A stretch of 64,000 nt of DNA from Desulfobacterales bacterium (GTDB taxonomy: Bacteria; Desulfobacterota; Desulfobacteria; Desulfobacterales; UBA5616): assembly GCA_046483495.1 (NCBI GenBank), contig JAWODC010000064.1:32001-96000 (forward strand), written 5' to 3'. Shown piece after piece: positions 1 through 64,000 of this stretch. The notes beneath the pieces are model-generated. The model worked only from the letters and a program-made list of their open reading frames with translations, ran no database searches and had not been told where the DNA came from. The stretch's first letter is position 1; each line of letters starts with the position of its first letter. A program made the position numbers and the translations under genes.

Positions 1-70
1 CATTCGGCGCACCGGCAATCGCAATAAAGCCTGATTTGAAGTTTTGGACTCCGGAATTATGATTGTTCAT
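1..70 (-). CDS. era: GTPase Era, N-terminal fragment (runs off the window edge)
   Basis: Hand translation from ATG at 70: MNNHNSGVQNFKSGFIAIAGAPN, the typical Era N-terminus leading into the G1 motif; overlaps the engB stop; absent from the ORF track. Confidence 0.8.
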   Translation of the reverse strand, partial: MNNHNSGVQNFKSGFIAIAGAPN

Positions 71-680
71 GATGATCCTTTATTTTTTCATACTCGCCGA
101 CTGCCGCCGTTTCATCGATGCGGCGCCAAACGGCATCGGTTCCCAGGCGGCTCTTGGCAGAAAAGAGAATCACCTCGGCCGTGTGGGTGGAAAGGGTGCC
201 GGCGATTTGGGCAAGGCGTGCATTGGTCTTGTTTTTTGAAATTTTATCCGCCTTTGTGAGCACATGGATAACCGGAATACGGTAGCCGGCAAGCCAATGG
301 ATCACGTCCAGATCTTTGCGGTCCGGCATGCGCCGAATATCGAGTAATAAAACGACCCCTTTCAGATTTCCACGCGTTGTCAGGTACGTCTCAATCATGG
401 GGCCCCAGTTTTTTCGAACCGATGCCGGCACCTTTGCATACCCATACCCCGGCAAATCGACGAAACCGATTTGTTCATTGATGACGAAAAAATTGATCAA
501 TTGCGTTCTTCCCGGGACGGCACTGGTTTTTACCAGATGTCTTCGGTTGACAAGGGTGTTGATCAGGGATGATTTGCCCACATTCGAGCGGCCGATGAAG
601 GCGATTTCCGGATATGAATGAGCCGGGTACTGGGATGGTTTTACGGCGCTCTTGATAAATTCGGCGGATTTGACGATCAT
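57..680 (-). CDS. engB: Ribosome biogenesis GTP-binding protein YihA/YsxC
   Basis: GRSNVGKSS, DLPGYGY and TKADK motifs; start set at MIVKSAEF. Confidence 0.95.
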   Translation of the reverse strand: MIVKSAEFIKSAVKPSQYPAHSYPEIAFIGRSNVGKSSLINTLVNRRHLVKTSAVPGRTQLINFFVINEQIGFVDLPGYGYAKVPASVRKNWGPMIETYLTTRGNLKGVVLLLDIRRMPDRKDLDVIHWLAGYRIPVIHVLTKADKISKNKTNARLAQIAGTLSTHTAEVILFSAKSRLGTDAVWRRIDETAAVGEYEKIKDHHEQS

Positions 681-697
681 GGCTGGTTCGAACGTTT

Positions 698-1864
698 TCA
701 AGCCGATCGGCATGTCACTCTATCGGGAGAACGCAGATACGTCTCGAGCCGATTCATGCCTTCGGCGATGTTTTCCAGGGAGTTGGCATAAGAGAACCTC
801 AGGTATCCCTCCCCATTTTTCCCAAAATCGATGCCCGGCGTAACCCCGACATGGGCGTTTTCCAATATGTCAAACGCAAGCCGGTAAGAATCATGGTGAA
901 ACCGCCCGGCATTGGCGAATACGTAAAAGGCGCCCGTAGGGTCCACGGTAATGCCGAATCCCAGCTCTTTCAGACGCGCCAGCATCAATTTCCGGCGCTC
1001 ATTGTAAATCTGTTTCATTCGGGCCACATCATCTTGTGCGTATGTCAGAGCGGCTATACCGGCTGCCTGCATCATGGCATTGGCGCAGATGAAAAAGTTT
1101 TGCTGAATCTTTTGAATCGGTCGGATAAATTCCGCAGGCGCGATGACGTAACCCAACCGGAGGCCGGTCATGGCATAAAGTTTTGAAAAGCCGTTTAAAA
1201 CAAAAGCCTGATCCGTGTATTCAAGTATGGAATGCTCCTTTCCTTCATAAACAAGCCCGTGATAGATTTCATCCGAAACGATATAGGGAGGAAATCCGGC
1301 GATTTCACGCATCCTATCGGCTGAAAGAAGATTTCCCGTTGGATTTGAGGGTGAATTGATAAAAATGGCCCGTGTTTTTTGAGACAGTTTTTGTTTTATG
1401 GCCTCAGGCCGATATTGAAATCCGTCTTTTTCAAACACCGGCACCGTGACAGGCCGCCCATTTAAAAATTGAATAAAATTCGGATAGCAGGCGTAATGCG
1501 GATCGGAAATAATAACTTCGTCTCCGGGATCCAGGAGCACGGAAAGGGCCAGAAATATCGCAGGAGAAGTCCCCGACGTAATGACGACCCTGCCCGGATC
1601 GATGACCACCCCATATGTTCTTTGGTAGTAATCGCATATGGCCTCCCGAAGCTCGATCATCCCCAGACTATGCGTATAATGGGTGCGATTTTCCCTCAAC
1701 GCCCGGTCGGCGGCCTCCTTCACGCACTCCGGTGCATTAAAATCAGGCTCTCCCACTTCCAGGTGGATGATATCAACCCCGCGTCTTTCCATTTCATGCG
1801 CCTTTTCAAGGACATCCATGACGATAAAAGAAGTCATTTCGTTCATTCGGCGTGCTATCTTCAT
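698..1864 (-). CDS. PLP-dependent class I/II aminotransferase
   Basis: GEPDF, NSPSNPTG, SDEIY and GFSKLYAMTGLRLG motifs. Confidence 0.9.
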   Translation of the reverse strand: MKIARRMNEMTSFIVMDVLEKAHEMERRGVDIIHLEVGEPDFNAPECVKEAADRALRENRTHYTHSLGMIELREAICDYYQRTYGVVIDPGRVVITSGTSPAIFLALSVLLDPGDEVIISDPHYACYPNFIQFLNGRPVTVPVFEKDGFQYRPEAIKQKLSQKTRAIFINSPSNPTGNLLSADRMREIAGFPPYIVSDEIYHGLVYEGKEHSILEYTDQAFVLNGFSKLYAMTGLRLGYVIAPAEFIRPIQKIQQNFFICANAMMQAAGIAALTYAQDDVARMKQIYNERRKLMLARLKELGFGITVDPTGAFYVFANAGRFHHDSYRLAFDILENAHVGVTPGIDFGKNGEGYLRFSYANSLENIAEGMNRLETYLRSPDRVTCRSA

Positions 1865-1881
1865 ACGGGATTCCAAAGCGA

Positions 1882-2757
1882 TTAAATGACCTTGTTCAGA
1901 GGGTATTCAATGACACCTTCCGCCCCAATGTTCAGCAGCTTGGGAATGAGACCCCGTACAACGTCCGAACTGATCACGGTTTCAACGGAAAACCAGTTTT
2001 TCTGATACAGCGGTGAAACCGTGGGAGCATTCAGGCTGGGCAACAGATCGACCACCTTTTCCAGTGCGCCTTCCGGCACATTCATTTTCAGCCCCACCAT
2101 CTTTTCTCCCAAAAGGGCTCCTTTGAGCAGCAGGGCCATTTGTTCGATCTTTTGCCGTTTAAACGGGTTATTCCAGGCATTGTGATTTGCGATCAACTGG
2201 GTATTGGTCTGCATTAACTCATGTATAATTTTAAGACCATGCGCTTTTATCGTGCTCCCGGTCTCCGTCACTTCCACGACAGCATCCGCCAACCCTGATA
2301 CCACTTTGGCCTCGGTCGCCCCCCAGGAAAATTCCACCGACACATCAATGTTTCGGGACGCAAAATAGGCTTTTGTGAATTCGACCAACTCGGTCGCGAT
2401 TTTCTTTCCCTCGAGGTCATCGAGCGTTCTGACGGAAGAATCATAGGGAACGGCCAGTACCCACCTGGCGGGCTTTGCGCTTGTCTTCGAATACACCAGA
2501 TCACAAACCACATGGACATCCGACCGATTTTCAGCAATCCAATCCCTTCCGGTCAGGCCCGCATCCAATGTGCCGTTTTCAACATAACGCGACATCTCCT
2601 GAGCCCGGCAGATGGCGCATTCGATGGTCTCATCGTTTATTTCAGGAAAATAACTTCTTCCATTGACGTTGATCTTCCAACCGGACCGTCTGAACAATTC
2701 GATGGTCGCATCTTGCAGGCTTCCTTTGGGGATGCCGAGTTTGAGCGTATTCTCCAT
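1882..2757 (-). CDS. hisG: ATP phosphoribosyltransferase (long form)
   Basis: [12 protein letters not shown] and VETG-like motifs, C-terminal regulatory domain (APTVSPL). Confidence 0.95.
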
Positions 2758-3131
2758 TACCTGTATACCTCCTTGGGATCAAAGTGTTTGATGCCGTCCA
2801 CCGTAACGGCATTACCGTCCACCCGGTTAAAAAAACAACTTTGATATCCCTTATGGCAGGCCGCCTTGCCGATCTGTTCGACTTTCAATAGAACGGTGTC
2901 CCTATCGCAATCGATGCGAATTTCTTTTACCTGCTGCACATTCCCGGACGTTTCCCCTTTGATCCACAGCTTCTTTCGGCTGCGGCTGTAATAGGTGGCC
3001 TTTTTCGTATTCAGTGTAGCTTCCCATGCCTCGCGGTTCATGAAAGCCAGCATCAGCACTTCTCCGGTCTCATGGTCCTGAACGATAGCCGGTATCAAAC
3101 CGCCGGTTTTTTCAAAATCGAGTTCGATCAT
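2757..3131 (-). CDS. hisI: Phosphoribosyl-AMP cyclohydrolase
   Basis: [21 protein letters not shown] and [10 protein letters not shown] motifs. Confidence 0.95.
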
Positions 3132-3321
3132 GATCTTCCCTTTTATCGAATGCACGAATATACGCCGTCAATCTTCGTAGCAAAACCCTAAAAACTTTAA
3201 TTCCTACCATAACTTCATAGAAAGTCAATTCAATTTTATCTCTTGATTGTTGCCTTAAAAATTGCTTAGATGCGTCAAACATTGCCAATAATGACTCAAT
3301 GATTCAAGGATTTCGGTTTTT

Positions 3322-5730
3322 ATGAAAATCAGAAAAAAAAGAACCTCCCAAATTCTAAAGAAAAGAGCAAAGAAACAAAATAAAAGCGTCCAGCGAAGGC
3401 TTTTTGGATGGGTATTAGCCGGGATTTTCATCGCCGTAATCACTGGAGCAGCGGTTCTCTTCGGCCTGTTTTTCTTTCTAAGCCGGGATTTGCCTAAAAT
3501 TTCAACCCTGGCGGATTATCGACCCCCCATTATCACCACGGTGTACTCGGATGATGGGCGGAAAATCGGAGAATTTTACCGGGAAAGGCGAATCGTCGTC
3601 CCGCTTGAAGGAATACCCGAGATGTTGAAGCAGGCATTCGTCGCCGCAGAAGATGCCCGATTCTATCACCATCAGGGGGTGGATATCATCAGTATCATCA
3701 GGGCCTTCATTAAAAATCTGGAGGCGGGGGCGATCGTTCAAGGCGGCAGCACCATTACGCAACAGGTCACGAAATCGTTTTTCCTGACGCCGGAACGGAG
3801 TTATACCCGTAAAATCAAAGAAGCGATTCTCGCCTACCGGATTGACCAGGGGTTTTCCAAAGATGAAATTTTGTTTTTGTATTTAAACCAGATTTACCTG
3901 GGACACGGTGCATACGGCGTAGAGGCGGCCGCACAAAATTATTTCGGAAAATCGGTGAAAGCGTTGAGCTTGGCTGAATGCGCCCTGCTCGCCGGTCTGC
4001 CCCAGGCGCCGAGCAAATATTCCCCTTTCAGAAACCCGGAAATGGCCAAACAGCGGCAGATTTACGTACTCAATCGTATGGTCGCCGAGGGATACATCAC
4101 GAATATTCAGGCAACGGAAGCGATCAATGAAGAAACGGACATCAAGCCCAGGCGAAACTGGTTTATTGAATCGGTGCCGTATTTCACGGAATATGTTCGG
4201 CAGTATATCCAAAAAAAATACGGTTCCTATTCGCTATACAATGACGGCCTGAAGGTATACACCACTGTCAATATCGAAATGCAGCAAGCTGCCAAGCGCC
4301 AAGTCCAAAAGGGACTTGCCCGATTGGACAAGCGCCGGGGATACAGGCGACCATTGCAACACCTGGAGATGGCGGAAATTGAAACGTATTCCGAAAACCT
4401 GAAAGAAACGGTCAATGACTCGACCGTGGAAAAAGGGCAAATCGTTGAAGGTGTCATAATCGATATCGATGATGAGGAAAATTTCGCCGTCGTTCGAATG
4501 GCGGAGATGCGCGGCATTCTGAAACTTTCAGATATGAATTGGGCAAGGAAACCGGACCCGGAAAAAGCGACATACGAAGACCCTGTTCGGCAAATAGGGC
4601 ATGTATTGACAGTGGGAGATGTCGTTAATGTCAGACTGAAAGAAAAAAATCCGGATAACGGTACGTGGGAACTTTCACTGGAACAAACCCCGGAAGTTCA
4701 GGCGGCGCTGCTCTGTATCGAAGCGGAAACCGGCCATGTCAAAACCATGGTTGGAGGACGCGACTACAATGAAAGCCAATTTAACCGCGCAATTCAATCA
4801 CGGCGCCAACCGGGCTCCGCATTTAAGCCGATCATTTATGCAGCGGCCCTGGACAGGGGGTATACACCGGCCACGATGCTCATCGACTCCCCTATCGTCT
4901 ATCATAATGAAGCCGAAGATTCAAAATGGAAGCCGAAAAATTACGAAGAAACGTTTCACGGCCCCACGCTTTTACGTAAGGCATTCGCCGAATCCGTCAA
5001 TGTTGTCACAATAAAGCTTCTCCAGGATATCGGAATTGACTATGTAATCGATTACGCCCGGCTGTTGGGGATTTCTTCCGAGATCGAACGGGACCTTTCC
5101 ATTGCCTTGGGTTCTTCGGGTATTTCCCTGCTGGAGATGGTGCAGGCCTATTCCGTCTTCGCCAACCAGGGCTACCGCATCGAACCGGCATTTGTAACAA
5201 AAGTGGTCGATCGTGACGGCAATGTCCTCGAGGAGAACATGCCGAAAAAGGAGCGGGTGATCGAGTCGAGCACGGCCTACATTATGACCAGCCTCATGGA
5301 AAGTGTCGTCAATCATGGTACGGGCAGGCGGGTTCGCGCACTGAACCGTCCGGTAGCCGGTAAAACCGGAACGACCAACAATTTATACGATGCGTGGTTT
5401 GTCGGTTATACCCCGCGGTATATTACCGGGACCTGGGTGGGATTCGATGAAGAAAAGCCCTTGGGAAAGCATGAAACCGGCGCTCGGGCGGCCTCCCCCA
5501 TTTGGCTGGGTTTTATGCAAACCGTTTTGAAAGATCTGCCTGTGCGGGTTTTTCAGGTCCCCGACGGTGTTGTTTTTTCCAAAATAGACGCCGAAACCGG
5601 CCTGCTTCCGATCCCGGAATCGGAGAGCACCCTGTTTGAATGCTTTAAGGAGGGCACTGTCCCGACAGAATATACGCCCAAACCCGATACGATATCCGCA
5701 CCGGATGATTTTTTCAAATCCGGACTCTGA
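3322..5730 (+). CDS. mrcA: Class A penicillin-binding protein 1A
   Basis: N-terminal TM, transglycosylase EDARFY and GGSTITQQ, transpeptidase SAFK, SVN and KTG motifs. Confidence 0.92.
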   Translation: MKIRKKRTSQILKKRAKKQNKSVQRRLFGWVLAGIFIAVITGAAVLFGLFFFLSRDLPKISTLADYRPPIITTVYSDDGRKIGEFYRERRIVVPLEGIPEMLKQAFVAAEDARFYHHQGVDIISIIRAFIKNLEAGAIVQGGSTITQQVTKSFFLTPERSYTRKIKEAILAYRIDQGFSKDEILFLYLNQIYLGHGAYGVEAAAQNYFGKSVKALSLAECALLAGLPQAPSKYSPFRNPEMAKQRQIYVLNRMVAEGYITNIQATEAINEETDIKPRRNWFIESVPYFTEYVRQYIQKKYGSYSLYNDGLKVYTTVNIEMQQAAKRQVQKGLARLDKRRGYRRPLQHLEMAEIETYSENLKETVNDSTVEKGQIVEGVIIDIDDEENFAVVRMAEMRGILKLSDMNWARKPDPEKATYEDPVRQIGHVLTVGDVVNVRLKEKNPDNGTWELSLEQTPEVQAALLCIEAETGHVKTMVGGRDYNESQFNRAIQSRRQPGSAFKPIIYAAALDRGYTPATMLIDSPIVYHNEAEDSKWKPKNYEETFHGPTLLRKAFAESVNVVTIKLLQDIGIDYVIDYARLLGISSEIERDLSIALGSSGISLLEMVQAYSVFANQGYRIEPAFVTKVVDRDGNVLEENMPKKERVIESSTAYIMTSLMESVVNHGTGRRVRALNRPVAGKTGTTNNLYDAWFVGYTPRYITGTWVGFDEEKPLGKHETGARAASPIWLGFMQTVLKDLPVRVFQVPDGVVFSKIDAETGLLPIPESESTLFECFKEGTVPTEYTPKPDTISAPDDFFKSGL

Positions 5731-6745
5731 CACGATTAACCCATAACGTGTTCCTATCGATATGATCATCCGGGATGACCCGGACCGACCCCGGCCCGAA
5801 CCGACGCATCAGAATGGCAATATTTCGGTTGTTGAGGCCCCGAATCTTGGAAATGTTACTCGGGTTCGAACGGATAGTGAGATCGGCCGGACCTGTCTTG
5901 TTGTGCACCACTTCCAGGATACGGTCCAAAAACATTTCGGAGTAAACCAGGTGACCGAATGACGGATGATAAGGTCCGGCAATGAGAACGCCTTCTTTTT
6001 GCATTTCCGGCGTCGGCTGCAGACCCATTCGGATTACCGGGATATCGTTTTCTTTAAGTGAAGTGTAAATGCCCTTTACCCGGGAAACGCTCTCTTCAAG
6101 AGAAAGCGGGGTATATCGGCCGTTTTTGTACCACCGGGCCAGCAGACTGCGGGAAAAGACCAATGTCGGATAAATACGGACGAAATCCGGACGAAGGCTG
6201 ATGACCGCCTTCAACGTTTTTTCCAATCGAGGTTCATCATCACCCGGAAGCCCCACCATGATTTGTAGGCCCACATTCAAGCCTTGCCGTCTCAAAAGAT
6301 GAACGGCTGATACCGTGTCGGAGGGTGTATGGCCCCTGCCGGAGATTCGAAGCACTTCGTCGTCCATGGACTGGGCACCGATCTCGACGGTTGAAAACGG
6401 GTATGGTGCAATTAGTGCGAGACGGCTTTCACGGACGGTATCCGGGCGGGTGGAACATCGTATGCCGTGGACGGCCCCCGTTTTCGTAAAAGGAGCGACT
6501 GTTTCGAGCAGAAAGTGAATGGTCTGTTCCGGAAGACCCAGGAAATTGCCGCCGAAAAACGCAATTTGGGTTTCGGCTCTAAAACCGGGTCTGCCCGCAA
6601 GATGCCGGTGTATGGTTTGAAAAATGTCCGCTTTGGTCGGAAGCGTCCGGGCAATCCCTGTGATATGATGCTGATTGCAGAATACGCAATTGTGGGGGCA
6701 ACCGGCCTGGGGAATGAATATCGGTATAATATACGGTTTTTTCAC
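5714..6745 (-). CDS. Elp3/YhcC-like radical SAM protein
   Basis: CPHNCVFC motif, STRPD, GPYHP; coupled to rnc. Confidence 0.88.
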   Translation of the reverse strand: MKKPYIIPIFIPQAGCPHNCVFCNQHHITGIARTLPTKADIFQTIHRHLAGRPGFRAETQIAFFGGNFLGLPEQTIHFLLETVAPFTKTGAVHGIRCSTRPDTVRESRLALIAPYPFSTVEIGAQSMDDEVLRISGRGHTPSDTVSAVHLLRRQGLNVGLQIMVGLPGDDEPRLEKTLKAVISLRPDFVRIYPTLVFSRSLLARWYKNGRYTPLSLEESVSRVKGIYTSLKENDIPVIRMGLQPTPEMQKEGVLIAGPYHPSFGHLVYSEMFLDRILEVVHNKTGPADLTIRSNPSNISKIRGLNNRNIAILMRRFGPGSVRVIPDDHIDRNTLWVNRVRVRI

Positions 6746-7449
6746 CTTTTCTGCAGGCTTGCTTTCAGAGCCTTATAAGCGTTCTTGGCGGCTTCCTGTT
6801 CCGCTCCTTTTTTGCTTTTACCCGAACCGGCCGCAGTGATATCATTGAATACGAGTTCTGCTGTGAATGTTTTATCATGATCCGGACCGGTTTCCCTGAT
6901 GATCGTATATTCCGGCATCGAAATCTGGTGAAGCTGTACAAACTCCTGTAAACGGCTTTTATAATCGATGTTGGGGTTGATTTCGTCAATATAAGCGAAC
7001 GTGTCCACAAAAAGCCGTTCGACCAGTTCAAATGCCACCCGGTACCCGCCGTCGAGATATACGGCGGCAATGAGCGCTTCTAAAGCATCCGCCAGAATAG
7101 AGGGCTTGTTGCTCCCGTCGGACATCATCTCGCCCTTGCCGAGCTGAATGAACTCGCCAAGATGAATGTCTCGCGAAATTTCCGCAAGCCGGCTTTCATT
7201 CACCAGGCTCGCCCGCATTTTCGAAAGCTTTCCTTCGTTTACCTGAGGATACCGGAGCATGAGTAAATGGCCGATGACAAGATTTAAAACAGCGTCCCCT
7301 AAAAATTCCAAACGCTCATTGCTTTTCAGCATTTTGTCATTCTGTTCGTTGACATATGAGCTGTGGCGAAAGGCTTCTTCCAACAGCGAAACATCAGTGA
7401 ACCTATGCCCGATAATCTCTGATATATTCACGCTTGTGGTGCTTTCCAT
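6742..7449 (-). CDS. rnc: Ribonuclease III
   Basis: NERLEFLGDAVL signature plus dsRBD (KSRLQE...AEQEAA); start approximate. Confidence 0.96.
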   Translation of the reverse strand: MESTTSVNISEIIGHRFTDVSLLEEAFRHSSYVNEQNDKMLKSNERLEFLGDAVLNLVIGHLLMLRYPQVNEGKLSKMRASLVNESRLAEISRDIHLGEFIQLGKGEMMSDGSNKPSILADALEALIAAVYLDGGYRVAFELVERLFVDTFAYIDEINPNIDYKSRLQEFVQLHQISMPEYTIIRETGPDHDKTFTAELVFNDITAAGSGKSKKGAEQEAAKNAYKALKASLQKR

Positions 7450-8366
7450 CGATTTCCTGTCAAGCGGCGACTCCGCTCGGGCAGACCCCGGCACATCCGG
7501 CATGCCGCTGCCAATTTTTCATAGATTTCGTAGGGAACCACCAGGTCTCCTTTCCCCTTTCCCATTTGAATATCGGGGGTCAATGTACCGTGAAAGTCCG
7601 TGCCCCCGGTCATCAACAGGTTGTTGCGCCGGGCGATATCAGCCAAAAAGTCTGTCATATCGGGGGAATGCCCTGAATAAAAGACCTCTATACCCATCAA
7701 GCCCATATCCTTTAAAACCGGTATCATGTTTTCAAGAACGGCCGGGTTGTCCGGATGTATAAGAAAGGGATGCGCAAGTACGGGGATACCGCCGGAAATC
7801 CGAATCAGACGAATAGCCTCGGCACTCGAAATGCGGTATTTGTCCACATAGGCGGGTCTGCCTCGACTGAGATATTTGTCAAACGCCTCATTGATCGATG
7901 TAACAAAATTGCGCTTCACGAGCCATTCGGCAATTTGTGGGCGGCCGACCTGATCCTGTACCGAATGGGATAAAACGTCCTCAAGGGTGATGTCGAAATT
8001 CAATGCCCTGAGCTTTTCGATTATTTGAGGATTGCGGTTTTTACGGGCATCTCCGAGCTTTCGGAGGATTTGAATCAGATATGGGTTTTCCGGATCGATG
8101 CAGTAGCCCAGGATATGGCAACTCTCTGCTGCTTCGAATACCGGTGCCATATCAGCACTGATTTCAACACCGGTCAAGAACCCGATGCGTTTTGAAATTC
8201 CGGAATTCTGAGCTTCGATAACACCGGAAACGGTATCGTGGTCGGTTATGGAAATCGCCTTGAGGCCTATTTTTTCAGCATGGTATAAAACTTCAACCGG
8301 TGAAAAGGTCCCATCCGAAGCGGTGGTGTGAATGTGCAGATCAACTGCCGGCTGATTACAATCCAA
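7428..8366 (-). CDS. PHP-domain phosphoesterase
   Basis: DLHIHTTASDG, ITDHD, LAHP and GGTDFHG motifs; probable TTG start overlapping the dksA end. Confidence 0.88.
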   Translation of the reverse strand: MDCNQPAVDLHIHTTASDGTFSPVEVLYHAEKIGLKAISITDHDTVSGVIEAQNSGISKRIGFLTGVEISADMAPVFEAAESCHILGYCIDPENPYLIQILRKLGDARKNRNPQIIEKLRALNFDITLEDVLSHSVQDQVGRPQIAEWLVKRNFVTSINEAFDKYLSRGRPAYVDKYRISSAEAIRLIRISGGIPVLAHPFLIHPDNPAVLENMIPVLKDMGLMGIEVFYSGHSPDMTDFLADIARRNNLLMTGGTDFHGTLTPDIQMGKGKGDLVVPYEIYEKLAAACRMCRGLPERSRRLTGNRWKAPQA

Positions 8367-8718
8367 GGGCCTTTTCCATAGCCTCCTCTTTGGTTTTGCA
8401 CTCAATGCACTGCGTTGTCACAGGCCGTGCCTTCAGGCGCTTTATGGAAATATCCCCCCCGCATGTCTCACAAATGCCGAAAGTATCGTTTTCAATCCTT
8501 TCCAGGGCCTTTTTGATTTTTCGAATCAATTTGCTCTCCCTGTCTCTGATGCGAAGCATGAAGTTTCTGTCCGCTTCCAGGGAGGCACGGTCCGTCGGGT
8601 CAGGGAAATTTTCCTTCTGGGACGTCATGCCCACGACGGTGTCGTCCGCTTGATTCAGCAGCTCTTCCAATCGATTTGTCAGCAGTTCTTTGAAATATTC
8701 GATATCTTTCTGTTTCAT
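8356..8718 (-). CDS. dksA: RNA polymerase-binding protein DksA
   Basis: DPTDRA coiled-coil tip and CETC...CIEC zinc finger. Confidence 0.95.
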   Translation of the reverse strand: MKQKDIEYFKELLTNRLEELLNQADDTVVGMTSQKENFPDPTDRASLEADRNFMLRIRDRESKLIRKIKKALERIENDTFGICETCGGDISIKRLKARPVTTQCIECKTKEEAMEKALGL

Positions 8719-8951
8719 ATACGTGACCCTTTTTGCTTCAGGACTAACATAAATAGAAATTCTGATAAATAACACAAGTATATGTTAATGTAAAGCATCA
8801 ATTCAAATTTTTACCATTCAAGGGTAAACAAGTGCTCTATTTTTTATTGTCACATGAATACGAACAGGACGCCGTTTTTAAGAAAGTAGACGAAGACACT
8901 GTTCATGGATAAGAATCCCATCATTGGAACCGAATCTGAATAACCCGCCGT

Positions 8952-10223
8952 TTAAAAAGAATCAAGGTTGAAAAGCTTTCGAACGATATCCAGATATATG
9001 GACATATTGCGATGTGTTCCGGGGTTTTTTAACAGCATCGTCGGATCATGGAGAATTTTTTTTACGAGGGCGTTTACCATTCGATCCAAGGCCCGGCAAT
9101 CTTCCGGTGAAAGATGGTCCATGGAATGGAGGGTCTTTTCAAGTTCGGTATTTGCGATATTTTCTATCTTTTTTCGAAGCTCGACAATTGTGGGCACGAC
9201 CGACAATCCTTGAAACCATTTTCTGAATTGAATCACTGCTTCATCGACAATCCTTTCCCCCTTTTTGGCTTCATTCTGCCGATCCTGAAGATTTTCATTA
9301 ATTACCCCTTTTAGGTCGTCGATATCGTATACATAGGCATTGTCAATACGGTTTATACCGGGATCGATATTTCTGGGAACAGCAATATCGATAAAAAAAA
9401 TGGGGCGATTTCTCCGTCCCCGCATCAGTTTTTTGACGTCCGTCCGGTTTACGATATAATCCGTTGAAGCGGTGGAAGCGATCACGATGTCCGCGGGTTT
9501 CAGGCAATCGTGAACCTCCTCGAATGAGACGGCCTGACCGTTAAACCGCTTGGATAAATCCAACGCCCGCTCAAATGTTCTGTTTGCGATTTTAACCGCT
9601 CCGATCTTTTGCCGTGCGAGATGGCTCAGCGCCAGTTCGGCCATTTCGCCGGCCCCGATGAGCAGAACGTATTTGCCTTCCAGCGAACCAAAAATTTTTT
9701 TGCCCAGCTCGATAGCGGCGTAACTGATGGAAACCGCATGATCGCCGATGCCCGTCTCGGTCCGAATGCGTTTGGCAACCGAAAATGTTTTATGTAAAAG
9801 CCGGTTCAGAACGACCCCTGAGGTTTTCTTTGCCGTAGCGGAACGATAGGCCTCTTTTAATTGACCCAATATCTGCGGCTCACCCAGCATCATGGAATCC
9901 AGGCTTGCGGCGACCCGGAATACATGCCGAACGGCCGAATCACCCCTGTAAATATAAAGGCTTGCAACAAATCGCTCTTTATGAATGTTTTTCGATGTGG
10001 AAATAAACGTGACAACCTCTTCTACGGCGGAATCGGGTTCTTGAGAGGACAGCACAATTTCAACGCGGTTGCAGGTTGAAAGCAGCAGCACCTCATCGAT
10101 ATGCGGGCTTTCTATCAGCGCACCGATCCCTTTCACTGTTTCTTCAGGGGAAAACGCAATGCATTCCCTCGTTTCAACAAGTGCGGTTTTGTGATTTAAT
10201 CCAATAACAATAATTTCCTGCAT
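8952..10223 (-). CDS. hemA: Glutamyl-tRNA reductase
   Basis: STCNRVE, GEPQILGQ, GAGEM and DIAVPR motifs. Confidence 0.97.
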   Translation of the reverse strand: MQEIIVIGLNHKTALVETRECIAFSPEETVKGIGALIESPHIDEVLLLSTCNRVEIVLSSQEPDSAVEEVVTFISTSKNIHKERFVASLYIYRGDSAVRHVFRVAASLDSMMLGEPQILGQLKEAYRSATAKKTSGVVLNRLLHKTFSVAKRIRTETGIGDHAVSISYAAIELGKKIFGSLEGKYVLLIGAGEMAELALSHLARQKIGAVKIANRTFERALDLSKRFNGQAVSFEEVHDCLKPADIVIASTASTDYIVNRTDVKKLMRGRRNRPIFFIDIAVPRNIDPGINRIDNAYVYDIDDLKGVINENLQDRQNEAKKGERIVDEAVIQFRKWFQGLSVVPTIVELRKKIENIANTELEKTLHSMDHLSPEDCRALDRMVNALVKKILHDPTMLLKNPGTHRNMSIYLDIVRKLFNLDSF

Positions 10224-10240
10224 CGTTTTTCACTGAATTT

Positions 10241-11065
10241 CTACCATCGAGTAAATTCCTGGTGATGACCGTGAAGAAGGAAATTTACACCGAAAAACGT
10301 GAATAAAACAGCGGCAAACCCGATAATGGCAAGGATGGCGGATCGCCGCCCCCGCCAGCCGATCGTCAGTCGCTGATGTAGAAGTGCGGCATAAATCAAC
10401 CATGTAATAGCGGACCACACTTCTTTGGGATCCCAGCTCCAAAGACTCCCCCAAAGATGCCTGGCATACACGAATCCGGTAATCAATCCCAATGTCAATA
10501 GAATAAATCCAACGGCGATACAGGCATAGCCGGTCATATCCAACATTTCCAGGGGCGGCAGGCGCTTATACGAAAAGCCGAGTGTCTTGGATTTGATGGC
10601 ATGCTCCTGAACCAGGTATAAAATCCCTATACCGCAGGCCAGCGCAAAAAATGCCTCTCCCAAAAATACGCCTGCGATGTGAATCACGAACCATATGTTG
10701 TCGAAAATGGATTTCGTCTGTGCCGGCTCACCGGAAAACCGGGAGGCCGGAATCATAATGAGGGCCGCCAGCGGCGCCGCATATATCCCAAGTATTTTCA
10801 AGCGATAACGATATTGAATCCAAAGGAAAACACCCACAACCGCCCAGGATGCGATAAGCAGCGTCTGGTTCAAATTGTTGACCGGAATGTGGCCGATTGC
10901 TACAGTGCCCACTCCAATGGCGGCGGTATGGCATACGAATCCCACGGCGAGCATGCCCAACCCGAATTTCTGCATGATTCCCTTTTGGAATAACAGGTAG
11001 GCGAAATACCCGGCTGTCCCCATTACGTAAAATAATATGGTAAATTCAGCCAGCGTCTGCATCAT
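10241..11065 (-). CDS. ccsA: Cytochrome c biogenesis protein CcsA/HemX family
   Basis: Multi-TM protein with WGSLWSWDPKE (WWD) motif, adjacent to hemA. Confidence 0.88.
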   Translation of the reverse strand: MMQTLAEFTILFYVMGTAGYFAYLLFQKGIMQKFGLGMLAVGFVCHTAAIGVGTVAIGHIPVNNLNQTLLIASWAVVGVFLWIQYRYRLKILGIYAAPLAALIMIPASRFSGEPAQTKSIFDNIWFVIHIAGVFLGEAFFALACGIGILYLVQEHAIKSKTLGFSYKRLPPLEMLDMTGYACIAVGFILLTLGLITGFVYARHLWGSLWSWDPKEVWSAITWLIYAALLHQRLTIGWRGRRSAILAIIGFAAVLFTFFGVNFLLHGHHQEFTRW

Positions 11066-11102
11066 GTTTCCGTTTCTTTCATCGTCGATTCCGGCTTGTA
11101 TT

Positions 11103-11175
11103 TAGTGCCCATCCGGAAATGAGAAAATTCGATTCCGTTCAAGGCGCCCGGTAAATTTTAACCACAGGAATACAT
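11103..11175 (+). repeat. Left-half copy of the ~146-bp palindromic repeat family
   Basis: TA-GTGCCCATCCGGAAAT terminus followed by TCAAGGC and ACCACAGGAATA motifs; 23 bp identical to 52020-52042. Confidence 0.75.
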
Positions 11176-11183
11176 TAAATTAA

Positions 11184-11843
11184 TCAGGACGACATCAACG
11201 AATCATAATCATAACCGGGGCCCAGTATTTTGCCAAGCGTTTCATTTATCGCATGATCATCACGATTTTTAATCATTTCGATAAGCCCCGCGTCAACGAG
11301 TTTTTCAAAAAGGGGTTTATTGTGGTGGGAAGCCCGGTTTTCATTCAGGAGTTTTTTCCGTATAGCCCCCATAAGCTCGAGAAACAACCGATGCTCATCG
11401 CCCAATCGTTTTTCCAGGTATTTTTTCAGTTTCCTGGCATATGCCGGACTTTTGCCCGTGGTGGATACCGCAATAACCAAATCGCCTCTTTCAACCAGGG
11501 ATGGCAGAATAAAATCGCACAATTCCGGCTGATCGACAATATTGCACAGTGCACCGGCCTCTTTTGCATCCGCCTGAATCCGCCGGTTCAATGCATTATC
11601 ATTCGTCGCCCCGAAAACCAGAAAAGCACCTGTGACATCGCGCGCCTCGCAGGTGCGATTTTTCCAGGTGATTTTTTTTTGATCGGCAAGCGCATGAAGG
11701 GATTCAGTAATTTCCGGACTGACCACTGTTACCGACGCGCCGCATTCGATAAGGGTCTTTGCCTTCCGGGCGGCAACATCACCGCCGCCGATGACCGTGC
11801 AACACCGCCCGGAAATATCCAGAAAAATGGGATAATATCGCAT
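11184..11843 (-). CDS. Precorrin-2 dehydrogenase / sirohydrochlorin ferrochelatase (SirC/CysG-N family)
   Basis: MRYYPIFLD, GGGDVAARK, CDFILPS and STTGKSP motifs. Confidence 0.92.
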   Translation of the reverse strand: MRYYPIFLDISGRCCTVIGGGDVAARKAKTLIECGASVTVVSPEITESLHALADQKKITWKNRTCEARDVTGAFLVFGATNDNALNRRIQADAKEAGALCNIVDQPELCDFILPSLVERGDLVIAVSTTGKSPAYARKLKKYLEKRLGDEHRLFLELMGAIRKKLLNENRASHHNKPLFEKLVDAGLIEMIKNRDDHAINETLGKILGPGYDYDSLMSS

Positions 11844-11848
11844 ATTTT

Positions 11849-12679
11849 CTATTCCTCGAGTCTTAAGATCATCAGATCCTCGGCCAATACGAGGGGGCCG
11901 GAATACGCCGTTCGACATTCTTTTTCAGCCGTAAGTCTGTCACATTCCGGGTAGAAATGCGTCAAAACGAGTTTCCCGACATTTGCCAGTCGCGCTGTTT
12001 TCCCGGCCAGGCCCGGCGACATGTGGCCTTTCATTTTTCGGTCGGCCGGGGTCGAGGCATCACAAATCAGCAGATCCGCATTTTGAGCCAGGGACACCAG
12101 ATCATCGCAAAAATCCGTATCACCCGAATAGACCATGGATTTACCGCCGGCATCGGTAATTCTGAAGGCAATGCTCTCGGGGTTGTGGCTAACCGGAACG
12201 GTATCCACCAAAAACGAAACGAAATCGATTCGGTCAGGTTCTGAAACACTCATTTCCACACATTTCAGGGGCCATCCATCCGCCTCGGGTTCTATCCAGC
12301 GTCCGTACACGCTTCTCAGCCGGTCGTAAAAATCGGACAAGCCCTTTCCTCCAACGATCGTAACGCCTTTTTTCTGAAAAACCGTGCGTGTGTGTTTATA
12401 TGAAAAAAGAAACGAAGCCAGTTCGCCGGTATGGTCCGGATGAAAATGGCTGATAAACACATGCGAAATATCGAAAATGGTCGCACCGGCGGTCAGCAGT
12501 CGAAAAATAGTGCCCGGTCCGATATCGATCAGCAGCTTCAGTCCCGACACCTCCAAAAGGGCGGCACTGGAGCTTCGCGCAAGAGAAGGAACGCAGGTGC
12601 CCGAACCCAGAATGGTTACCGTGGTCGCTTTGTCGAAAAAGCGGACCTCATCGGGATGAGAATTATTTTTTTCCTGCAT
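11849..12679 (-). CDS. MBL-fold metallohydrolase (RNase Z-like)
   Basis: ILGSGT, SHFHPDH, YSGDT and LTHFY motifs; start approximate. Confidence 0.85.
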   Translation of the reverse strand: MQEKNNSHPDEVRFFDKATTVTILGSGTCVPSLARSSSAALLEVSGLKLLIDIGPGTIFRLLTAGATIFDISHVFISHFHPDHTGELASFLFSYKHTRTVFQKKGVTIVGGKGLSDFYDRLRSVYGRWIEPEADGWPLKCVEMSVSEPDRIDFVSFLVDTVPVSHNPESIAFRITDAGGKSMVYSGDTDFCDDLVSLAQNADLLICDASTPADRKMKGHMSPGLAGKTARLANVGKLVLTHFYPECDRLTAEKECRTAYSGPLVLAEDLMILRLEE

Positions 12680-13652
12680 GGTGCTGTACTTGACGGATAA
12701 TCCAATTTTGCAGCTTGGCGGCATCCTGGTAATCCACCTGTCCGCTCAGGTCTGAAAGCATAATTTCAGCCCTTGCCATGCTTTTATGCCCTCCTGCTGA
12801 GCCGACATGACCGAAGCTTTTTTTTACAATGTTACCGGAATTTTTTCGAATACCATCATTTCTGAATATGACGATCAGCCGATTGGACCATATCCCGGAA
12901 ACGATACTCCAGTTGATATCATTCACCCGCAGAAAGAAATCGGCGATCAGGACGCACGCATCGGGGTTTGAAATGGGCCCTAAGTGAACGAACACCCGTT
13001 TTTTTCGGCGTTTCATGTTTTCGAGGGCCGTTCTGAAATGCTTCAAAAACTCCGCCGGGATTTCGGATTGTTCGATTTTTCGAATAATATAAGGATTCGA
13101 ATGGTGAAACAGGAACTGAAATGCGCGGAGGTCCTCCACAAGCGTCTGACGTTCAAAATTGCTGGTATCCGTTTTAATAGCATAAAAAAGGGCGGTGGCA
13201 AGCTTTGCCGATGGTTTGATTTTAGCGGCGCGCAGGTATTCCGTGAGCATGGTGGCAGTGGCGCCGTAACTGGGGCGAATGTCCTTAAAAGCGGCCTCGG
13301 GCGCGGTGTCCGGATGATGATCGATGATCACATCGAATGTAAACCTCTGAAAATGCACATTGTGGTCCGGCTGGGAATCGACCATAACGAACCGGGCAAA
13401 CCGCTCAGGCTCTATTTGCGAGACATGGGTCAAATTCACGCCCAACAGCCGAAGCATCGTCAGGTTATCCGGGCGCTTGACGATATTGATATTGGATATG
13501 ACCACACCGGCCACTTTTCGCCACAACAGCCGTTTTACCGCCATCGCACACGCAATGGCATCCGGGTCTGCATTAATGAGTATCAATACGTTGTCTTCAC
13601 TGGTAAAATGCGTATAAAAGCGTCTCAGCCGCTCAGATGTCGATATTTTCAC
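12663..13652 (-). CDS. DHH/DHHA1 phosphoesterase
   Basis: DPDA, IIDHH, TDT and AGGH motifs. Confidence 0.88.
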   Translation of the reverse strand: MKISTSERLRRFYTHFTSEDNVLILINADPDAIACAMAVKRLLWRKVAGVVISNINIVKRPDNLTMLRLLGVNLTHVSQIEPERFARFVMVDSQPDHNVHFQRFTFDVIIDHHPDTAPEAAFKDIRPSYGATATMLTEYLRAAKIKPSAKLATALFYAIKTDTSNFERQTLVEDLRAFQFLFHHSNPYIIRKIEQSEIPAEFLKHFRTALENMKRRKKRVFVHLGPISNPDACVLIADFFLRVNDINWSIVSGIWSNRLIVIFRNDGIRKNSGNIVKKSFGHVGSAGGHKSMARAEIMLSDLSGQVDYQDAAKLQNWIIRQVQHHAGKK

Positions 13653-13851
13653 GATGGTCCTTCTTTTGCCAATTATTCCTTTTTTTTAAGTCCATTCTAT
13701 GACGTAAGGTCGTTAATTTCAAACCATTTTTCTCGTCTGCAGCCGTACGAAAAAAGATATGAGCTTTCTCTTGACAGTATAATGATTTTCCTGGTATTCG
13801 GCTGGTTTGGTTTAATCAATTTAGACTTCCCCTAATATAATAGGTGGCTTA

Positions 13852-14121
13852 ATGCCGAAACAAAAAAGAGCACATAGTCGCCAGACCACTAATTGGGCCG
13901 AAGGCCTTACCATTATTATGCAGTTGGGCCTGAACATGGCGGGAAGCATCATTTTTTGTTTTTTCGTTGGATATTATATTGACAAATGGCTTTCGACAAA
14001 AGGGATTTTTACGGTGGTTTTTACTATTCTTGGCGTAATCGGTGGCGGATATACTTCATATCGGCAGATAATGGAATTCTCAGAGAAAAAAAATAATCGA
14101 AAAAACAATGAAATCGGTTAG
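13852..14121 (+). CDS. AtpZ/AtpI-family (ATPase gene1) membrane protein
   Basis: Two TMs with GYYIDKW motif; first gene of the atp Fo operon. Confidence 0.8.
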   Translation: MPKQKRAHSRQTTNWAEGLTIIMQLGLNMAGSIIFCFFVGYYIDKWLSTKGIFTVVFTILGVIGGGYTSYRQIMEFSEKKNNRKNNEIG

Positions 14122-14494
14122 GACGATCCAGAAAAAATACTGTTCAAGAGCCATGATGTTTTCCATTTGCATCAGCTTGGGCTTCATTCTTCTTGGAGAA
14201 AAAGCAATAGGAAAGGGAATTGTTCTTGGAACACTGTTCAGCATCATCAATTTTGTCCTTATCGGGGAAATGCTCCCTGCCCGGTTCGCCAAAGGAAAGA
14301 GAAAAACTTTCTTCATCAGTCTGGGATCGATCTTTTTCAGATACCTTCTGCTGGCGATTCCGATCGTACCTGCAGTCAAATATGACACATTCAACTTGTA
14401 TGCAACGGTCGCCGCACTCTTTTCCGTTCAACTGATGATAATAGCCGAACATATATTAGGGATTCTTCCCTTAAAACGAAAACAACAGGCCTAG
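14108..14494 (+). CDS. atpI: ATP synthase subunit I (c-ring assembly factor)
   Basis: Four-TM 128-aa protein with INF and FRY motifs directly upstream of atpB. Confidence 0.75.
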   Translation: MKSVRTIQKKYCSRAMMFSICISLGFILLGEKAIGKGIVLGTLFSIINFVLIGEMLPARFAKGKRKTFFISLGSIFFRYLLLAIPIVPAVKYDTFNLYATVAALFSVQLMIIAEHILGILPLKRKQQA

Positions 14495-14524
14495 CCGTCA
14501 TATCGATGCACAGGTGGAGTAGTC

Positions 14525-15199
14525 ATGAAAGAATTAGGAAAAATTCACCAATTGATCGTTCCATTCTTCGGACATGACATGGTGTTTAATTTAGAAGTTA
14601 TCCTCATGACGTGGATCGTTATCGCACTGCTTACCGTTTTTGGAATTTTAGCGGTTCGCAAAATGGGAATCATTCCGCATTACATACAGATGGTTGGAGA
14701 GATGTTCGTTTCACAAATGTATGGAATGACCGAAGATTCGCTGGGTAAAGAACTTGCCCGCAAGTACGCACCGATGATTTGCGCTCTATTCATGTTTTTG
14801 CTGTTGTCAAATTGGCTGGGTATCATTCCTCATCTTCATGAACCTACGAAAGATTTGAATACACCATTAGGAATGGGGATCATGGGTTTTTTTGTAGCCC
14901 ACTACGTGGGCATAAAGGAGAAAGGATTCAAGGGATATTTAGGTAATTATTTCGAACCTTTTTTCTTTATGCTGCCATTGAATATCATCGATGCCCTGTC
15001 CAAGGTAATCAGCATTTCCTTCCGTCTCTTCGGCAACATCATGGGAGGCTCTATTATCATTCTGGTGGTTTCTTATCTAACTTACAGTCTTGTTCTGCCG
15101 CCGATCTTGAATGTTTTTTTCGGTCTTTTTGTCGGAACAATCCAGGCATTTGTATTTACCATGCTTACCGTTACATATATTTCATTGCAGGTAAATTAG
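14525..15199 (+). CDS. atpB: ATP synthase Fo subunit a
   Basis: PTKDLN, stator Arg in SISFRLFGN, IQAFVFTML. Confidence 0.95.
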   Translation: MKELGKIHQLIVPFFGHDMVFNLEVILMTWIVIALLTVFGILAVRKMGIIPHYIQMVGEMFVSQMYGMTEDSLGKELARKYAPMICALFMFLLLSNWLGIIPHLHEPTKDLNTPLGMGIMGFFVAHYVGIKEKGFKGYLGNYFEPFFFMLPLNIIDALSKVISISFRLFGNIMGGSIIILVVSYLTYSLVLPPILNVFFGLFVGTIQAFVFTMLTVTYISLQVN

Positions 15200-15202
15200 G
15201 AT

Positions 15203-16177
15203 ATGGCAATCGATATTCAAACTTGGGTTAAGGTGGCAGCATTTGCAGGCGGCGGGCTTGCGATGGGTCTTGGGGCCATAGGAGCGGCTATCGGTGAAGG
15301 ATATACGGCCGCATCCGCCAACGCCGCAATTTCGAGGAATCCTGAAATTTCCGGAGATGTATTCAAATCCATGCTGATGGGACAAGCCATTGCCGAATCC
15401 GCATCGATTTTTGCGCTTGTTATTGCGATGATACTTTTGTTTTCAGATTTTTCGGCAAATTCCTACGTAATGATTAGTGTTTTGCTTGCCGCCGGTTTGT
15501 GCATGGGCCTCGGAGCGGTAGGATCCGGTGTCGGATCGGGATTTCCGGGCGGTGCGGCTTGCGAAGGGATGGCCCGCCAACCCAGTGCATCAGGTCGATT
15601 AACAACGAATATGCTGATTGGATCCGCAGTAGCCCAAACGCCGGCCATTTTCGCTCTGGTGACGGCCTTCATTCTTTTATTCACTGATTTTTCAACCCGA
15701 CCCGTATATCCTACATGGGCCGCCATTTTGGGTGCGGGATTCGCTTCCGGCTTTGGAGCAATCGGATCGGGATTGGGTGGTGGTTTGGTTGCCCAGACAA
15801 GCTGTTTGGGTGTTGCCCGTCAGCCTCTCGCCGCCACTCCGGTAACAAATGTCATGCTGCTGGGCCAAGCCGTAACTCAGACCACGGCAATTTACGGATT
15901 GTTGGTCAGTTTCATTCTTATATTCAAATTTTTCCCGGCAACGCCGGCAATCGCACCCGGCATGGCCCTCTTGGGAGCCGGACTGTGCATGGGGATCGGT
16001 GCTATCGGGTCGGGAGTTGGTGAAGGTCTGGCGGCACGCAGCGCCGTCGACTGGATTTCCAGGAATGAGGAGGCAATCCCGGATATTACGCGAGTAATGT
16101 TGGTAGGCCAGGCAGTGGCGGAATCCACCGGCATCTATTCCCTGGTTGTGGCTTTGGTTTTAATATTTGTAATCTGA
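15203..16177 (+). CDS. atpE: Four-hairpin fused Fo subunit c; hairpins 1 and 4 have Glu, 2 and 3 have Gln
   Basis: Four ~81-aa repeats with Gly-rich inner helix and RNP/RQP/RQP/RNE loops; outer-helix motifs ESASIF (E65), QTPAIF (Q145), QTTAIY (Q226), ESTGIY (E307). Confidence 0.93.
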   Translation: MAIDIQTWVKVAAFAGGGLAMGLGAIGAAIGEGYTAASANAAISRNPEISGDVFKSMLMGQAIAESASIFALVIAMILLFSDFSANSYVMISVLLAAGLCMGLGAVGSGVGSGFPGGAACEGMARQPSASGRLTTNMLIGSAVAQTPAIFALVTAFILLFTDFSTRPVYPTWAAILGAGFASGFGAIGSGLGGGLVAQTSCLGVARQPLAATPVTNVMLLGQAVTQTTAIYGLLVSFILIFKFFPATPAIAPGMALLGAGLCMGIGAIGSGVGEGLAARSAVDWISRNEEAIPDITRVMLVGQAVAESTGIYSLVVALVLIFVI

Positions 16178-16220
16178 CGATGTATTGTTATTTCATCACT
16201 TTTGTTTACAGGAGGATATC

Positions 16221-16469
16221 ATGGCAATCGAAGGAGCGGACATCATTCAATCGGCAGCATTTTTGGGAGCAGGATTGGCGATGGGTCTCGGTGCAATAGG
16301 CCCGGGAGTCGGCGAAGGTATGGCTGCGGCAAAAGCATGTGAAGCCATCGGAAAAAACCCCAAAGAAGCAGGACTGCTGACCCGAACCATGTTGGTGGGT
16401 CAGGCCGTATCCGAGTCAACGGGCATTTATTCCCTCGTAATCGCGTTGTTGCTTTTATTCGTAGTTTAA
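16221..16469 (+). CDS. atpE: Single-hairpin Fo subunit c, Na+-type two-carboxylate motif
   Basis: GGAGG RBS; 82 aa with P28, E32, V63, E65, S66, T67 and Y70. Confidence 0.95.
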   Translation: MAIEGADIIQSAAFLGAGLAMGLGAIGPGVGEGMAAAKACEAIGKNPKEAGLLTRTMLVGQAVSESTGIYSLVIALLLLFVV

Positions 16470-16491
16470 CCACAACATCTGGATCGGTTCC

Positions 16492-16944
16492 ATGGAGATC
16501 ATCAGCAATATTGCACTCATCAGTATCAATGAAACATTGATCATACAGGTGCTTTCCTTTTTGATATTTTTATTGATCATCAATCGTTTGATGTTTCGCC
16601 CGATAATCGAGATGATTTCCCGGCGGGAAACCCATATTGATCATGTAAAAAGAGAAATCGAACAGGCCGAAGTTGAACTGGACCAAATGAACGCCAGGCT
16701 GAAAGAGCAGGAAACTGTCGTCAAGGAAGAGGCCTTCGATCTGAAGAAGGAGCTGGAAGAGGCCGGTGGCCGAAAAGCAAGCGGCATTTACCTGGCGGTC
16801 AAGGAACAAATTACCGCAAACAAAAAAAAGGCGGAAGAGGAAATAAATTTTCAGATCGAAGCGTCCAAGAATCAAATTAAACAAGAGGCCGAGACGGTGT
16901 CCCTATCCATCATCGAACGAATATTGGATCGGAGATTAACCTGA
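16492..16944 (+). CDS. ATP synthase Fo subunit b'
   Basis: N-terminal TM (TLIIQVLSFLIF), FRPI...RR, long charged coiled coil. Confidence 0.88.
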   Translation: MEIISNIALISINETLIIQVLSFLIFLLIINRLMFRPIIEMISRRETHIDHVKREIEQAEVELDQMNARLKEQETVVKEEAFDLKKELEEAGGRKASGIYLAVKEQITANKKKAEEEINFQIEASKNQIKQEAETVSLSIIERILDRRLT

Positions 16945-17537
16945 TGTGCAGGTTCAGAAAAGTACTTAATCGGATCAACTGGCGGCTGCTCTTCGTATGT
17001 ATTTTCTGTTTTGCCGCAAAAGCGCTTGCCCAGGAGGGCGAAAACGATTGGCGTGCCACATATGATATCTTCATGATGTGGATTAATTTTTTTATTTTGG
17101 TAATTTTGTTCATAAAATTCGGCAAAAAACCGATAAAAAATTACCTGAAAGGACAAAAAGAAGAAGTCAGTGATGAGATCACCGGATTGGAGGGGCAGCG
17201 CAATGATATGCTGCGGCGGATTAAGGACATGGGCAAAGAAATGGAGGAAAGCCGGATTCGTTTTCAGGAGATAAAAGAGAAAATCATCAGCCAGGGTGAA
17301 GCGAAAAAACAGCAAATCATTGAAGAGGCCGAACTGCAAAGCAGGGTCATGCTCGAAGATGCCCAGCGACGCATCGAAAACCGTATTTTGAGCGCAAAAA
17401 AAGATGTGCATGCGCAGCTTGTAGATGAGGCCGTGGAATTAGCCTTTCAATCGATCGGACGATATATCACCGATGAAGACAACCGGAAATTTCTTCAGCA
17501 GTTTCTGGATTCAGCGGCCTTCAAGCAGCCGCTTTAA
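16944..17537 (+). CDS. atpF: ATP synthase Fo subunit b
   Basis: Signal-like N-terminus, WINFFIL TM, KKPI, coiled coil. Confidence 0.88.
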   Translation: MCRFRKVLNRINWRLLFVCIFCFAAKALAQEGENDWRATYDIFMMWINFFILVILFIKFGKKPIKNYLKGQKEEVSDEITGLEGQRNDMLRRIKDMGKEMEESRIRFQEIKEKIISQGEAKKQQIIEEAELQSRVMLEDAQRRIENRILSAKKDVHAQLVDEAVELAFQSIGRYITDEDNRKFLQQFLDSAAFKQPL

Positions 17538-17601
17538 CGGTTTCAAACTCATACCAACCCCGATATCGGCGTTGAGGCTGAAGAATTAAATTGTATTCAT
17601 C

Positions 17602-17630
17602 AGGGGTGAAGCATCAGCTTTACCCCTTTT
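17602..17630 (+). terminator. Intrinsic terminator closing the Fo operon
   Basis: AGGGGTGAAGC-ATCA-GCTTTACCCCT hairpin followed by T-rich tail, between convergent atpF and clpB. Confidence 0.75.
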
Positions 17631-17638
17631 GTTCGCTT

Positions 17639-20221
17639 TTACAGGCTGGAAAAAGAAATGCCTCCGGTTTCATTGACGTCGGCCAAAATCCGGTCGCCTT
17701 CCTTTATCCTGCCTTTTAAAATCTCCATGGACAGGGGGTTTTCAATATATTTTTGAATAGCCCTCTTCAAGGGCCGGGCCCCATAAACCGGATCAAACCC
17801 CTTTTCGGCCAAAAATTGCTCGGCCTCATCGGTCAGTTCCAGAGAAAGGTTCTGTTCGGAGATCCGTTCGGCAAGACGCCTCATCTGAATCTCAACGATA
17901 TCCACGATTTGTTCCCGTGTCAGGTTTTCGAAAATGATGATTTCATCGATTCTGTTTAAGAACTCGGGCTTGAATCCCATGCGGAGCGCTTCCAATACCC
18001 GTTTTTCCATTTCGTTCCGGTTGGCGCTCAGCTCCTGTATCCACTGGCTTCCCACATTCGATGTCATGATAATGATCGTGTTTTTGAAATCTACGGTTCT
18101 GCCGTGTCCATCGGTCATCCGGCCGTCATCCAATATCTGCAATAATACATTGAATACTTCCGGATGTGCTTTTTCAATTTCATCGAACAAAACAACCGAA
18201 TACGGGCGGCGCCGAACCGCCTCTGTCAAATACCCGCCTTCTTCGTATCCGACATACCCCGGGGGGGCGCCGATAAGCCGAGCCACGGCATGTTTTTCCA
18301 TGTATTCGGACATATCCACGCGGATGATGGCCTGGTCGCTGTCGAAAATAAATTCGGCAAGGGATTTGGCCAACTCCGTTTTTCCAACACCTGTCGGGCC
18401 CAAAAAAATAAATGACCCGATCGGACGGTTGGGGTCCTGCAGCCCGGACCGGGCTCGCCGCACGGCATTGGATACGGCCGATATGGCCTGGCGCTGACCG
18501 ATAACCCGTCGGCCGATACGATCTTCCATCTGCACCAGCTTCTCCCGCTCTCCTTCCATCATCTTGCTCACCGGTATACCCGTCCACCTGGAGATCACCT
18601 CGGCGATATCCTCGGCATCCACTTCCTCTTTCAGCATTTTTTTATCCGTCTGAAGGTTCAAGAGCTTTGTGTTCGCTTCATCGAGCTGCTTTTGGAGTTC
18701 GGCGGTCCTGCCGTACCGGAGTTCGGCGACTTTTGCGAGATCTCCCTCCCGTTCGGCCTGCTGCTCTTCGGTTTTAAGCCGTTCGATCTGCTCTTTTATG
18801 GAACGAATGGTCTGAATCGTTTCCTTTTCGCTTTGCCAGTGCATTTTCATGGCTCGAATTTCTTCGTTCATGGACTCGAGATCCCGCTCGATTTTGGCCA
18901 GCCTTTCCTTGGATGCAGGGTCGGTTTCCTTTTTCAACGCCTCCTTTTCGATTTCGGTTTGAAGGATTTTCCGCTGCACTTCGTCAATTTCGGTGGGCAT
19001 GCTGTCGATTTCGATACGCAGCTTGGATGCACACTCGTCGATCAGGTCGATCGCCTTGTCCGGCAGAAAACGATCCGAAATATACCGATCGGAAAGAGAA
19101 GCGGCCGAGAGAATGGCTGAATCTTTAATACGAACGCCGTGATGGACTTCATACTTCTCCTTCAATCCCCGTAAAATGGAAATGGTATCTTCCACCGTCG
19201 GTTCGGACACCAATACCGGTTGGAATCGCCGCTCCAATGCTGCATCCTTCTCGATATACTTCCGGTATTCGTTCAACGTTGTGGCCCCGACACACCGAAG
19301 TGTTCCTCGCGCCAGCGCCGGCTTGAGCATGTTGGAAGCATCCACGGCGCCCTCGGCCGCACCGGCACCCACGAGGGTGTGCAGCTCGTCAATAAACAAT
19401 ATGACTTCACCTTCGGCGGCCTCCACTTCCTTGAGCACCGCCTTGAGCCGGTCTTCAAATTCACCGCGGTATTTGGCTCCGGCTATCAGGGCGCCCATAT
19501 CCAGGGCGACAAGCCTTCTGTTTTTCAGGGTCTCGGATACGTCGCCGGACACGATTCGCTGGGCCAATCCCTCTACAATGGCCGTTTTGCCGACGCCGGG
19601 TTCACCGATCAAAACGGGATTATTCTTGGTCCTTCTCGAGAGCACCTGTACGATTCGCCGGATTTCCTCATCCCTGCCGATCACCGGATCGAGTTTTCCC
19701 ATTCGTGCCAAGTCCGTCAAATTTCGGCTGTACTTGTCCAATGCCTGATACTTTTCTTCCGGGTTCGGGTCGGTTATGCGCTGAGATCCGCGAATGCTCA
19801 TTAAAACCTTTAACACGGAATCCCGGACAACGCCGTACCGCGCCAAAATACTTGCGGCGTCACCGGATTTTTCGTCGATAATGGCCAGCAGAATATGCTC
19901 GATACTGACATATTCATCCTTCATCTTACCGGCTTCGGCAAACGCCGCCTCCAAGACGGACTTTGTGCGGGACGAAAGATACACCTCTCCGGCGCCGCTG
20001 ATTTTGGGCAGTTTATCGATAGCCATGGCAATCTCCTGGACCACGGCATCCGGAGAAACCCCTACTTTGCGGAACACGGTCCGCGTCATGCCCTCCGGTT
20101 CACTCAACATGGCACTGAGAAGATGTTCAGGCTCGATCTGCTGATTGCTGTGACGCGTCGCCAGAGATTGGGCGTTTTGAATCAATTCCTGGGATTTTAT
20201 AGTAAATTTATCGAATCTCAT
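17639..20221 (-). CDS. clpB: Chaperone ClpB
   Basis: Two AAA+ modules ([16 protein letters not shown]), coiled-coil M domain, AGGAGG RBS before MRFDKFT. Confidence 0.97.
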
Positions 20222-20259
20222 GATTCTCCTCCTAATGTAGGAAAATACGACAGTCTTTT

Positions 20260-20293
20260 TGCATGAAAGTAAGCATGCACCGTTTTTTGTCAA
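20260..20293 (-). promoter_or_regulatory. Putative sigma70 promoter of clpB overlapped by an inverted repeat
   Basis: Minus strand TTGACA-N16-TACTTT; TGCATG-N8-CATGCA (20260-20279) spans the -10 box. Confidence 0.5.
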
Positions 20294-20335
20294 TATTTAC
20301 AGGAGCTTTTTTTTTAATTAGAACAGTTGCGCCGA

Positions 20336-21052
20336 TCACTCGCGCAAGAAGGCGCTGTTGTCCGTCATGAACTGCTTGTAGATGCGATAATAGTCTGTCT
20401 CTTCATAAGAAACGGGGCGGATGGGGGTATGATCGAAACTGAAAATAACGGAGCCGGGACATGCCAGCAGGATGGGAGAATGAGTGGCAATAATGAACTG
20501 GGCGTGACCGGCCCTGCTCATCGCAATCAGGAGGCGCAAAAGCGCCAGTTGGCTTTTCGGGGACAGGGCGGTTTCCGGTTCGTCCAGAAGATAGATCCCT
20601 TTGATTGTAAAACGTGACCGGAAAAAGGACATCAGGGATTGTCCGTGGGACTGGTTCATGAGGCTTTTGCCTCCGAAGTAGTCAAGAACACCGGGGTCGG
20701 AAGCCGCCCATTCATCCAGCACTTTTGCAAAGCTTCGGAAAACCTGGGAGGAGAATAAACATCCGGGGACACTTCCATGGGTCCATGCCACAGTTATGGC
20801 TTTGTATAAATCCCGTTCAAACGGGCTTTTGTCGAACCGTGTTCGTTTCACCCCCTGCCACGGGTATATCCGGCATTTGTCGGCAATCGCCTCGAGAAGC
20901 GTCGATTTTCCCGTTCCGTTTTCACCGGCAAAGAAAGTGACGGGGCGGTTTAGCATGAGCGTGGTTTTTTGGTGAAAAACGCTCAGGTTGAAGGGATAAT
21001 GAACACGGGTGGGGAACAGGTCAGGATGTATGGTCACATGTGATAAATGCAT
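20336..21052 (-). CDS. ABC/AAA-type ATPase (stand-alone)
   Basis: GENGTGKS, SHGQ signature, LLDEPE, ATHSP. Confidence 0.85.
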   Translation of the reverse strand: MHLSHVTIHPDLFPTRVHYPFNLSVFHQKTTLMLNRPVTFFAGENGTGKSTLLEAIADKCRIYPWQGVKRTRFDKSPFERDLYKAITVAWTHGSVPGCLFSSQVFRSFAKVLDEWAASDPGVLDYFGGKSLMNQSHGQSLMSFFRSRFTIKGIYLLDEPETALSPKSQLALLRLLIAMSRAGHAQFIIATHSPILLACPGSVIFSFDHTPIRPVSYEETDYYRIYKQFMTDNSAFLRE

Positions 21053-21162
21053 AATAGCTTGATGTATTTTTGCCTAAAAACAATTTAAGAAAGCGGATTA
21101 CAATGGTCTTGCAATCGTTTACGAAACGCCCCAGAAAAAAATGCTCTCGCTTTGCCGCATAT

Positions 21163-21693
21163 TTATCCCGGAACGGTAATGCTGCTATTTTCGGACCGGC
21201 ACCCGCTGTTGTCGGGCGAAGGGCGAAGGCTCTCATAAAGGGCGATGCCGACGGCTGTGGACAGATTCAGGCACCGGATGTCACTGGTGGTCGGGATAAA
21301 AAAGGAGACATCGCCGTACGCACTCAAAATTTCATCCGGCAGCCCTCTGGTTTCAGATCCAAAAATCAAAAACATACGCCGGCCGGCCCTCATTTGCCGG
21401 AAGCTCTTTTTTCCATTTTTGGTGAAAATGCAGATTTCCCGCTTGAACGGCAACAAGTGAAGCAAGAAATCGTCAAAATTTTCCCAGACGGAAAGGTTAA
21501 CGTGTTTCCAGTAATCCAGACCTGCCCTTTTCACCTGCCGGCTGTCCAAAGAGAATCCCAACGGTCTAATCAGATGAAGCCGGGCCCCGGTACCGATACA
21601 GGTCCTGCCGATATTCCCGGTGTTCCAGTGCACTTCCGGAGAAATCAGCACAACGTGGCGTTCGAAATTTTTCAGGTTGTCATCTGGATTCAT
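21163..21693 (-). CDS. trmL: tRNA (cytidine/uridine-34-2'-O)-methyltransferase
   Basis: NTGNIGRTC, RAGLDYW, FGSETRGL and LNLS SPOUT motifs. Confidence 0.9.
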   Translation of the reverse strand: MNPDDNLKNFERHVVLISPEVHWNTGNIGRTCIGTGARLHLIRPLGFSLDSRQVKRAGLDYWKHVNLSVWENFDDFLLHLLPFKREICIFTKNGKKSFRQMRAGRRMFLIFGSETRGLPDEILSAYGDVSFFIPTTSDIRCLNLSTAVGIALYESLRPSPDNSGCRSENSSITVPG

Positions 21694-21790
21694 TCGATCC
21701 TTCTGCAATTCGATTCCAATCATATCGGCAGTCACCGTAGTTATCCCATTTTACCAAACGGCCTGCGGCCGGATACAGGAGCGGCCTTTC

Positions 21791-21934
21791 AGTGCCCATC
21801 TATAAATGGCCATTTCGCGCGATTTCTGCGTTGGACGCAAAATCGAAATCCTCAAAATAGCACACTATTCCTGCGGTTTCGATCTTGCGCCCGCCTTGAA
21901 CTCACGTGAAATTGCCTATTTCTGGATGGACACA
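21791..21934 (-). repeat. Full copy of the palindromic MITE-like element
   Basis: Imperfect terminal inverted repeats; its reverse complement matches 37852-37995 at about 131 of 144 positions (hand count). Confidence 0.9.
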
Positions 21935-21938
21935 AAGC

Positions 21939-22487
21939 TTAGAAGTTCCTTGGCTTGCAGACAATCTCCTTTATTTTCATATCGAAAAAATTCGACTGGT
22001 TCGCCGGTGCAAGAACCAGGGCGGTATCGGCTCCTTTGGCAGACCCTCCTACGGCAACGATATCTTTTCCGGTGAGAACCCCGGCATCAGCGGCCATAAT
22101 GGATACTTCCACGGCCACTTTCGTCCCCTGGCCGAAACGCTTCAATGTATCGGCGATAAGCAGAACCGGATACAAGCCGGAATGCTTCTTGGCAATGGAA
22201 CGTTCCACGCCGGATAAGGCATGAGTGGCGGAAATTACGGTGACGCCCTTGGATTCGAGATCTCTTCTTACATCGGTGGCCATCACATTTTCGAACGGCT
22301 CCCTAAACCCGCCATGATACGTCACCGCAATTAGTCGAAATCCGGAAAAGATTTCCATGGCCTTATAAGCGGTTTCCCCCGTTGTGGTAGCAAATACCGC
22401 CTCATTGAGCTCTAAATCCCTGCCCCGTTCAAATGCCGCTTTCAACGTCTGTTTCGTATTTTCCGGGCCGGGTTTTTCAAAAAACAT
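21939..22487 (-). CDS. Stand-alone pyruvate kinase C-terminal (alpha/beta) domain protein
   Basis: FEKPGPENT, HALSGVERS, FGQGTKVAVE..MAADAG and GADTA motifs. Confidence 0.75.
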   Translation of the reverse strand: MFFEKPGPENTKQTLKAAFERGRDLELNEAVFATTTGETAYKAMEIFSGFRLIAVTYHGGFREPFENVMATDVRRDLESKGVTVISATHALSGVERSIAKKHSGLYPVLLIADTLKRFGQGTKVAVEVSIMAADAGVLTGKDIVAVGGSAKGADTALVLAPANQSNFFDMKIKEIVCKPRNF

Positions 22488-22635
22488 GGCATCCTCCTTT
22501 TTTTCCGGTTCAATATCCGTGCAAGCCGCTTACTGATATCGGCTTGATTACCCAAAAATTACATTGTATAAAAAACAACCTGACAGTCAATAGATTGTAT
22601 TCATTTCTGTAAACGGGACATATACGGAGGAAGCT

Positions 22636-23514
22636 TTGATTATCGATTTTCATACGCATGTCGTTCAGCCGGACGTCCGTCACAACAGGGGCGATTATTT
22701 TTCCGATGAACCGGAATTCAAGCTGCTGTACGAATCCCCCGGTGCAAAGCTTGCCGGAGCTGAAGATACCATCGCCGCAATGGATGAAGCCGGCGTTGAC
22801 CGGTCGGTGATCTTCGGGTTTCCATGGCGAAATCCTGAAACGGTTCGGCAAAACAACGATTATGTCCTGTCGGCCGTTCAGCGATATCCCGACAGGTTGA
22901 TCGGGTTCTGCTGTGTAAACCCCGCCCGGAGAGATGCGGCGGATGAGGTAAATCGCTGCCTTCGTGCCGGCTGTGCGGGTGTCGGGGAACTGGCGTTTTA
23001 CGGCGGGGGAATCGATGCGGCCGCTCTGGAAATGCTGGCGCCCGTAATGGAAGCATGCCGGTCGCATAACGTCATTGCCCTCATCCATACCAATGAACCC
23101 ATAGGGCACATGTACCCGGGCAAAGTTCCCATGACGCTTGGCCAGATCTATGCGATGGTTAAACGGTTTAAAGAAAATAAAATCGTCTTGGCCCACTGGG
23201 GCGGCGGACTTTTTCTGTACAGCCTTTTAAAGAGGGAAGTTCGGAAGAACCTGAAGCATGTTTGGTTCGATACTGCCGCATCCCCGTTTCTATATGAACC
23301 GAAAATTTATCACATCGCGAAAAAAACCATCGGACTGGAAAAAGTCCTCTTCGGAACGGATTATCCGCTGCTTAAACCCATTCGCTATTTTAATGAAATG
23401 CGGGACGCGGGATTGACTGAACAGGAAATATCAGCCGTTTGCGGGGATAATGCTGCGGCGCTTCTGAATGGAAACCGGCCGTTTTTTTATTCAGAAAAGG
23501 CATCTTCCGACTGA
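22636..23514 (+). CDS. Amidohydrolase-2 family metal-dependent hydrolase
   Basis: IIDFHTH, GVGEL, LAHWGGG and FGTDYP motifs. Confidence 0.85.
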   Translation: MIIDFHTHVVQPDVRHNRGDYFSDEPEFKLLYESPGAKLAGAEDTIAAMDEAGVDRSVIFGFPWRNPETVRQNNDYVLSAVQRYPDRLIGFCCVNPARRDAADEVNRCLRAGCAGVGELAFYGGGIDAAALEMLAPVMEACRSHNVIALIHTNEPIGHMYPGKVPMTLGQIYAMVKRFKENKIVLAHWGGGLFLYSLLKREVRKNLKHVWFDTAASPFLYEPKIYHIAKKTIGLEKVLFGTDYPLLKPIRYFNEMRDAGLTEQEISAVCGDNAAALLNGNRPFFYSEKASSD

Positions 23515-23540
23515 ACACTTGCCGCCGGGCGCTTTCGGCA

Positions 23541-24713
23541 TCAATCCATACCGGTGATGATCTCAGTGATGTCCCGCACCTTCATCCTGTCTTCGAGACC
23601 TTCTCCCTTTAACGCGTCCTCGAGCATCGTCAAGCAGTTGGGACATGCAACGGAAAGAATCTCTGCACCGGAGGCGGCCGCTTCACGGACCCTGATCCGT
23701 GCCGGACTTTCCTCACTGCCCCCCAAAAGATCGGTATAAAAGTTCCCGGCGCCCCCACCGCAGCATAGCGCCCCCTTTTTGTTCCGGCCCATCTCCACCA
23801 GGGTCACCCCGGGCACGGAAGCGAGTACATGTCTCGGTGCGTTGTATTCCTGATTCCAGCGGCCAAGGAAACAGGGATCATGGAAAGTGATCGTTTTGTC
23901 GATGCGTGGAAATTCGCCGAGCTGTTTGCGCTTCACCAAATCAGCCAATACCTCCGTGTAGTGCAGCACCTCGAATCGGCCCCCGAATTCCGGATATCGA
24001 TTTTTAAACACGTGGTACGAATGCGGTGACAGAACGATAATTTTGCCGACCCCCAGTTCGGCAAACTGTTCGATATTTTTACGGGCGATGGATTCGAAAA
24101 GAGCGTCTTCTCCCAATAAGTCGACCTCGTTGCCGTCGGTGATTTCTTTTTCCCCCAAAACACCGAAAGATATGCCGCCTGCACTGAGGATATCCCCCAA
24201 TGCCCGGGCGGCGGACTGCGCACGGGTGTCATAGGATCCTTCACACCCGACATAAAAAAGAAATTCCTGGCCCCGGTACGGTTGAAAGTCTTTTCCTTCC
24301 ATCCACCCGGTCCGCCGTTTTGCGGATATGCCATAGGGATTGCCGTATTTTTGAACATTGTTTAAAAATTTCTTCACCATCGGCGGAAGAAGCCCCATAT
24401 CAACCATTTCAGTTTTTGCGGCGGTCACCATATTTACGATGTCGTCGCTGAAGCTCAAGGGGCATTTTTCAACACAATTTTTACAGGCGGTACAGGCGTA
24501 GACGATCTCCGCCAAATGCTCGGACCACTCCAGTTCCCCATTGACCCAGGCCCTGATCAGCCACAACCGGCCCCCGGTCGAGTAGCTCTCCAGCCGGAAC
24601 CGGGCATATGCGGGACAATTCGTAATGTCGCTCCAGTCGGTTGGGAATTTGCAGTACCCGCACCTGAAACATCGGTGGATCATATCGTGGTATTTATAGT
24701 TCGTAAGGGCCAT
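23541..24713 (-). CDS. Fe-S/CCG-domain oxidoreductase (GlpC/HdrD-like)
   Basis: CFRCGYC, CTACKNCVEKCP, HDPC, CCGGG and CPNC motifs. Confidence 0.85.
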   Translation of the reverse strand: MALTNYKYHDMIHRCFRCGYCKFPTDWSDITNCPAYARFRLESYSTGGRLWLIRAWVNGELEWSEHLAEIVYACTACKNCVEKCPLSFSDDIVNMVTAAKTEMVDMGLLPPMVKKFLNNVQKYGNPYGISAKRRTGWMEGKDFQPYRGQEFLFYVGCEGSYDTRAQSAARALGDILSAGGISFGVLGEKEITDGNEVDLLGEDALFESIARKNIEQFAELGVGKIIVLSPHSYHVFKNRYPEFGGRFEVLHYTEVLADLVKRKQLGEFPRIDKTITFHDPCFLGRWNQEYNAPRHVLASVPGVTLVEMGRNKKGALCCGGGAGNFYTDLLGGSEESPARIRVREAAASGAEILSVACPNCLTMLEDALKGEGLEDRMKVRDITEIITGMD

Positions 24714-26071
24714 TATTTCACCTCCCAGTTTCCAGGGTTCATGATGCCGTTGGGATCGAGCAGATGCTTTACTTTTTTCATCAGCGCAAGCGTATTGGGA
24801 TCCATGCCCTTCATCATCAGTTCCTGGCCGAAGACCGCAGGTTTCCAGATAACGCCTCCAAGTTCCATCACCAGTTCATCGGTTTCATGTAAGGCTTCAC
24901 GGGCATGGCGGACGGTTTCGTCGTCAGCACGGTTGAAGGCGTATGACCAGGAAAACATCATGGCATGGGCGCATCCGATGACACGGCCCAGAATTGTATA
25001 TGGTATGAAATGACGTGTGGATATTTCGGCACCCCGGCGGTAGCATTCCGGGTAAGCCGAGACCGGCACGATCGATCCGACATACTCGAATCCGCCCCCT
25101 TTTTTCCAGTCGGAGGATTTGCTTACCTGAGGCCGCTGTATCTCCTGGGAGACTGCCGCAATACCGCCTTTGCCGGATTCGATATAGGGTGCAAGCTTGA
25201 CATCGAATATCAGCTGCCGTTTCAGTTCCATCTCCTCTTTCGAGTCCCCGCTTATGTTGATGCTGATGTGGTGCAGCCGGTCGGAAAACGGAGGAATGGC
25301 CGCACTGAATGCCACCAGGTCCTCGGTCATGCCTAGGTGGGACAATTCAAAAAGAATCTCCGGAACGAGTGCTTCGTCTTCCACGACAAAAATATCCGTA
25401 TCGCGGATCTTCTTATAGGGAAACAGCTTCAACGACACTTTCGTGATGATTCCAGTAGCACCGTTCCAGCCTAAGAACAGTCCGATGTCCGGCAGGGGAT
25501 GAAGCGTGAACCAGTCGGCGCCGACCGCACAGCTCCCGAAAGTGCAGATCTCTCCCGTGGGGAGGACGACTTCCATCCCATTGATCATATCGGTGTTGAA
25601 TCCGTAAGGATGGGCCAAATCCCCCTGGCCATGAATGGCCAAATTGCCGCCAATCGTGGCTGCCGGAGGTGCGCCGGGTTCTGAGTGCATGAGGTTGGGA
25701 TGGTGCTTGTGCAGGTAGGCGGTCAGCTTTCCATGGGAAGCTCCGGCTTCAACCACGGCGTATCGGGCTTTTTCGTTAACCTCGAGAATGCCGTCCATAC
25801 GTTTTAAATCCACAGCGATACCGCCTTTGAGCGGGAGAGCCAGTCCGGCGAGAGACATTCCCCCGCCCAGTGGAACAACAGGGATATTTGCCTCGTTGGC
25901 CAGTTTAAGGATGCGGCTGACCTGTTCGGCGGATTTCGGCGCAGCCACATAATCCGGCCACATAGGCTCGGATGTTCCCAGGTCCTTGGAATAGGTAAAG
26001 AGTTCCTCCCGCTGTTGTGACGCATACCCATCCCCGACAATCTCCACGATCGCGCGATACGTTTTATCCAT
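24713..26071 (-). CDS. FAD-linked oxidoreductase, GlcD/D-lactate dehydrogenase fold
   Basis: PLGGGMSL, ATIGGN, GIITKV and LDPNGIMNPG motifs. Confidence 0.85.
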   Translation of the reverse strand: MDKTYRAIVEIVGDGYASQQREELFTYSKDLGTSEPMWPDYVAAPKSAEQVSRILKLANEANIPVVPLGGGMSLAGLALPLKGGIAVDLKRMDGILEVNEKARYAVVEAGASHGKLTAYLHKHHPNLMHSEPGAPPAATIGGNLAIHGQGDLAHPYGFNTDMINGMEVVLPTGEICTFGSCAVGADWFTLHPLPDIGLFLGWNGATGIITKVSLKLFPYKKIRDTDIFVVEDEALVPEILFELSHLGMTEDLVAFSAAIPPFSDRLHHISINISGDSKEEMELKRQLIFDVKLAPYIESGKGGIAAVSQEIQRPQVSKSSDWKKGGGFEYVGSIVPVSAYPECYRRGAEISTRHFIPYTILGRVIGCAHAMMFSWSYAFNRADDETVRHAREALHETDELVMELGGVIWKPAVFGQELMMKGMDPNTLALMKKVKHLLDPNGIMNPGNWEVK

Positions 26072-26073
26072 TA

Positions 26074-27123
26074 TTAACTCCCTCCACTTGCTTTTTCACC
26101 GATGGCGAGTCTGCACAAATCGCTCATAAACAGGGGCAAAATTCCGTTTTCAGCAACCTTTTTGCCCAGCGTTTCCACGCAAGCCGGGCAGTTGAAAACG
26201 CATATTTGCGCCCCGGCTTCTTTCATATCGTCGATATTTTTTTCCTGAAGCTCCATTGCCAATCGTCGGCTTCCTTTTCGTTTCTGACCCAGTATGGTCC
26301 CGCCGCAGCAAAGCGCGTTTTCGCCAATGTACTTGCGCTGAACATGCTCGACGCCGATAAGGTCGAAAATCCTGTCAACGAACACATACTTGTCCGAAGA
26401 CAATCTCGAGGAGCAGGGCCGCTGATAAGCAACCTTGAGGTGCAGCGGCTTGATCTCATCTTTCAATTCGACCAGCCGGTGATAAAGATACTCGAACAAA
26501 TGAATGGACGTAAAAGGCACCTCGATGCCGAAAGCCGGTGCATAGTGGGCGTAGGTTCCATAGCACTCGTCATGAAAGTGAACCACCTCTTTAACCTTAT
26601 GCGCGGCAATCGTCTCGATAACTTTTTCCAGCCGTTCGTTAATAACGGAAGTCCTGGCAAAGTGCAGGTACATGAGTTGGCAGAAATAATGAAACATCTT
26701 TCGGGGATCGGTTGACATCAAGGTGAGGTTTTCGAAAAGGCGCCCCTGCGTGAATCCGGCCAGGTTGCTGAACACGCCCAGATTGAGTGCCGTCCCGCGG
26801 ATTTCGGAAATCTCCGGCTCACCGCGAAACGGTATGCCGACCTGCACCCCGCGCTTCACCAGGGGATCCGGCAATGGGGGCACATTCAATTCCTCCTGGC
26901 GTTGAACGATCAGGTAAAAAGGGTGATTACCCCTTTGGCAGTATTCTTCACACGCATAGCAGGTCACACATTCGTGAAGGACAAAAGAGTCTTCTTTGTT
27001 GATGATTTTTTGGATTTCGACTTTTGCCTCAGCCGCATCGATGGAAATGTATTGGCATTTCGTCAGACAGTCATTGGTTTCACATTCCAGGCATTTATTT
27101 TCGTCAAATTTCAATGTAATCAT
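26074..27123 (-). CDS. Fe-S/CCG-domain protein
   Basis: CLECETNDCLTKC, CVTCYACEEYC, RPC, CCGG and CPAC motifs. Confidence 0.8.
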   Translation of the reverse strand: MITLKFDENKCLECETNDCLTKCQYISIDAAEAKVEIQKIINKEDSFVLHECVTCYACEEYCQRGNHPFYLIVQRQEELNVPPLPDPLVKRGVQVGIPFRGEPEISEIRGTALNLGVFSNLAGFTQGRLFENLTLMSTDPRKMFHYFCQLMYLHFARTSVINERLEKVIETIAAHKVKEVVHFHDECYGTYAHYAPAFGIEVPFTSIHLFEYLYHRLVELKDEIKPLHLKVAYQRPCSSRLSSDKYVFVDRIFDLIGVEHVQRKYIGENALCCGGTILGQKRKGSRRLAMELQEKNIDDMKEAGAQICVFNCPACVETLGKKVAENGILPLFMSDLCRLAIGEKASGGS

Positions 27124-27309
27124 GAACGAACCTCCTAATGGACGCTGTTTACGGTCATTGATCCCCCGGATTCAGGGCGAATCCAACGTTCCTGACCCCA
27201 CACCGTTCCGGCTGCCGAAGCAATGATCCGCGGATGTCCTTTTCGGCGTCGGCGGCACTTTAAAGAGAGAGGTCGAACTGCAGCACCCTTGTGTCGGCAA
27301 CGGTGCGGT

Positions 27310-28236
27310 TCAATCCAGGTCAAGTAAATTTTTGGCATTCCCCCCGAGGATGGCGGAAACTTCCGCATGGGAGAAGGATATCCCGTGGGGAGCTTTTTCC
27401 GGCAGATCCCGAATCAGGGCGATCCAATCCCCGGCGGGACGAATGACTCTCATAATGGGATCGTCCGTGGCGAAAAGAATCTTTTCAACACCCACAAAGT
27501 CGATGATATCACGAAGTTCCCGACAAAAAAGATCGTATTTTGCGATCGCATATGTATCCCACATGGCCAGATCACCGTATAAGTTCGGCTGGTGAGTCGC
27601 CAGCGAGGCCCATGACCGCCAGTTGATCAGCCCCATGTGCGCGGCAATCACCCTTACTTCAGGAAAATCCACCCCGATATCCGCCAGTCGCATCGGTTCG
27701 GCAAAGTGGGCTCGTGACGGCGGCCCCAATGGTCCGGTATGGGAGAGAAGAATGCCGTTCTCGGCAGCTAAAATCTCGAGCAGTCGGTAGGATTCACGGC
27801 CGGCCGGATCATATCCGTAATCGGCGTGATATTTGAGCCCTTTCATACCGAACGCTTCAAAGCATTTTTTGAGCAGGTCGGGAGCGTTCGGACGCCTCGG
27901 ATCCACACCGGCCAATGCCATGACCCGTTTGGGATATTTCTGCGCAACGGCGGCGACCATTTGGTTTTGCATGAGCATCATTTCTTCGGTGATATGGCCG
28001 CTGTCCGAGTTGTCGACGGCACAGACAACGGTAAAATCGATGCCGGCGGCATCCATCGCGGCGATGAGTTTGTCGCCATCCGGGTCGGACCAGTATTCCG
28101 TCGCTTTCGCCGTGAGGTCGGCCATATCCACGTTCATGCCGATAAGCTTGGCCGATCGAATCGGATCTTTCAGCACTTCAGATATCAGTTCTTCAGGAAT
28201 AAAGGGAATCTGGTGGTAATGAACATCGACAATCAT
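27310..28236 (-). CDS. Amidohydrolase-2 family protein
   Basis: IVDVHYH, HTG, AAHMG and FATDDP motifs; GGAGG RBS. Confidence 0.82.
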   Translation of the reverse strand: MIVDVHYHQIPFIPEELISEVLKDPIRSAKLIGMNVDMADLTAKATEYWSDPDGDKLIAAMDAAGIDFTVVCAVDNSDSGHITEEMMLMQNQMVAAVAQKYPKRVMALAGVDPRRPNAPDLLKKCFEAFGMKGLKYHADYGYDPAGRESYRLLEILAAENGILLSHTGPLGPPSRAHFAEPMRLADIGVDFPEVRVIAAHMGLINWRSWASLATHQPNLYGDLAMWDTYAIAKYDLFCRELRDIIDFVGVEKILFATDDPIMRVIRPAGDWIALIRDLPEKAPHGISFSHAEVSAILGGNAKNLLDLD

Positions 28237-28393
28237 GGGGTTACCTCCGGAAGAGGATTGCAGGTTCACATTTCGGGGTTCACCGCCGCGGTTTGGGCAT
28301 GAGAGAAATCGAGGCCCGGCTACGGCGTCTTGGCAAGCGTTTTTTGAACCATACCACAACCAATTAAAAGATCAAGCAATTAAACATCAGCCG

Positions 28394-28434
28394 TATGCGT
28401 CGAATTTGACAAGACACGCATAATCACATAGCAT
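28394..28434 (+). promoter_or_regulatory. Sigma70 promoter with overlapping operator-like inverted repeat
   Basis: TTGACA(28406)-N17-TAGCAT; TATGCGT-N15-ACGCATA brackets the -35 box. Confidence 0.55.
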
Positions 28435-28462
28435 GTAGACAGCCGATCACAAGGAGACGATT

Positions 28463-29209
28463 ATGGCAAACGGCAATATCCATACGGAGAGATTCACGCT
28501 TGTGAGCGAGGGGCTTCGTTTAAAAGGTTTTTGGGCCCGGCCTCGAGATGCAGCCGGACCTCTGGCGACCGTGCAGGTGCATCACGGCGGAGGGGGATAT
28601 GAAACGGTGTATGAAGACATGGCCGTCGAATACGCCCGCGAAGGCATGGTCGGGGTTACGCTGATTCATCGGGGCTATGCCGGATCCGAAGGAGAAATGG
28701 AGTATGGCAAAGGTGAAATACGGGATATAAAAAACCTTACCGACAAACTGATCGAACAGCCGTTTGTGGACCCCTTACGGCTGGGGATCATGGGATACTC
28801 CAGAGGAGGCCACAACGCCGTTTTGGCAATTGAACACATCGGCCGTTTCGCCGCCGGCGCGCTGTGGAGTACGCCTGTGGACATGAGGGAATTGATCCGT
28901 TCCGTTCCCTGGGTCTCCCGGATTATCGGCGGGTCATGCGACGATATACCCCACGAATACGATATCCGGTCTTCGATCAACTATGTAGACAAAATCACCT
29001 GCCCGTTGCTTATCCTGCACGGCGAACAGGACGATGTCGTTTCGGTTGAGCATGCCGTAAGGCTGGCCCGTGCACTGGAAGCACGTCACAAGCCGTACGA
29101 GTTGACCCTCTTCCCGGGTGAAGGCCATAACTGGACGCTTAGAGGATTTGAGAACAACCGCCGAATGACAACGGCCTTCTTCAAACGCTGTCTACGTGTC
29201 GAAGGATAA
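28463..29209 (+). CDS. Alpha/beta hydrolase (S9 peptidase-like)
   Basis: GYSRGG nucleophile elbow, HGEQDDVV, GEGH. Confidence 0.85.
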   Translation: MANGNIHTERFTLVSEGLRLKGFWARPRDAAGPLATVQVHHGGGGYETVYEDMAVEYAREGMVGVTLIHRGYAGSEGEMEYGKGEIRDIKNLTDKLIEQPFVDPLRLGIMGYSRGGHNAVLAIEHIGRFAAGALWSTPVDMRELIRSVPWVSRIIGGSCDDIPHEYDIRSSINYVDKITCPLLILHGEQDDVVSVEHAVRLARALEARHKPYELTLFPGEGHNWTLRGFENNRRMTTAFFKRCLRVEG

Positions 29210-29938
29210 GATCCGCGACACAAACGCCGGCTTTCCGCTCGTCTCGTTTTTGCCCATGATGTCCCACAAGCCCCTCTCCTGATGGGACTCGATGACGAGC
29301 TCCACCTCATCCTTTTCAAATATCTCCGAAAGATAAGTCATTTGCAGGTGCCGAACCCGCCTCGGCCTCTCGGATATCAGGTGATGTGCATCGACGGCCC
29401 ACCTGACACATTCCGTATTGTTTACATGACCGTTTGCGTCCAGTGAACTGTACAATACGGGGAATCGATGGACGGAGTTTCCCGAAAGCAAGGGTTTGAG
29501 GCGGTTTAATTTGTCTGCGAAGACGGTCTCGGCCGATGCGGGGATATTCAAATCGAAAGCGGTAAGCTTCATCGGTTTTCGATTTTCTGTATGCATGATA
29601 AGCCATTCCGAACCGGCTTTCAGCAGTTTTTTCCCATCCTTGAGCGATACGGCGAATTCTCTTTGGGCGATAAGCCGGTTTTGCAGGCTGGGCCATGTTC
29701 TGACTTCAAAAACATCGGAATAAACGGGAAAGTCATACACCGCCATTTTGATGTTATACAGCACCCAGCACGAATGTGAATGCTTAAGAACCGCTGCACC
29801 ACAGCCCAGCGCCTCGGCATGAGACACAGCCGTCTCCTGGAGATATTTCACCATGGCATGCAAATGAATTCTACCGTCAGGCCGGCATTCATGCGATTTC
29901 ACTGAATAGGAATACGAAAGTATACAATGCCTTTTCAT
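29192..29938 (-). CDS. Acyl-ACP/acyl-CoA thioesterase (FatA/B-like double hotdog)
   Basis: YLQETA..HA, VRTWP and LDANGHVNN motifs. Confidence 0.8.
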   Translation of the reverse strand: MKRHCILSYSYSVKSHECRPDGRIHLHAMVKYLQETAVSHAEALGCGAAVLKHSHSCWVLYNIKMAVYDFPVYSDVFEVRTWPSLQNRLIAQREFAVSLKDGKKLLKAGSEWLIMHTENRKPMKLTAFDLNIPASAETVFADKLNRLKPLLSGNSVHRFPVLYSSLDANGHVNNTECVRWAVDAHHLISERPRRVRHLQMTYLSEIFEKDEVELVIESHQERGLWDIMGKNETSGKPAFVSRILSFDT

Positions 29939-30464
29939 GGTTCAGGTCCGCGACAAAATGAACGCGGCTTTCGTTTTTTCATCGAAGGACCGAGCGGCTT
30001 GGCCGTTTGCCGGCTCGGGTGACCCAAACCTACCACATGTCATCGAGATACAAAACAAAAATTCCATTTCCAGCTTCGGGCTCATGGTGCAACAGTTCAG
30101 GCATCATTATATGTCGAACGGCCCAAACCGTGTTGTCATGAAGACCGATCGTTAAATCAATAACGCTTGACACATTAAACGAAGACTCCTATATCTTTTC
30201 ATTGGAAATCTAAGGGCTTTCTCGATGCATGGTTTTCCGAACGGATGGATATCGTCCGGTGCACGAAAACTTCCGGGTTTCAGCCCTCATAAGCGGAAGA
30301 ACGGTAAATCCCATGTTCTTTTTACAACATTCCGACACTTTAAAATACCCGTTTACAGCATCAGGTGTGCATAGGCTCGAACATAGCCGCCGCAACCGAA
30401 TCGATGGGCAACCGCAGGCCGTTTGCATTAGACGGCATATAACCTTTAGCGGAAGGAGGCCAGA

Positions 30465-31730
30465 ATGGACTTTGATATTCCAAAAGAAATCGCCGATTAC
30501 CTGAATGAACTGGACGAATTCATTGAACGTGAAATCAAGCCCTTAGAACGTCAGGATGACAATATCCGCTTTTTCGACTACCGGCGGGAAAATGAACGCA
30601 CGGACTGGGACAGGGGCGGTCTGCCCAGCGAAAATTGGGAGGCCTTGCTGGCGGAAGCCCGGCGGCGGGCCGATGCCGCAGGGCATTACCGATATCCCTT
30701 CCCGGAAGAATACGGCGGCAGGAACGGGACCAATCTCGGCATGGCCATCATTCGTGAACATCTCGCTGCCAAGGGTCTGGGGCTTCACAACGATCTTCAA
30801 AACGAGCACTCCATCGTAGGCAACAATGTGGGGCTGCTCCTGATGATCGAATACGGCACCGAATCCCAGAAAGAAAAATGGATCGACGATCTGGCCGATG
30901 GAAAAACCGCCTTCGCTTTCGGCATAACCGAACCCAACCATGGTTCGGATGCAACTCATATGGAAACCGTTGCCGTCAGAGACGGTGACGACTGGGTCAT
31001 CAATGGAGAAAAAACCTGGAACACCGGCGTTCACAGGGCTCCCTACGATCTGGTGTTCGCCCGCACAAGCGGAAAAGCCGGAGATGCAAAAGGCATCACG
31101 GCGTTTTTAACACCGATGAATGCCCCCGGGGTCAAGGTGGAACAGATGCTCTGGACGTTCAACATGCCGACCGACCACGGGCACGTATCGTTTACGGATG
31201 TTCGGGTCCCGGATGACGCCATTTTCGGCGGAGAAGGCCGTGGACTGATGGTGGTGCAGCATTTTTTCAACGAAAACCGCATTCGTCAGGCCGCATCCAG
31301 TCTGGGAGCCGCCCAGTACTGCATCAACGAGTCGGTCAAATATGCCAAGGAACGAAAACCTTTCGGCAAACCCCTTGCCGTGAACCAGGGGATTCAATTT
31401 CCCTTGGTCGAGCTGCAGACCCAATGCGAGATGGTCCGGGCGCTGATTCATAAGACCGCCTGGATGATGGATAAATACGGGGCCTTTTCAGTATCGGACA
31501 AGGTCTCCATGTGCAACTACTGGGCCAACCGGCTTTGCTGCCAAGCGGCGGACACCGCCATGCAGGTGCACGGCGGTATCGGGTATTCCCGGTACAAACC
31601 GTTTGAGCATATCTACCGGCATCATCGGCGCTACCGAATCACCGAAGGCGCGGAGGAAATCCAAATGCGTCGGGTTGCCGGTTACATGTTCGGCTTTATG
31701 AAACAGCAAAAACCAAAAGGCGTGGAGTAG
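30465..31730 (+). CDS. Acyl-CoA dehydrogenase
   Basis: FGITEPNHGSD, INGEKTW, QVHGGIG and RITEGAEEIQ motifs. Confidence 0.93.
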   Translation: MDFDIPKEIADYLNELDEFIEREIKPLERQDDNIRFFDYRRENERTDWDRGGLPSENWEALLAEARRRADAAGHYRYPFPEEYGGRNGTNLGMAIIREHLAAKGLGLHNDLQNEHSIVGNNVGLLLMIEYGTESQKEKWIDDLADGKTAFAFGITEPNHGSDATHMETVAVRDGDDWVINGEKTWNTGVHRAPYDLVFARTSGKAGDAKGITAFLTPMNAPGVKVEQMLWTFNMPTDHGHVSFTDVRVPDDAIFGGEGRGLMVVQHFFNENRIRQAASSLGAAQYCINESVKYAKERKPFGKPLAVNQGIQFPLVELQTQCEMVRALIHKTAWMMDKYGAFSVSDKVSMCNYWANRLCCQAADTAMQVHGGIGYSRYKPFEHIYRHHRRYRITEGAEEIQMRRVAGYMFGFMKQQKPKGVE

Positions 31731-31809
31731 ATCTTTACATGAATGAATCGGCCGAATAAAAGGGGCCCGGTTAACCGGGGATGCCGTTGTGTTTACGAGG
31801 ATGAAATAA

Positions 31810-33270
31810 ATGAGTGAGGAAAAAAAGGCAGTCGAAATCAAACCGGATGTGACAGAGGCGGTTCAGGCAGCCCTTGCCCGAAGAATCGACGGATTTGAAG
31901 CGGTGGTCTCGTGTGACCGGTTGTCCGGCGGCGCCAGCCAGGAAACCTATCGCATTGTCATCAGGACCAGGGATGGTGAGCAGAAGCTTGCCATGCGGCG
32001 TGCACCCGCCGGCATTCCAAAACCGGCGGTGGACGGCGGGCCCGGCCTGGCTATGGAGGCGAAGCTGATGCAGCTGGCCAGAGAGGCCGGTGTTCCCGAA
32101 CCGGAGGTTCTTTTTGTTGCCGAACCGGAGGACGGGCTTGGCGAAGCGTTCGTGATGGAATGGCTGGACGGCGAAACACTGGGCGCCCGAATCGTCCGCT
32201 CCGAGGAACTTGCCGGAATACGCCCCCACCTGGCATATCAATGCGGCCGGATTCTGGCAAAAATCCACGCCATCGACCTTAAGAAAACCGGGCTTGACAA
32301 AATGCTGCACACCATGGACCCCGAGGCGATGGTCGAACAAACATGGAACAATTACAAGTACTTGAATACGCCGCAGCCCATGATCGACTTCGCAGGAAGA
32401 TGGCTCATGGAGAACCTTCCCAAGAACACCCGGACCACGCTGGTCCATAATGATTTCCGAAACGGCAATATCATGGTGTCCAAAGAAGGCGTGATTGCTG
32501 TTCTGGACTGGGAACTTCCCCATATCGGAGATCCCATGCGCGATTTGGGCTGGATATGCACCAATTCATGGCGGTTCGGAAACAGCGAACTGCCCGTTGG
32601 CGGCTTCGGCCGATACGAAGACCTGTTCCGCGGTTATGAAGAAGTCTCGGGCATCGAGGTTGATCCGTATCATGTCAAGTTCTGGGAAGTCTTCGGATCC
32701 TTCTGGTGGGCCGTGGGATGCCTTCTCATGGCGGAGCATTACAGAAGCGGCCCGGACAAAACCGTTGAAAGGCCGGCGATCGGCCGCCGTTCGTCGGAAT
32801 GCCAGGTAGACTGCGTCAACTTGTTGATTCCGGGAGGTGTAACGCTGGTTGAACCGGCGAAAACGCCCACCTCCACGGAAATGCCTCGAATCGAGGAACT
32901 TGTTGTCAGTGTCCGCGACTTTCTGCGGGATGACATCATGGCCCAAACCAAGGGGCGAACGAATTTTATGGCACGAGTCGCATCCAATTCCCTGGATATC
33001 GTTTTACGGGATCTCACGCTGGGACCTACTCACCGGAAACGGGAGCTCGAGCGGCTCAGGCGACTCTTGTCAACCGACGGGGATTTGGACTCCCTGCGCT
33101 GGAAACTGGTAAACGGCCTTCGAGAAAAGACGATACAATTGGACCAACCGGGACTTTCCGAACACTTGCGCGAATCGGTGGTAAACCAGATTGCGATCGA
33201 TCAGCCCCGCTATTCCGGTTTTAAAACAGCACTGAAAATATCCGCCGATGCCCCCCGCAGGCATCCATGA
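31810..33270 (+). CDS. APH-family phosphotransferase (LvaA-like) with a C-terminal LvaB-like helical domain
   Basis: RLSGGASQE, HNDFRNGN, LDWE and GDPMRDLGW motifs; ~120-aa tail (ELVVSVRDFL...ARVASNSLDIVLR). Confidence 0.8.
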   Translation: MSEEKKAVEIKPDVTEAVQAALARRIDGFEAVVSCDRLSGGASQETYRIVIRTRDGEQKLAMRRAPAGIPKPAVDGGPGLAMEAKLMQLAREAGVPEPEVLFVAEPEDGLGEAFVMEWLDGETLGARIVRSEELAGIRPHLAYQCGRILAKIHAIDLKKTGLDKMLHTMDPEAMVEQTWNNYKYLNTPQPMIDFAGRWLMENLPKNTRTTLVHNDFRNGNIMVSKEGVIAVLDWELPHIGDPMRDLGWICTNSWRFGNSELPVGGFGRYEDLFRGYEEVSGIEVDPYHVKFWEVFGSFWWAVGCLLMAEHYRSGPDKTVERPAIGRRSSECQVDCVNLLIPGGVTLVEPAKTPTSTEMPRIEELVVSVRDFLRDDIMAQTKGRTNFMARVASNSLDIVLRDLTLGPTHRKRELERLRRLLSTDGDLDSLRWKLVNGLREKTIQLDQPGLSEHLRESVVNQIAIDQPRYSGFKTALKISADAPRRHP

Positions 33271-34040
33271 AACCGGAAGCCATGATCGATGAACCTTTTA
33301 TCGAAACCGATGCCCGCATCCATTACCTGGATCCACGGCTTCGCATAATCGCTGCAACGGCCTATGCCTTTTCGGTGGCACTGCTCCAGCGGTTCGAACC
33401 TCTGACGGTTGCTGTCGTGCTGTCCCTGCTGATGATCATCGCGGCCGGTGTGGACATGCGCGCCGTATGTAAGCGCCTGTTGGTGTTCAACGGCCTTATT
33501 CTGCTGTTTTGGCTGGTGTTGCCGCTGACGTTCACCGGTGAAGCCCTTTATCGCATCGGACCTTTAACCGTTACCCGCCCGGGGGTTATCATGGCCGCCA
33601 GGATTACACTGAAAGCAAATGCAATCATGCCGGCATTCATTGTCCTGGTTTCCACACTTCCCGTGGCGGAAATAGGCCACGCCCTGGAAAAGCTCAAGGT
33701 GCCGAAAAAGATCGTGCACATCCTCCTGTTGACGTACCGGTATATTTTCGTCATCGAACAGGAATACCAGCGATTACGGCGGGCCATGCGAGCGAGGGGA
33801 TTTATTCCGAAAACGAACCTTCACACCTACAAAACGTATGCTTACCTGATCGGTATGATATTCGTTCGTTCGTTGGACCGGGCCCATCGCGTTCACCAGG
33901 CCATGATCTGCAGGGGCTTTAATGGAACATTTCATTCACTGAGACGGTTTTCTTTAAAAACGTCGGATTTTGTTTTTTCAGCGGTTATGGCCGCCGCTGT
34001 CATTGGACTCGAGGTGATGGAATGGTTGCCGATCCGGTGA
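33267..34040 (+). CDS. cbiQ: Co/Ni ECF transporter T component
   Basis: LDPRLRI, LTYRYI, AMRARGF and AMICRGF motifs. Confidence 0.88.
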   Translation: MKPEAMIDEPFIETDARIHYLDPRLRIIAATAYAFSVALLQRFEPLTVAVVLSLLMIIAAGVDMRAVCKRLLVFNGLILLFWLVLPLTFTGEALYRIGPLTVTRPGVIMAARITLKANAIMPAFIVLVSTLPVAEIGHALEKLKVPKKIVHILLLTYRYIFVIEQEYQRLRRAMRARGFIPKTNLHTYKTYAYLIGMIFVRSLDRAHRVHQAMICRGFNGTFHSLRRFSLKTSDFVFSAVMAAAVIGLEVMEWLPIR

Positions 34041-34780
34041 TCCTCAAACTGGAAAAAGTCGACTTTGCTTATCCAAACGGCCGGACTGTTCTGAAAGAAG
34101 CCGATTTTTCACTTCATGCAGGCCAAAAAATCGGATTGATCGGCCACAACGGAAGTGGAAAATCGACGTTTCTCCATGTACTGGTCGGATTACTGCAAAT
34201 ATCCGGCGGATGCATCCGTTTTTTCGGGGAACCGGTGAAGACGGAAAAGGACTTTCAAAAAGTAAGGCGGCACATCGGCCTTGTCTTCCAGAATTCCGAT
34301 GACCAGCTTTTCAGCCCCACGGTTCTGGAAGATGTCGCCTTCGGGCTTTTGAATCAAGGCACGTCGGGGGATCAGGCCCGGGAAATTTCCAGAAAGATGC
34401 TGGCGGACCTGGATCTCGAGGCTTTTGAAGACCGGGTCACCTACCGGTTGTCCGGCGGGGAAAAACGGCTCGTATCTCTGGCCACGGTGTTGGTGATGAA
34501 ACCCCGGGTGCTGCTTCTCGATGAACCGTTTACCGGACTCGACGAATTTACCCGGGATCATATTATCGACATTTTGAGGCAACTCGACATCAGCTACATC
34601 ATTGTCTCTCATGAATATGATTCTCTGGAACGTACCACGGACATTATCTGCAGCATGGATCAGGGCAAAATTATCTATAACGGGGATTCATCCATTCTTC
34701 ACAGCCATTTCCATCGGCACCCCGGCGGCACCATCCTCCACCACCACAACAATACCGATGGCAAGCCAAATGCGGATTGA
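34022..34780 (+). CDS. cbiO: ECF transporter ATPase (CbiO-like) with His-rich tail
   Basis: GHNGSGKS, FQNSDDQLF, LSGGE and LLDEP motifs; tail HSHFHRHP...HHH. Confidence 0.85.
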   Translation: MVADPVILKLEKVDFAYPNGRTVLKEADFSLHAGQKIGLIGHNGSGKSTFLHVLVGLLQISGGCIRFFGEPVKTEKDFQKVRRHIGLVFQNSDDQLFSPTVLEDVAFGLLNQGTSGDQAREISRKMLADLDLEAFEDRVTYRLSGGEKRLVSLATVLVMKPRVLLLDEPFTGLDEFTRDHIIDILRQLDISYIIVSHEYDSLERTTDIICSMDQGKIIYNGDSSILHSHFHRHPGGTILHHHNNTDGKPNAD

Positions 34781-35687
34781 AGATCATTTTTTATTTCAGA
34801 AGGATTTTTTTCGCCGGAATTTCCGTCTTTTCGATGTCTATTTTCGAAATACCCCCGAGGCGCTTCACGGTGAAATCGAAAAAAAGATTAAAACCCTGGC
34901 AGGTTATGAAGAAACGATGACATGGCCCGTTATCCGGGGGCCTGGGTTTTGCGGCGCCACCCATCCGGGGGCCGGAAAAAGCTTTAATGCGATCATGACG
35001 GACGGCAACCCGTCATTTTACAACAGCGACTGTCTTTACATTCACCCCGGGATGGGGATTTTTGCCGTATCGGACCCACCGGGAGTCACCACTATCAGTC
35101 GCCGTCTGTTTGAAAAACTCGATTCACGATTGGCTCGAACGGCGGGAGATCACACGGATGCCGTTATCGATGAGCTTGCCGCCGAAATTCCGGCAAACCT
35201 CAATCCTACACTGGCATTAATCCGGTTTCAGAAACGGAAATTTGCAGCAAAGGCAAACCGGGCGAACGTTTATATCGCCGGCGACACCGCCGTCTATCGG
35301 GGTAATTTTCACACGAAACACATCGAACAGCTCAACGGCAGTCCGCATTTCTGGGGTACCGCATGCCGCCAATCACGATCTTGCGAATTGGAAATCGGCA
35401 GCGGAGACTTTTTCGTCATTGTCAGTGACGGCATCGGCAGCTTAAGGCAAATCGATACCTGCAGTTCAGTCGAAGAAATGTTTTTGAATCTGATTCTTTA
35501 CCAACCGGACCGTTTTGCTGAAATCATAACCGGGGACTGCAACCGGGTTTACACACTGAAAACAAACGGCTCGTCTCGAACCCTTCTGGGTGGAACCGAC
35601 GATATAACCGTCCTGCTCCTCATTCCGTCTCAACTGGATTACACCCCTTTGAAAAAGGGCTGCATCCTTGGAGGATTCATCGGGTGA
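34770..35687 (+). CDS. Divergent PP2C/PPM-family phosphatase-like protein
   Basis: FAVSD, AGDT, VSDGI and DDITV match PPM motifs 2, 5, 8 and 11; start 34758 or 34770. Confidence 0.65.
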   Translation: MRIEDHFLFQKDFFRRNFRLFDVYFRNTPEALHGEIEKKIKTLAGYEETMTWPVIRGPGFCGATHPGAGKSFNAIMTDGNPSFYNSDCLYIHPGMGIFAVSDPPGVTTISRRLFEKLDSRLARTAGDHTDAVIDELAAEIPANLNPTLALIRFQKRKFAAKANRANVYIAGDTAVYRGNFHTKHIEQLNGSPHFWGTACRQSRSCELEIGSGDFFVIVSDGIGSLRQIDTCSSVEEMFLNLILYQPDRFAEIITGDCNRVYTLKTNGSSRTLLGGTDDITVLLLIPSQLDYTPLKKGCILGGFIG

Positions 35688-35730
35688 ACCCGGCAACGAT
35701 ACGATCGGACCCCTGATCAGCCGCACCCGG

Positions 35731-35907
35731 TTATGCGGCATATCGCTGCTGGATGGTATTGCGGTCTTCTTCTGAAAGCGATTTCAGATACGATTTCCAT
35801 CCCGGGCACCATCCGATGTGCCATTTCCAGAATCGGCCCAAAAAAGATTTTGGATTTTGATCGTACCGGGCTCTTAACTTGCAGGATTCACAACGTGCCA
35901 TATCCAT
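35731..35907 (-). CDS. Small Cys/His/Trp-rich hypothetical protein
   Basis: GGAGG RBS; CESC...WKWHIGWCPGW. Confidence 0.65.
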   Translation of the reverse strand: MDMARCESCKLRARYDQNPKSFLGRFWKWHIGWCPGWKSYLKSLSEEDRNTIQQRYAA

Positions 35908-36308
35908 TGCCTCCGTTGCTGGTGATTTCGAGGGCAAAAAAAATTGAAAGAATACATATATTATATCCTTTTTCATCATGTTGCACAAGCATTTCTGCGA
36001 GTTCGAAATCCTATGATTACGTTGATGTTCATGTACATTCGGGCTCTTCGATACCCTGCAGCCGATTTCAGTACGGATAGGGTGTATCCCCCTTGTAACC
36101 TACCGATTTCGACCAGGGGGAGAGCCTGTCGGAAAAAAAATAGATGGTAAACAGGGCTTCGACATGCTAAATATTCGGTGATTTTTTCGTCTTTTGGAAA
36201 ATCGGCTCCGCCCGAAAGCTTAAGGATATTGACAATTTCATCCCTGCTGGTTATTGGGTCACATAATCCAGAAATGTCGTTTCCGGATGAACACTAAAAG
36301 GTATTGTT

Positions 36309-37193
36309 ATGCACACATACCGAAACTGGTTTTTAGCCAGCCGACCGTGGTCATTTACGATGACGGCCATATCCGTCAGTGTCGGCACCACGGTTGCGGC
36401 GCTTGGCGGCCATTTTTCATGGACGATTTTTATGATTTCCATTTTCGCCGCCGTTTTGCTGCATGCCGCCACAAATCTGATCAACGACTACTATGATGTC
36501 AAAAACGGCGTCGATACGGTGGAGGCCTGCACCGCTCAGTACCGCCCGCATCCGTTGGTCGAAGGAAAACTGAAAGCCTCCCAGGTTGCCGTTGCCGTCT
36601 CGATCATGTACTCAATATCTGCGCTGGTCGGACTTTTTCTAATCCTGACAAGAGGCTGGCTGCTGCTTCCCATTTGTTTGACCGGCGTATTCGCCAGCTT
36701 GATGTATACGGCCCCGCCCTTGAAATATAAATACCACGCACTGGGGGAAATGTCCGTTTTCTTGATGTGGGGTCCGCTCATGGTGGAAGGAGCCTACTTC
36801 GTCCAATCCCGGACGTTGAGCCTCGATGCATTCTGGATTTCGATGCCCTTCGGCGTCTTGGTAGCTCTGGTTTTGCTGGCCAATAATATCCGCGATATTT
36901 CTCACGACCGCAGCAAGGGAATTTCGACCATCGCCATACACCTCGGACGACGAAAAGGGCTTTATCTTTATTACAGCCTTATTCTCCTGGCCTACCTGGG
37001 CATTATCGTAATGACGATAACCGGTCTGCTGCCGCCGTGGTCCTTGATCGTCTTAATTTCGGCTCCACTGGCTATGCGGCTCTTGAGCACCATGCTCAAG
37101 CAGGTTCCCAAGGATGCCGATGCAAGGACGGCTCAATTGGATACCATTTTCGGTCTGCTTCTTGTGATCTCCCTCGTTCTGGGGGGATTGTGA
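36309..37193 (+). CDS. menA: UbiA-family prenyltransferase, MenA-like
   Basis: SRPWS, NDYYD, YTAPP, NNIRDISHD motifs; multi-TM. Confidence 0.78.
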   Translation: MHTYRNWFLASRPWSFTMTAISVSVGTTVAALGGHFSWTIFMISIFAAVLLHAATNLINDYYDVKNGVDTVEACTAQYRPHPLVEGKLKASQVAVAVSIMYSISALVGLFLILTRGWLLLPICLTGVFASLMYTAPPLKYKYHALGEMSVFLMWGPLMVEGAYFVQSRTLSLDAFWISMPFGVLVALVLLANNIRDISHDRSKGISTIAIHLGRRKGLYLYYSLILLAYLGIIVMTITGLLPPWSLIVLISAPLAMRLLSTMLKQVPKDADARTAQLDTIFGLLLVISLVLGGL

Positions 37194-37816
37194 CCACGCG
37201 GACGCCTCGGCCGACATCCATTTGGGCCACCGTACTGCTCGCCTTTTTTCTCTGGTTTATCGCCTTTTACCTGACGCTGTCGATTTTCTGGTTTAAAATT
37301 GCTGCGGCTGCGGCCATTTTGGCGGGGCTTTCTATCCTGCTTCAGCCCGGAGGTTACGATCGGGTCACGTTCAGTAGGCGAAGCATTATGATCGGCTTGG
37401 CATCGGCGGTGATCTTGTACGGGATCTTTTATCTCGGAAAAACACTATCCACAGCTATTCTGCCCTTTGCCCCGCATCAGATCGGCGGTATTTACGGCAA
37501 GGGGACGGGAACGCCTGTGTGGATTATTTTGCCGCTGCTTTTTTTCATTACCGGACCTGCGGAAGAGTTTTACTGGCGGGGCTTTTTACAAAAGAATCTC
37601 ATGTTACGACACGGGCAATTCCGGGGATGGCTGCTGACAACCGCCATCTATGCAGGGGTCCACATCTGGTCCTTCAATTTCATGCTGATCGGTGCAGCCG
37701 CAGTCGCCGGTGCCTTCTGGGGCTTCATGTACTGGCGGCTCAAGGATCTTTCTCCGGTAATTATCTCCCATGCTGTTTGGAGTTCCGTGATATTTGCCGT
37801 TGTGCCCATGAACTGA
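37190..37816 (+). CDS. CPBP/Abi (CAAX protease-like) intramembrane metalloprotease
   Basis: EEFYWRG, YAGVH and SHAVW motifs; GTG start overlaps the menA stop. Confidence 0.85.
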   Translation: MTTRTPRPTSIWATVLLAFFLWFIAFYLTLSIFWFKIAAAAAILAGLSILLQPGGYDRVTFSRRSIMIGLASAVILYGIFYLGKTLSTAILPFAPHQIGGIYGKGTGTPVWIILPLLFFITGPAEEFYWRGFLQKNLMLRHGQFRGWLLTTAIYAGVHIWSFNFMLIGAAAVAGAFWGFMYWRLKDLSPVIISHAVWSSVIFAVVPMN

Positions 37817-37851
37817 AGTGCCGTGGGTAATCGGGCTCTTCGCCTTTACTC

Positions 37852-37995
37852 AGTGTCCATCCAGAAATAGGCAATTTCGCGTGAGTTCAAGACGTGCGCA
37901 AGATCGAAACCGCAGGAATAGTGTGATGTTTTGAGGATTTCGATTTTGCGTCCAACGCAGAAATCTCGTGAAAGGGCCATTTATGTATGAACACT
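37852..37995 (+). repeat. Full copy of the palindromic MITE-like element
   Basis: About 91% identical to the reverse complement of 21791-21934; same length. Confidence 0.9.
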
Positions 37996-38026
37996 ACTTA
38001 CACCATTTACTTCTAAAGGTGATATT

Positions 38027-38812
38027 ATGACATTTGAACGCGTTATTCTGGAAATCAAGGACACCATCGCCGTACTTACGCTGAACCACCCGAAAGCATT
38101 GAATGCCATATCCCGACAGATGAACCGGGAAATTCAGGATGCCCTGGATCTGATCGCCCGGACCGACAGCGGGGCACGCTGCCTGCTGATCACCGGCGCC
38201 GGGCGGGGATTCTGCGCCGGCGCTAACCTCATGGATGACCCTCCGAATGATGGCCTGTCGCCGGGACAGCGGCATGTGAGCCGTTGGCTCCCTCTGTTTT
38301 TGAAGCTGCGGGACTTGCAAATGCCGACCGTCTCTGCGGTTAAGGGACCGGTCGTCGGTGTGGGCATGAGCCTCGCACTTTCCGCCGATATTATACTGGC
38401 CGGCAGAAGCGCCTATTTCCTCCAGGCATTTGCCAGAATCGGCATCGCTCCGGACGGCGGCGCCACCTTTATCCTACCCAGGCTCATCGGGAAAGCCAGG
38501 GCCATGGAACTTTCACTCTTGGCGGATCGACTGCCCGCCGATAAGGCGTATGAATGGGGGCTGATCAATCGATTATGCGATGATGAAGCACTGATGGATG
38601 AAGCCATGGACATGGCGGCCCGCCTGGCGAAAGGCCCAACCGCCGCTTTGGGGGCCACCCGGAAAGCCTATTGGATGGCGTTTGAAAACACCTATGAACG
38701 GCAGTTTTATCTCGAGGGCGACATCCTGGAAGAGCTTTCCCGGACGGAGGACAGTGTCGAGGGAATAAAGGCTTTTGTCGAAAAGCGCGAAGCCCGGTTC
38801 AAGGGGAAATAA
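38027..38812 (+). CDS. Enoyl-CoA hydratase/isomerase, PaaG-like
   Basis: GRGFCAG and FARIGIAPDGG motifs; first canonical hydratase Glu absent (GMSLAL). Confidence 0.85.
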   Translation: MTFERVILEIKDTIAVLTLNHPKALNAISRQMNREIQDALDLIARTDSGARCLLITGAGRGFCAGANLMDDPPNDGLSPGQRHVSRWLPLFLKLRDLQMPTVSAVKGPVVGVGMSLALSADIILAGRSAYFLQAFARIGIAPDGGATFILPRLIGKARAMELSLLADRLPADKAYEWGLINRLCDDEALMDEAMDMAARLAKGPTAALGATRKAYWMAFENTYERQFYLEGDILEELSRTEDSVEGIKAFVEKREARFKGK

Positions 38813-39087
38813 TCCTTCTCCGGAACGCCGTTTTGCGGGGCCCGGGCATCATTTCCCCTGCTCCATCGGCAGTCGATGTTCTATTGATTTTTGGCCCTGA
38901 TCATGCTTATATATTTCTTTATTCCATTTCTGCGTCGGCCGGAAGCCGGTATTCCCAGAGGATCTAAAGTGTTCTTCGGATAACATTTTCCGGCCGCCTT
39001 GAATTGAACCGAACCTTCTTTTCCGGGTGGACACACGTTACCTGCGGAAAAATTCCATGCCCTTTTTCGAGATAAGGAGATTTCTTT

Positions 39088-40263
39088 ATGCGTCAACCCC
39101 TTTCCGGTTTTCGGGTTATCGACTTCGGCCATTATATCGCCGGTCCGTATGCCGCCATGCTGCTGGCGGAACAGGGAGCAGAAGTGATCAAGGTGGAGCG
39201 CCCTTCCGGAGACCCCTATCGCAGCGAGCCCGGGTTCATGGTGTTCAACCGCAGCAAAAAAGGGATTCGGCTGGACTTGAAGAGGGAAGAAGGCCGGCAT
39301 ATCGCCCGGGATTTAACCCGCCATGCCGATGTGATCGTGGAAAATTTCCGGCCGGGGACGGCCCAACGCCTCGGTATCGATTATGAGACGATTTCCAAAG
39401 AAAATTCCCGTGCGGTATATTGTTCCATATCCGGATTCGGGCAATCCGGGCCCTACCGGGATATCCCCGGATGGGATCCCATCGTGGCATCCTATGCAGG
39501 TGTGTATGTCGAACAGGGTGGGGGCGAGGAAAATCCGCCTCTTTTTCTTGTGCTGCCCCTGCCCAGCTATTACGCCGCTTTCATGGCGGCATTCGCCGTG
39601 GCCACTGCTCTTGTGACCCGTGAAATCACCGGCAACGGACAGCGCGTCGACATCTCGTTGTTCAAAGCCATCATGGCAACACAGAGCACATACATGTCCG
39701 AGTTCGAGGGCAAGATCCGCATACCCGGCGCGGCCCGAAGCAATCAGCAGGGCGCCATGCCCCTTTATAAACTCTACCAGGCCGGCGACGGCAAGTGGTT
39801 TTTTCTTGCACTTGGCAACCCGACTTTTTTTACGAAGTTTGCATTGGCTATGGGCCATGAAGAATGGCTGACGGACCCGATTTTCGAAGGAGCTCCGTTT
39901 TTGATACTGCCGCCGAGAAATGTCCGGCTTATCGAGAGGTTTGAAAAGATGTTTGCAGACCGCACACGGGATGAATGGATCGCCTTTTTGCAAAAAGATG
40001 ACATCCCTTGCGCTCCGGCCGATTCCGTAAAACAATTTATGTCCGATCCCCAGGTGGCGGCAAATCGAATGGTTGTTGAAATCAATCAACCGGGCATTGG
40101 CCCGGTCCGTGAAATGGGTGTGCCGGTAAACCTGGAAAACACCCCTGGAGAAGTAAAAGCGGCCTGCCCTGAAGTCGGACAACATACACGTGACGTGTTG
40201 GACGGACTGCTTGGGTATACTTCGGAAAAGATTGCAGCGCTGACCGACAAACACGTTATCTGA
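39088..40263 (+). CDS. Family III (CaiB/BaiF) CoA-transferase subunit
   Basis: AGP...GAEVIKVE, NRSKK, ENFRPG and SISGFG motifs. Confidence 0.9.
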   Translation: MRQPLSGFRVIDFGHYIAGPYAAMLLAEQGAEVIKVERPSGDPYRSEPGFMVFNRSKKGIRLDLKREEGRHIARDLTRHADVIVENFRPGTAQRLGIDYETISKENSRAVYCSISGFGQSGPYRDIPGWDPIVASYAGVYVEQGGGEENPPLFLVLPLPSYYAAFMAAFAVATALVTREITGNGQRVDISLFKAIMATQSTYMSEFEGKIRIPGAARSNQQGAMPLYKLYQAGDGKWFFLALGNPTFFTKFALAMGHEEWLTDPIFEGAPFLILPPRNVRLIERFEKMFADRTRDEWIAFLQKDDIPCAPADSVKQFMSDPQVAANRMVVEINQPGIGPVREMGVPVNLENTPGEVKAACPEVGQHTRDVLDGLLGYTSEKIAALTDKHVI

Positions 40264-40278
40264 TAAACGGGAGGAACT

Positions 40279-41448
40279 ATGCATCCGTTGGAAAAAGTGC
40301 GTGTTGCAGATTTCACCACGATGATAAACGGCCCCTATGCCACCATGATGCTGTCCGATATGGGCGCGGATGTGATTAAAATAGAGCCCCCGTACGGCGA
40401 TTCGTGGCGCGCCGTCGGAGGGGGGTTTCTCTCCTGCAACCGGGGAAAGCGGGCCGTAGCCGTGGACTTGAAAAAGGCCGAGGGAAGGCAGGTGGTGTTT
40501 GACATTATCGAAACCTCGAATATCGTCGTAGAGAATGCCCGATGGGGGGTATGGCATAAACTTGGATTGGATTATGAATCGGTTAAAGAGAAAAAGCCCG
40601 ATCTGATCTATCTTTCGATTTTATCTTTCGGATCCACCGGCCCCGATGGCGAAAATCCGGGATTCGATCCCGTGCTTCAGGCAAGGAGCGGACAAATGGT
40701 GGGCCAGGGAGGCATCGGAAAGCCTCCGGTTTACCACCTGATTGCCTTGAATGATCAGGCCGCCCCCATGCTTGGGGCCTACGGGGCCGTTCTCGCCCTG
40801 CTCTCACAGATCCGCCACGGCAAAACAGCCCGGCGTGTGGAAACCTCCCTGACAAACGCCTCCATTGCACTGCAGGCAGGCGAATTCGTCGATTATGAAG
40901 GCGAAAATGTCCGTCGTCCAGGAGATACGGACCTGCGCGGTCTGAATGCCCTGATAAGGCTGTACCAGGCCGCCGACGGCCGGTGGCTTCAACTGTGTTG
41001 CCCGTATGAACGGGACTGGCAGAATTTATGCCGAATACCCGAATTTGACTTTCTTTTGTCCGACCCGAGATTTGCTTCATCCGAAAATCGCATTGAAAAT
41101 GACGCCGCGCTGACCGGCCTGTTGTCGAAAACGATTACCCAAAAAACGGTAACCGACTGGATTCCCATCCTGCAGGAAAACGAAGTCCCCGCGGCACCCG
41201 CACAAAGTGCGGACGAAGTGCTCCAGGACTCGCATTGTCTGAAAGCCGGCGTCTTCGACGACCGGAAGGATTCGGTTTTCGGAATGGCGCGGCTCGTCGG
41301 GATCGGACCGCAATTTTCGGAAAGTTCGGGTATCATTCGGCGGCCTGCACCGCTTCTCGGAGAGCATACCGAAGAGGTGCTGACCGAAATCGGATACGCA
41401 AAAGAAAAAATTCGCGCCTTGAGGAAGGCGAAGGTCATTTATTACTAA
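40279..41448 (+). CDS. Family III (CaiB/BaiF) CoA-transferase subunit
   Basis: GADVIKIE, NRGKR, LNDQAAP and APLLGEHT motifs. Confidence 0.9.
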   Translation: MHPLEKVRVADFTTMINGPYATMMLSDMGADVIKIEPPYGDSWRAVGGGFLSCNRGKRAVAVDLKKAEGRQVVFDIIETSNIVVENARWGVWHKLGLDYESVKEKKPDLIYLSILSFGSTGPDGENPGFDPVLQARSGQMVGQGGIGKPPVYHLIALNDQAAPMLGAYGAVLALLSQIRHGKTARRVETSLTNASIALQAGEFVDYEGENVRRPGDTDLRGLNALIRLYQAADGRWLQLCCPYERDWQNLCRIPEFDFLLSDPRFASSENRIENDAALTGLLSKTITQKTVTDWIPILQENEVPAAPAQSADEVLQDSHCLKAGVFDDRKDSVFGMARLVGIGPQFSESSGIIRRPAPLLGEHTEEVLTEIGYAKEKIRALRKAKVIYY

Positions 41449-41509
41449 ACCTGCATAGCAGCGCGAAAAACCCGAACGTAAAAAATCTACAACCAAGGAG
41501 GATGCTCGT

Positions 41510-41881
41510 ATGTACAAACGCTATATCGTGGAAATCGGCATGGGCGTCGATCAGCATGGCCACAAAAAAAACCCGACCAACGCTGCAGTCAAGGCGATAA
41601 AAAACGCCATTTCTAACAATTGCCTTGTGGGTCTGGCGGATATCGTGGGGATGAAGAGCCCCGCCGATATGCAGGTGGATGTGCTGATCGCGGTTCCCTA
41701 CCCTGAAAATATCGACCGGGAAGGGGTTCTCGCCGCCATCCCCTTCGGGTCTAAAAACCTTACCGTAGTAAAGGGCGGGATGACCACCTCGGGTCTGCCG
41801 GTCCCGGCACTTGGGGATACCGACGGCGAAGTGCTGGTGGCCACGGCATCCGTTACGGTAAATGTAAAGGTGAATGAATAA
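41510..41881 (+). CDS. Lin0512-family protein
   Basis: EIGMGVDQHG...TNAAVKA, PFG and GG motifs. Confidence 0.8.
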   Translation: MYKRYIVEIGMGVDQHGHKKNPTNAAVKAIKNAISNNCLVGLADIVGMKSPADMQVDVLIAVPYPENIDREGVLAAIPFGSKNLTVVKGGMTTSGLPVPALGDTDGEVLVATASVTVNVKVNE

Positions 41882-41992
41882 CCGGCATCCAAAGCATCAA
41901 AAATCAAACACCCCGGCGCCTGTATGCGCATGCCGGAGGTTCGGATACAAGAAAAAATCGTTAACACATTCAAGCCACCAGGGGAGGACGCC

Positions 41993-43015
41993 ATGAAAGC
42001 AGCCTGTTACCATGGTTTGCGGGATATCACCTGTGAAGACATCGAAAAGCCCGCGATTATCGAACCCACCGATATTATCGTTAAAGTGGAGGCCTGTGGG
42101 ATCTGCGGATCGGACCTTCACTCGTATAAGCTTGGGCTCTTTCCGGAAATCAGCATGGATACACCCAAGGGGCGGGTTCCCGGACATGAATTCGGCGGTA
42201 CGGTGGTTGAAACCGGGAACCGGGTGGAAGGAATCGAAACCGGAGACCGGGTCACGTGCATCGCCATGGGCGCCATGGCGGAATATGTGCGCGTGAGCAA
42301 TGCATTTCCGGATCTGACGGTATATAAGCTGCCGGATGAAGTCGATTTCGAAGAGGCTGCAACCGTAGAACCGCTGGCCACCTCGCTTCATGCCGCCCGA
42401 AAGGCCGAACCGGCCGAAGGGCAAACCGCGGTGGTGTTCGGTGCAGGAATCATCGGTTTGGGGATTATCCAATGCCTCAAGGCCATGGATATTCGACTTG
42501 AGCACATCATCGCCGTGGATGTATCCGACAGGCGCCTGGAAATCGCCCGCAAGCTCGGCGCAACGCATTGCGTCAATGCCCTTCGTGAAGATCCGTACGA
42601 AAAGGCCGTGGCGCTCACCGGCACCATTCCGTTTTCCTTGATGCCGGATGCGGGGAGCTTCCCCGCGGTAGATATCGTATATGATGCCGTCGGCTATATC
42701 GTCGAGCGCTCCGGTGTGCCGGTGTTCCAGCAGGCACTCCATATTGCCCGTGAAGGGGGCAGTGTGGTAGTCGTCGGGGTGTTCGAGCAAAACGTTACGC
42801 TGGATCTTTCCGATCTGGTAACCAAGCAGGTCAATGTATTCGGATCATTTGCCTATACGCCTGATGAGGTTAAGCAGTGCATCGAATGGATCAAAGCGAA
42901 AAAAGTCGACCGAAAAATGCTGATCAGCCATATTATGACTGTCGATCGGTGCAAGGATGCTTTTGACACGCAAGCCGATTTCGACGGATCCGTCAAAGTG
43001 CTGATCAAGCCCTGA
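41993..43015 (+). CDS. Zn-dependent medium-chain alcohol dehydrogenase
   Basis: CGICGSD, GHEFGG, EP and GAGIIG motifs; GGAGG RBS. Confidence 0.88.
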   Translation: MKAACYHGLRDITCEDIEKPAIIEPTDIIVKVEACGICGSDLHSYKLGLFPEISMDTPKGRVPGHEFGGTVVETGNRVEGIETGDRVTCIAMGAMAEYVRVSNAFPDLTVYKLPDEVDFEEAATVEPLATSLHAARKAEPAEGQTAVVFGAGIIGLGIIQCLKAMDIRLEHIIAVDVSDRRLEIARKLGATHCVNALREDPYEKAVALTGTIPFSLMPDAGSFPAVDIVYDAVGYIVERSGVPVFQQALHIAREGGSVVVVGVFEQNVTLDLSDLVTKQVNVFGSFAYTPDEVKQCIEWIKAKKVDRKMLISHIMTVDRCKDAFDTQADFDGSVKVLIKP

Positions 43016-43091
43016 CGAAAACGGGCTTTTCCACCAGTGGATTTCTCCTTGCCGCCCTTAGTCGAAAACGGCGGCTCCGAAAGGAGGGGTT

Positions 43092-44633
43092 ATGATGTAT
43101 CACCACAGCACGTATGCACGAAAAAAACCCGACACTCCCGCTTATTATATGGCTGAAAGCGGTGAAGCAGTGACGTGGAGCATGCTCAACCGGCGCATCA
43201 ATCGCCTGGTCCGGTATTTCAGAGACATCGGGCTGGCACCCAAAGACCATATCGCCATCTGCATGGAAAACAATGCCCGCTTCTTTGAAGTGACCGGCGC
43301 CGCCGGAGATGCAGGCCTGATATTCACCTGCATCAGCACCCATTTAAAAGTCAGCGAAACAGAGTATATCATCAATAACTGCGAGGCCGTGGTATTCATC
43401 ACATCCTATTCCCAAAAAGAGCTTGCCGAAGCCCTGCGCGGCCGCACTCCGAATGTGCGCCATCGGCTGATGACCGGCGGCACGATCGAAGGCTATGAAT
43501 CTTACGAGGATGTTACCGGCCGGTATCCCACCGATCCCCTGCCGCTCGGAATGGCCGGCCGGGCCATGCTTTACTCCTCAGGAACGACCGGCCTTCCCAA
43601 AGGAGTGCTTTCCACGGTTGAAGATCGGCCGGTCGGGGAGCTGGGACCTTCCGGAGAAATAATGATTTCGCTGTATCGAATGAATGAAGACACCGTGTAC
43701 CTTTCCCCGGCTCCGCTTTATCATTCGGCCCCTCTGGTGTTTTGCGGCATAACCCTTGCCGTAGGCGGCACCGTTATCGTCATGGAAAAATTCGATGCTG
43801 AAAAATCGCTTGCACTGATCGAAAAACACCGGGCTACCCACAGTCAATGGGTTCCCACCATGTTTATCCGGATGCTGAAGCTTCCAAAAGAAGTCAGGGA
43901 AAAATACGACATTTCCAGCATGAAGCTTGCCGTTCACGCCGCAGCGCCCACACCGGTTGAAATCAAAGAGCAGATGATCGAGTGGTGGGGCCCCGTTTTT
44001 CTCGAATATTACGGCGGTACGGAAGGCAGCACCATGATTATGATTTCATCAGAGGAGTGGATGCAGCACAAAGGTTCGGTTGGAAAATGCTATATCGGCA
44101 AAATCCACATACTCGATGAGAATGAAAACGAAATGCCGGTAAGAGAACCGGGGTTGATATACATTGAAGACGGAAACCCTTTCGAGTATCACAAGGAGCC
44201 GGAGAAAACGGCGGAATCAAGGACTTCCAGGGGATGGTCCACCATGGGAGATATCGGGTACCTCGATGAAGACGGGTACCTTTATCTGACCGATCGAAAA
44301 TCCAACATGATCATCTCCGGCGGTGTGAATATTTATCCCCAGGAAACGGAGAATCTCCTGACCCTCCATCCAAAGGTGCTGGATGTAGCGGTTTTCGGTA
44401 TACCCCATGAAGAGTTCGGGGAGGAAGTAAAAGCGATTGTCGTTCCCGCCCGTTTAGATGAAGCAGGTTCTGAACTCGAGGAAGAGCTCCTGTCATACTG
44501 CAAGGAGAATATCTCCCATATTAAATGTCCCAAAAGCATTGAATTTCGCGAGAATCTGCCGCGGACTCCCACCGGAAAACTGCTGAAACGATTATTGAAG
44601 GAAGAATACCGGCATAACGGCCGAAGCATTTAG
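43092..44633 (+). CDS. Acyl-CoA synthetase (AMP-forming)
   Basis: YSSGTTGLPKG, YGGTE, GDIG and PRTPTGK motifs. Confidence 0.92.
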   Translation: MMYHHSTYARKKPDTPAYYMAESGEAVTWSMLNRRINRLVRYFRDIGLAPKDHIAICMENNARFFEVTGAAGDAGLIFTCISTHLKVSETEYIINNCEAVVFITSYSQKELAEALRGRTPNVRHRLMTGGTIEGYESYEDVTGRYPTDPLPLGMAGRAMLYSSGTTGLPKGVLSTVEDRPVGELGPSGEIMISLYRMNEDTVYLSPAPLYHSAPLVFCGITLAVGGTVIVMEKFDAEKSLALIEKHRATHSQWVPTMFIRMLKLPKEVREKYDISSMKLAVHAAAPTPVEIKEQMIEWWGPVFLEYYGGTEGSTMIMISSEEWMQHKGSVGKCYIGKIHILDENENEMPVREPGLIYIEDGNPFEYHKEPEKTAESRTSRGWSTMGDIGYLDEDGYLYLTDRKSNMIISGGVNIYPQETENLLTLHPKVLDVAVFGIPHEEFGEEVKAIVVPARLDEAGSELEEELLSYCKENISHIKCPKSIEFRENLPRTPTGKLLKRLLKEEYRHNGRSI

Positions 44634-44657
44634 GTGTTATTTGGTGCATCCAGAACA

Positions 44658-45449
44658 CTATTTGATAATTCTGAGCCGGTGGCTGTCCTTTAAAGCCTCC
44701 CACAGGTGCTGAATAATAACGTCGGACGCGTTTTCAACTCCGAGATCCTCGTCGCCTGCCACCGTACGACAGGACGTCATCAGCCGGGGATTTTCATCCC
44801 GGAGACCGAAAGAATCCCTGATGTATTTTCCCAAGGTGGCATCGAGCAGAACAAGTTCGCTGAAGCCCATATTGGCGATCACCACCTTGTCCTTCAGCGG
44901 CAGTTCGGACACCAAACGGGTTACGGCCCTTGCCACCGTGTCGGGCAGATCGGATTTCGTCAGGGGAAGTTCAAAGGAGAGTGCGGCGTCATATTCGATA
45001 TGGCATAAATAAATCGCGCTCTCCAATATATCCATAGCGGCTTTGCAGATGCTGCTGTTTGGCGCCGTTTCTCCAGAAATATTGAGCACTTTGATATGGT
45101 AGGTCATCATCCATTTGCAAATCTGCGATGCGACTTCGAATCGGGAGCCGCCTTCCAGCGTGATGGCCAGAAAGGGCTTTTTCAAACGGCCGGCCCACCG
45201 GCACATGCTGCCTGCCGCATCATCGGATTGATTTTCGATAAAAAGCAGCGTGCCGTCGGAAAACCGAATATTTTTTTTCATGCAGCCCGATTCGCCTTCC
45301 GGCACTTCTCGTAAGCGGTATCTCGAGGGCAAAGCCTTTTTCGAGCCTACCGGAATCCAACCCCCGTGCGGGATATTCAATTCAATCGCGAGGTCGAGGG
45401 CCGACTGTTCGACACCCTCCCGGCCTCCGGTTAGAATTTTTTCAATCAT
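44658..45449 (-). CDS. SLOG/putative molybdenum-carrier domain protein with C-terminal helical domain
   Basis: TGGREGVEQSALD, GGWIP, SDGTL and LNISG motifs (degenerate); C-terminal LGKYIRDSFGL. Confidence 0.65.
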   Translation of the reverse strand: MIEKILTGGREGVEQSALDLAIELNIPHGGWIPVGSKKALPSRYRLREVPEGESGCMKKNIRFSDGTLLFIENQSDDAAGSMCRWAGRLKKPFLAITLEGGSRFEVASQICKWMMTYHIKVLNISGETAPNSSICKAAMDILESAIYLCHIEYDAALSFELPLTKSDLPDTVARAVTRLVSELPLKDKVVIANMGFSELVLLDATLGKYIRDSFGLRDENPRLMTSCRTVAGDEDLGVENASDVIIQHLWEALKDSHRLRIIK

Positions 45450-45663
45450 GCATTTTTCTCAAAGTTTAGCATCGGTAAGTTAACCGGCGCCCTTTTGCAC
45501 CTCTGCAGACCCTTTTCTGAATAAAAAGCCGTTGTCCATTCCATTGTATAGCTGCAAATATCCGGATCGTCAAGATCGAGGCGCGATGGGTATCGATGTC
45601 GTTTTCTGCGGAATATCTTGACTTTTTCACGAAATCATGAAGGCTTCTCTCGGGTTTCAATTT

Positions 45664-45678
45664 TGGCATATGAATTGA
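45664..45678 (+). promoter_or_regulatory. Possible sigma54 promoter
   Basis: TGGCAT-N5-TTGA (consensus TGGCAC-N5-TTGC) about 30 nt upstream of the next start codon. Confidence 0.4.
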
Positions 45679-45707
45679 GAAAATAATCCATGTAAACGGA
45701 GGTGAAT

Positions 45708-46370
45708 GTGAACGGATTTGCCAAACGCTTTGCTATCCCTGTGGCTGTGTCCGCGTGCCTTATCCTGTTTTTTATCCGCACCGGTTTCGCCGATACCGAA
45801 TTTGTTTACCGCCCGGAAATCAACCTGGTCGGCCCGCTGACGGAAAGACTTTTCTGGATAGCCGCCATCGATCCGAGGCTTTCTGATGATGCGCAAAAAG
45901 CCGATGAGATCGGGCTAAATGCCGGAATCAAATGGAAACATTACAGATTCGCCGCATTTACAGCGGATTACAAATATATCAGCAAGGGGGGAACGGACAA
46001 GCAAAACGAATCTCGACCCCGGCTTGCCGTTGAACTGTACGCCCCTTTGGGCAACTTTGGTGTGGCCCTGCGGAACCGGTTCGAGTACCGCATGAAAGAG
46101 GGGGAAGATGATTACTGGCGATACCGGGTGCGGGTCAAACTCAAATTTCCCGCAATTGGGAACACTATCCCATTTATCTATGAAGAAGTCCTTTACGAGT
46201 TCGGGGATATCGACGCGATTGACAGAAATGAGGCCGGCCTCGGCATTGCAACGCCTTTGGCGGAAAACCTCGGCCTCACGATTGACCTTCGGTTTCGCAA
46301 CAATAAATCCGACGGGGACTGGGAGACGGCAGAAAAACACCTGCTTACCGCGTTGACATACGCGTTTTAG
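45708..46370 (+). CDS. Putative outer-membrane beta-barrel protein (DUF2490-like)
   Basis: Signal peptide, RNRFEYR and WRYRVR motifs, amphipathic strands, C-terminal YAF. Confidence 0.7.
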   Translation: MNGFAKRFAIPVAVSACLILFFIRTGFADTEFVYRPEINLVGPLTERLFWIAAIDPRLSDDAQKADEIGLNAGIKWKHYRFAAFTADYKYISKGGTDKQNESRPRLAVELYAPLGNFGVALRNRFEYRMKEGEDDYWRYRVRVKLKFPAIGNTIPFIYEEVLYEFGDIDAIDRNEAGLGIATPLAENLGLTIDLRFRNNKSDGDWETAEKHLLTALTYAF

Positions 46371-46390
46371 TCATTTCTGGATGGGCACTA
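46371..46390 (+). repeat. Solo right terminus of the repeat family
   Basis: TCATTTCTGGATGGGCAC-TA is the reverse complement of the family left end. Confidence 0.7.
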
Positions 46391-46671
46391 GGCAATCATC
46401 CGAGCAGTGACAGACGGGTTGATGCGTTCGGCTGCCGTTTGCCGCACGTGCTCTATTCAGCCGTTTCGTATCTGAACGTCTTTAGATTGGAAGCATCCGC
46501 ATGAGGTCCCATCCTTTCATACAAATGCATACAAATTAATAAATAAATTATATTCAGCTAGCAGATTGCTTGACTTTGCCCTATTTATTTGGCAAAAAAA
46601 ACGATTTGATGAAATTGCCTTTCGTTTCTTTTATTTAAAGGCTGATGAAGGGCTATAAAACAGGAGGAATT

Positions 46672-47352
46672 ATGATCGTTGCGGAAAGAAAGCCTCTCGA
46701 CGAAATCAAAACCCTGGTAAAGGATTATCGTAAGGTTTTGACGGTCGGCTGCGGCACCTGCGTGGCCGTATGTCTGGCAGGGGGGGAAAAAGAAGCCGGC
46801 ATTTTAAATGCCGAATTGAAGTTGGCGCGCAATCGCGATTCAAATCCCATCGAGCTGGGCGGCATCACTGTCGAAAGGCAGTGTGATATGGAATTTCTGG
46901 ACGAGATCGAGGGGGTGGTCGATGAATATGACGCCATCATCTCGTTGGCCTGCGGCGCAGGAATACAATTTATCGCCGAGCGTTTTCCGGATAAACCGGT
47001 ATTGCCGGGAGTGAATACCACCTTTATCGGTGCAAATCGGGACGTCGGCTGGTATGAGGAAAAATGCCGGGCATGCGGCAGCTGCCTTCTCGGCTTGACC
47101 GGCGGCATATGTCCGGTCACCATGTGCGCCAAAGGCCTGTTTAACGGACCCTGCGGGGGGACCAACCAGGGCTCTTGTGAAATCAACAAAGACCAGCCCT
47201 GTGCCTGGTACCTGATCTATGAGCGGTTGGCCAAGCAAAACCGGCTGGATTTGATATTGGAAATTTGCCCGCCCAATGAATGGCGGAATACGACACCGCG
47301 CACCCTTATTCAACCGGCTTACAAGAGTCGGAATGAAGCATCAAAGGCCTGA
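46672..47352 (+). CDS. metV: Methylene-THF reductase small subunit MetV (copy 1)
   Basis: GCGTCVAVC, RQC, ACGAG and CRACGSC...CPVTMCAKGLFNGPCGG...C...CAW; AGGAGG RBS. Confidence 0.88.
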   Translation: MIVAERKPLDEIKTLVKDYRKVLTVGCGTCVAVCLAGGEKEAGILNAELKLARNRDSNPIELGGITVERQCDMEFLDEIEGVVDEYDAIISLACGAGIQFIAERFPDKPVLPGVNTTFIGANRDVGWYEEKCRACGSCLLGLTGGICPVTMCAKGLFNGPCGGTNQGSCEINKDQPCAWYLIYERLAKQNRLDLILEICPPNEWRNTTPRTLIQPAYKSRNEASKA

Positions 47353-47407
47353 ACCGGTACTTAACGGACGATCTACCGCTGGTGAATTCAATGATAAGAG
47401 GAAGAAT

Positions 47408-48337
47408 ATGGATATGAAGTCAGGCAGTAATCTCGAAAAAATCTTGAAAGCAGGACATTTTGCATTTACCGGAGAACTTGGGCCTCCCAGGGGCGCAAAT
47501 GTTGAAGTGGTCCGTGAAAAGGCCAAACACCTCGTCGGCCGTGTCGACCTGGTGAATATTACGGACAATCAGACCGCCATGGTACGAATGTCCAGCTGGG
47601 CCGCCTCTCTGATAGCTTTACAGGAGGGATTGGAACCCAATTACCAGATGGTCTGCCGGGACCGGAATCGATTGGCCATGCAGGCCGACATTCTGGGTGC
47701 GTATGCTCTGGGTATCCGGAATATCCTTTGCCTTTCCGGCGATCATATGCAATTCGGCGATCATCCCTATGCCAAAGGGGTATTTGATATCGATTCCATC
47801 CAACTTATCGGCATGGTTAAGAAAATGCGGGATGAAGGGCAGTTTCTCGGCGGAGCCGATATCGAAACGCCCCCAAAGCTGTTCATCGGCGGAGCGGCCA
47901 ACCCGTTTGCCGATCCCTTCGAATGGCGTGTATATCGCCTGGCCAAAAAGGTAAAGGCCGGCGTTGACTTCATTCAAACCCAATGCATTTACAATATGGA
48001 AAAAATGAGGGAATGGATCAAGCAGGCCAATGACATGGGACTGACCGAAAAGGTATATATTCTTGCCGGAATCACCCCCATGAAAAGTCTCGGTATGGCA
48101 CGGTATATGAAGCTGAAGGTGCCGGGAATGGACGTGCCCGATGATGTGATCAAACGCCTCCAAGGGGTGGATAAAAAGAAGCAGTCGGAAGAAGGCATCA
48201 AGATGGCCTGCGAACAGATCGAAGAATTAAGGGAAATGAAGGGTGTTCACGGGATACATCTGATGGCCATCGAGTGGGAGCATAAGGTACCCGAAATCGC
48301 CGAACGGGCAAAGATGCTGCCTCGGCCCCAGGTTTGA
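47408..48337 (+). CDS. metF: Methylene-THF reductase MetF (copy 1)
   Basis: ELGPP, NITDN, CRDRNR, LSGD, IQTQ and MAIEWE motifs. Confidence 0.92.
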   Translation: MDMKSGSNLEKILKAGHFAFTGELGPPRGANVEVVREKAKHLVGRVDLVNITDNQTAMVRMSSWAASLIALQEGLEPNYQMVCRDRNRLAMQADILGAYALGIRNILCLSGDHMQFGDHPYAKGVFDIDSIQLIGMVKKMRDEGQFLGGADIETPPKLFIGGAANPFADPFEWRVYRLAKKVKAGVDFIQTQCIYNMEKMREWIKQANDMGLTEKVYILAGITPMKSLGMARYMKLKVPGMDVPDDVIKRLQGVDKKKQSEEGIKMACEQIEELREMKGVHGIHLMAIEWEHKVPEIAERAKMLPRPQV

Positions 48338-48412
48338 TAGACGGCACCATCCAATGGGCAAACCAAAAGAGCGGCTTGCCCTTTATGAAAAAACAAATCA
48401 AGGAGTTTCCAA

Positions 48413-49603
48413 TTGAGTACTGAAAATAAATCTATACTGGTCATCGGAGGCGGAATAGCCGGTCTAACATCGGCCTGGGAATTGTCACGATTCGGCTACA
48501 ACGTTGAACTGATCGAGAAAACGTGCTTTCTGGGAGGACATGGCATCCAGTTCTGCTGCAAGGCCACGGATGAATGCGTTCAGTGCGGCGCGTGCTCAGT
48601 GGAAGACATGCTGAAAAAAGTCGTTGAAGCACCCAATATCACCATTCATCTCGCCACTGAGGTGGAAAGTATACATCGAAACGGCACATTTTCAGTTAAA
48701 TTGAAAAAAAGCTCGCTACAGACAGCTGATTCGGAGCAAGGAATCATTCAAGGAATCATTAAGGGATATTCCAAAAACAACCGGCCGCTTTATGTCGTAG
48801 TCGACCCACAGAAAGCCGATCATATTCCTGAGGACGCCGTGAATGTAAAGAATCTGGGCACGGACGGCCGACTGGAAGCGGATGCCGTGATTCTGGCCAG
48901 CGGATTTGAACCCTTCAGGGCCGAAATAAAATCGACGTATGGATACGGCCGATTTAAAAATGTCATCACCGGCATGGATCTCGAGCGCCTTAAACGCAAT
49001 TACGGAAGAGTGGTTCGACCATCCGATGAAAAGCCGCCGGAGCGTATCGCATTTATTCAATGCGTGGGAAGCCGGGATGAGCGGCTGGGGAATCTGTGGT
49101 GCTCCCAGGTATGCTGCCCTTATGCCATGCGAATGGCCAGAGACGTCAAATACAATAATCAAGAAGCGAAGATCACGATATTTTACATGGACATTCAAAA
49201 TGCAGGAAAGAATTTTCCTGAGTTTTACGCGAAATGCAAATCCGAAATGAAATTCGTCCGCACCATTCCCGTAGATGTCTTTCCTTTGGAAAACGACCGG
49301 CTCAAAATGCGGTATCTCGATGAACCAAACGGCACGCCGGTAGAGGACGAATTCGACCTTATTGTCCTGTCGATAGGGATTACACCCGGACCCGACAACC
49401 GAGCCCTGGCCGAACTGCTGGGCCTTAGCCTGAATAAGGACGGTTTTGTGGCAAGCACTGACTCTTTAAACCGGACCACAACCGCTGCAAACGGGGTTTT
49501 CATGGCGGGAACTATTGAAGGACCGAAGACGATTGCCGCCTCTATTGCCCATGCAGGGCATGCGGCCCGCGAAGTGATGAAATTTTTGGGGGTAAGCAAA
49601 TGA
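48413..49603 (+). CDS. Short HdrA-like FAD protein (QmoA-like size)
   Basis: GGGIAG, CCKATDECVQCGAC, FIQCVGSRD and WCSQVCC motifs; TTG start with AGGAG RBS. Confidence 0.85.
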   Translation: MSTENKSILVIGGGIAGLTSAWELSRFGYNVELIEKTCFLGGHGIQFCCKATDECVQCGACSVEDMLKKVVEAPNITIHLATEVESIHRNGTFSVKLKKSSLQTADSEQGIIQGIIKGYSKNNRPLYVVVDPQKADHIPEDAVNVKNLGTDGRLEADAVILASGFEPFRAEIKSTYGYGRFKNVITGMDLERLKRNYGRVVRPSDEKPPERIAFIQCVGSRDERLGNLWCSQVCCPYAMRMARDVKYNNQEAKITIFYMDIQNAGKNFPEFYAKCKSEMKFVRTIPVDVFPLENDRLKMRYLDEPNGTPVEDEFDLIVLSIGITPGPDNRALAELLGLSLNKDGFVASTDSLNRTTTAANGVFMAGTIEGPKTIAASIAHAGHAAREVMKFLGVSK

Positions 49604-51255
49604 CAGAACAGATTCAAACGGAGTGGGAAGAAATAAACATCAATACCGACGTCCTTGTGATCGGCAGCGGGTACACGGGACTTGCGGCAGCAAGGGAGAT
49701 CAGTGCATCCGGGTATCCGGTGATATTGGTTTCATCCGACAGCGCCGCTGCGGATTCGAGCGAAATCCGCCCGCTCGAGGGGTTGGAAGATTCCGCCCGG
49801 AAAGAACTTGCCGGACTCGCAAAAGAAGTCGAGTCGGATTCGAACATTAAAATGCTCAAAAAAGCACGCTTAGTCGACGCAAGAGGTGTTCCCGGAGATT
49901 TTACCGTTCGTCTGGCATATCCGCAAAAGGAAGAAGTGGAAGAAAAGGTCGGTGCGATTGTCATTGCCACCGAATTCTTCAGCAAACCGGCAAACGGCGC
50001 TTACAACCTTGCGCTCTCCGATCGGATTCTCTCGCTGTCGCAATTCGAGGAAATGATCAAAGGTCCAAAGAAAGATACATTTTCTGGAAAAACCATCGCC
50101 TTTGTTTTCGGTTTTGCCGGGGAAAGCACCCCCCTGGCCATGGAAAAAATATTCAGAGCGGTATTGGCCGCGGAATCGTTGGATGACTGTACGCCGTATG
50201 TATATGCCGGAAACCTGAAAGTCGCCTCTGAAGGGTTGGAGCGGTTGTTTTTGGAAAGCAGGGACCGGGGCGCTAACTATTTTAAATTAAATCAACCTCC
50301 CGTTATCGATGCCGATGGAAGCATTATTACCTTTACGGATCCGGTAACGAATTTGGAAATGGAAGCCGCACCGGACTACATTATTATCGAGGAAGAACTC
50401 AAAGCAGATGCAGCAAATGAACGCCTCTCCAACATTCTCCGCATCGATGCGGGTCCGGGGAATTTTCTGCAGACCGAGAATGTGCATCGCTTTCCCGTCC
50501 GTTCGAACCGTGAAGGCATATTCGTCATCGGCGGTTCACGAGACATACAGGGCATGCCCGCAGCCATAATGGATGTTGACAACGCCGTTTTGGAAATCAA
50601 AAACCTGCTGAAAGACGGCCGCATTACGACCCCGAAAAATAAGGCCCTACTGGATATTGGAAAATGCACGTTCTGCATTACCTGTTACCGCTGCTGTCCG
50701 CATGGCGCGATTTACTGGGATGAGACGAATAAACCCGTAATTTCTCTTGTCGCATGCCAGGCTTGCGGCATATGCGCCAGCGAATGTCCCATGGACGCCA
50801 TCCAAATCGGAAGCTACACGGATGCCGAGATCATGGATCTGCTCAAATCCACTGTCGAAGCCGAAACAGCAAACCCGCGAATCGTGGCGTTCTGTTGTCA
50901 GAATTCGGCTTATGAAGCCGGCTTGATGGCAGAATCATTCGGCTTGGAGTTGCCCGCCAACCTGCAGATCATTCGCGTGCCCTGCGCAGGCAAGGTGGAC
51001 CTTGAATACATTCTGAATGCTTTTGTGGAAGGAGCCGAGGGAGTTCTTGTAATGACCTGTCATCCGGGAAATTGCCTTTCGGAAAAGGGCAACACCTATG
51101 CCAAATGGCGCGTTGAAGATGCTCAACGCAGGCTGTCTGAAATCGGCATGGAGCCGGAGCGTCTCGGGTTCGTGACCCTTGCTTCAAATATGGGAAGCGA
51201 TTTTTCTTCGGCCGTGATTGAAATGCGGGATAAGCTGAATGATCTGAAAACATAA
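49600..51255 (+). CDS. Degenerate HdrA-ferredoxin-MvhD fusion (QmoB-like architecture)
   Basis: GSGYTG, CTFCITCYRCCP, CQACGICASECP, then MvhD motifs FCCQNS, VPCAGKV and CHPGNC. Confidence 0.85.
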   Translation: MTEQIQTEWEEININTDVLVIGSGYTGLAAAREISASGYPVILVSSDSAAADSSEIRPLEGLEDSARKELAGLAKEVESDSNIKMLKKARLVDARGVPGDFTVRLAYPQKEEVEEKVGAIVIATEFFSKPANGAYNLALSDRILSLSQFEEMIKGPKKDTFSGKTIAFVFGFAGESTPLAMEKIFRAVLAAESLDDCTPYVYAGNLKVASEGLERLFLESRDRGANYFKLNQPPVIDADGSIITFTDPVTNLEMEAAPDYIIIEEELKADAANERLSNILRIDAGPGNFLQTENVHRFPVRSNREGIFVIGGSRDIQGMPAAIMDVDNAVLEIKNLLKDGRITTPKNKALLDIGKCTFCITCYRCCPHGAIYWDETNKPVISLVACQACGICASECPMDAIQIGSYTDAEIMDLLKSTVEAETANPRIVAFCCQNSAYEAGLMAESFGLELPANLQIIRVPCAGKVDLEYILNAFVEGAEGVLVMTCHPGNCLSEKGNTYAKWRVEDAQRRLSEIGMEPERLGFVTLASNMGSDFSSAVIEMRDKLNDLKT

Positions 51256-51290
51256 TCACCCCCGGTGACCACCGAAAATCGACACTAAAG

Positions 51291-51343
51291 AAGACCTTTG
51301 AAAGTCCGTCCTGACAGGATCGGCTTCAAAGGTCTTTTTTTTT
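51291..51343 (+). terminator. Intrinsic terminator of metVF-hdr module 1
   Basis: AAGACCTTTGAA...TTCAAAGGTCTT stem followed by a long T run. Confidence 0.85.
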
Positions 51344-51425
51344 AAAATGTCCTTGTAAAAAATGGATCATGCCATTAATAATGAAGAAGAACCATCGCAG
51401 TGGATTTGCACAACAGGAGGTATTC

Positions 51426-51896
51426 ATGAAAAAACATATACTGGTTGCATTTGACGATTCTGAAAACGCAAAGCGGGCGGTAAACTATTTAGCCGAAATT
51501 TTAAACCCTGACAGTCATGTTACGCTTTTAAGTATCATGTTGGACACCGAAGCTTTGTGCAATATGAACAGCCCTGAGTTAACGCCCTATTTTAAATCTC
51601 AGCAAAGCAGCTTTTGCGTATTGGAAGACAAAAAAAAAGAACTATTGCAAAATGCCCTCGATCAGGCCAAAACAGCCCTTGTGGATGCCGGGTTCAAAGC
51701 ATCGAATATCAGGATTAAATTGAATCCCAAAAAGCACGGCATTGCCCGGGATATCCTGATTGAAGCACAGTCCGGATACGATCTGCTGGTAATGGGCAGA
51801 AGGGGTTTGTCCGGAATCAAGGATTTTTTCCTCGGGGGCGTATCACAGAAAGTTTTTTCACATGCAAAAGATATCTCCGTTTTGATCGTTAATTAG
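51426..51896 (+). CDS. Universal stress protein
   Basis: ILVAFDDSE and DLLVMGRRG...LGGVSQKV motifs. Confidence 0.9.
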   Translation: MKKHILVAFDDSENAKRAVNYLAEILNPDSHVTLLSIMLDTEALCNMNSPELTPYFKSQQSSFCVLEDKKKELLQNALDQAKTALVDAGFKASNIRIKLNPKKHGIARDILIEAQSGYDLLVMGRRGLSGIKDFFLGGVSQKVFSHAKDISVLIVN

Positions 51897-52042
51897 TATC
51901 CATCCGGAGTTAGAAGGTTTTGATCCTGATCCGGGCATGCGTTTCTTTTTGGAGCCACAGGAACAGTGAACCATTTTAAGGGCTTCAAAAAACGCCAGAA
52001 CGCCGCTTCAGTCTGGTCTCCATCCGGAAATGAGAAAATTCG
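51894..52042 (+). repeat. Degenerate repeat-family copy followed by a second left terminus
   Basis: TA-GTATCCATCCGG end, CCACAGGAA, AAGG and AACGCCG motifs, stem GCGTTT..GGAG/CTTC..AAACGC; CCATCCGGAAATGAGAAAATTCG at 52020-52042. Confidence 0.6.
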
Positions 52043-52104
52043 CTTCAGGTAGAGGCGGCCGGCAGCTCGATCTTCCCGTGACGTGCCGATAGGCCCAAAC
52101 ACCA

Positions 52105-52133
52105 TTGACAATCGCCAAACATGATTATATTTT
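52105..52133 (+). promoter_or_regulatory. Putative sigma70 promoter for the signalling cluster
   Basis: TTGACA-N17-TATTTT. Confidence 0.45.
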
Positions 52134-52179
52134 TGAAAAAATGTGTATCGGCAGCCGCTTTGTGTACTGTAATTTTTAC

Positions 52180-52325
52180 TACAAGGCGTCTCAAAATAAA
52201 GATTTTGGTCCAAGATCAAGACCGAGACACATGTTGAACCGCAGGCATACGCTTGTATGTTGAGGATTGAACATGCGGCTCCAACGAAGAGATTCGGGCA
52301 AAAGATTATTTTGAGATGGCTTGTA
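52180..52325 (+). repeat. Diverged full-length 146-bp palindromic element (different termini, same loop motifs)
   Basis: TACAAGGCGTCTCAAAATAA...TTATTTTGAGATGGCTTGTA ends; TCAAGAC, ACCGCAGG, GAGGA and CAACGAAG motifs. Confidence 0.82.
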
Positions 52326-52426
52326 AATAATGCCTATTCATCCAAAAATTCAATGGATCGAACCATAACCAATCACCTGGGACGCCCTTTTTTGATGTAG
52401 AAATCAGCAGATCCGGTTAATTTAAA

Positions 52427-52759
52427 ATGGGCACCGAACAAAAATCGTGTAGATGCCATTCGTATTTTGGGCCGAACATAGCAGTTAGGAATTACCAGAT
52501 GGAAGAATTAGATATCCCGGAAGGACTGAAATTCTCATACAAGCGGGTGATGAAGCGGGCGCCCAGCGAACTGAAAGAAGATGTGGATTTTCAAAGAAAA
52601 ACGCTGATTTATCTACGGATTGGCGGAGAACGTTTGGCCAGGCAACGCATTGAAATAACAAAAAAACAATTTCGAGAAGGGTATCTATTTCTGGATCGGC
52701 TGATGCCTGAGGAATCGCAGGATGACGATTCACCGGATGAACCCGTAGACAACCCTTAG
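52427..52759 (+). CDS. Hypothetical protein
   Basis: 110-aa ORF in line with the downstream kinases; N-terminal CRCH, acidic tail. Confidence 0.55.
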   Translation: MGTEQKSCRCHSYFGPNIAVRNYQMEELDIPEGLKFSYKRVMKRAPSELKEDVDFQRKTLIYLRIGGERLARQRIEITKKQFREGYLFLDRLMPEESQDDDSPDEPVDNP

Positions 52760-52822
52760 TGTTCGAGATCTTATGTCATCCCGCGAAATGAATCAACCCT
52801 GCCTTCATAAACGGGAGCCCTT

Positions 52823-54298
52823 ATGCAAACGGATCATTTCAGAGATTATTTCCTCAAGGCCGTCGATGCATTCAAACGGAAGTTTTTCATCATCACCTCG
52901 AATTTTGAGATACTTGCCGTAAATGCCGGTGATTTCGATATGCCCGTCCAAAACCTCATCGGCAAAAAATGCCACCAGGAATTCAGCGGCCGCATATCAC
53001 CCTGTGATAATTGTCCCGCACTCGAAGCGCTTTACACCCAATCGTCCGCCATATGGGAATCCCGGGCGAATTCATTGAAGGAAGACCATGGTTCATGCCT
53101 GTATGCTTATCCGCTGCTGTCCGGCAATGAAACCGAAGCCGTCGCCGTTATGGATTTTGATCTCCCCATCTTAACCGGACTTGAAGAGAAGCTGAAAAGA
53201 TCCAATGCCTTCTTGAGAAACCTGATGCTCAGTTCGGTGGACGGCGTAATTGCGGCGGATCTCAACGGCAAGCTGCTGATTTTCAACGATGCCGCATCTG
53301 AAATCAGCGGCTACGAAGTAGAAGAGGCCCTTTCAAAATTGGATATAAGAGATATTTACCCGGGCCAAGGTGCAAAAGAAGTAATGAAAAAACTTCGAAG
53401 CGACGATTATGGCGGTAAAGGGAAGCTCAAATCCTACCAGGTGGATTTTTTGCGAAAAACCGGTGAAATCATCCCCATCAGCCTAAACGCCGCGATTGTT
53501 TATGAAGGAGAAAAAGAGGCCGCCACAATCGGCTTTTTCCATGATTTGCGGGAACAGATCGAAATGAAGAATGAGCTGGAAAAAACACAGGTTCAGCTGC
53601 TCCAGGCTGAAAAAATGGCTTCTCTTGGAAAACTGGCCGCCGGTGTCGCCCATCAGCTCAACAACCCGCTGGGAGGCATCACCCTTTTTACCAAGCTCGT
53701 CATGGAAGAATACGATCATGAAGAGGCGGTTATCGCGGATTTAAAGCGCATTCTGAAGGACGCTGAACGCTGCCGCGATACGGTGAAGGAGCTTCTGGAA
53801 TTCGCCCGTCAAACTCGCCAGGAAACGCGCCTTCATGATATCAACCAAGCCATTTCCAGAACGCTCTTTCTTCTTGAAAATCAAGCCCTTTTTCAGAATA
53901 TTGAAATTGAAAAAAAATTATCCGATGATCTCCCACCGGTTCCCGGAGACATTCAACAGCTGAACCATCTTTTCATGAATATTATATTAAATGCCGCCCA
54001 GGCCATGGAGGGAAGTGGAAAGCTGACCATTGAAACAAAACGGGCTGAACAGAAAGACAGCGTGTGCATTTCCATCTCGGATACCGGTCCCGGCATTCCC
54101 GATGATGTGATGCCCCACATATTCGACCCTTTCTTTACTACCAAAGAAGCAGGGAAAGGAACGGGGCTTGGGCTTAGCATGGCCTATGGAATTGTCCAAA
54201 ATCACGGGGGAGTCATCTATGCCAAAAACTTTCCGGGCCGAGGCACCACGTTTACGGTCGAACTTTCGCTCAAGAAACAGGAAAAGTTGAATGACTGA
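52823..54298 (+). CDS. Cytoplasmic PAS-PAS sensor histidine kinase (NtrB-like)
   Basis: AHQLNNPL H-box, DTGPG, FFTTK and GTGLGL; Cys-rich first PAS; no TM. Confidence 0.9.
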   Translation: MQTDHFRDYFLKAVDAFKRKFFIITSNFEILAVNAGDFDMPVQNLIGKKCHQEFSGRISPCDNCPALEALYTQSSAIWESRANSLKEDHGSCLYAYPLLSGNETEAVAVMDFDLPILTGLEEKLKRSNAFLRNLMLSSVDGVIAADLNGKLLIFNDAASEISGYEVEEALSKLDIRDIYPGQGAKEVMKKLRSDDYGGKGKLKSYQVDFLRKTGEIIPISLNAAIVYEGEKEAATIGFFHDLREQIEMKNELEKTQVQLLQAEKMASLGKLAAGVAHQLNNPLGGITLFTKLVMEEYDHEEAVIADLKRILKDAERCRDTVKELLEFARQTRQETRLHDINQAISRTLFLLENQALFQNIEIEKKLSDDLPPVPGDIQQLNHLFMNIILNAAQAMEGSGKLTIETKRAEQKDSVCISISDTGPGIPDDVMPHIFDPFFTTKEAGKGTGLGLSMAYGIVQNHGGVIYAKNFPGRGTTFTVELSLKKQEKLND

Positions 54299-55787
54299 GG
54301 ATCAATTTGCCAAAACCCTTGAAGTGTTGGTCATCGATGATGAACAAAGCATCCGGGAAGGCGCCAAGAGAATTTTAGACCGCATGGGATTTCAGGTGCT
54401 GCTTGCGGCCGATGGCCGGCAAGGGCTGAATTCCATTGAACGGCACAATGTCGGCATTGTTCTGCTCGACCTGAAGATGCCTGGAATAGACGGCATGGAG
54501 GTGCTTTGCAGAATAAAACAACTGGACAGCAGTATACTCGTGATCGTCATTACCGGTTTTGCCACCCTCGAAACGGCGATCGAGGCAATGAAGGGCGGCG
54601 CCTATGACTTCGTGCCGAAGCCGTTTGAACCCGACCAGTTGAGGATTGTCGTCAATCGGGCGAAGGAAACACTTCGGCTGACCCACGAAGCCCGGAAAGC
54701 TGAATTGGAAAGGCAGCGCACGCTCAGTGACCTCGGCATGGAAAAAAGCCGGATCCGGACCATTATCGAATCCCTGCCCAGCGGATTGGTCGTAACCAAT
54801 GCGAATGGGCAGGTGGTACTGATGAACCCCGCCTTCAAAAAACTCTTCGACATCGAGCCGTATCGGGCTGTCGACGAACCCATTCATAAATACATTCCGG
54901 ATGAGGATTTATGCCGATTGGTCATGGACATCAGCAAGGGGAAGTATATCGATTTCGAGGATATTCCGACCTACGAATTTGCATTGGGTTCGGACAAGTA
55001 CCTTCTGGCCAGAGGTCAACCGGTATTGAGGGATCGCAAGGAATGTTTGGGGGCCGTGGTCACATTTATGGACATCACCGCAATGAAGGTGCTCGACCGC
55101 CTGAAAACCGAATTCGTGGCGAAGGTTTCTCATGAACTGAGGTCGCCTTTGTCTACCATACACGAACAGATTACACAGGTGATCAAGGATACGGCTAAGG
55201 AAGAACTCGAAAAAGAGCAGGATATTCTGAGTCGAGCCAAAGAAAAGACACAGGGTTTGATCTCCCTCATCGGCGATTTGCTGGACCTGTCCCGAATCGA
55301 ATCGGGCTCGACCATGATGCAGCCGAAGAGCATCAAGATCGAAGAGTTAATCAAGAGTATCGTGGATTTTTTGAATTCAAGGGCCAAAAGCAAAAACCAG
55401 GTCCTTCGGTTTATTCCTCCGGATGAACCCTTGCCCGAGTTCAATCTGGATCCGATGGCATTGGAAAGTATTTTCGGCAACCTCATCACGAATGCCATCA
55501 ATTACACCCCAAACGGGGGTGACATAATCGTAGAAATCAAACGCGGCCCCGGCACGGCCAGGATAAACGTCATCGACAACGGCTTCGGCATCGAGGCCAA
55601 ATATCTGGAAAAAATTTTCGACAAGTTTTACCGGGTAAAAACGGATCAAACGAGGTTCATTACAGGCACCGGACTTGGGCTTCCCATCGTAAAGGGATTG
55701 GTCGATTCTCTCGGTGGGTCCATCACGGTGGACAGTACGCCGGGTATGGGCACGACGTTTACGGTAATTTTGCCGTTCTCCACGTGA
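54291..55787 (+). CDS. Hybrid REC-PAS-histidine kinase
   Basis: IDDE, LLDLKMP and KP receiver motifs; SHELRSPL, NAINY, DNGFG and GTGLGL. Confidence 0.9.
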   Translation: MTEDQFAKTLEVLVIDDEQSIREGAKRILDRMGFQVLLAADGRQGLNSIERHNVGIVLLDLKMPGIDGMEVLCRIKQLDSSILVIVITGFATLETAIEAMKGGAYDFVPKPFEPDQLRIVVNRAKETLRLTHEARKAELERQRTLSDLGMEKSRIRTIIESLPSGLVVTNANGQVVLMNPAFKKLFDIEPYRAVDEPIHKYIPDEDLCRLVMDISKGKYIDFEDIPTYEFALGSDKYLLARGQPVLRDRKECLGAVVTFMDITAMKVLDRLKTEFVAKVSHELRSPLSTIHEQITQVIKDTAKEELEKEQDILSRAKEKTQGLISLIGDLLDLSRIESGSTMMQPKSIKIEELIKSIVDFLNSRAKSKNQVLRFIPPDEPLPEFNLDPMALESIFGNLITNAINYTPNGGDIIVEIKRGPGTARINVIDNGFGIEAKYLEKIFDKFYRVKTDQTRFITGTGLGLPIVKGLVDSLGGSITVDSTPGMGTTFTVILPFST

Positions 55788-55803
55788 TATCTTCTAAAAC
55801 GGC

Positions 55804-56667
55804 TCATCCGGTTTCCTTCAGGGCCTTTAAAAACTCGCTGTGATCCACCTGAATGCCGGTCCAAAGGCCAAACGTTCTCTTTGCCTGGTGCGCCAGCGTT
55901 GAAAGGCCGTCCGAAAATCGGATGTTCTTAAAGCGGGCCACGTCCTGCCATATGCTGCTGGTTCGGCCATAATTCAGATCCAAAAGCAATTCACAATCCT
56001 TGACGTCCAGGTTCGAGACGATATCCACCAATTTTCCCGCTTCATGGTAATCCGAAACCGACGTGGCATTGACGATGATGTGCGCCTGTAAGGGCTCTGA
56101 AGCCAATCGATCAAGGGGTACGGCCCGGCCGCCTAGTTCGGCGGCGATTTTATCCGCCTTTTGCAGATTCCGTGCAGCAATAAGGACGGATTCGGCCCTC
56201 AGCCAGTTTAAAATGAATACAGCGGCCCTGGCCGCACCGCCGGATCCAAACACCAAAGCGGTTTTGTTGGTGGGATCGACCCCGAGCGACTCCAAGGCAT
56301 CCATCATTCCGACCGCGTTTGTGTTGTACCCCTTAAGGCGTTGACCGTCACTGGCGATCGTGTTTATGGCACCGATGATTTTGGCGCTTTCCGACACGGT
56401 GTCTAAAAAGGGGATAACAGCCTCTTTATAGGGGACCGTGATATTGGCACCGGCTATATTTAAAATCTTGAGGCTGTTAACGGCTTCACCGAGGTGATTC
56501 GGCCTCACCATAAATGGAACGTATGCGCCTTTGAGCCCGATGCGTTCAAGAACACGTGTAAACATCATGGGGCTTTTCGACTGAAATACCCGCTCATCAC
56601 TTATGATGCAGAACACTTTCCGGCCGATTTCAGGTTTGGCATTTCGCAGAGAAAAGATATCGCTCAT
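55804..56667 (-). CDS. Shikimate dehydrogenase-like protein (NTD motif changed to NTN)
   Basis: SKSP, NITVPYK, GAINT, GSGGAA and DLNY motifs. Confidence 0.8.
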   Translation of the reverse strand: MSDIFSLRNAKPEIGRKVFCIISDERVFQSKSPMMFTRVLERIGLKGAYVPFMVRPNHLGEAVNSLKILNIAGANITVPYKEAVIPFLDTVSESAKIIGAINTIASDGQRLKGYNTNAVGMMDALESLGVDPTNKTALVFGSGGAARAAVFILNWLRAESVLIAARNLQKADKIAAELGGRAVPLDRLASEPLQAHIIVNATSVSDYHEAGKLVDIVSNLDVKDCELLLDLNYGRTSSIWQDVARFKNIRFSDGLSTLAHQAKRTFGLWTGIQVDHSEFLKALKETG

Positions 56668-56682
56668 AGATTTGTTTGGAAT

Positions 56683-56712
56683 AAAAAGCCCTTACCCTGA
56701 TACGGGAAGGGC
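56683..56712 (-). terminator. Putative intrinsic terminator after the receiver gene
   Basis: Minus strand GCCCTTCCC...GGGTAAGGGC stem followed by TTTTT. Confidence 0.6.
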
Positions 56713-56805
56713 GGTAATTGGCAAAGACAGAGCGACCCTAAAGAATGGATGTGAATGCTTATTCAGGTTTTTGCACCGAAGTACACGTCAAGAAACGATT
56801 TTCGG

Positions 56806-57201
56806 CTACGAACCGATACCCAGCAGATTTTTGACGCTTTGGGTGATTTCCTCGGCAGTGGCCGGTTTAGGCAGATAGTCGTCGGCCTCCATTGCCATAC
56901 CATTATAATGCGAATACCGGGTGGAGGAAACGTGGTCGGCAACCGCCGTCAGCATTAAAATGGGAATACCGGCGTATCGTTCGTCACTTTTCACTTCCGA
57001 GCACATTTTATAGCCGTCCTTTTCAGGCATCATTACATCCAGTACAATGAGATCCGGCGGTGACTGATGCACTTTTTCCAGCCCTTCAACACCATCATAT
57101 GCCACCTGCACTTCAAATCCTTCCTTTTCTAAGTTGCTTTGAACGATTGAGACAAAATCCGGCTCGTCGTCAACAACCAATATGGTTTTTTTATCAGTCA
57201 T
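56806..57201 (-). CDS. Single-domain response regulator (receiver only)
   Basis: VDDE, LDVMMP, LTA and KP motifs. Confidence 0.9.
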   Translation of the reverse strand: MTDKKTILVVDDEPDFVSIVQSNLEKEGFEVQVAYDGVEGLEKVHQSPPDLIVLDVMMPEKDGYKMCSEVKSDERYAGIPILMLTAVADHVSSTRYSHYNGMAMEADDYLPKPATAEEITQSVKNLLGIGS

Positions 57202-57270
57202 TATCCTCTCCTTTGCTGATATGGCTTTTGGGTTAAGAAAGAAACGTCCGAGAAAAACACAAACTACGGA

Positions 57271-58203
57271 TTATTCGACAGTTGGTCTGGGGAAGAGGCC
57301 TGCTCTTTCGACAATCTCCGGGACCTTTTCCTCCCATTCGATCGCCATAATGTGAAATCCGGCAACACCTTCTATAAATTTTAACCTTTCTATGGATTCA
57401 ATGCAAATGTTTATTCCGACTTCCGCCTGCTTTTCCTTTGGTGCCTCGGACATGCGCTTTACCACCTCATCCGGAACATCCATGCCCGGCACCCTGTTTT
57501 TCATATAACGGGCCATGCCGGCCGATTTCATCGGCGTCAAGCCTGCCAAAATATACACCTTTTCATGAAGACCGCGGTCCCGGACCTGGCGCATCCATTC
57601 CTCGAATCGATCCAGGTTGTAGATGCATTGGGTCTGAATGAATTCGGTGCCGCAGGCGATTTTTTTGGCAAGCCGGGGCACCCTGATGTCAAAGGGATCG
57701 GCAAATGGATTCGCCGCCGCGCCGACAAACATTTGGGGCGGCCGCTTGATGTCGTCGCCTCCCAGGAATTTGCCTTCATCCCGCATGTATCTGACGGTTT
57801 GAACCAGTTGCATCGAATCCAGATCATAAACATTCTGTCCCTGCTTGCTGTCACCGAAGCTCTGATGGTCGCCGGAAAGGCAAAGGATGTTATGAATATC
57901 GAAAGAAGCCGCCCCAAGAAGATCACTCTGAATGGCGATCCGGTTTCGGTCTCGGGTTACCATCTGCAAAACCGGCTCCAGCCCCATAAGCTTTAAGCGA
58001 ATACAGGCAGCCAGGCTGGACATGCGCGCTACAGAGGTTTGATTGTCGGTCACATTGACGGCATCGACGTAATCTTTGATCACATTCGCTTTTTCGACAA
58101 TGACTTCCGGATCACTTCCCCGAGGGGGACCGCACTCCGAGGTAACGGCCATGTGGCCGGCGGCGAGAATCTGTTCAAGTTTGCTCGGTGTCTTTACCTT
58201 CAT
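57271..58203 (-). CDS. metF: Methylene-THF reductase MetF (copy 2)
   Basis: ECGPP, NVTDN, RDRNR, LSGD, IQTQ and MAIEWE motifs; ATGA overlap with metV. Confidence 0.92.
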   Translation of the reverse strand: MKVKTPSKLEQILAAGHMAVTSECGPPRGSDPEVIVEKANVIKDYVDAVNVTDNQTSVARMSSLAACIRLKLMGLEPVLQMVTRDRNRIAIQSDLLGAASFDIHNILCLSGDHQSFGDSKQGQNVYDLDSMQLVQTVRYMRDEGKFLGGDDIKRPPQMFVGAAANPFADPFDIRVPRLAKKIACGTEFIQTQCIYNLDRFEEWMRQVRDRGLHEKVYILAGLTPMKSAGMARYMKNRVPGMDVPDEVVKRMSEAPKEKQAEVGINICIESIERLKFIEGVAGFHIMAIEWEEKVPEIVERAGLFPRPTVE

Positions 58204-58868
58204 ATCTGCACATCCTCCCTGACAACTTTTCTGGGGCCTCCCGCCCGATCCGTGCTCCAATCCTTTATAGGCTGCACCTTTTCATAGATGTCCAGTTTTC
58301 CCAGCGCCTTCAGCCGGTCAACGATCAGCTGCCACGCGCAGTCAACATCTTTGCTGATCTCGCATTTGCCGTTTGACGATCCGCCGCAGGGCCCGTTCAA
58401 CAGCCGCTTGGCGCATCGGGAAACCGGACATATCCCCCCGGTTACCGCCAAAATGCAGGAGCCGCATGCCTGGCATCGTTCGGTCCACAACCCCCGCTCC
58501 TCGGTCACTCCAAGAAAGCAGGTATTGACGCCGGGAAGAACGGGAATGGCGGGATATGCCTCTGCCGTGAACTGGACACCGACGCCGCAGGCCAATGACA
58601 GAATGGCATCGTATTGGTCGGCCACATCACGTATTTCTTCCAGGTATTCACGATCACATTGGCGTTCCAGTGTATTTTCATCGATTTTGACGTCCCTGCC
58701 CTGCTGCAAAAAATACATCCGCAACGCCGACGCCAACACACCGACTTCCTTCTTGCCTCCCGCCTCGCAGACTGTCACGCATTCGTTGCAGCCTAAAACC
58801 AGGATTGCGTTATAATCCTTGACGGTTTCGATAATTTCCTCGATCGGTTTTTTGTCAGCAACAATCAT
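58200..58868 (-). CDS. metV: MetV (copy 2)
   Basis: GCNECVTVC, RQC, ACGVG and CQACGSC...CPVSRCAKRLLNGPCGG...CAW. Confidence 0.88.
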   Translation of the reverse strand: MIVADKKPIEEIIETVKDYNAILVLGCNECVTVCEAGGKKEVGVLASALRMYFLQQGRDVKIDENTLERQCDREYLEEIRDVADQYDAILSLACGVGVQFTAEAYPAIPVLPGVNTCFLGVTEERGLWTERCQACGSCILAVTGGICPVSRCAKRLLNGPCGGSSNGKCEISKDVDCAWQLIVDRLKALGKLDIYEKVQPIKDWSTDRAGGPRKVVREDVQI

Positions 58869-58907
58869 TTGCCTGCCCTTTCATCTTAATGTGTTACCCG
58901 GCCTGCA

Positions 58908-59342
58908 TCATGCGGCGGATCTTTTCCTGGCCGTTTTTATAGGATTCGGCCCCAGTTTACGGATGCGTTCATCCATTTCCACTGCAAACTGCGCAAATCG
59001 GGTGCCTTCCCCGGAAGACAGGTTGTACATCTGTGCCCGTTCACCGCCGATGCCGATGGTGTCCAACAGGCGCTGAACCTGCTCAACCCGCTTCCGCGCC
59101 CTGAAATTGCCGTTGGTATACTGGCAGGAGCCCTCCTCGCAGCCGACCACGTAAACGCCGTCCGCACCTTTTTCAAAGGCCTTCAGCATGTGTATCACAT
59201 CGACTTTTCCAGTACAGGGAACCAGAATAATCTTGATGCTTGACGGGTATTTCAATCGCATTGAACCTGCCAGGTCCGCTGCTGTATACCCTCAGAAATT
59301 GCAGCAAAACGCGATGATGATCGGTTCAAAATCTTCACTCAT
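58908..59342 (-). CDS. mvhD: MvhD-type [2Fe-2S] subunit, selenocysteine at codon 17
   Basis: ATG 59342 overlaps the hdrA stop; [28 protein letters not shown] continues in frame into VPCTGKV and GCEEGSC. Confidence 0.9.
59245..59294 (-). promoter_or_regulatory. UGA plus bacterial SECIS hairpin (mvhD)
   Basis: UGA-GGGUAU...GGACCU-GGC-AGGUUC...AUACCC; G-containing loop ~20 nt after UGA. Confidence 0.8.
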
Positions 59343-62300
59343 AACACTCCCTCCAATAGTGAATCCACTTTACACATAATCTGGTTGTCTTCGTACCAGT
59401 TCAACTCGATGGCCTTGGCCGGGCACTCCGCCGCACAAACGCCGCACCCGCGGCACAGCGCTTCATCTATTTCGCTGACGCCCTGTTCGTTGATTATTGG
59501 AACCCCGTAAGCGCAAGACCTGACACAGATAAGGCACGATGCACACTTTTCCGGGTCGACTTTAGCCGTTACCGCGGACAATGTAATCCGGTCCTGGGAC
59601 AAAAACGTCGTTGCTCGTGAGGCCGCCGCAAAAGCCTGCGCAATGGCCTCCGAGATCAGATTCGGGCTGTGGGCCGTACCGCAGACAAAAATTCCCTCGG
59701 TAGCCAAATCCACCGGCCGAAGTTTAACGTGGGCTTCCATGAAGTAGCCTTCTTCGTTTCTGGCAAGCTTCATAATGCTTGCCAATTCTTCGGTGTCTTC
59801 GGGCACCATCCCTGCGCTGAGGGCAAGCAGGTCCGCGGTGACGCTGAGCTTTCGACCGAGGATATGATCCGTAAAAACGACTTCGATACCCTCATCGGTT
59901 TTACTAACCGAAGGCATGTCTTCAGGATCATAACGGAAAAAGAATATCCCTTCCCGGCGGGCCTCGGTATAATACTCCTCCAAAAATCCGTACATTCGCA
60001 TATCCCGGTAAAGGATGTAGACATCGGTGTCCGGCTTTATTTTTTTAATCCGGAGTGCGTTCTTAACCGCACTCTGGCAGCATACCCTCGAACAGTTGGG
60101 GTTGTTTTCGTTTCTGGAGCCGACGCACTGAATCATGACGACCTGGTTTACGTTGATGTCATTCTCGTGGAGGTGTTTTGCCAACTCGACTTGCGTCATG
60201 ACCCGGGCGTCGGTGCCGTATAAAAATTCAGTAGGTTGATATTCACCGGCACCCGTTGCCAGAACAACGGCCCCATGATCGATTTTACGCTCGTACATGC
60301 CCGGACCGACCAGTATTTCGGTCGTAAAATTGCCTTTGAATCCGGAAAATCCAACGACAAGCGACTGGGTCAACACCTGAATTTTCGGATGAGCCGACGT
60401 CATTTCTTTTAGTTCATCCAGATAGGGTGCGACGGCGACCCCTTCAATCGTCTCGATAAGGCGGTTGGCCATACCGCCGAGCTCGGCTTCCTTCTCCAGG
60501 AGAACGGTTTCGAACCCCTGGTCCGCAAGGCTTAGGGCGGCATTCATTCCGGCAACTCCGCCACCCAAGATTAGCGCCCGTTTGTTCACCGGAATCACCC
60601 TCTCATGAAGCGGATACAACGACAACGAACGGGCTACTGCCATACGGACCAGTTCCTTGGCTTTTTCCGTGGCTTTTCGGGGATTGTCCGAATGAATCCA
60701 GGAGTCCTGATTTCGTATGTTGGCCATTTCAAAGAGATACTTGTTGATGCCGCATGATATCATGGTATCCATGAATATGCCTTCATGGGTTTTGGGAGTA
60801 CAGGACGCCACAACCACGCGGTTCAATCCCTCTTCGACGATCACTTCTTTCATTTTGTCCTGGGTGTCCTGAGAACAGGTAAACAGGTTCCGGCCCACGT
60901 ATACCACATTCGGCAGGGTGGCCGCATAATTTGCGACTTCCTCGACATCCACAACCCCGGCGATGTTGATGCCGCATTTGCACACGAACACACCGACCCG
61001 AGGAGGCTGTTCGGAGACATCTATTTCATCCGGAATTTCAACGGTTTTGGTCAGCGTATTCCTGGCATCGGCAAGTTGACGCCCGGCACACATCGCCGCT
61101 GCACTCGCATCGATTACCGAGGACGGTATATCTTTAGGCGCCTGAAAAACACCGCAGGCGAATACGCCTTCACGCGATGTCGAGACCGGCTCAAAAAGCG
61201 GTGAATCGGCAAACCGGTGCCGGTTCAATTGAACGTTAAGCCGTTTGGCCATTTCTTTTGCCGGTTCTGAAATCCGGAGCCCTACGGAAAGAACCACCAT
61301 ATCGTATTCTTCCGAGATGATCTCCCCTTTTTCGTCGGCATACCGCACGATAAGGTTGCCGGTGCGTTTATCCTCATCGATCGTATGGACCCGGGCCTTT
61401 TCGAACCGGACCCCCTCCTGATGCTTGGCCCGATTGTAATATTTCTCATAATCTTTTCCGAAAGACCTGATATCCATATTGAAGATGACGCAATCCAACT
61501 CCTCATCCGAATGCTCCTTGGCGATCATGGCTTCTTTAATCGCATACATGCAGCAGACCGAAGAGCAGTATTCATTTCCGCAACGGTTGGTATCACGTGA
61601 TCCGATGCACTGCAGCCAGGCGATTTTGCGCGGCTCCTTATTATCCGAAGGCCTGATCAGATGCCCCAGTGTGGGGCCGGAAGCACTTAAAATACGTTCG
61701 AATTCAGCGCTGGTCAGAACATTGGGACTGCTTATATAATGGTACTGATCTTCCAGTACGGATGGATCATAAGTCTCGCTGCCCGGGCACAACACCACGG
61801 ATCCGACTTCAATCGCCCGCTCGACAGCGGCATCGTCATGAATAATCGCTTCGGCGATGCAGGCGTGAACACATTGGTAACACTCCGAACAAATGCCGCA
61901 TCTCAAGCATCGGGAAGCTTCCGCCAGGGCTTCTTCCTTATCGTATCCCATGGTAACTTCGTTGAAATTCCCTTCCCTTTGTGCCACAGAAAGCTTGCTG
62001 AGCGGGATTCTGGCTTTCGTTGCCTCCCCGGCGGTTTCCGGTTTTTCGAAAGACCACTCCTGTTCTCTGCCGGCCGCTAAATCCTCGCCGTTAAGGTAGC
62101 GCCGGATGCTTTCGGCCGCAGCCTTTCCGCACTCAACGGCCTCTACAACCGATTTCGGACCGTATACGGCATCACCGCCGGCGAATACCCACTCGATCGG
62201 TGTTTGGAACGTGATCGGATCGGCTCGAAGCCCACCCGGAGGCGTTGTTTCGATCGCTTGGGTTTTTGCAAACGCCAAATCCGCCATTTGTCCAATGGCG

Positions 62301-63796
62301 ACAATCACCGTGTCCGCAGAGAGTTTCATGAGATCGTGTTCATCATATTGCGGAGAAAACCGCCCGTTTTCATCAAAAACCCGTGTGCATTTTTTGAATT
62401 CCACCTCGGAGAGTTTTCCGTCTCTGCTGATGAACCGCTTGGGCCCGTAAGAATTGACGATGTCGACATTTTCTTCCACGGCCTCTTCGACTTCATAATC
62501 CCAGGCCGGCATTTCATTGCGGGCCTCCAGGCACACCATGTGAACCTGGTCGGCCCCAAGGCGCCTTGCGGTCAGGGAGACATCCACGGCCACATTTCCA
62601 CCGCCGATGACCACGACATTTTTGCCGATTTCCGCATGCTTCCCCAATGCAGCATCCCGGAGAAACGGAACACCGGGCAAGACGCCGTTCATGTCTTCCC
62701 CCTCGATGCCCAGCTTGCGGCTTTCGTGAAGCCCCGTGGCCAGGTAGACGGCCGAATATCCGTCCTGCTTTAAGCTGTCCAGGGTAATATCCGTTCCAAA
62801 TGACACCCCGGTTTTGATGGAAACCCCCATCGTTTCGATCATGCCGATTTCAGCTTTAAGAATATCCCTGGGCAGGCGGTATTCGGGAATCCCGACCGCC
62901 ATCATTCCTCCTGCAACGGACAATTTCTCGAAAACGGTCACCTTATAGCCTTCCAGTGAAAGGTAATAAGCCGCCGTCAGTCCCGACGGACCGGAACCAA
63001 CGATGGCGATGCTTTCCTGTTTGGCTTCTCCGATCTCCGGAATATAGGGGTTTTCGGATCTTACATCCTCATCGGCCAAAAATCGATGGAGGGCCTGAAT
63101 GGAGAGTGCCTGGTCCACATCATTTCGAGTACATTCCCCTTCGCACGGATGATGGCAGATTCTGCCGCATACGCCGGGAAAGGGATGCTCTTCTTTGAAC
63201 AGCGCCAGGCCTTCCCGGTATCTACCTTCATTGATCAATGCAACGAAGCCCTGGATACTGACGTGCGCCGGGCAGGTTGCCTTGCAGGGGGCCGTCCCGC
63301 GCTTGCTGATGGCATATGCACCCGGGATCGCCTGGGCATATTTTTTGTAAATCGCCTTTCGCTCCGAAAGGCCCTTATCATACTCGTTCGGGACGGAAAT
63401 GGGGCAGACTTCGGCACATTCACCGCAGCTGGTACACTTGGCCGGATCGATGAATCGCGGCTCCTGCCTGATTTTTGCTGTAAATCGCCCCGGAATCCCG
63501 GTTAGATCCATCAGTTCGGTATTTGTCAATAATTCGATGTTCAAGTGCCGGCCGACCTCGACCAGTTTGGGCGAGATCACTCACATGGCACAGTCGTTGG
63601 TGGGAAATGTTTTGTCCAGTTCGGACATCATTCCGCCGATGGCCGACGACTTTTCCACCAGATAAACGTAGTAGCCTGAATTTGCGAGATCCAGGGCCGA
63701 CTGCATACCGGCTATACCGCCGCCGACAACCATGACCGATCCGGTATGGCCGTTGTTTGCGCCATCCACTGAGCGGCTGTTTTTTTCTCTTTCCAT
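59339..63796 (-). CDS. hdrA: Large HdrA/HdrL-type flavoprotein (two HdrA units plus inserted GltD-like NAD(P)H module), selenocysteine at codon 72; 1485 aa
   Basis: ORFs 63581-63796 and 59339-63580 are in frame across one [50 protein letters not shown], two QC[IV]GSR...CxxxCC motifs and several ferredoxin motifs. Confidence 0.92.
63543..63583 (-). promoter_or_regulatory. UGA plus bacterial SECIS hairpin (hdrA)
   Basis: CUGGUCG-AGGU-CGGCCGG stem-loop with loop 22 nt after UGA; lower stem GAGUG/CACUU. Confidence 0.8.
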
Positions 63797-63862
63797 TTAA
63801 ACTACCTCATTTTTTCTTCATTGTTCTTACATGAAAGGGCCTAAACGGGAAAACCGTATGGA

Positions 63863-64000
63863 TTATACGTGATCAAGGATATCGTGAATTTTATTTTCCC
63901 AGCCGATGGTTGAAACAGCTGCCCCGCTGAATCCATTTTCTTTCAACAGCAAAATAGTATCAGCGGCAATTCGAATGCATTCACGCACCTTGTCCGGGGC
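63863..64000 (-). CDS. C-terminal fragment of a third, divergent MetF-like protein (begins outside the window)
   Basis: Hand translation APDKVRECIRIAADTILLLKENGFSGAAVSTIGWENKIHDILDHV* resembles the MetF ends in this window (GVAGFHIMAIEWEEKVPEIV). Confidence 0.6.
   Translation of the reverse strand, partial: APDKVRECIRIAADTILLLKENGFSGAAVSTIGWENKIHDILDHV

Follow-up and report, generated by a model that had tools for sequence, protein, structure and literature searches.

The window, a stretch of 64,000 nucleotides from a Desulfobacterales contig, carries at 13852-17537 on the plus strand an Fo operon without F1 genes, in the order atpZ-like, atpI, a, c4, c, b' and b (Table 1). The seven open reading frames, all on the plus strand, lie in the ORF list at the place given by an earlier sequence-only reading of this DNA, which had described a packed Fo operon followed by a terminator and a convergent clpB, with no F1 genes. 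Our results agree with that description: the genes were recognized by Pfam, neighbouring genes overlap by at most 14 bases or lie at most 43 bases apart, the operon ends in a terminator-like hairpin, and a profile search for alpha/beta, gamma, delta and epsilon gave no match anywhere on the contig of the module. The encoded proteins have the features of an Fo sector, namely subunit a with the stator arginine, a PF00137 c subunit with the membrane carboxylate, and two PF00430 b-type subunits. The listed reading frame of the single-hairpin c begins upstream of its ATG, at the TTG in position 16185.

Table 1. Features of the Fo operon and its downstream boundary (positions in the window).
Feature	Position	Strand	Evidence
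atpZ/atpQ-like small membrane protein, 89 aa	13852..14121	+	PF09527, 1.2e-16 (Pfam)
atpI, 128 aa	14108..14494	+	PF03899, 6.3e-07, above cut-off (Pfam)
Fo subunit a, 224 aa	14525..15199	+	PF00119, 3.3e-51 (Pfam)
c4, four fused c-subunit hairpins, 324 aa	15203..16177	+	four PF00137 stretches, 1.4e-60 (Pfam)
Single-hairpin c subunit, 82 aa from ATG	16221..16469	+	PF00137, 3.6e-19 (Pfam)
Stator subunit b', 150 aa	16492..16944	+	PF00430, 4.2e-12 (Pfam)
Stator subunit b, 197 aa	16944..17537	+	PF00430, 3.2e-16 (Pfam)
Terminator-like hairpin closing the Fo operon	17602..17627	+	11 pairs, 6 G-C, then T-rich tail TTTGTT
clpB, convergent with the Fo operon	17639-20293	-	ORF list

AtpI is a helper of c-ring assembly. 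AtpR (PF12966) had no match in the module, in contrast to the N-ATPase operon of the same genome (contig C11), in which it is present. The essential stator arginine of the module subunit a is R167, in the motif SISFRLFGN; when the three a subunits of the genome were aligned with those of two relatives, this residue did not vary. The module protein is 32% identical to the a subunit encoded on contig C69 and 34% identical to that of the N-ATPase.

The rotor genes are of two kinds. In an alignment of its hairpins, c4 retains the carboxylate in hairpins 1 and 4, and has glutamine in its place in hairpins 2 and 3. Among nine c4 orthologues, the glutamine of hairpin 2 was invariant, and hairpin 3 had glutamate in two. 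The best solved match of c4 was c1 of Acetobacterium woodii (PDB 4BEM, chain J; 7.8e-23), to which hairpins 1 and 2 align with the same Glu-then-Gln pattern. The single c is 99% identical to its orthologue from the same genus and has a full two-carboxylate Na+-type motif, E..V.EST..Y. We read this motif against the positions of the Fusobacterium nucleatum c11 ring (PDB 3ZK1), the ion site of which is given as Glu32/Glu65/Ser66/Thr67/Tyr70 in passages of PMC3692424. The full Na+ ligand set, and with it the ion site of that ring, is reproduced in the module c and also in the fourth hairpin of c4. The F. nucleatum ring consists of identical single hairpins and belongs to an ordinary single F1Fo. 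Hairpin 1 of c4 lacks T67 and Y70, and therefore the count of working sites is uncertain.

The c subunit of the ordinary ATP synthase, about 37% identical to the module c, was typed in the same way. It keeps five of the six Na+-site positions, Q32, E65, S66 and Y70 among them, and differs only at position 67, where leucine replaces threonine. The pattern Q-M/L-E-S-L-Y is common to 39 genomes, 24 of which carry the module and 15 of which do not; module presence does not track the ordinary c motif, and compensation by the module for one type of ordinary c, an idea considered at first, was dropped for this reason.

Module b has a full-length cytoplasmic helix with no delta-like (OSCP-like) tail, and is 25% identical to the F1-linked b encoded on contig C81. 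The module b' sequences form a clade apart from the F1-linked b' (SH-aLRT 98), as do the module b sequences (SH-aLRT 95), and the branching within the module clades parallels that of the F1-linked copies. As neither b nor b' has a delta-like tail, a free delta is needed. When the C-terminal parts of module b and b' were folded with the ordinary delta, the predicted complex reached an ipSAE of 0.55 compared with 0.00 for the best control, with at least 89% of contacts agreeing between runs and a partner pLDDT of at least 81. The ipSAE mark was reached by 116 of 157 solved complexes and by 2 of 215 mismatched pairs, but values up to 0.60 comprised only 18 of the 157 solved complexes together with both mismatched pairs that passed, and the result was graded as weak support. 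As b/b' and delta are a textbook pair, the pass may reflect likeness to solved complexes.

To place the module among the other ATP synthase genes, we counted them throughout the genome, a draft of 94 contigs that is 96.7% complete. It encodes three a subunits (on C45, C69 and C11), four c genes and five b-type genes, as compared with two each of alpha, beta, gamma and epsilon, and one free delta. A fifth PF00006 match, considered as a hidden F1, was rejected, as it is Rho. The ordinary ATP synthase is split into b'-b-delta-alpha-gamma-beta-epsilon on C81 and atpZ-I-a-c on C69, which is the layout that the sequence-only reading had called usual for this group. The second F1 lies within a complete N-ATPase operon on C11, with its own a, c and b; this b has a delta-like tail, and the operon has no free delta. 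With one F1 in the split operons and the other in the N-ATPase, the module is an Fo without an F1 of its own. Thus, it is not the only Fo of the genome, nor was a second F1 dedicated to it found in the genome, the two situations in which the sequence-only reading would have had to be abandoned.

The same reading had considered a module with its own b'b pair unusual, which does not hold within the order: among 41 sampled genomes, with gene fragments counted once, 25 carry the c4 module. In 22 of these carriers the number of a genes exceeds that of gamma genes by one, and in the other three by two, whereas a equals gamma in 14 of the 16 non-carriers. The majority of the carriers have a single gamma, and therefore no N-ATPase, yet they have one a more than gamma, as in the same-genus carrier G001 (two a, one gamma). 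In the order, one genome that is closed in a single contig has three a and two gamma genes, and the pattern of one extra a was seen in 37 of 40 carriers in the phylum sample, closed genomes included.

In 80 public Desulfobacterales loci, compared together with as much as 9 kb of flanking sequence on either side, the gene order Z-I-a-c4-c-b'-b is kept wherever the contig extends, and the atpZ-like gene opens the module in 78 of them (a truncated locus, L042, shows c4 only). No F1 gene was found within these flanks in any of the 80, except for one match of 23% identity. Roughly one locus in four has clpB downstream, and apart from it no candidate partner gene is conserved beside the module. Cultured carriers exist, as loci from records of Desulfosarcina variabilis and Desulfatibacillum alkenivorans have the module.

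A comparison of 18 loci from the phylum sample and from relatives revealed other arrangements. Nine of them (type A) have Z-(I)-a-cN-c-b'-b-delta-alpha-gamma-beta-epsilon as a single string, and each of these nine genomes has a second a/c set elsewhere. In one of the 18, from genome G423, the module abuts the F1 genes, as delta-alpha-gamma-beta-epsilon-Z-I-a-c4-c-b'-b with cell-wall genes upstream of delta; the rest of that genome yielded no further b'b, a or c of the classical type. Another of the 18 has the module immediately upstream of the F1 operon. In all, orthologous modules lie within or abut an F1 operon in 11 of the 18 loci across the phylum, and in other families of it a-cN-c is found inside or beside the sole delta-bearing F1 operon. 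The one-contig genome G061 has two a/c sets and one b'b pair. In one relative (G034) the module is without c4, and in another (G013) c4 is truncated and c, b' and b are absent, so that loss of c4 and decay of the module do occur. Overall, the module has a long history and a wide distribution.

All seven genes had dN/dS values of 0.004-0.22 against the same-genus genome, with saturated dS. A chance pattern of reading frames is ruled out, since dN is far below dS in all seven genes and their order recurs in the 80 public loci. The seven genes are intact, under purifying selection and conserved as a unit across the order, and Fo sets outnumber F1 sets. Zero-mismatch short contigs in metatranscriptome libraries of three studies covered parts of six of the seven genes, with strand and level not given and DNA carry-over possible; most of c4 was without such contigs. 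In published proteomics, ATP synthase is named once in the main text of PMC11887813, as a core-genome function, and no ATP synthase terms occur in the one text supplement of it that was searched, while its other supplements may hold per-protein data; no ATP synthase passage was found in PMC5109826. When 12500-18000 was scanned against Rfam with permissive settings, the sole match was a chance one to a miRNA model (E 0.72), and no Na+ or other riboswitch family was matched upstream of the operon. A sigma-54 promoter pattern had no match within the window, and a sigma-70 consensus scan had no plus-strand match ahead of the operon. By eye, TTGACA and TATAAT hexamers are seen at 13771-13784, with the wrong spacing.

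We propose that the operon encodes a complete second Fo without its own F1, which most likely assembles with the single delta-bearing F1 of the cell, encoded on another contig, and we give this reading a probability of about 0.6. The case for sharing of the ordinary F1 is good, albeit indirect, as it is built on the one free delta, on the one extra a in carriers that mostly have no N-ATPase, and on the modules embedded in or adjacent to F1 operons elsewhere. In such an enzyme, b' and b of the module would bind the ordinary delta and alpha3beta3, and the c4/c ring would dock onto the ordinary gamma-epsilon. Since c and hairpin 4 of c4 have the full Na+ ligand set, the enzyme would be expected to translocate Na+. 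Since two of the four c4 hairpins have glutamine for the carboxylate, fewer ions per turn would pass per hairpin than in a plain ring, provided that c4 sits in the ring as A. woodii c1 does. One head would then be served by two interchangeable motors, the ordinary a/c pair and a partly blanked Na+-type one. The second form could make ATP from a strong Na+ gradient or export Na+ at the cost of ATP, between which the sequence cannot decide.

A change of ion or of gear ratio is suggested by the ion-site motifs. The sequence-only reading had proposed a second Fo that shares the housekeeping F1 and lets the coupling ion or the ion/ATP ratio be switched; its first part gained the indirect support described above, but a switch between H+ and Na+ is not established, as only one of the six Na+-site positions is altered in the ordinary c. 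Tentatively, a single F1 might be driven either by the ordinary ring or by a Na+ ring partly blanked by c4, and swapping of the whole sector, stator included, might change both the ion and the number of ions per ATP in many sulfate reducers of marine and saline settings. It is commonly assumed that the c-ring of an organism sets a constant ions-per-ATP ratio for its ATP synthase. If the proposal is true, an environmentally important group, Desulfobacterales and neighbouring families, would have a choice of two ratios, and perhaps also of two ions, for a single head. The positions of the module, inside, beside or far from the F1 operon, or as the only Fo found besides that of the N-ATPase, offer a natural series for the study of F1 partner choice.

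Subunits of the two sets could instead mix, with c4 and c entering the ordinary ring or the ordinary a working with the module ring, so that the rotor would be tuned gradually rather than swapped. Cross-use of parts does exist in the family, as the two a/c sets of the nine type-A genomes must share one b'b pair and one F1, and the A. woodii ring combines c1 with c2/c3 (PDB 4BEM). However, the module supplies its own a, atpI, atpZ-like, b' and b, all under purifying selection, its c is only about 37% identical to the ordinary one, and its b'/b clades parallel the F1-linked copies, as separate complexes predict; we consider mixing improbable. Still less probable is that the module operates without any F1, for instance by gated conduction of Na+ or by driving another machine to which its rotor is coupled. 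An Fo without F1 is known to conduct ions, and the 80 loci have no F1 gene within 9 kb of the module, but the full b'b stalk, the only known job of which is to hold F1, is kept under selection, 11 of the 18 phylum loci have the module in or abutting an F1 operon, and no conserved flanking gene suggests another partner, clpB lying downstream in roughly one locus of four. It is very unlikely that the N-ATPase F1 is the partner of the module, even though there are exactly two F1 sets in the genome and both c subunits are of the Na+ type with two carboxylates, as the C11 operon has its own a, c and delta-tailed b and no free delta, the module b'b is tailless, and most carriers of the order, G001 included, have a single gamma. 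A dedicated F1 that is missing from the draft assembly, or a decaying duplicate, is just as unlikely, since against the incompleteness of the 94-contig assembly and the truncated module of one relative stand the extra a in 22 of 25 order carriers and in 37 of 40 carriers in the phylum sample, closed genomes included, and the intact reading frames with dN far below dS.

Our proposal of a second Fo on a shared F1 has partial precedents. A. woodii has a two-hairpin c and only one Fo, the genes of which share an operon with those of F1. As in the module, a multi-hairpin c blanked by glutamine is encoded there beside a single Na+-type c, giving a hybrid rotor (c1 with c2/c3; 4BEM), and the operon contains atpI; in contrast, the module c4 has four hairpins, and the module is devoid of F1 and is one of three Fo sets. 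The one-operon form was found in nine relatives, though with a second a/c elsewhere. The N-ATPase (atpDCQRBEFAG) is likewise an extra F-type membrane sector with a two-carboxylate Na+-type c and an AtpQ/Z-like first gene, but it has its own F1, AtpR, no delta, and one long b with a delta-like tail. The module is not an N-ATPase: there is no F1 gene on its contig and no AtpR, its b is of 197 aa without the tail, and its scores are below the NCBIfam 'alternate F1F0' cut-offs (120.9/302.1, 66.8/130.85 and 33.1/224.7). In the yeast V-ATPase, Vph1 and Stv1 are membrane-sector isoforms served by one V1. The likeness lies in one catalytic head with alternative membrane sectors; the yeast enzyme is, however, of the eukaryotic V-type, and only subunit a is exchanged, for targeting rather than for ion or ratio.

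In a literature search, no paper was found that describes the function of an Fo lacking F1 or of an F-type c with four hairpins, and passages of one preprint (10.64898/2026.10.01.756066) mention only truncated operons that retain cytoplasmic subunits. [quoted passage not shown] Unlike the present work, these passages mention no function, four-hairpin c or wide distribution. Like the module, the D. oleovorans duplicate is a second full Fo set away from the F1 genes in the same bacterial group, and its a and c copies group apart from the ordinary ones, as they do in the module; presumably, the two are the same.

The module consists of seven closely packed genes, with intergenic distances ranging from a 14-base overlap to a gap of 43 bases. 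The open reading frames, the Pfam matches, the terminator-like hairpin and the convergent clpB bore out, as written, the gene content claimed in the sequence-only reading, a complete Fo operon without F1 genes. Upstream of the module, a TTGACA and a TATAAT nearly adjoin, with another TATAAT 11 bases 5' of the module's start codon; a consensus scan called no plus-strand promoter at these hexamers.

Features of the module and its flanks (window positions; domain accessions from Pfam)
Feature	Position	Strand	Description
TTGACA + TATAAT	13771-13784		nearly adjoining
second TATAAT	13836-13841
module	13852-17537	+	seven genes
atpZ/AtpQ-like	13852-14121	+	89 aa, PF09527
AtpI	14108-14494	+	128 aa, PF03899
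subunit a	14525-15199	+	224 aa, PF00119
c4	15203-16177	+	324 aa, four PF00137 hairpins
c4 hairpin 3	15710-15946
single c	16221-16469	+	82 aa, one PF00137 hairpin
b'	16492-16944	+	150 aa, PF00430
b	16944-17537	+	197 aa, PF00430
terminator-like hairpin	17602-17627		3' of module
clpB	17639-20293	-	convergent with the module operon

The genome of the window, a 4.19 Mb draft of 94 contigs (96.7% complete), carries b'-b-delta-alpha-gamma-beta-epsilon on contig C81, atpZ-atpI-a-c on C69, a complete N-ATPase operon, beta-epsilon-AtpQ-(Na+/H+ exchanger)-AtpR-a-c-b-alpha-gamma, on C11, and the F1-less module on the window's own contig, C45. In total, there are three a genes, four c genes, five b-type genes, two genes each for alpha, beta, gamma and epsilon, and one free delta; the N-ATPase b bears a delta-like tail. 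C81 and C11 each have two of the five alpha/beta-type domains found; the fifth was rejected as a further F1 subunit because it belongs to Rho. Since there are three a genes to two F1 sets, one of them inside the complete N-ATPase, the module is a third Fo that lacks its own F1. Thus, the copy count called for by the sequence-only reading shows that this is not the only Fo in the genome, and the second F1, on C11, could pass for a dedicated one only formally, as it already owns a complete Fo. The exchanger of the C11 operon (410 aa, PF00999, 2.1e-40) is encoded between atpQ and atpR (fetched locus L023:6399-7631, minus strand); finding an antiporter gene inside the operon of a Na+-ATPase suggests that Na+ and H+ are handled in a coupled way.

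The module is an F1-less Fo, Na+-type as judged from its ligand residues, whose four-hairpin rotor subunit is partly blanked, and we consider it probable, at roughly 60%, that the cell's single delta-bearing F1 uses it as an alternative membrane sector. The proposal that a second Fo shares the housekeeping F1 gains indirect support from synteny in relatives and from the excess of a over gamma. In the tables of 41 sampled genomes of the order, where the fragments of a gene were tallied once, a exceeded gamma by exactly one in 22 of the 25 c4 carriers. In the other three, the excess was two: G008, with two c4 loci; G013, a 60% complete one-contig genome in which the only gamma seen was N-type; and G038, in which no gamma was found. 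Among non-carriers, a equalled gamma in 14/16, the exceptions being G002 (75% complete, no a found) and G034, of the same order, which still had one a more than gamma despite a c4-less module. The N-ATPase F1 is excluded as a general partner of the module, since most carriers, including the same-genus genome G001, have a single gamma and no N-ATPase.

Two of these genomes have altered modules. In G034 (locus L128, G034:C2:43000-52000, at about 1975-4700), the order is Z-I-a-c-b'-b, so that c4 is dispensable, or was lost, in some lineages. In G013 (L129, G013:C1:1920000-1930000, at 5011-6672, minus strand), c4 is truncated to about two and a half hairpins, the frame then extends into an ABC-transporter gene region, and c, b' and b are absent downstream; this module is decayed or rearranged.

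The strongest, albeit indirect, support for the window's module working with the ordinary F1 came from arrangements across the phylum. Multi-hairpin c was present in 42/401 genomes of the phylum sample, in open frames of about 160 to 616 aa, corresponding to some two hairpins up to six or more and often within an F1 operon (for example, G358:C47:245207-246655, G430:C137:1842-3284 and G169:C76:6525-7496). By table reading, 37 of the 40 positives examined further had one a more than gamma. Among 18 fetched loci, whose proportions are not those of a random sample because selection was guided by whether a and gamma shared a contig, nine were a single string Z-(I)-a-cN-c-b'-b-delta-alpha-gamma-beta-epsilon (cN, multi-hairpin c), six were stand-alone modules as in the window (one without c4), and one was truncated. 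In G351, a module with its own b'b lies immediately 5' of b'-b-delta-alpha-gamma-beta-epsilon, and in G423 the genes run delta-alpha-gamma-beta-epsilon-Z-I-a-c4-c-b'-b, with bactofilin, RodA and PBP2 genes 5' of delta. As the G423 genome (95% complete) yielded no further classical b'b, a or c, but only an N-ATPase set, its delta-bearing F1 seems to have no partner besides the c4-type Fo. The one-contig genome G061 has two a/c sets and a single b'b pair, so both rotors, if used, must share one stator and F1. In the two-contig genome G316, a module with a, a five-hairpin c, c, b' and b (G316:C2:45430-48528) lies on the smaller contig, which may be a second replicon, and ordinary a/c and F1 lie on the large one; an N-type gamma, but no N-type a, was found in this genome.

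The module is kept across an order and beyond; it is conserved, not a local accident. Full-length or almost full-length c4 occurred in 25 of the 41 genomes sampled from the order, which spans 36 families, each time with a single c after it. When species-representative genomes were scanned, 443 relatives were confirmed. Nearly all of the best 80 loci among them bear the Desulfobacterales label, with Desulfosarcina variabilis, Desulfatibacillum alkenivorans and Desulfonema limicola among the record titles, and all 80 keep the order Z-I-a-c4-c-b'-b as far as the contig extends; within up to 9 kb of the module, they showed no F1 genes except one 23%-identity match to the beta query (L114). Against the same-genus genome, dN was far below dS in all seven genes (dN/dS 0.004 for c, 0.04 for c4, 0.15 for b' and 0.22 for b, rough values because dS exceeds 1).

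In a quick IQ-TREE phylogeny of 82 b and b' sequences (HMM envelopes instead of full frames, SH-aLRT support only, loci with unrecovered b genes such as the truncated L142 excluded), b and b' separated with support of 100. Module b' formed one clade (98), one long branch apart, as did module b (95, G423 included), and F1-linked b' and b formed separate clades (97 and 89), paralleled by the branching within the module clades. Such separate, parallel clades identify the module b'b pair as an old, vertically inherited duplicate rather than a recent copy.

The ring ion site of F. nucleatum is described as Glu32, the Val63 backbone, Glu65, Ser66, Thr67 via water and Tyr70 in PMC3692424, and we read the c subunits in its numbering.

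Residues at ion-site positions (F. nucleatum ring numbering)
Subunit	32	65	66	67	70
module c	E	E	S	T	Y
c4 hairpin 4	E	E	S	T	Y
c4 hairpin 1	E	E	S	A	F
c4 hairpin 2	S	Q	T	P	F
c4 hairpin 3	G	Q	T	T	Y
N-ATPase c	E	E	S	T	Y
ordinary c (C69)	Q	E	S	L	Y

Clearly, the full ligand set in module c and hairpin 4 predicts a Na+-type Fo. Of the proposed switch of coupling ion, this part held, but the Na+/H+ contrast was not established, as the ordinary c lacks the Thr67 position only; a Na+/H+ difference between the two is possible. The ordinary pattern, with M or L at backbone position 63, was identical in 39/39 genomes (24 carriers and 15 non-carriers). Among nine orthologues, all had the Gln of hairpin 2 and 7/9 that of hairpin 3, with Glu in the two most distant (L035 and L036), which suggests stepwise blanking of sites. 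Among solved structures, c4 matched A. woodii c1 best (4BEM chain J, 7.8e-23) and shares with it the Glu-then-Gln pattern of hairpins 1-2. The module belongs with the F-type ATP synthases, and its rotor would be a variant of the A. woodii-type hybrid rotor. In the accessible portions of Koumandou & Kossida 2014 (PMC4154653), an Fo duplicate of Desulfococcus oleovorans is discussed as a species-specific duplication or possible Thermotogae transfer and assigned no function. This one mention, in one species and presumably of the same module, is what we found in print; the literature searched, as far as its text was accessible, described a function neither for an F1-less Fo nor for a four-hairpin F-type c.

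Module subunit a retains the essential Arg. A joint fold of the C-terminal parts of module b and b' and the ordinary delta scored an ipSAE of 0.55 versus 0.00 for the best control ('weak support' in the tool's rating), a pass that may reflect resemblance to solved complexes, since b and delta form a textbook pair. The runs shared at least 89% of contacts, with a partner pLDDT of at least 81. The score mark was reached by 116/157 solved complexes and 2/215 mismatched pairs; scores up to 0.60 comprised only 18 of the 157, plus both passing mismatched pairs.

Short zero-mismatch contigs from eight metatranscriptome runs of three studies, all salt-lake samples, covered parts of atpZ, atpI, a, the c4 end and c, b', b and clpB. 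These RNA-library contigs, which carry neither strand nor level and may include DNA carry-over, are compatible with transcription in nature. In one metatranscriptome contig, from run X1 at depth 17, an additional A follows window position 17303, inside b, a strain variant or assembly error that would shift the b frame.

What the first reader, a model, noticed from the sequence alone, without database searches (positions are those of the whole stretch)
15203..16469. Four-hairpin c subunit with two adjacent dead sites, co-encoded with a normal Na+ c subunit: candidate new heteromeric rotor
Seen: a 324-aa fusion of four c hairpins whose inner/outer site residues are E32/E65, S112/Q145, G193/Q226 and E274/E307, followed by an 82-aa c subunit with E32, E65, S66, T67 and Y70. 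Established: this two-carboxylate motif matches the Na+ c-ring of Fusobacterium nucleatum, and Acetobacterium woodii builds a hybrid ring containing a two-hairpin c1 with one site lost by Glu-to-Gln. Inference: this ring would carry two consecutive empty positions, lowering ions per turn (for example 9 sites if the ring has 11 hairpins and one fusion copy; ring size is an assumption). That would favour ion pumping or change the energy threshold for ATP synthesis. I know of no characterised bacterial F-type four-hairpin subunit like this, but cannot check novelty here.
Basis: partly seen in the sequence, partly recalled or inferred. Interest (0 to 1): 0.88.

Follow-up and report, generated by a model that had tools for sequence, protein, structure and literature searches.

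The report
Four-hairpin sodium rotor, two dead sites
This sulfate-reducer-type bacterium carries a second membrane motor for its ATP synthase, and one rotor gene of that motor fuses four rotor units, two neighbouring ones unable to carry sodium, which would put an ion-free gap in the rotor and change how many ions move per ATP.

Summary
Observation confirmed: window 15203-16177 encodes 324 aa with four c hairpins (E-Q-Q-E), followed by an 82-aa two-carboxylate Na+ c subunit. It is intact, under purifying selection and common in Desulfobacterota. E-Q-Q-E is one of several patterns (19 of 40 four-hairpin relatives; also EQQQ, EQEE, and 3-6 hairpins). The patterns follow a rule: a hairpin keeps its Ser/Thr/Tyr half-site only when the next hairpin keeps its glutamates (154 of 156 junctions), and both outer half-sites stay intact, as expected for an arc inside a mixed ring. 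The operon is Fo-only. The genome has an ordinary H+-type Fo and one canonical F1, and 39 of 42 relatives have exactly one canonical gamma, so two motors probably share one head. Closest known: Acetobacterium woodii c1 (two hairpins, one dead site). Ring size, incorporation and direction are untested; fewer ions per turn is an inference. Ten literature searches found no description, but the key 2015 hybrid-rotor survey was not available, and the spare Fo operon was already noted in print for Desulfococcus oleovorans. This scan found the same family repeatedly on other genomes. New variant of a known kind.

The parts
13852..14121 (+). atpZ/atpQ-like gene (ATPase_gene1), 89 aa
   Evidence: PF09527 E 1.2e-16
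14108..14494 (+). atpI, 128 aa (c-ring assembly helper by family)
   Evidence: PF03899 E 6.3e-07
14525..15199 (+). atpB, subunit a, 224 aa; keeps the stator Arg in the RLFGN motif; 34% identical to the genome's ordinary subunit a
   Evidence: PF00119 E 3.3e-51; alignment and BLAST
15203..16177 (+). Fused four-hairpin c subunit, 324 aa (P0001); starts 3 nt after the atpB stop with a weak Shine-Dalgarno match
15215..15442 (+). Hairpin 1: E32/E65 kept (live site with an upstream neighbour); own half-site for hairpin 2 decayed (S66, A67, F70)
15467..15682 (+). Hairpin 2: S112/Q145, dead; half-site for hairpin 3 decayed (T146, P147, F150); loop R-Q-P
15704..15925 (+). Hairpin 3: G193/Q226, dead; keeps T227, T228, Y231, which complete hairpin 4's site; loop R-Q-P
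15950..16171 (+). Hairpin 4: E274/E307 live; keeps S308, T309, Y312 for the next subunit; most like the single c (57%)
16210..16215 (+). Strong Shine-Dalgarno (AGGAGG) of the single c gene
   Evidence: -10.3 against -3.8 kcal/mol for the fused gene
16221..16469 (+). Single-hairpin c subunit, 82 aa (P0002), two-carboxylate Na+ motif E32, V63, E65, S66, T67, Y70
16492..16944 (+). Subunit b', 150 aa
   Evidence: PF00430 E 4.2e-12
16944..17537 (+). Subunit b, 197 aa; 25% identical over 177 aa to the b encoded beside the canonical F1 genes; last gene of the operon
   Evidence: PF00430
17602..17627 (+). Terminator-like hairpin between subunit b and the convergent clpB; consensus match only (7 found against 4.5 +/- 1.7 in shuffles)

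Best explanation
The 324-aa protein is the minor subunit of a mixed Na+ c-ring in an accessory Fo motor. About one copy forms a four-hairpin arc and copies of the 82-aa c close the ring. Hairpin 1 binds Na+ with the c before it, hairpin 4 binds Na+ with hairpin 3's Thr/Thr/Tyr and lends its own Ser/Thr/Tyr to the c after it, and positions 2 and 3 are empty. This Fo (a, c x4, c, b', b) has no F1 of its own and most likely docks on the genome's single canonical F1, as an alternative to the ordinary H+-type Fo. Shown: sequence, motifs, operon, conservation, gene inventory. Inferred: ring incorporation, about one copy per ring, Na+ specificity, F1 sharing, lower Na+/ATP (3.0 instead of 3.67 if the ring has 11 hairpins, an assumption). 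Direction is open. I lean to ATP-driven Na+ pumping or high-potential work (about 55:45), because a rotor driven by F1 crosses an ion-free arc at no cost, whereas in synthesis one ion must drive about 98 degrees (hand arithmetic, 3 x 360/11), and relatives have up to five dead positions in a row.
For: Each site is built from Glu32/Glu65 of one subunit and Val63/Ser66 of the adjacent one (PMC3692424 passages); in multi-hairpin subunits the Ser/Thr/Tyr come from the previous hairpin (ProAD supplement). In 54 locus-derived proteins, half-site on hairpin n and glutamates on hairpin n+1 agree at 154 of 156 junctions; the reverse direction agrees at 39 of 156; the first hairpin keeps its glutamates in 53 of 54 and the last keeps Ser/Thr/Tyr in 54 of 54. 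A. woodii c1 shows the same residues: Glu with Phe70 in its first hairpin, Gln with Thr/Thr/Tyr in its second. Dead hairpins are as conserved as live ones (0.80, 0.80 against 0.82, 0.79) with pN 0.02-0.16 against pS 0.62-0.86 in four gap-free pairs. The single c has the stronger Shine-Dalgarno in 32 of 32 and 15 of 15 loci. Of 42 genomes, 39 have exactly one canonical gamma and none has two; 40 have an ordinary c elsewhere, 41 with G219. In 5 of 17 more distant loci the operon runs on into F1 genes, with alpha 68-75% identical to this genome's canonical alpha. Co-folding gave weak support: 0.41 against best of 3 controls 0.00, runs agreeing in at least 93% of contacts, partner pLDDT at least 73. 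That mark was reached by 116 of 157 solved complexes and 2 of 215 mismatches, but at 0.60 or under by only 18 of the 157 and by both mismatches, and a like complex (4BEM) is solved.
Against: No protein-level evidence. RNA evidence is short contigs from four runs of one study, without a DNA control. The junction counts are of related sequences: on a quick tree of 40 proteins the states change only 3-5 times and there are too few independent pairs for a test. Among 98 distant representatives the rule is weaker (19 junctions with both halves, 19 with glutamates but no half-site, 5 the reverse). One relative (G034, 97% complete) has the operon with the single c only, and no fusion was found in its genome with this query, so the fusion is dispensable. 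Translational coupling to atpB could offset the weak Shine-Dalgarno. Ring size is unknown: dead hairpins could be added to the ring rather than replace live ones. A. woodii's hybrid enzyme synthesises ATP at a low threshold, which argues against reading dead sites as a pump signature.
Confidence: 0.7

Rival explanations
1. The fusion sits in the ring mainly as a structural piece, a docking platform for the gamma/epsilon foot or an assembly nucleus. The dead sites are tolerated and the ring grows, so ions per turn hardly change.
For: The dead hairpins keep the canonical loop best: R-x-P in 38 of 40 second and 39 of 40 third hairpins, against 3 of 40 fourth hairpins; the single c has Lys in place of the loop Arg in 24 of 50 loci. 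Hairpin number varies from 3 to 6 while the ends stay fixed. The role of this loop in binding F1 is recalled; one search gave no passage on it.
Against: Docking does not require losing both halves of a site. G034 has the operon without the fusion. Not exclusive of the best explanation.
Confidence: 0.17
2. The fusion forms its own ring (for example three copies, 12 hairpins, six sites) separate from the ring of the single c.
For: The last hairpin's half-site could equally complete hairpin 1 of another copy. Archaeal multi-hairpin subunits form rings alone (bioRxiv 10.64898/2026.10.01.756066 passages).
Against: Weak ribosome site behind atpB in 47 of 47 loci; a strongly translated single c lies in the same operon; one-site forms with six hairpins would give rings with two sites; the A. 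woodii precedent is a mixed ring.
Confidence: 0.07
3. The fusion is a decaying or non-ring by-product of tandem duplication, or a regulator that blocks ring assembly.
For: Absent from one operon, relocated in two genomes (L036/L062, L052). No proteomic detection found in the one supplement searched.
Against: Strong purifying selection on all four hairpins; found in 24 of 40 sampled relatives from genus to order; relocated copies keep intact patterns; end half-sites conserved.
Confidence: 0.06

Closest known systems
Acetobacterium woodii c1 of the F/V-hybrid Na+ ring (PDB 4BEM chain J); Clostridium aceticum c1
   Same: Best PDB match by sequence (E 7.8e-23) and fold (Foldseek rank 1). Fused c gene beside a single-hairpin c gene; first hairpin Glu, later hairpin Gln with Thr/Thr/Tyr kept. 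One c1 plus nine single c in A. woodii (PMC9171764; PMC7911925).
   Different: Four hairpins rather than two; two adjacent dead sites rather than one; a live fourth hairpin; Glu32 rather than Gln32; about 15 fewer N-terminal residues (c1 residue 27 aligns to residue 12); Fo-only operon; family spans 3-6 hairpins.
Fusobacterium nucleatum two-carboxylate Na+ c11 ring (PDB 3ZK1; PMC3692424)
   Same: E32, V63, E65, S66, T67, Y70 in the single c and in hairpin 4.
   Different: Homomeric ring with all sites occupied; the motif predicts Na+ but M. acetivorans uses a similar site for both ions.
Ectopic duplicated Fo operon of Desulfococcus oleovorans (Koumandou and Kossida 2014, PMC4154653)
   Same: A second a-c-b'-b set without F1 genes in a Desulfobacterales genome, a and c of distinct origin.
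   Different: The passages seen mention no multi-hairpin c, ion specificity or F1 sharing. I did not check that organism's sequence.
Archaeal multi-hairpin c/K subunits (1, 2, 3 or 13 hairpins) and V-type c
   Same: Fused hairpins with fewer ion sites.
   Different: A/V-type enzymes; here F-type a, b', b and R-x-P loops. The passages seen describe no run of adjacent dead sites in an F-type ring.
N-ATPase
   Same: Accessory Na+-motif enzyme beside the main synthase.
   Different: N-ATPases carry their own F1 genes; this genome's N-ATPase is a separate locus on C11.

Membership tests
F-type subunit c (PF00137) | Helical hairpin domain(s) matching the family | tested here: met
   Four stretches, 201.8 bits against cut-off 24; eight membrane helices in the model
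Two-carboxylate Na+ c subunit (F. nucleatum type) | E32 and E65 plus V63, S/T66, T67, Y70 from the neighbour | tested here: met
   Single c complete; hairpin 4 complete with hairpin 3; hairpin 1 complete only with an upstream c. Position 28 is Ala in hairpin 1 and Ser in hairpin 4, not Pro.
Two-carboxylate Na+ c subunit (F. nucleatum type) | Measured Na+ dependence or Na+-protected DCCD labelling | not testable with these tools
   Needs biochemistry
A. woodii-type hybrid-rotor c1 | Fused c gene next to a single-hairpin c gene in an F-type operon | tested here: met
   Order atpB, fused c, single c, b', b
A. woodii-type hybrid-rotor c1 | First hairpin keeps the carboxylate, a later one has Glu to Gln | tested here: met
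   E65; Q145, Q226
A. woodii-type hybrid-rotor c1 | Two hairpins (four helices) with one site, V-type-like | tested here: not met
   Four hairpins, two sites
A. woodii-type hybrid-rotor c1 | Encoded in a complete operon with the F1 genes | tested here: not met
   Operon ends at b; complete in 5 of 17 more distant loci
A. woodii-type hybrid-rotor c1 | Co-assembly with the single c in one ring | tested here: inconclusive
   Weak co-folding support, 0.41 against control 0.00, like complex solved; half-site complementarity is indirect
N-ATPase | Own beta, epsilon, alpha, gamma in one cluster with b-delta fusion | tested here: not met
   None in this operon; separate N-ATPase on C11
A/V-type ATPase subunit K | A/V-type stator (subunit I) and operon | tested here: not met
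   Neighbours are PF00119 a and PF00430 b', b

The most novel reading that the evidence does not exclude
Many Desulfobacterota run one F1 head on two exchangeable membrane motors, an H+ one and a Na+ one, and the Na+ rotor carries a genetically fixed ion-free sector of one to five adjacent positions, held in register with the central stalk by the dead hairpins' loops. Lineages retune ions per ATP, and possibly bias the direction, by adding hairpins or switching whole sites on and off in one gene.
Probability: 0.35. Interest if true: 0.85.

Novelty: new variant of a known kind. Interest (0 to 1): 0.63.

Why it matters
The only characterised F-type hybrid rotor design that I found has one empty site. 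A natural series with one to five adjacent empty positions, present in cultured strains (Desulfosarcina variabilis, E-Q-Q-E; D. cetonica JCM 12296, E-Q-E-E), makes two open questions testable: how a rotor crosses an arc without ion-binding sites, and whether cells living on little energy tune ions per ATP. A shared F1 on H+ and Na+ motors would also change the energy budgets drawn for sulfate reducers, where a 2026 paper still could not resolve the ion specificity of multiple atpE copies (PMC13343851).

Tried and rejected
Assembly artefact: rejected. TTG start at 16185 for the single c: rejected. Universal E-Q-Q-E: true for 104 of 104 four-hairpin proteins among the 120 best hits, but that set is biased to the query; 19 of 40 in the taxon-spread set. 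Tree test of co-variation: the careful tree did not finish; the quick tree gave 2 and 1 independent pairs on starred branches, not significant. Longer fused forms (568-2000 aa): one archaeal 12-hairpin protein only, weak evidence of absence. Promoter scan: 3 sites against 7.0 +/- 3.1 in shuffles, uninformative. pN/pS rows for L026 hairpin 1 and L037 hairpins 1-3 were out of register through indels and were dropped. One search left out L013, L015, L018 (same sequences as L032, L031, L041) and truncated L055, L077; L023 is kept but ends at a contig edge. No proteomic mention of AtpE in the supplement of PMC11887813 or of ATP synthase in PMC5109826. No passage on the c-loop Arg in PMC7251095. The second four-hairpin family could not be assigned to a taxon. 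What fell in the later check of earlier finding e1-2413557 was not shown.

Full report
Observation. The finding is as described. Window 15203-16177 encodes 324 aa with four PF00137 stretches and the residues E32/E65, S112/Q145, G193/Q226, E274/E307. The gene at 16221-16469 encodes 82 aa with E32, V63, E65, S66, T67 and Y70. The hairpins are 35-47% identical to each other and 40-57% to the single c, so the fusion is old and not an assembly repeat. AlphaFold2 with 49 sequences gives four hairpins at pLDDT 95.6, pTM 0.90.

Context. The operon is atpZ, atpI, a, fused c, single c, b', b and ends before a convergent clpB. It has no F1 genes. The genome (96.7% complete, 2.1% contamination) has an ordinary atpZ-I-B-E locus on C69 whose c reads Q32, E65, S66, L67, Y70 (H+-type by the ProAD rule), one b'-b-delta-alpha-gamma-beta-epsilon locus on C81 and a complete N-ATPase on C11. 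It has two RnfD/NqrB-family genes. The nearest named relatives are Desulfobacteraceae MAGs at 85-90%.

Family. A search found 2182 proteins at E <= 0.001 among 8000 candidates of 178-567 aa. Of the 120 best, 104 have four hairpins, all E-Q-Q-E, and 16 have five or six. That set is biased to the query. In a taxon-spread sample 24 of 40 relatives (genus to order) hold a multi-hairpin gene, as do 19 of 201 genomes of the phylum at E <= 1e-30, counting this one. Among 54 locus-derived proteins the patterns are EQQE 19, EQQQ 13, EQEE 7, EQQ 7, EQQQE 2 and one each of EQQQQQ, EQQQQ, EQEQ, ETQ, EQE, EE. Three near-duplicate loci and two truncated ones were left out; L023 ends at a contig edge.

The patterns are ordered. 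A Na+ site lies between two hairpins: Glu32 and Glu65 from one, Val63 and Ser66 from the adjacent one, with Tyr70 and Thr67 supporting (PMC3692424, passages). For multi-hairpin subunits the Ser/Thr/Tyr come from the previous hairpin (PMC11738941 supplement, whole text). In this protein hairpins 1 and 2 have lost that half-site (S-A-F, T-P-F) and precede the two Gln hairpins; hairpin 3 keeps it (T-T-Y) and precedes the live hairpin 4. Across the 54 proteins the two halves agree at 154 of 156 junctions (34 both present, 120 both absent, 2 mismatches); the reverse direction agrees at 39 of 156. The first hairpin keeps its glutamates in 53 of 54 and the last keeps Ser/Thr/Tyr in 54 of 54. Both ends therefore face working neighbours, as for an arc within a ring. 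Limits: the sequences are related, the states change only 3-5 times on a quick tree, and independent pairs are too few to test; among 98 distant representatives the rule is weaker.

Selection and stoichiometry. Dead hairpins are as conserved as live ones and show pN 0.02-0.16 against pS 0.62-0.86 in four gap-free pairs. The single c has the stronger Shine-Dalgarno match in 32 of 32 and 15 of 15 loci, which fits few fusions and many single c per ring; coupling to atpB could blur this. Near-identical contigs from four salt-lake RNA runs of one study cover 15290-15432 and 16005-16361, one of them across the two c genes. Without a DNA control this is not proof of transcription. Co-folding of the fusion with four single c gave weak support: 0.41, best of three controls 0.00, contacts agreeing at least 93%, pLDDT at least 73; only 18 of 157 solved complexes and both passing mismatches (2 of 215) scored in this range, and a like complex is solved.

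Two motors, one head. Of 42 genomes (41 with a multi-hairpin c, plus G034), 39 have exactly one canonical gamma and none has two. Forty have an ordinary c elsewhere at E <= 1e-14, and G219 has one just below that. In 5 of 17 more distant loci the multi-hairpin operon continues into F1 genes, with alpha 68-75% identical to this genome's canonical alpha (four loci show delta to epsilon, L076 ends at alpha). The single-contig genome G057 has F1 only there, plus a second Fo without b subunits and with an H+-type c. Sharing of one F1 is an inference from gene inventory.

How it most likely works. One fusion and several single c form a Na+ ring with two adjacent empty positions. With 11 hairpins that gives nine sites, 3.0 Na+/ATP, and a minimum driving force of 104 mV rather than 85 mV at 30 kJ/mol (ring size assumed). 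An ion-free arc is free for a pump but a barrier for synthesis (about 98 degrees on one ion, hand arithmetic), and relatives have up to five dead positions, so I lean slightly to pumping. Against that, the A. woodii hybrid enzyme and a V-type-c enzyme synthesised ATP from about 90 mV (PMC9171764, passages). A rival, partly compatible, is a structural role: the dead hairpins keep the R-x-P loop (38 of 40, 39 of 40) while the single c has Lys in 24 of 50 loci; that this loop binds gamma/epsilon is recalled. G034 has the operon without the fusion, so the fusion is not essential to this Fo.

Comparison with what is known. The closest structure is A. woodii c1. It works like that hybrid-rotor subunit but fails the two-hairpin and complete-operon features, so I do not file it as a c1. 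Ten full-text searches found no description of a 3-6-hairpin F-type c in sulfate reducers. Partial prior notice exists. PMC4154653 (passages) reports the duplicated ectopic Fo of Desulfococcus oleovorans. PMC13343851 (passages) notes two to four atpE copies in Desulfatiglandales without resolving specificity. ProAD (passages, part of the main text and the supplement; figures and database tables not seen) and a 2026 preprint (passages, supplements not seen) mention multi-hairpin c subunits in general. PMC7911925 (passages) describes C. aceticum c1. PMC11887813, PMC5109826 and PMC7251095 (passages) added nothing. Brandt and Muller 2015, on the distribution of hybrid rotors, and Matthies 2014 were not held; the first could already list such genes. 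This scan has noted the family on many other genomes; those notes are not independent support.

Verdict. Real, conserved and well explained in outline; the consequences for ion coupling are untested. New variant of a known kind, interest 0.63.

Noticed in passing
P0194, P0198-P0201, P0203, P0207, P0210-P0213 and others: A second, divergent four-hairpin c family of 312-329 aa, mostly E-Q-E-D or E-Q-E-E without the Na+ half-sites. No taxon could be assigned from names.
   Followed up: partly
P0143, P0208: 14- and 8-hairpin proteolipids with Glu in every hairpin and no Na+ motif; cluster members are named as Promethearchaeota, Hodarchaeota and Thorarchaeota.
   Followed up: partly
L036:3185-4162 and L062 (G039); L052:3031-4011 (G020): The fused gene has moved out of its slot (to another contig in G039, downstream of b in G020) with an intact pattern; L036 still has an atpB-tail-like upstream sequence.
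   Followed up: partly
L058 (G034): The same Na+-type Fo operon with only the single c gene: a natural control without the fusion.
   Followed up: partly
L046 and L054 (G008): One genome with two such operons, one four-hairpin (EQQQ) and one five-hairpin (EQQQQ).
   Followed up: no
L084:4869-5411 and L086:4426-4806 (G078): Two lone single-hairpin c genes with no other ATP synthase gene detected in the loci, one of them upstream of ORFs that look like rnf genes by eye.
   Followed up: no
L079 (G173): Two-hairpin c with both Na+ sites intact (EE), placed after the single c.
   Followed up: no
window 12663-13652 (-) and 17639-20293 (-): A DHH-family gene and clpB flank the operon here and in several close relatives.
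   Followed up: no
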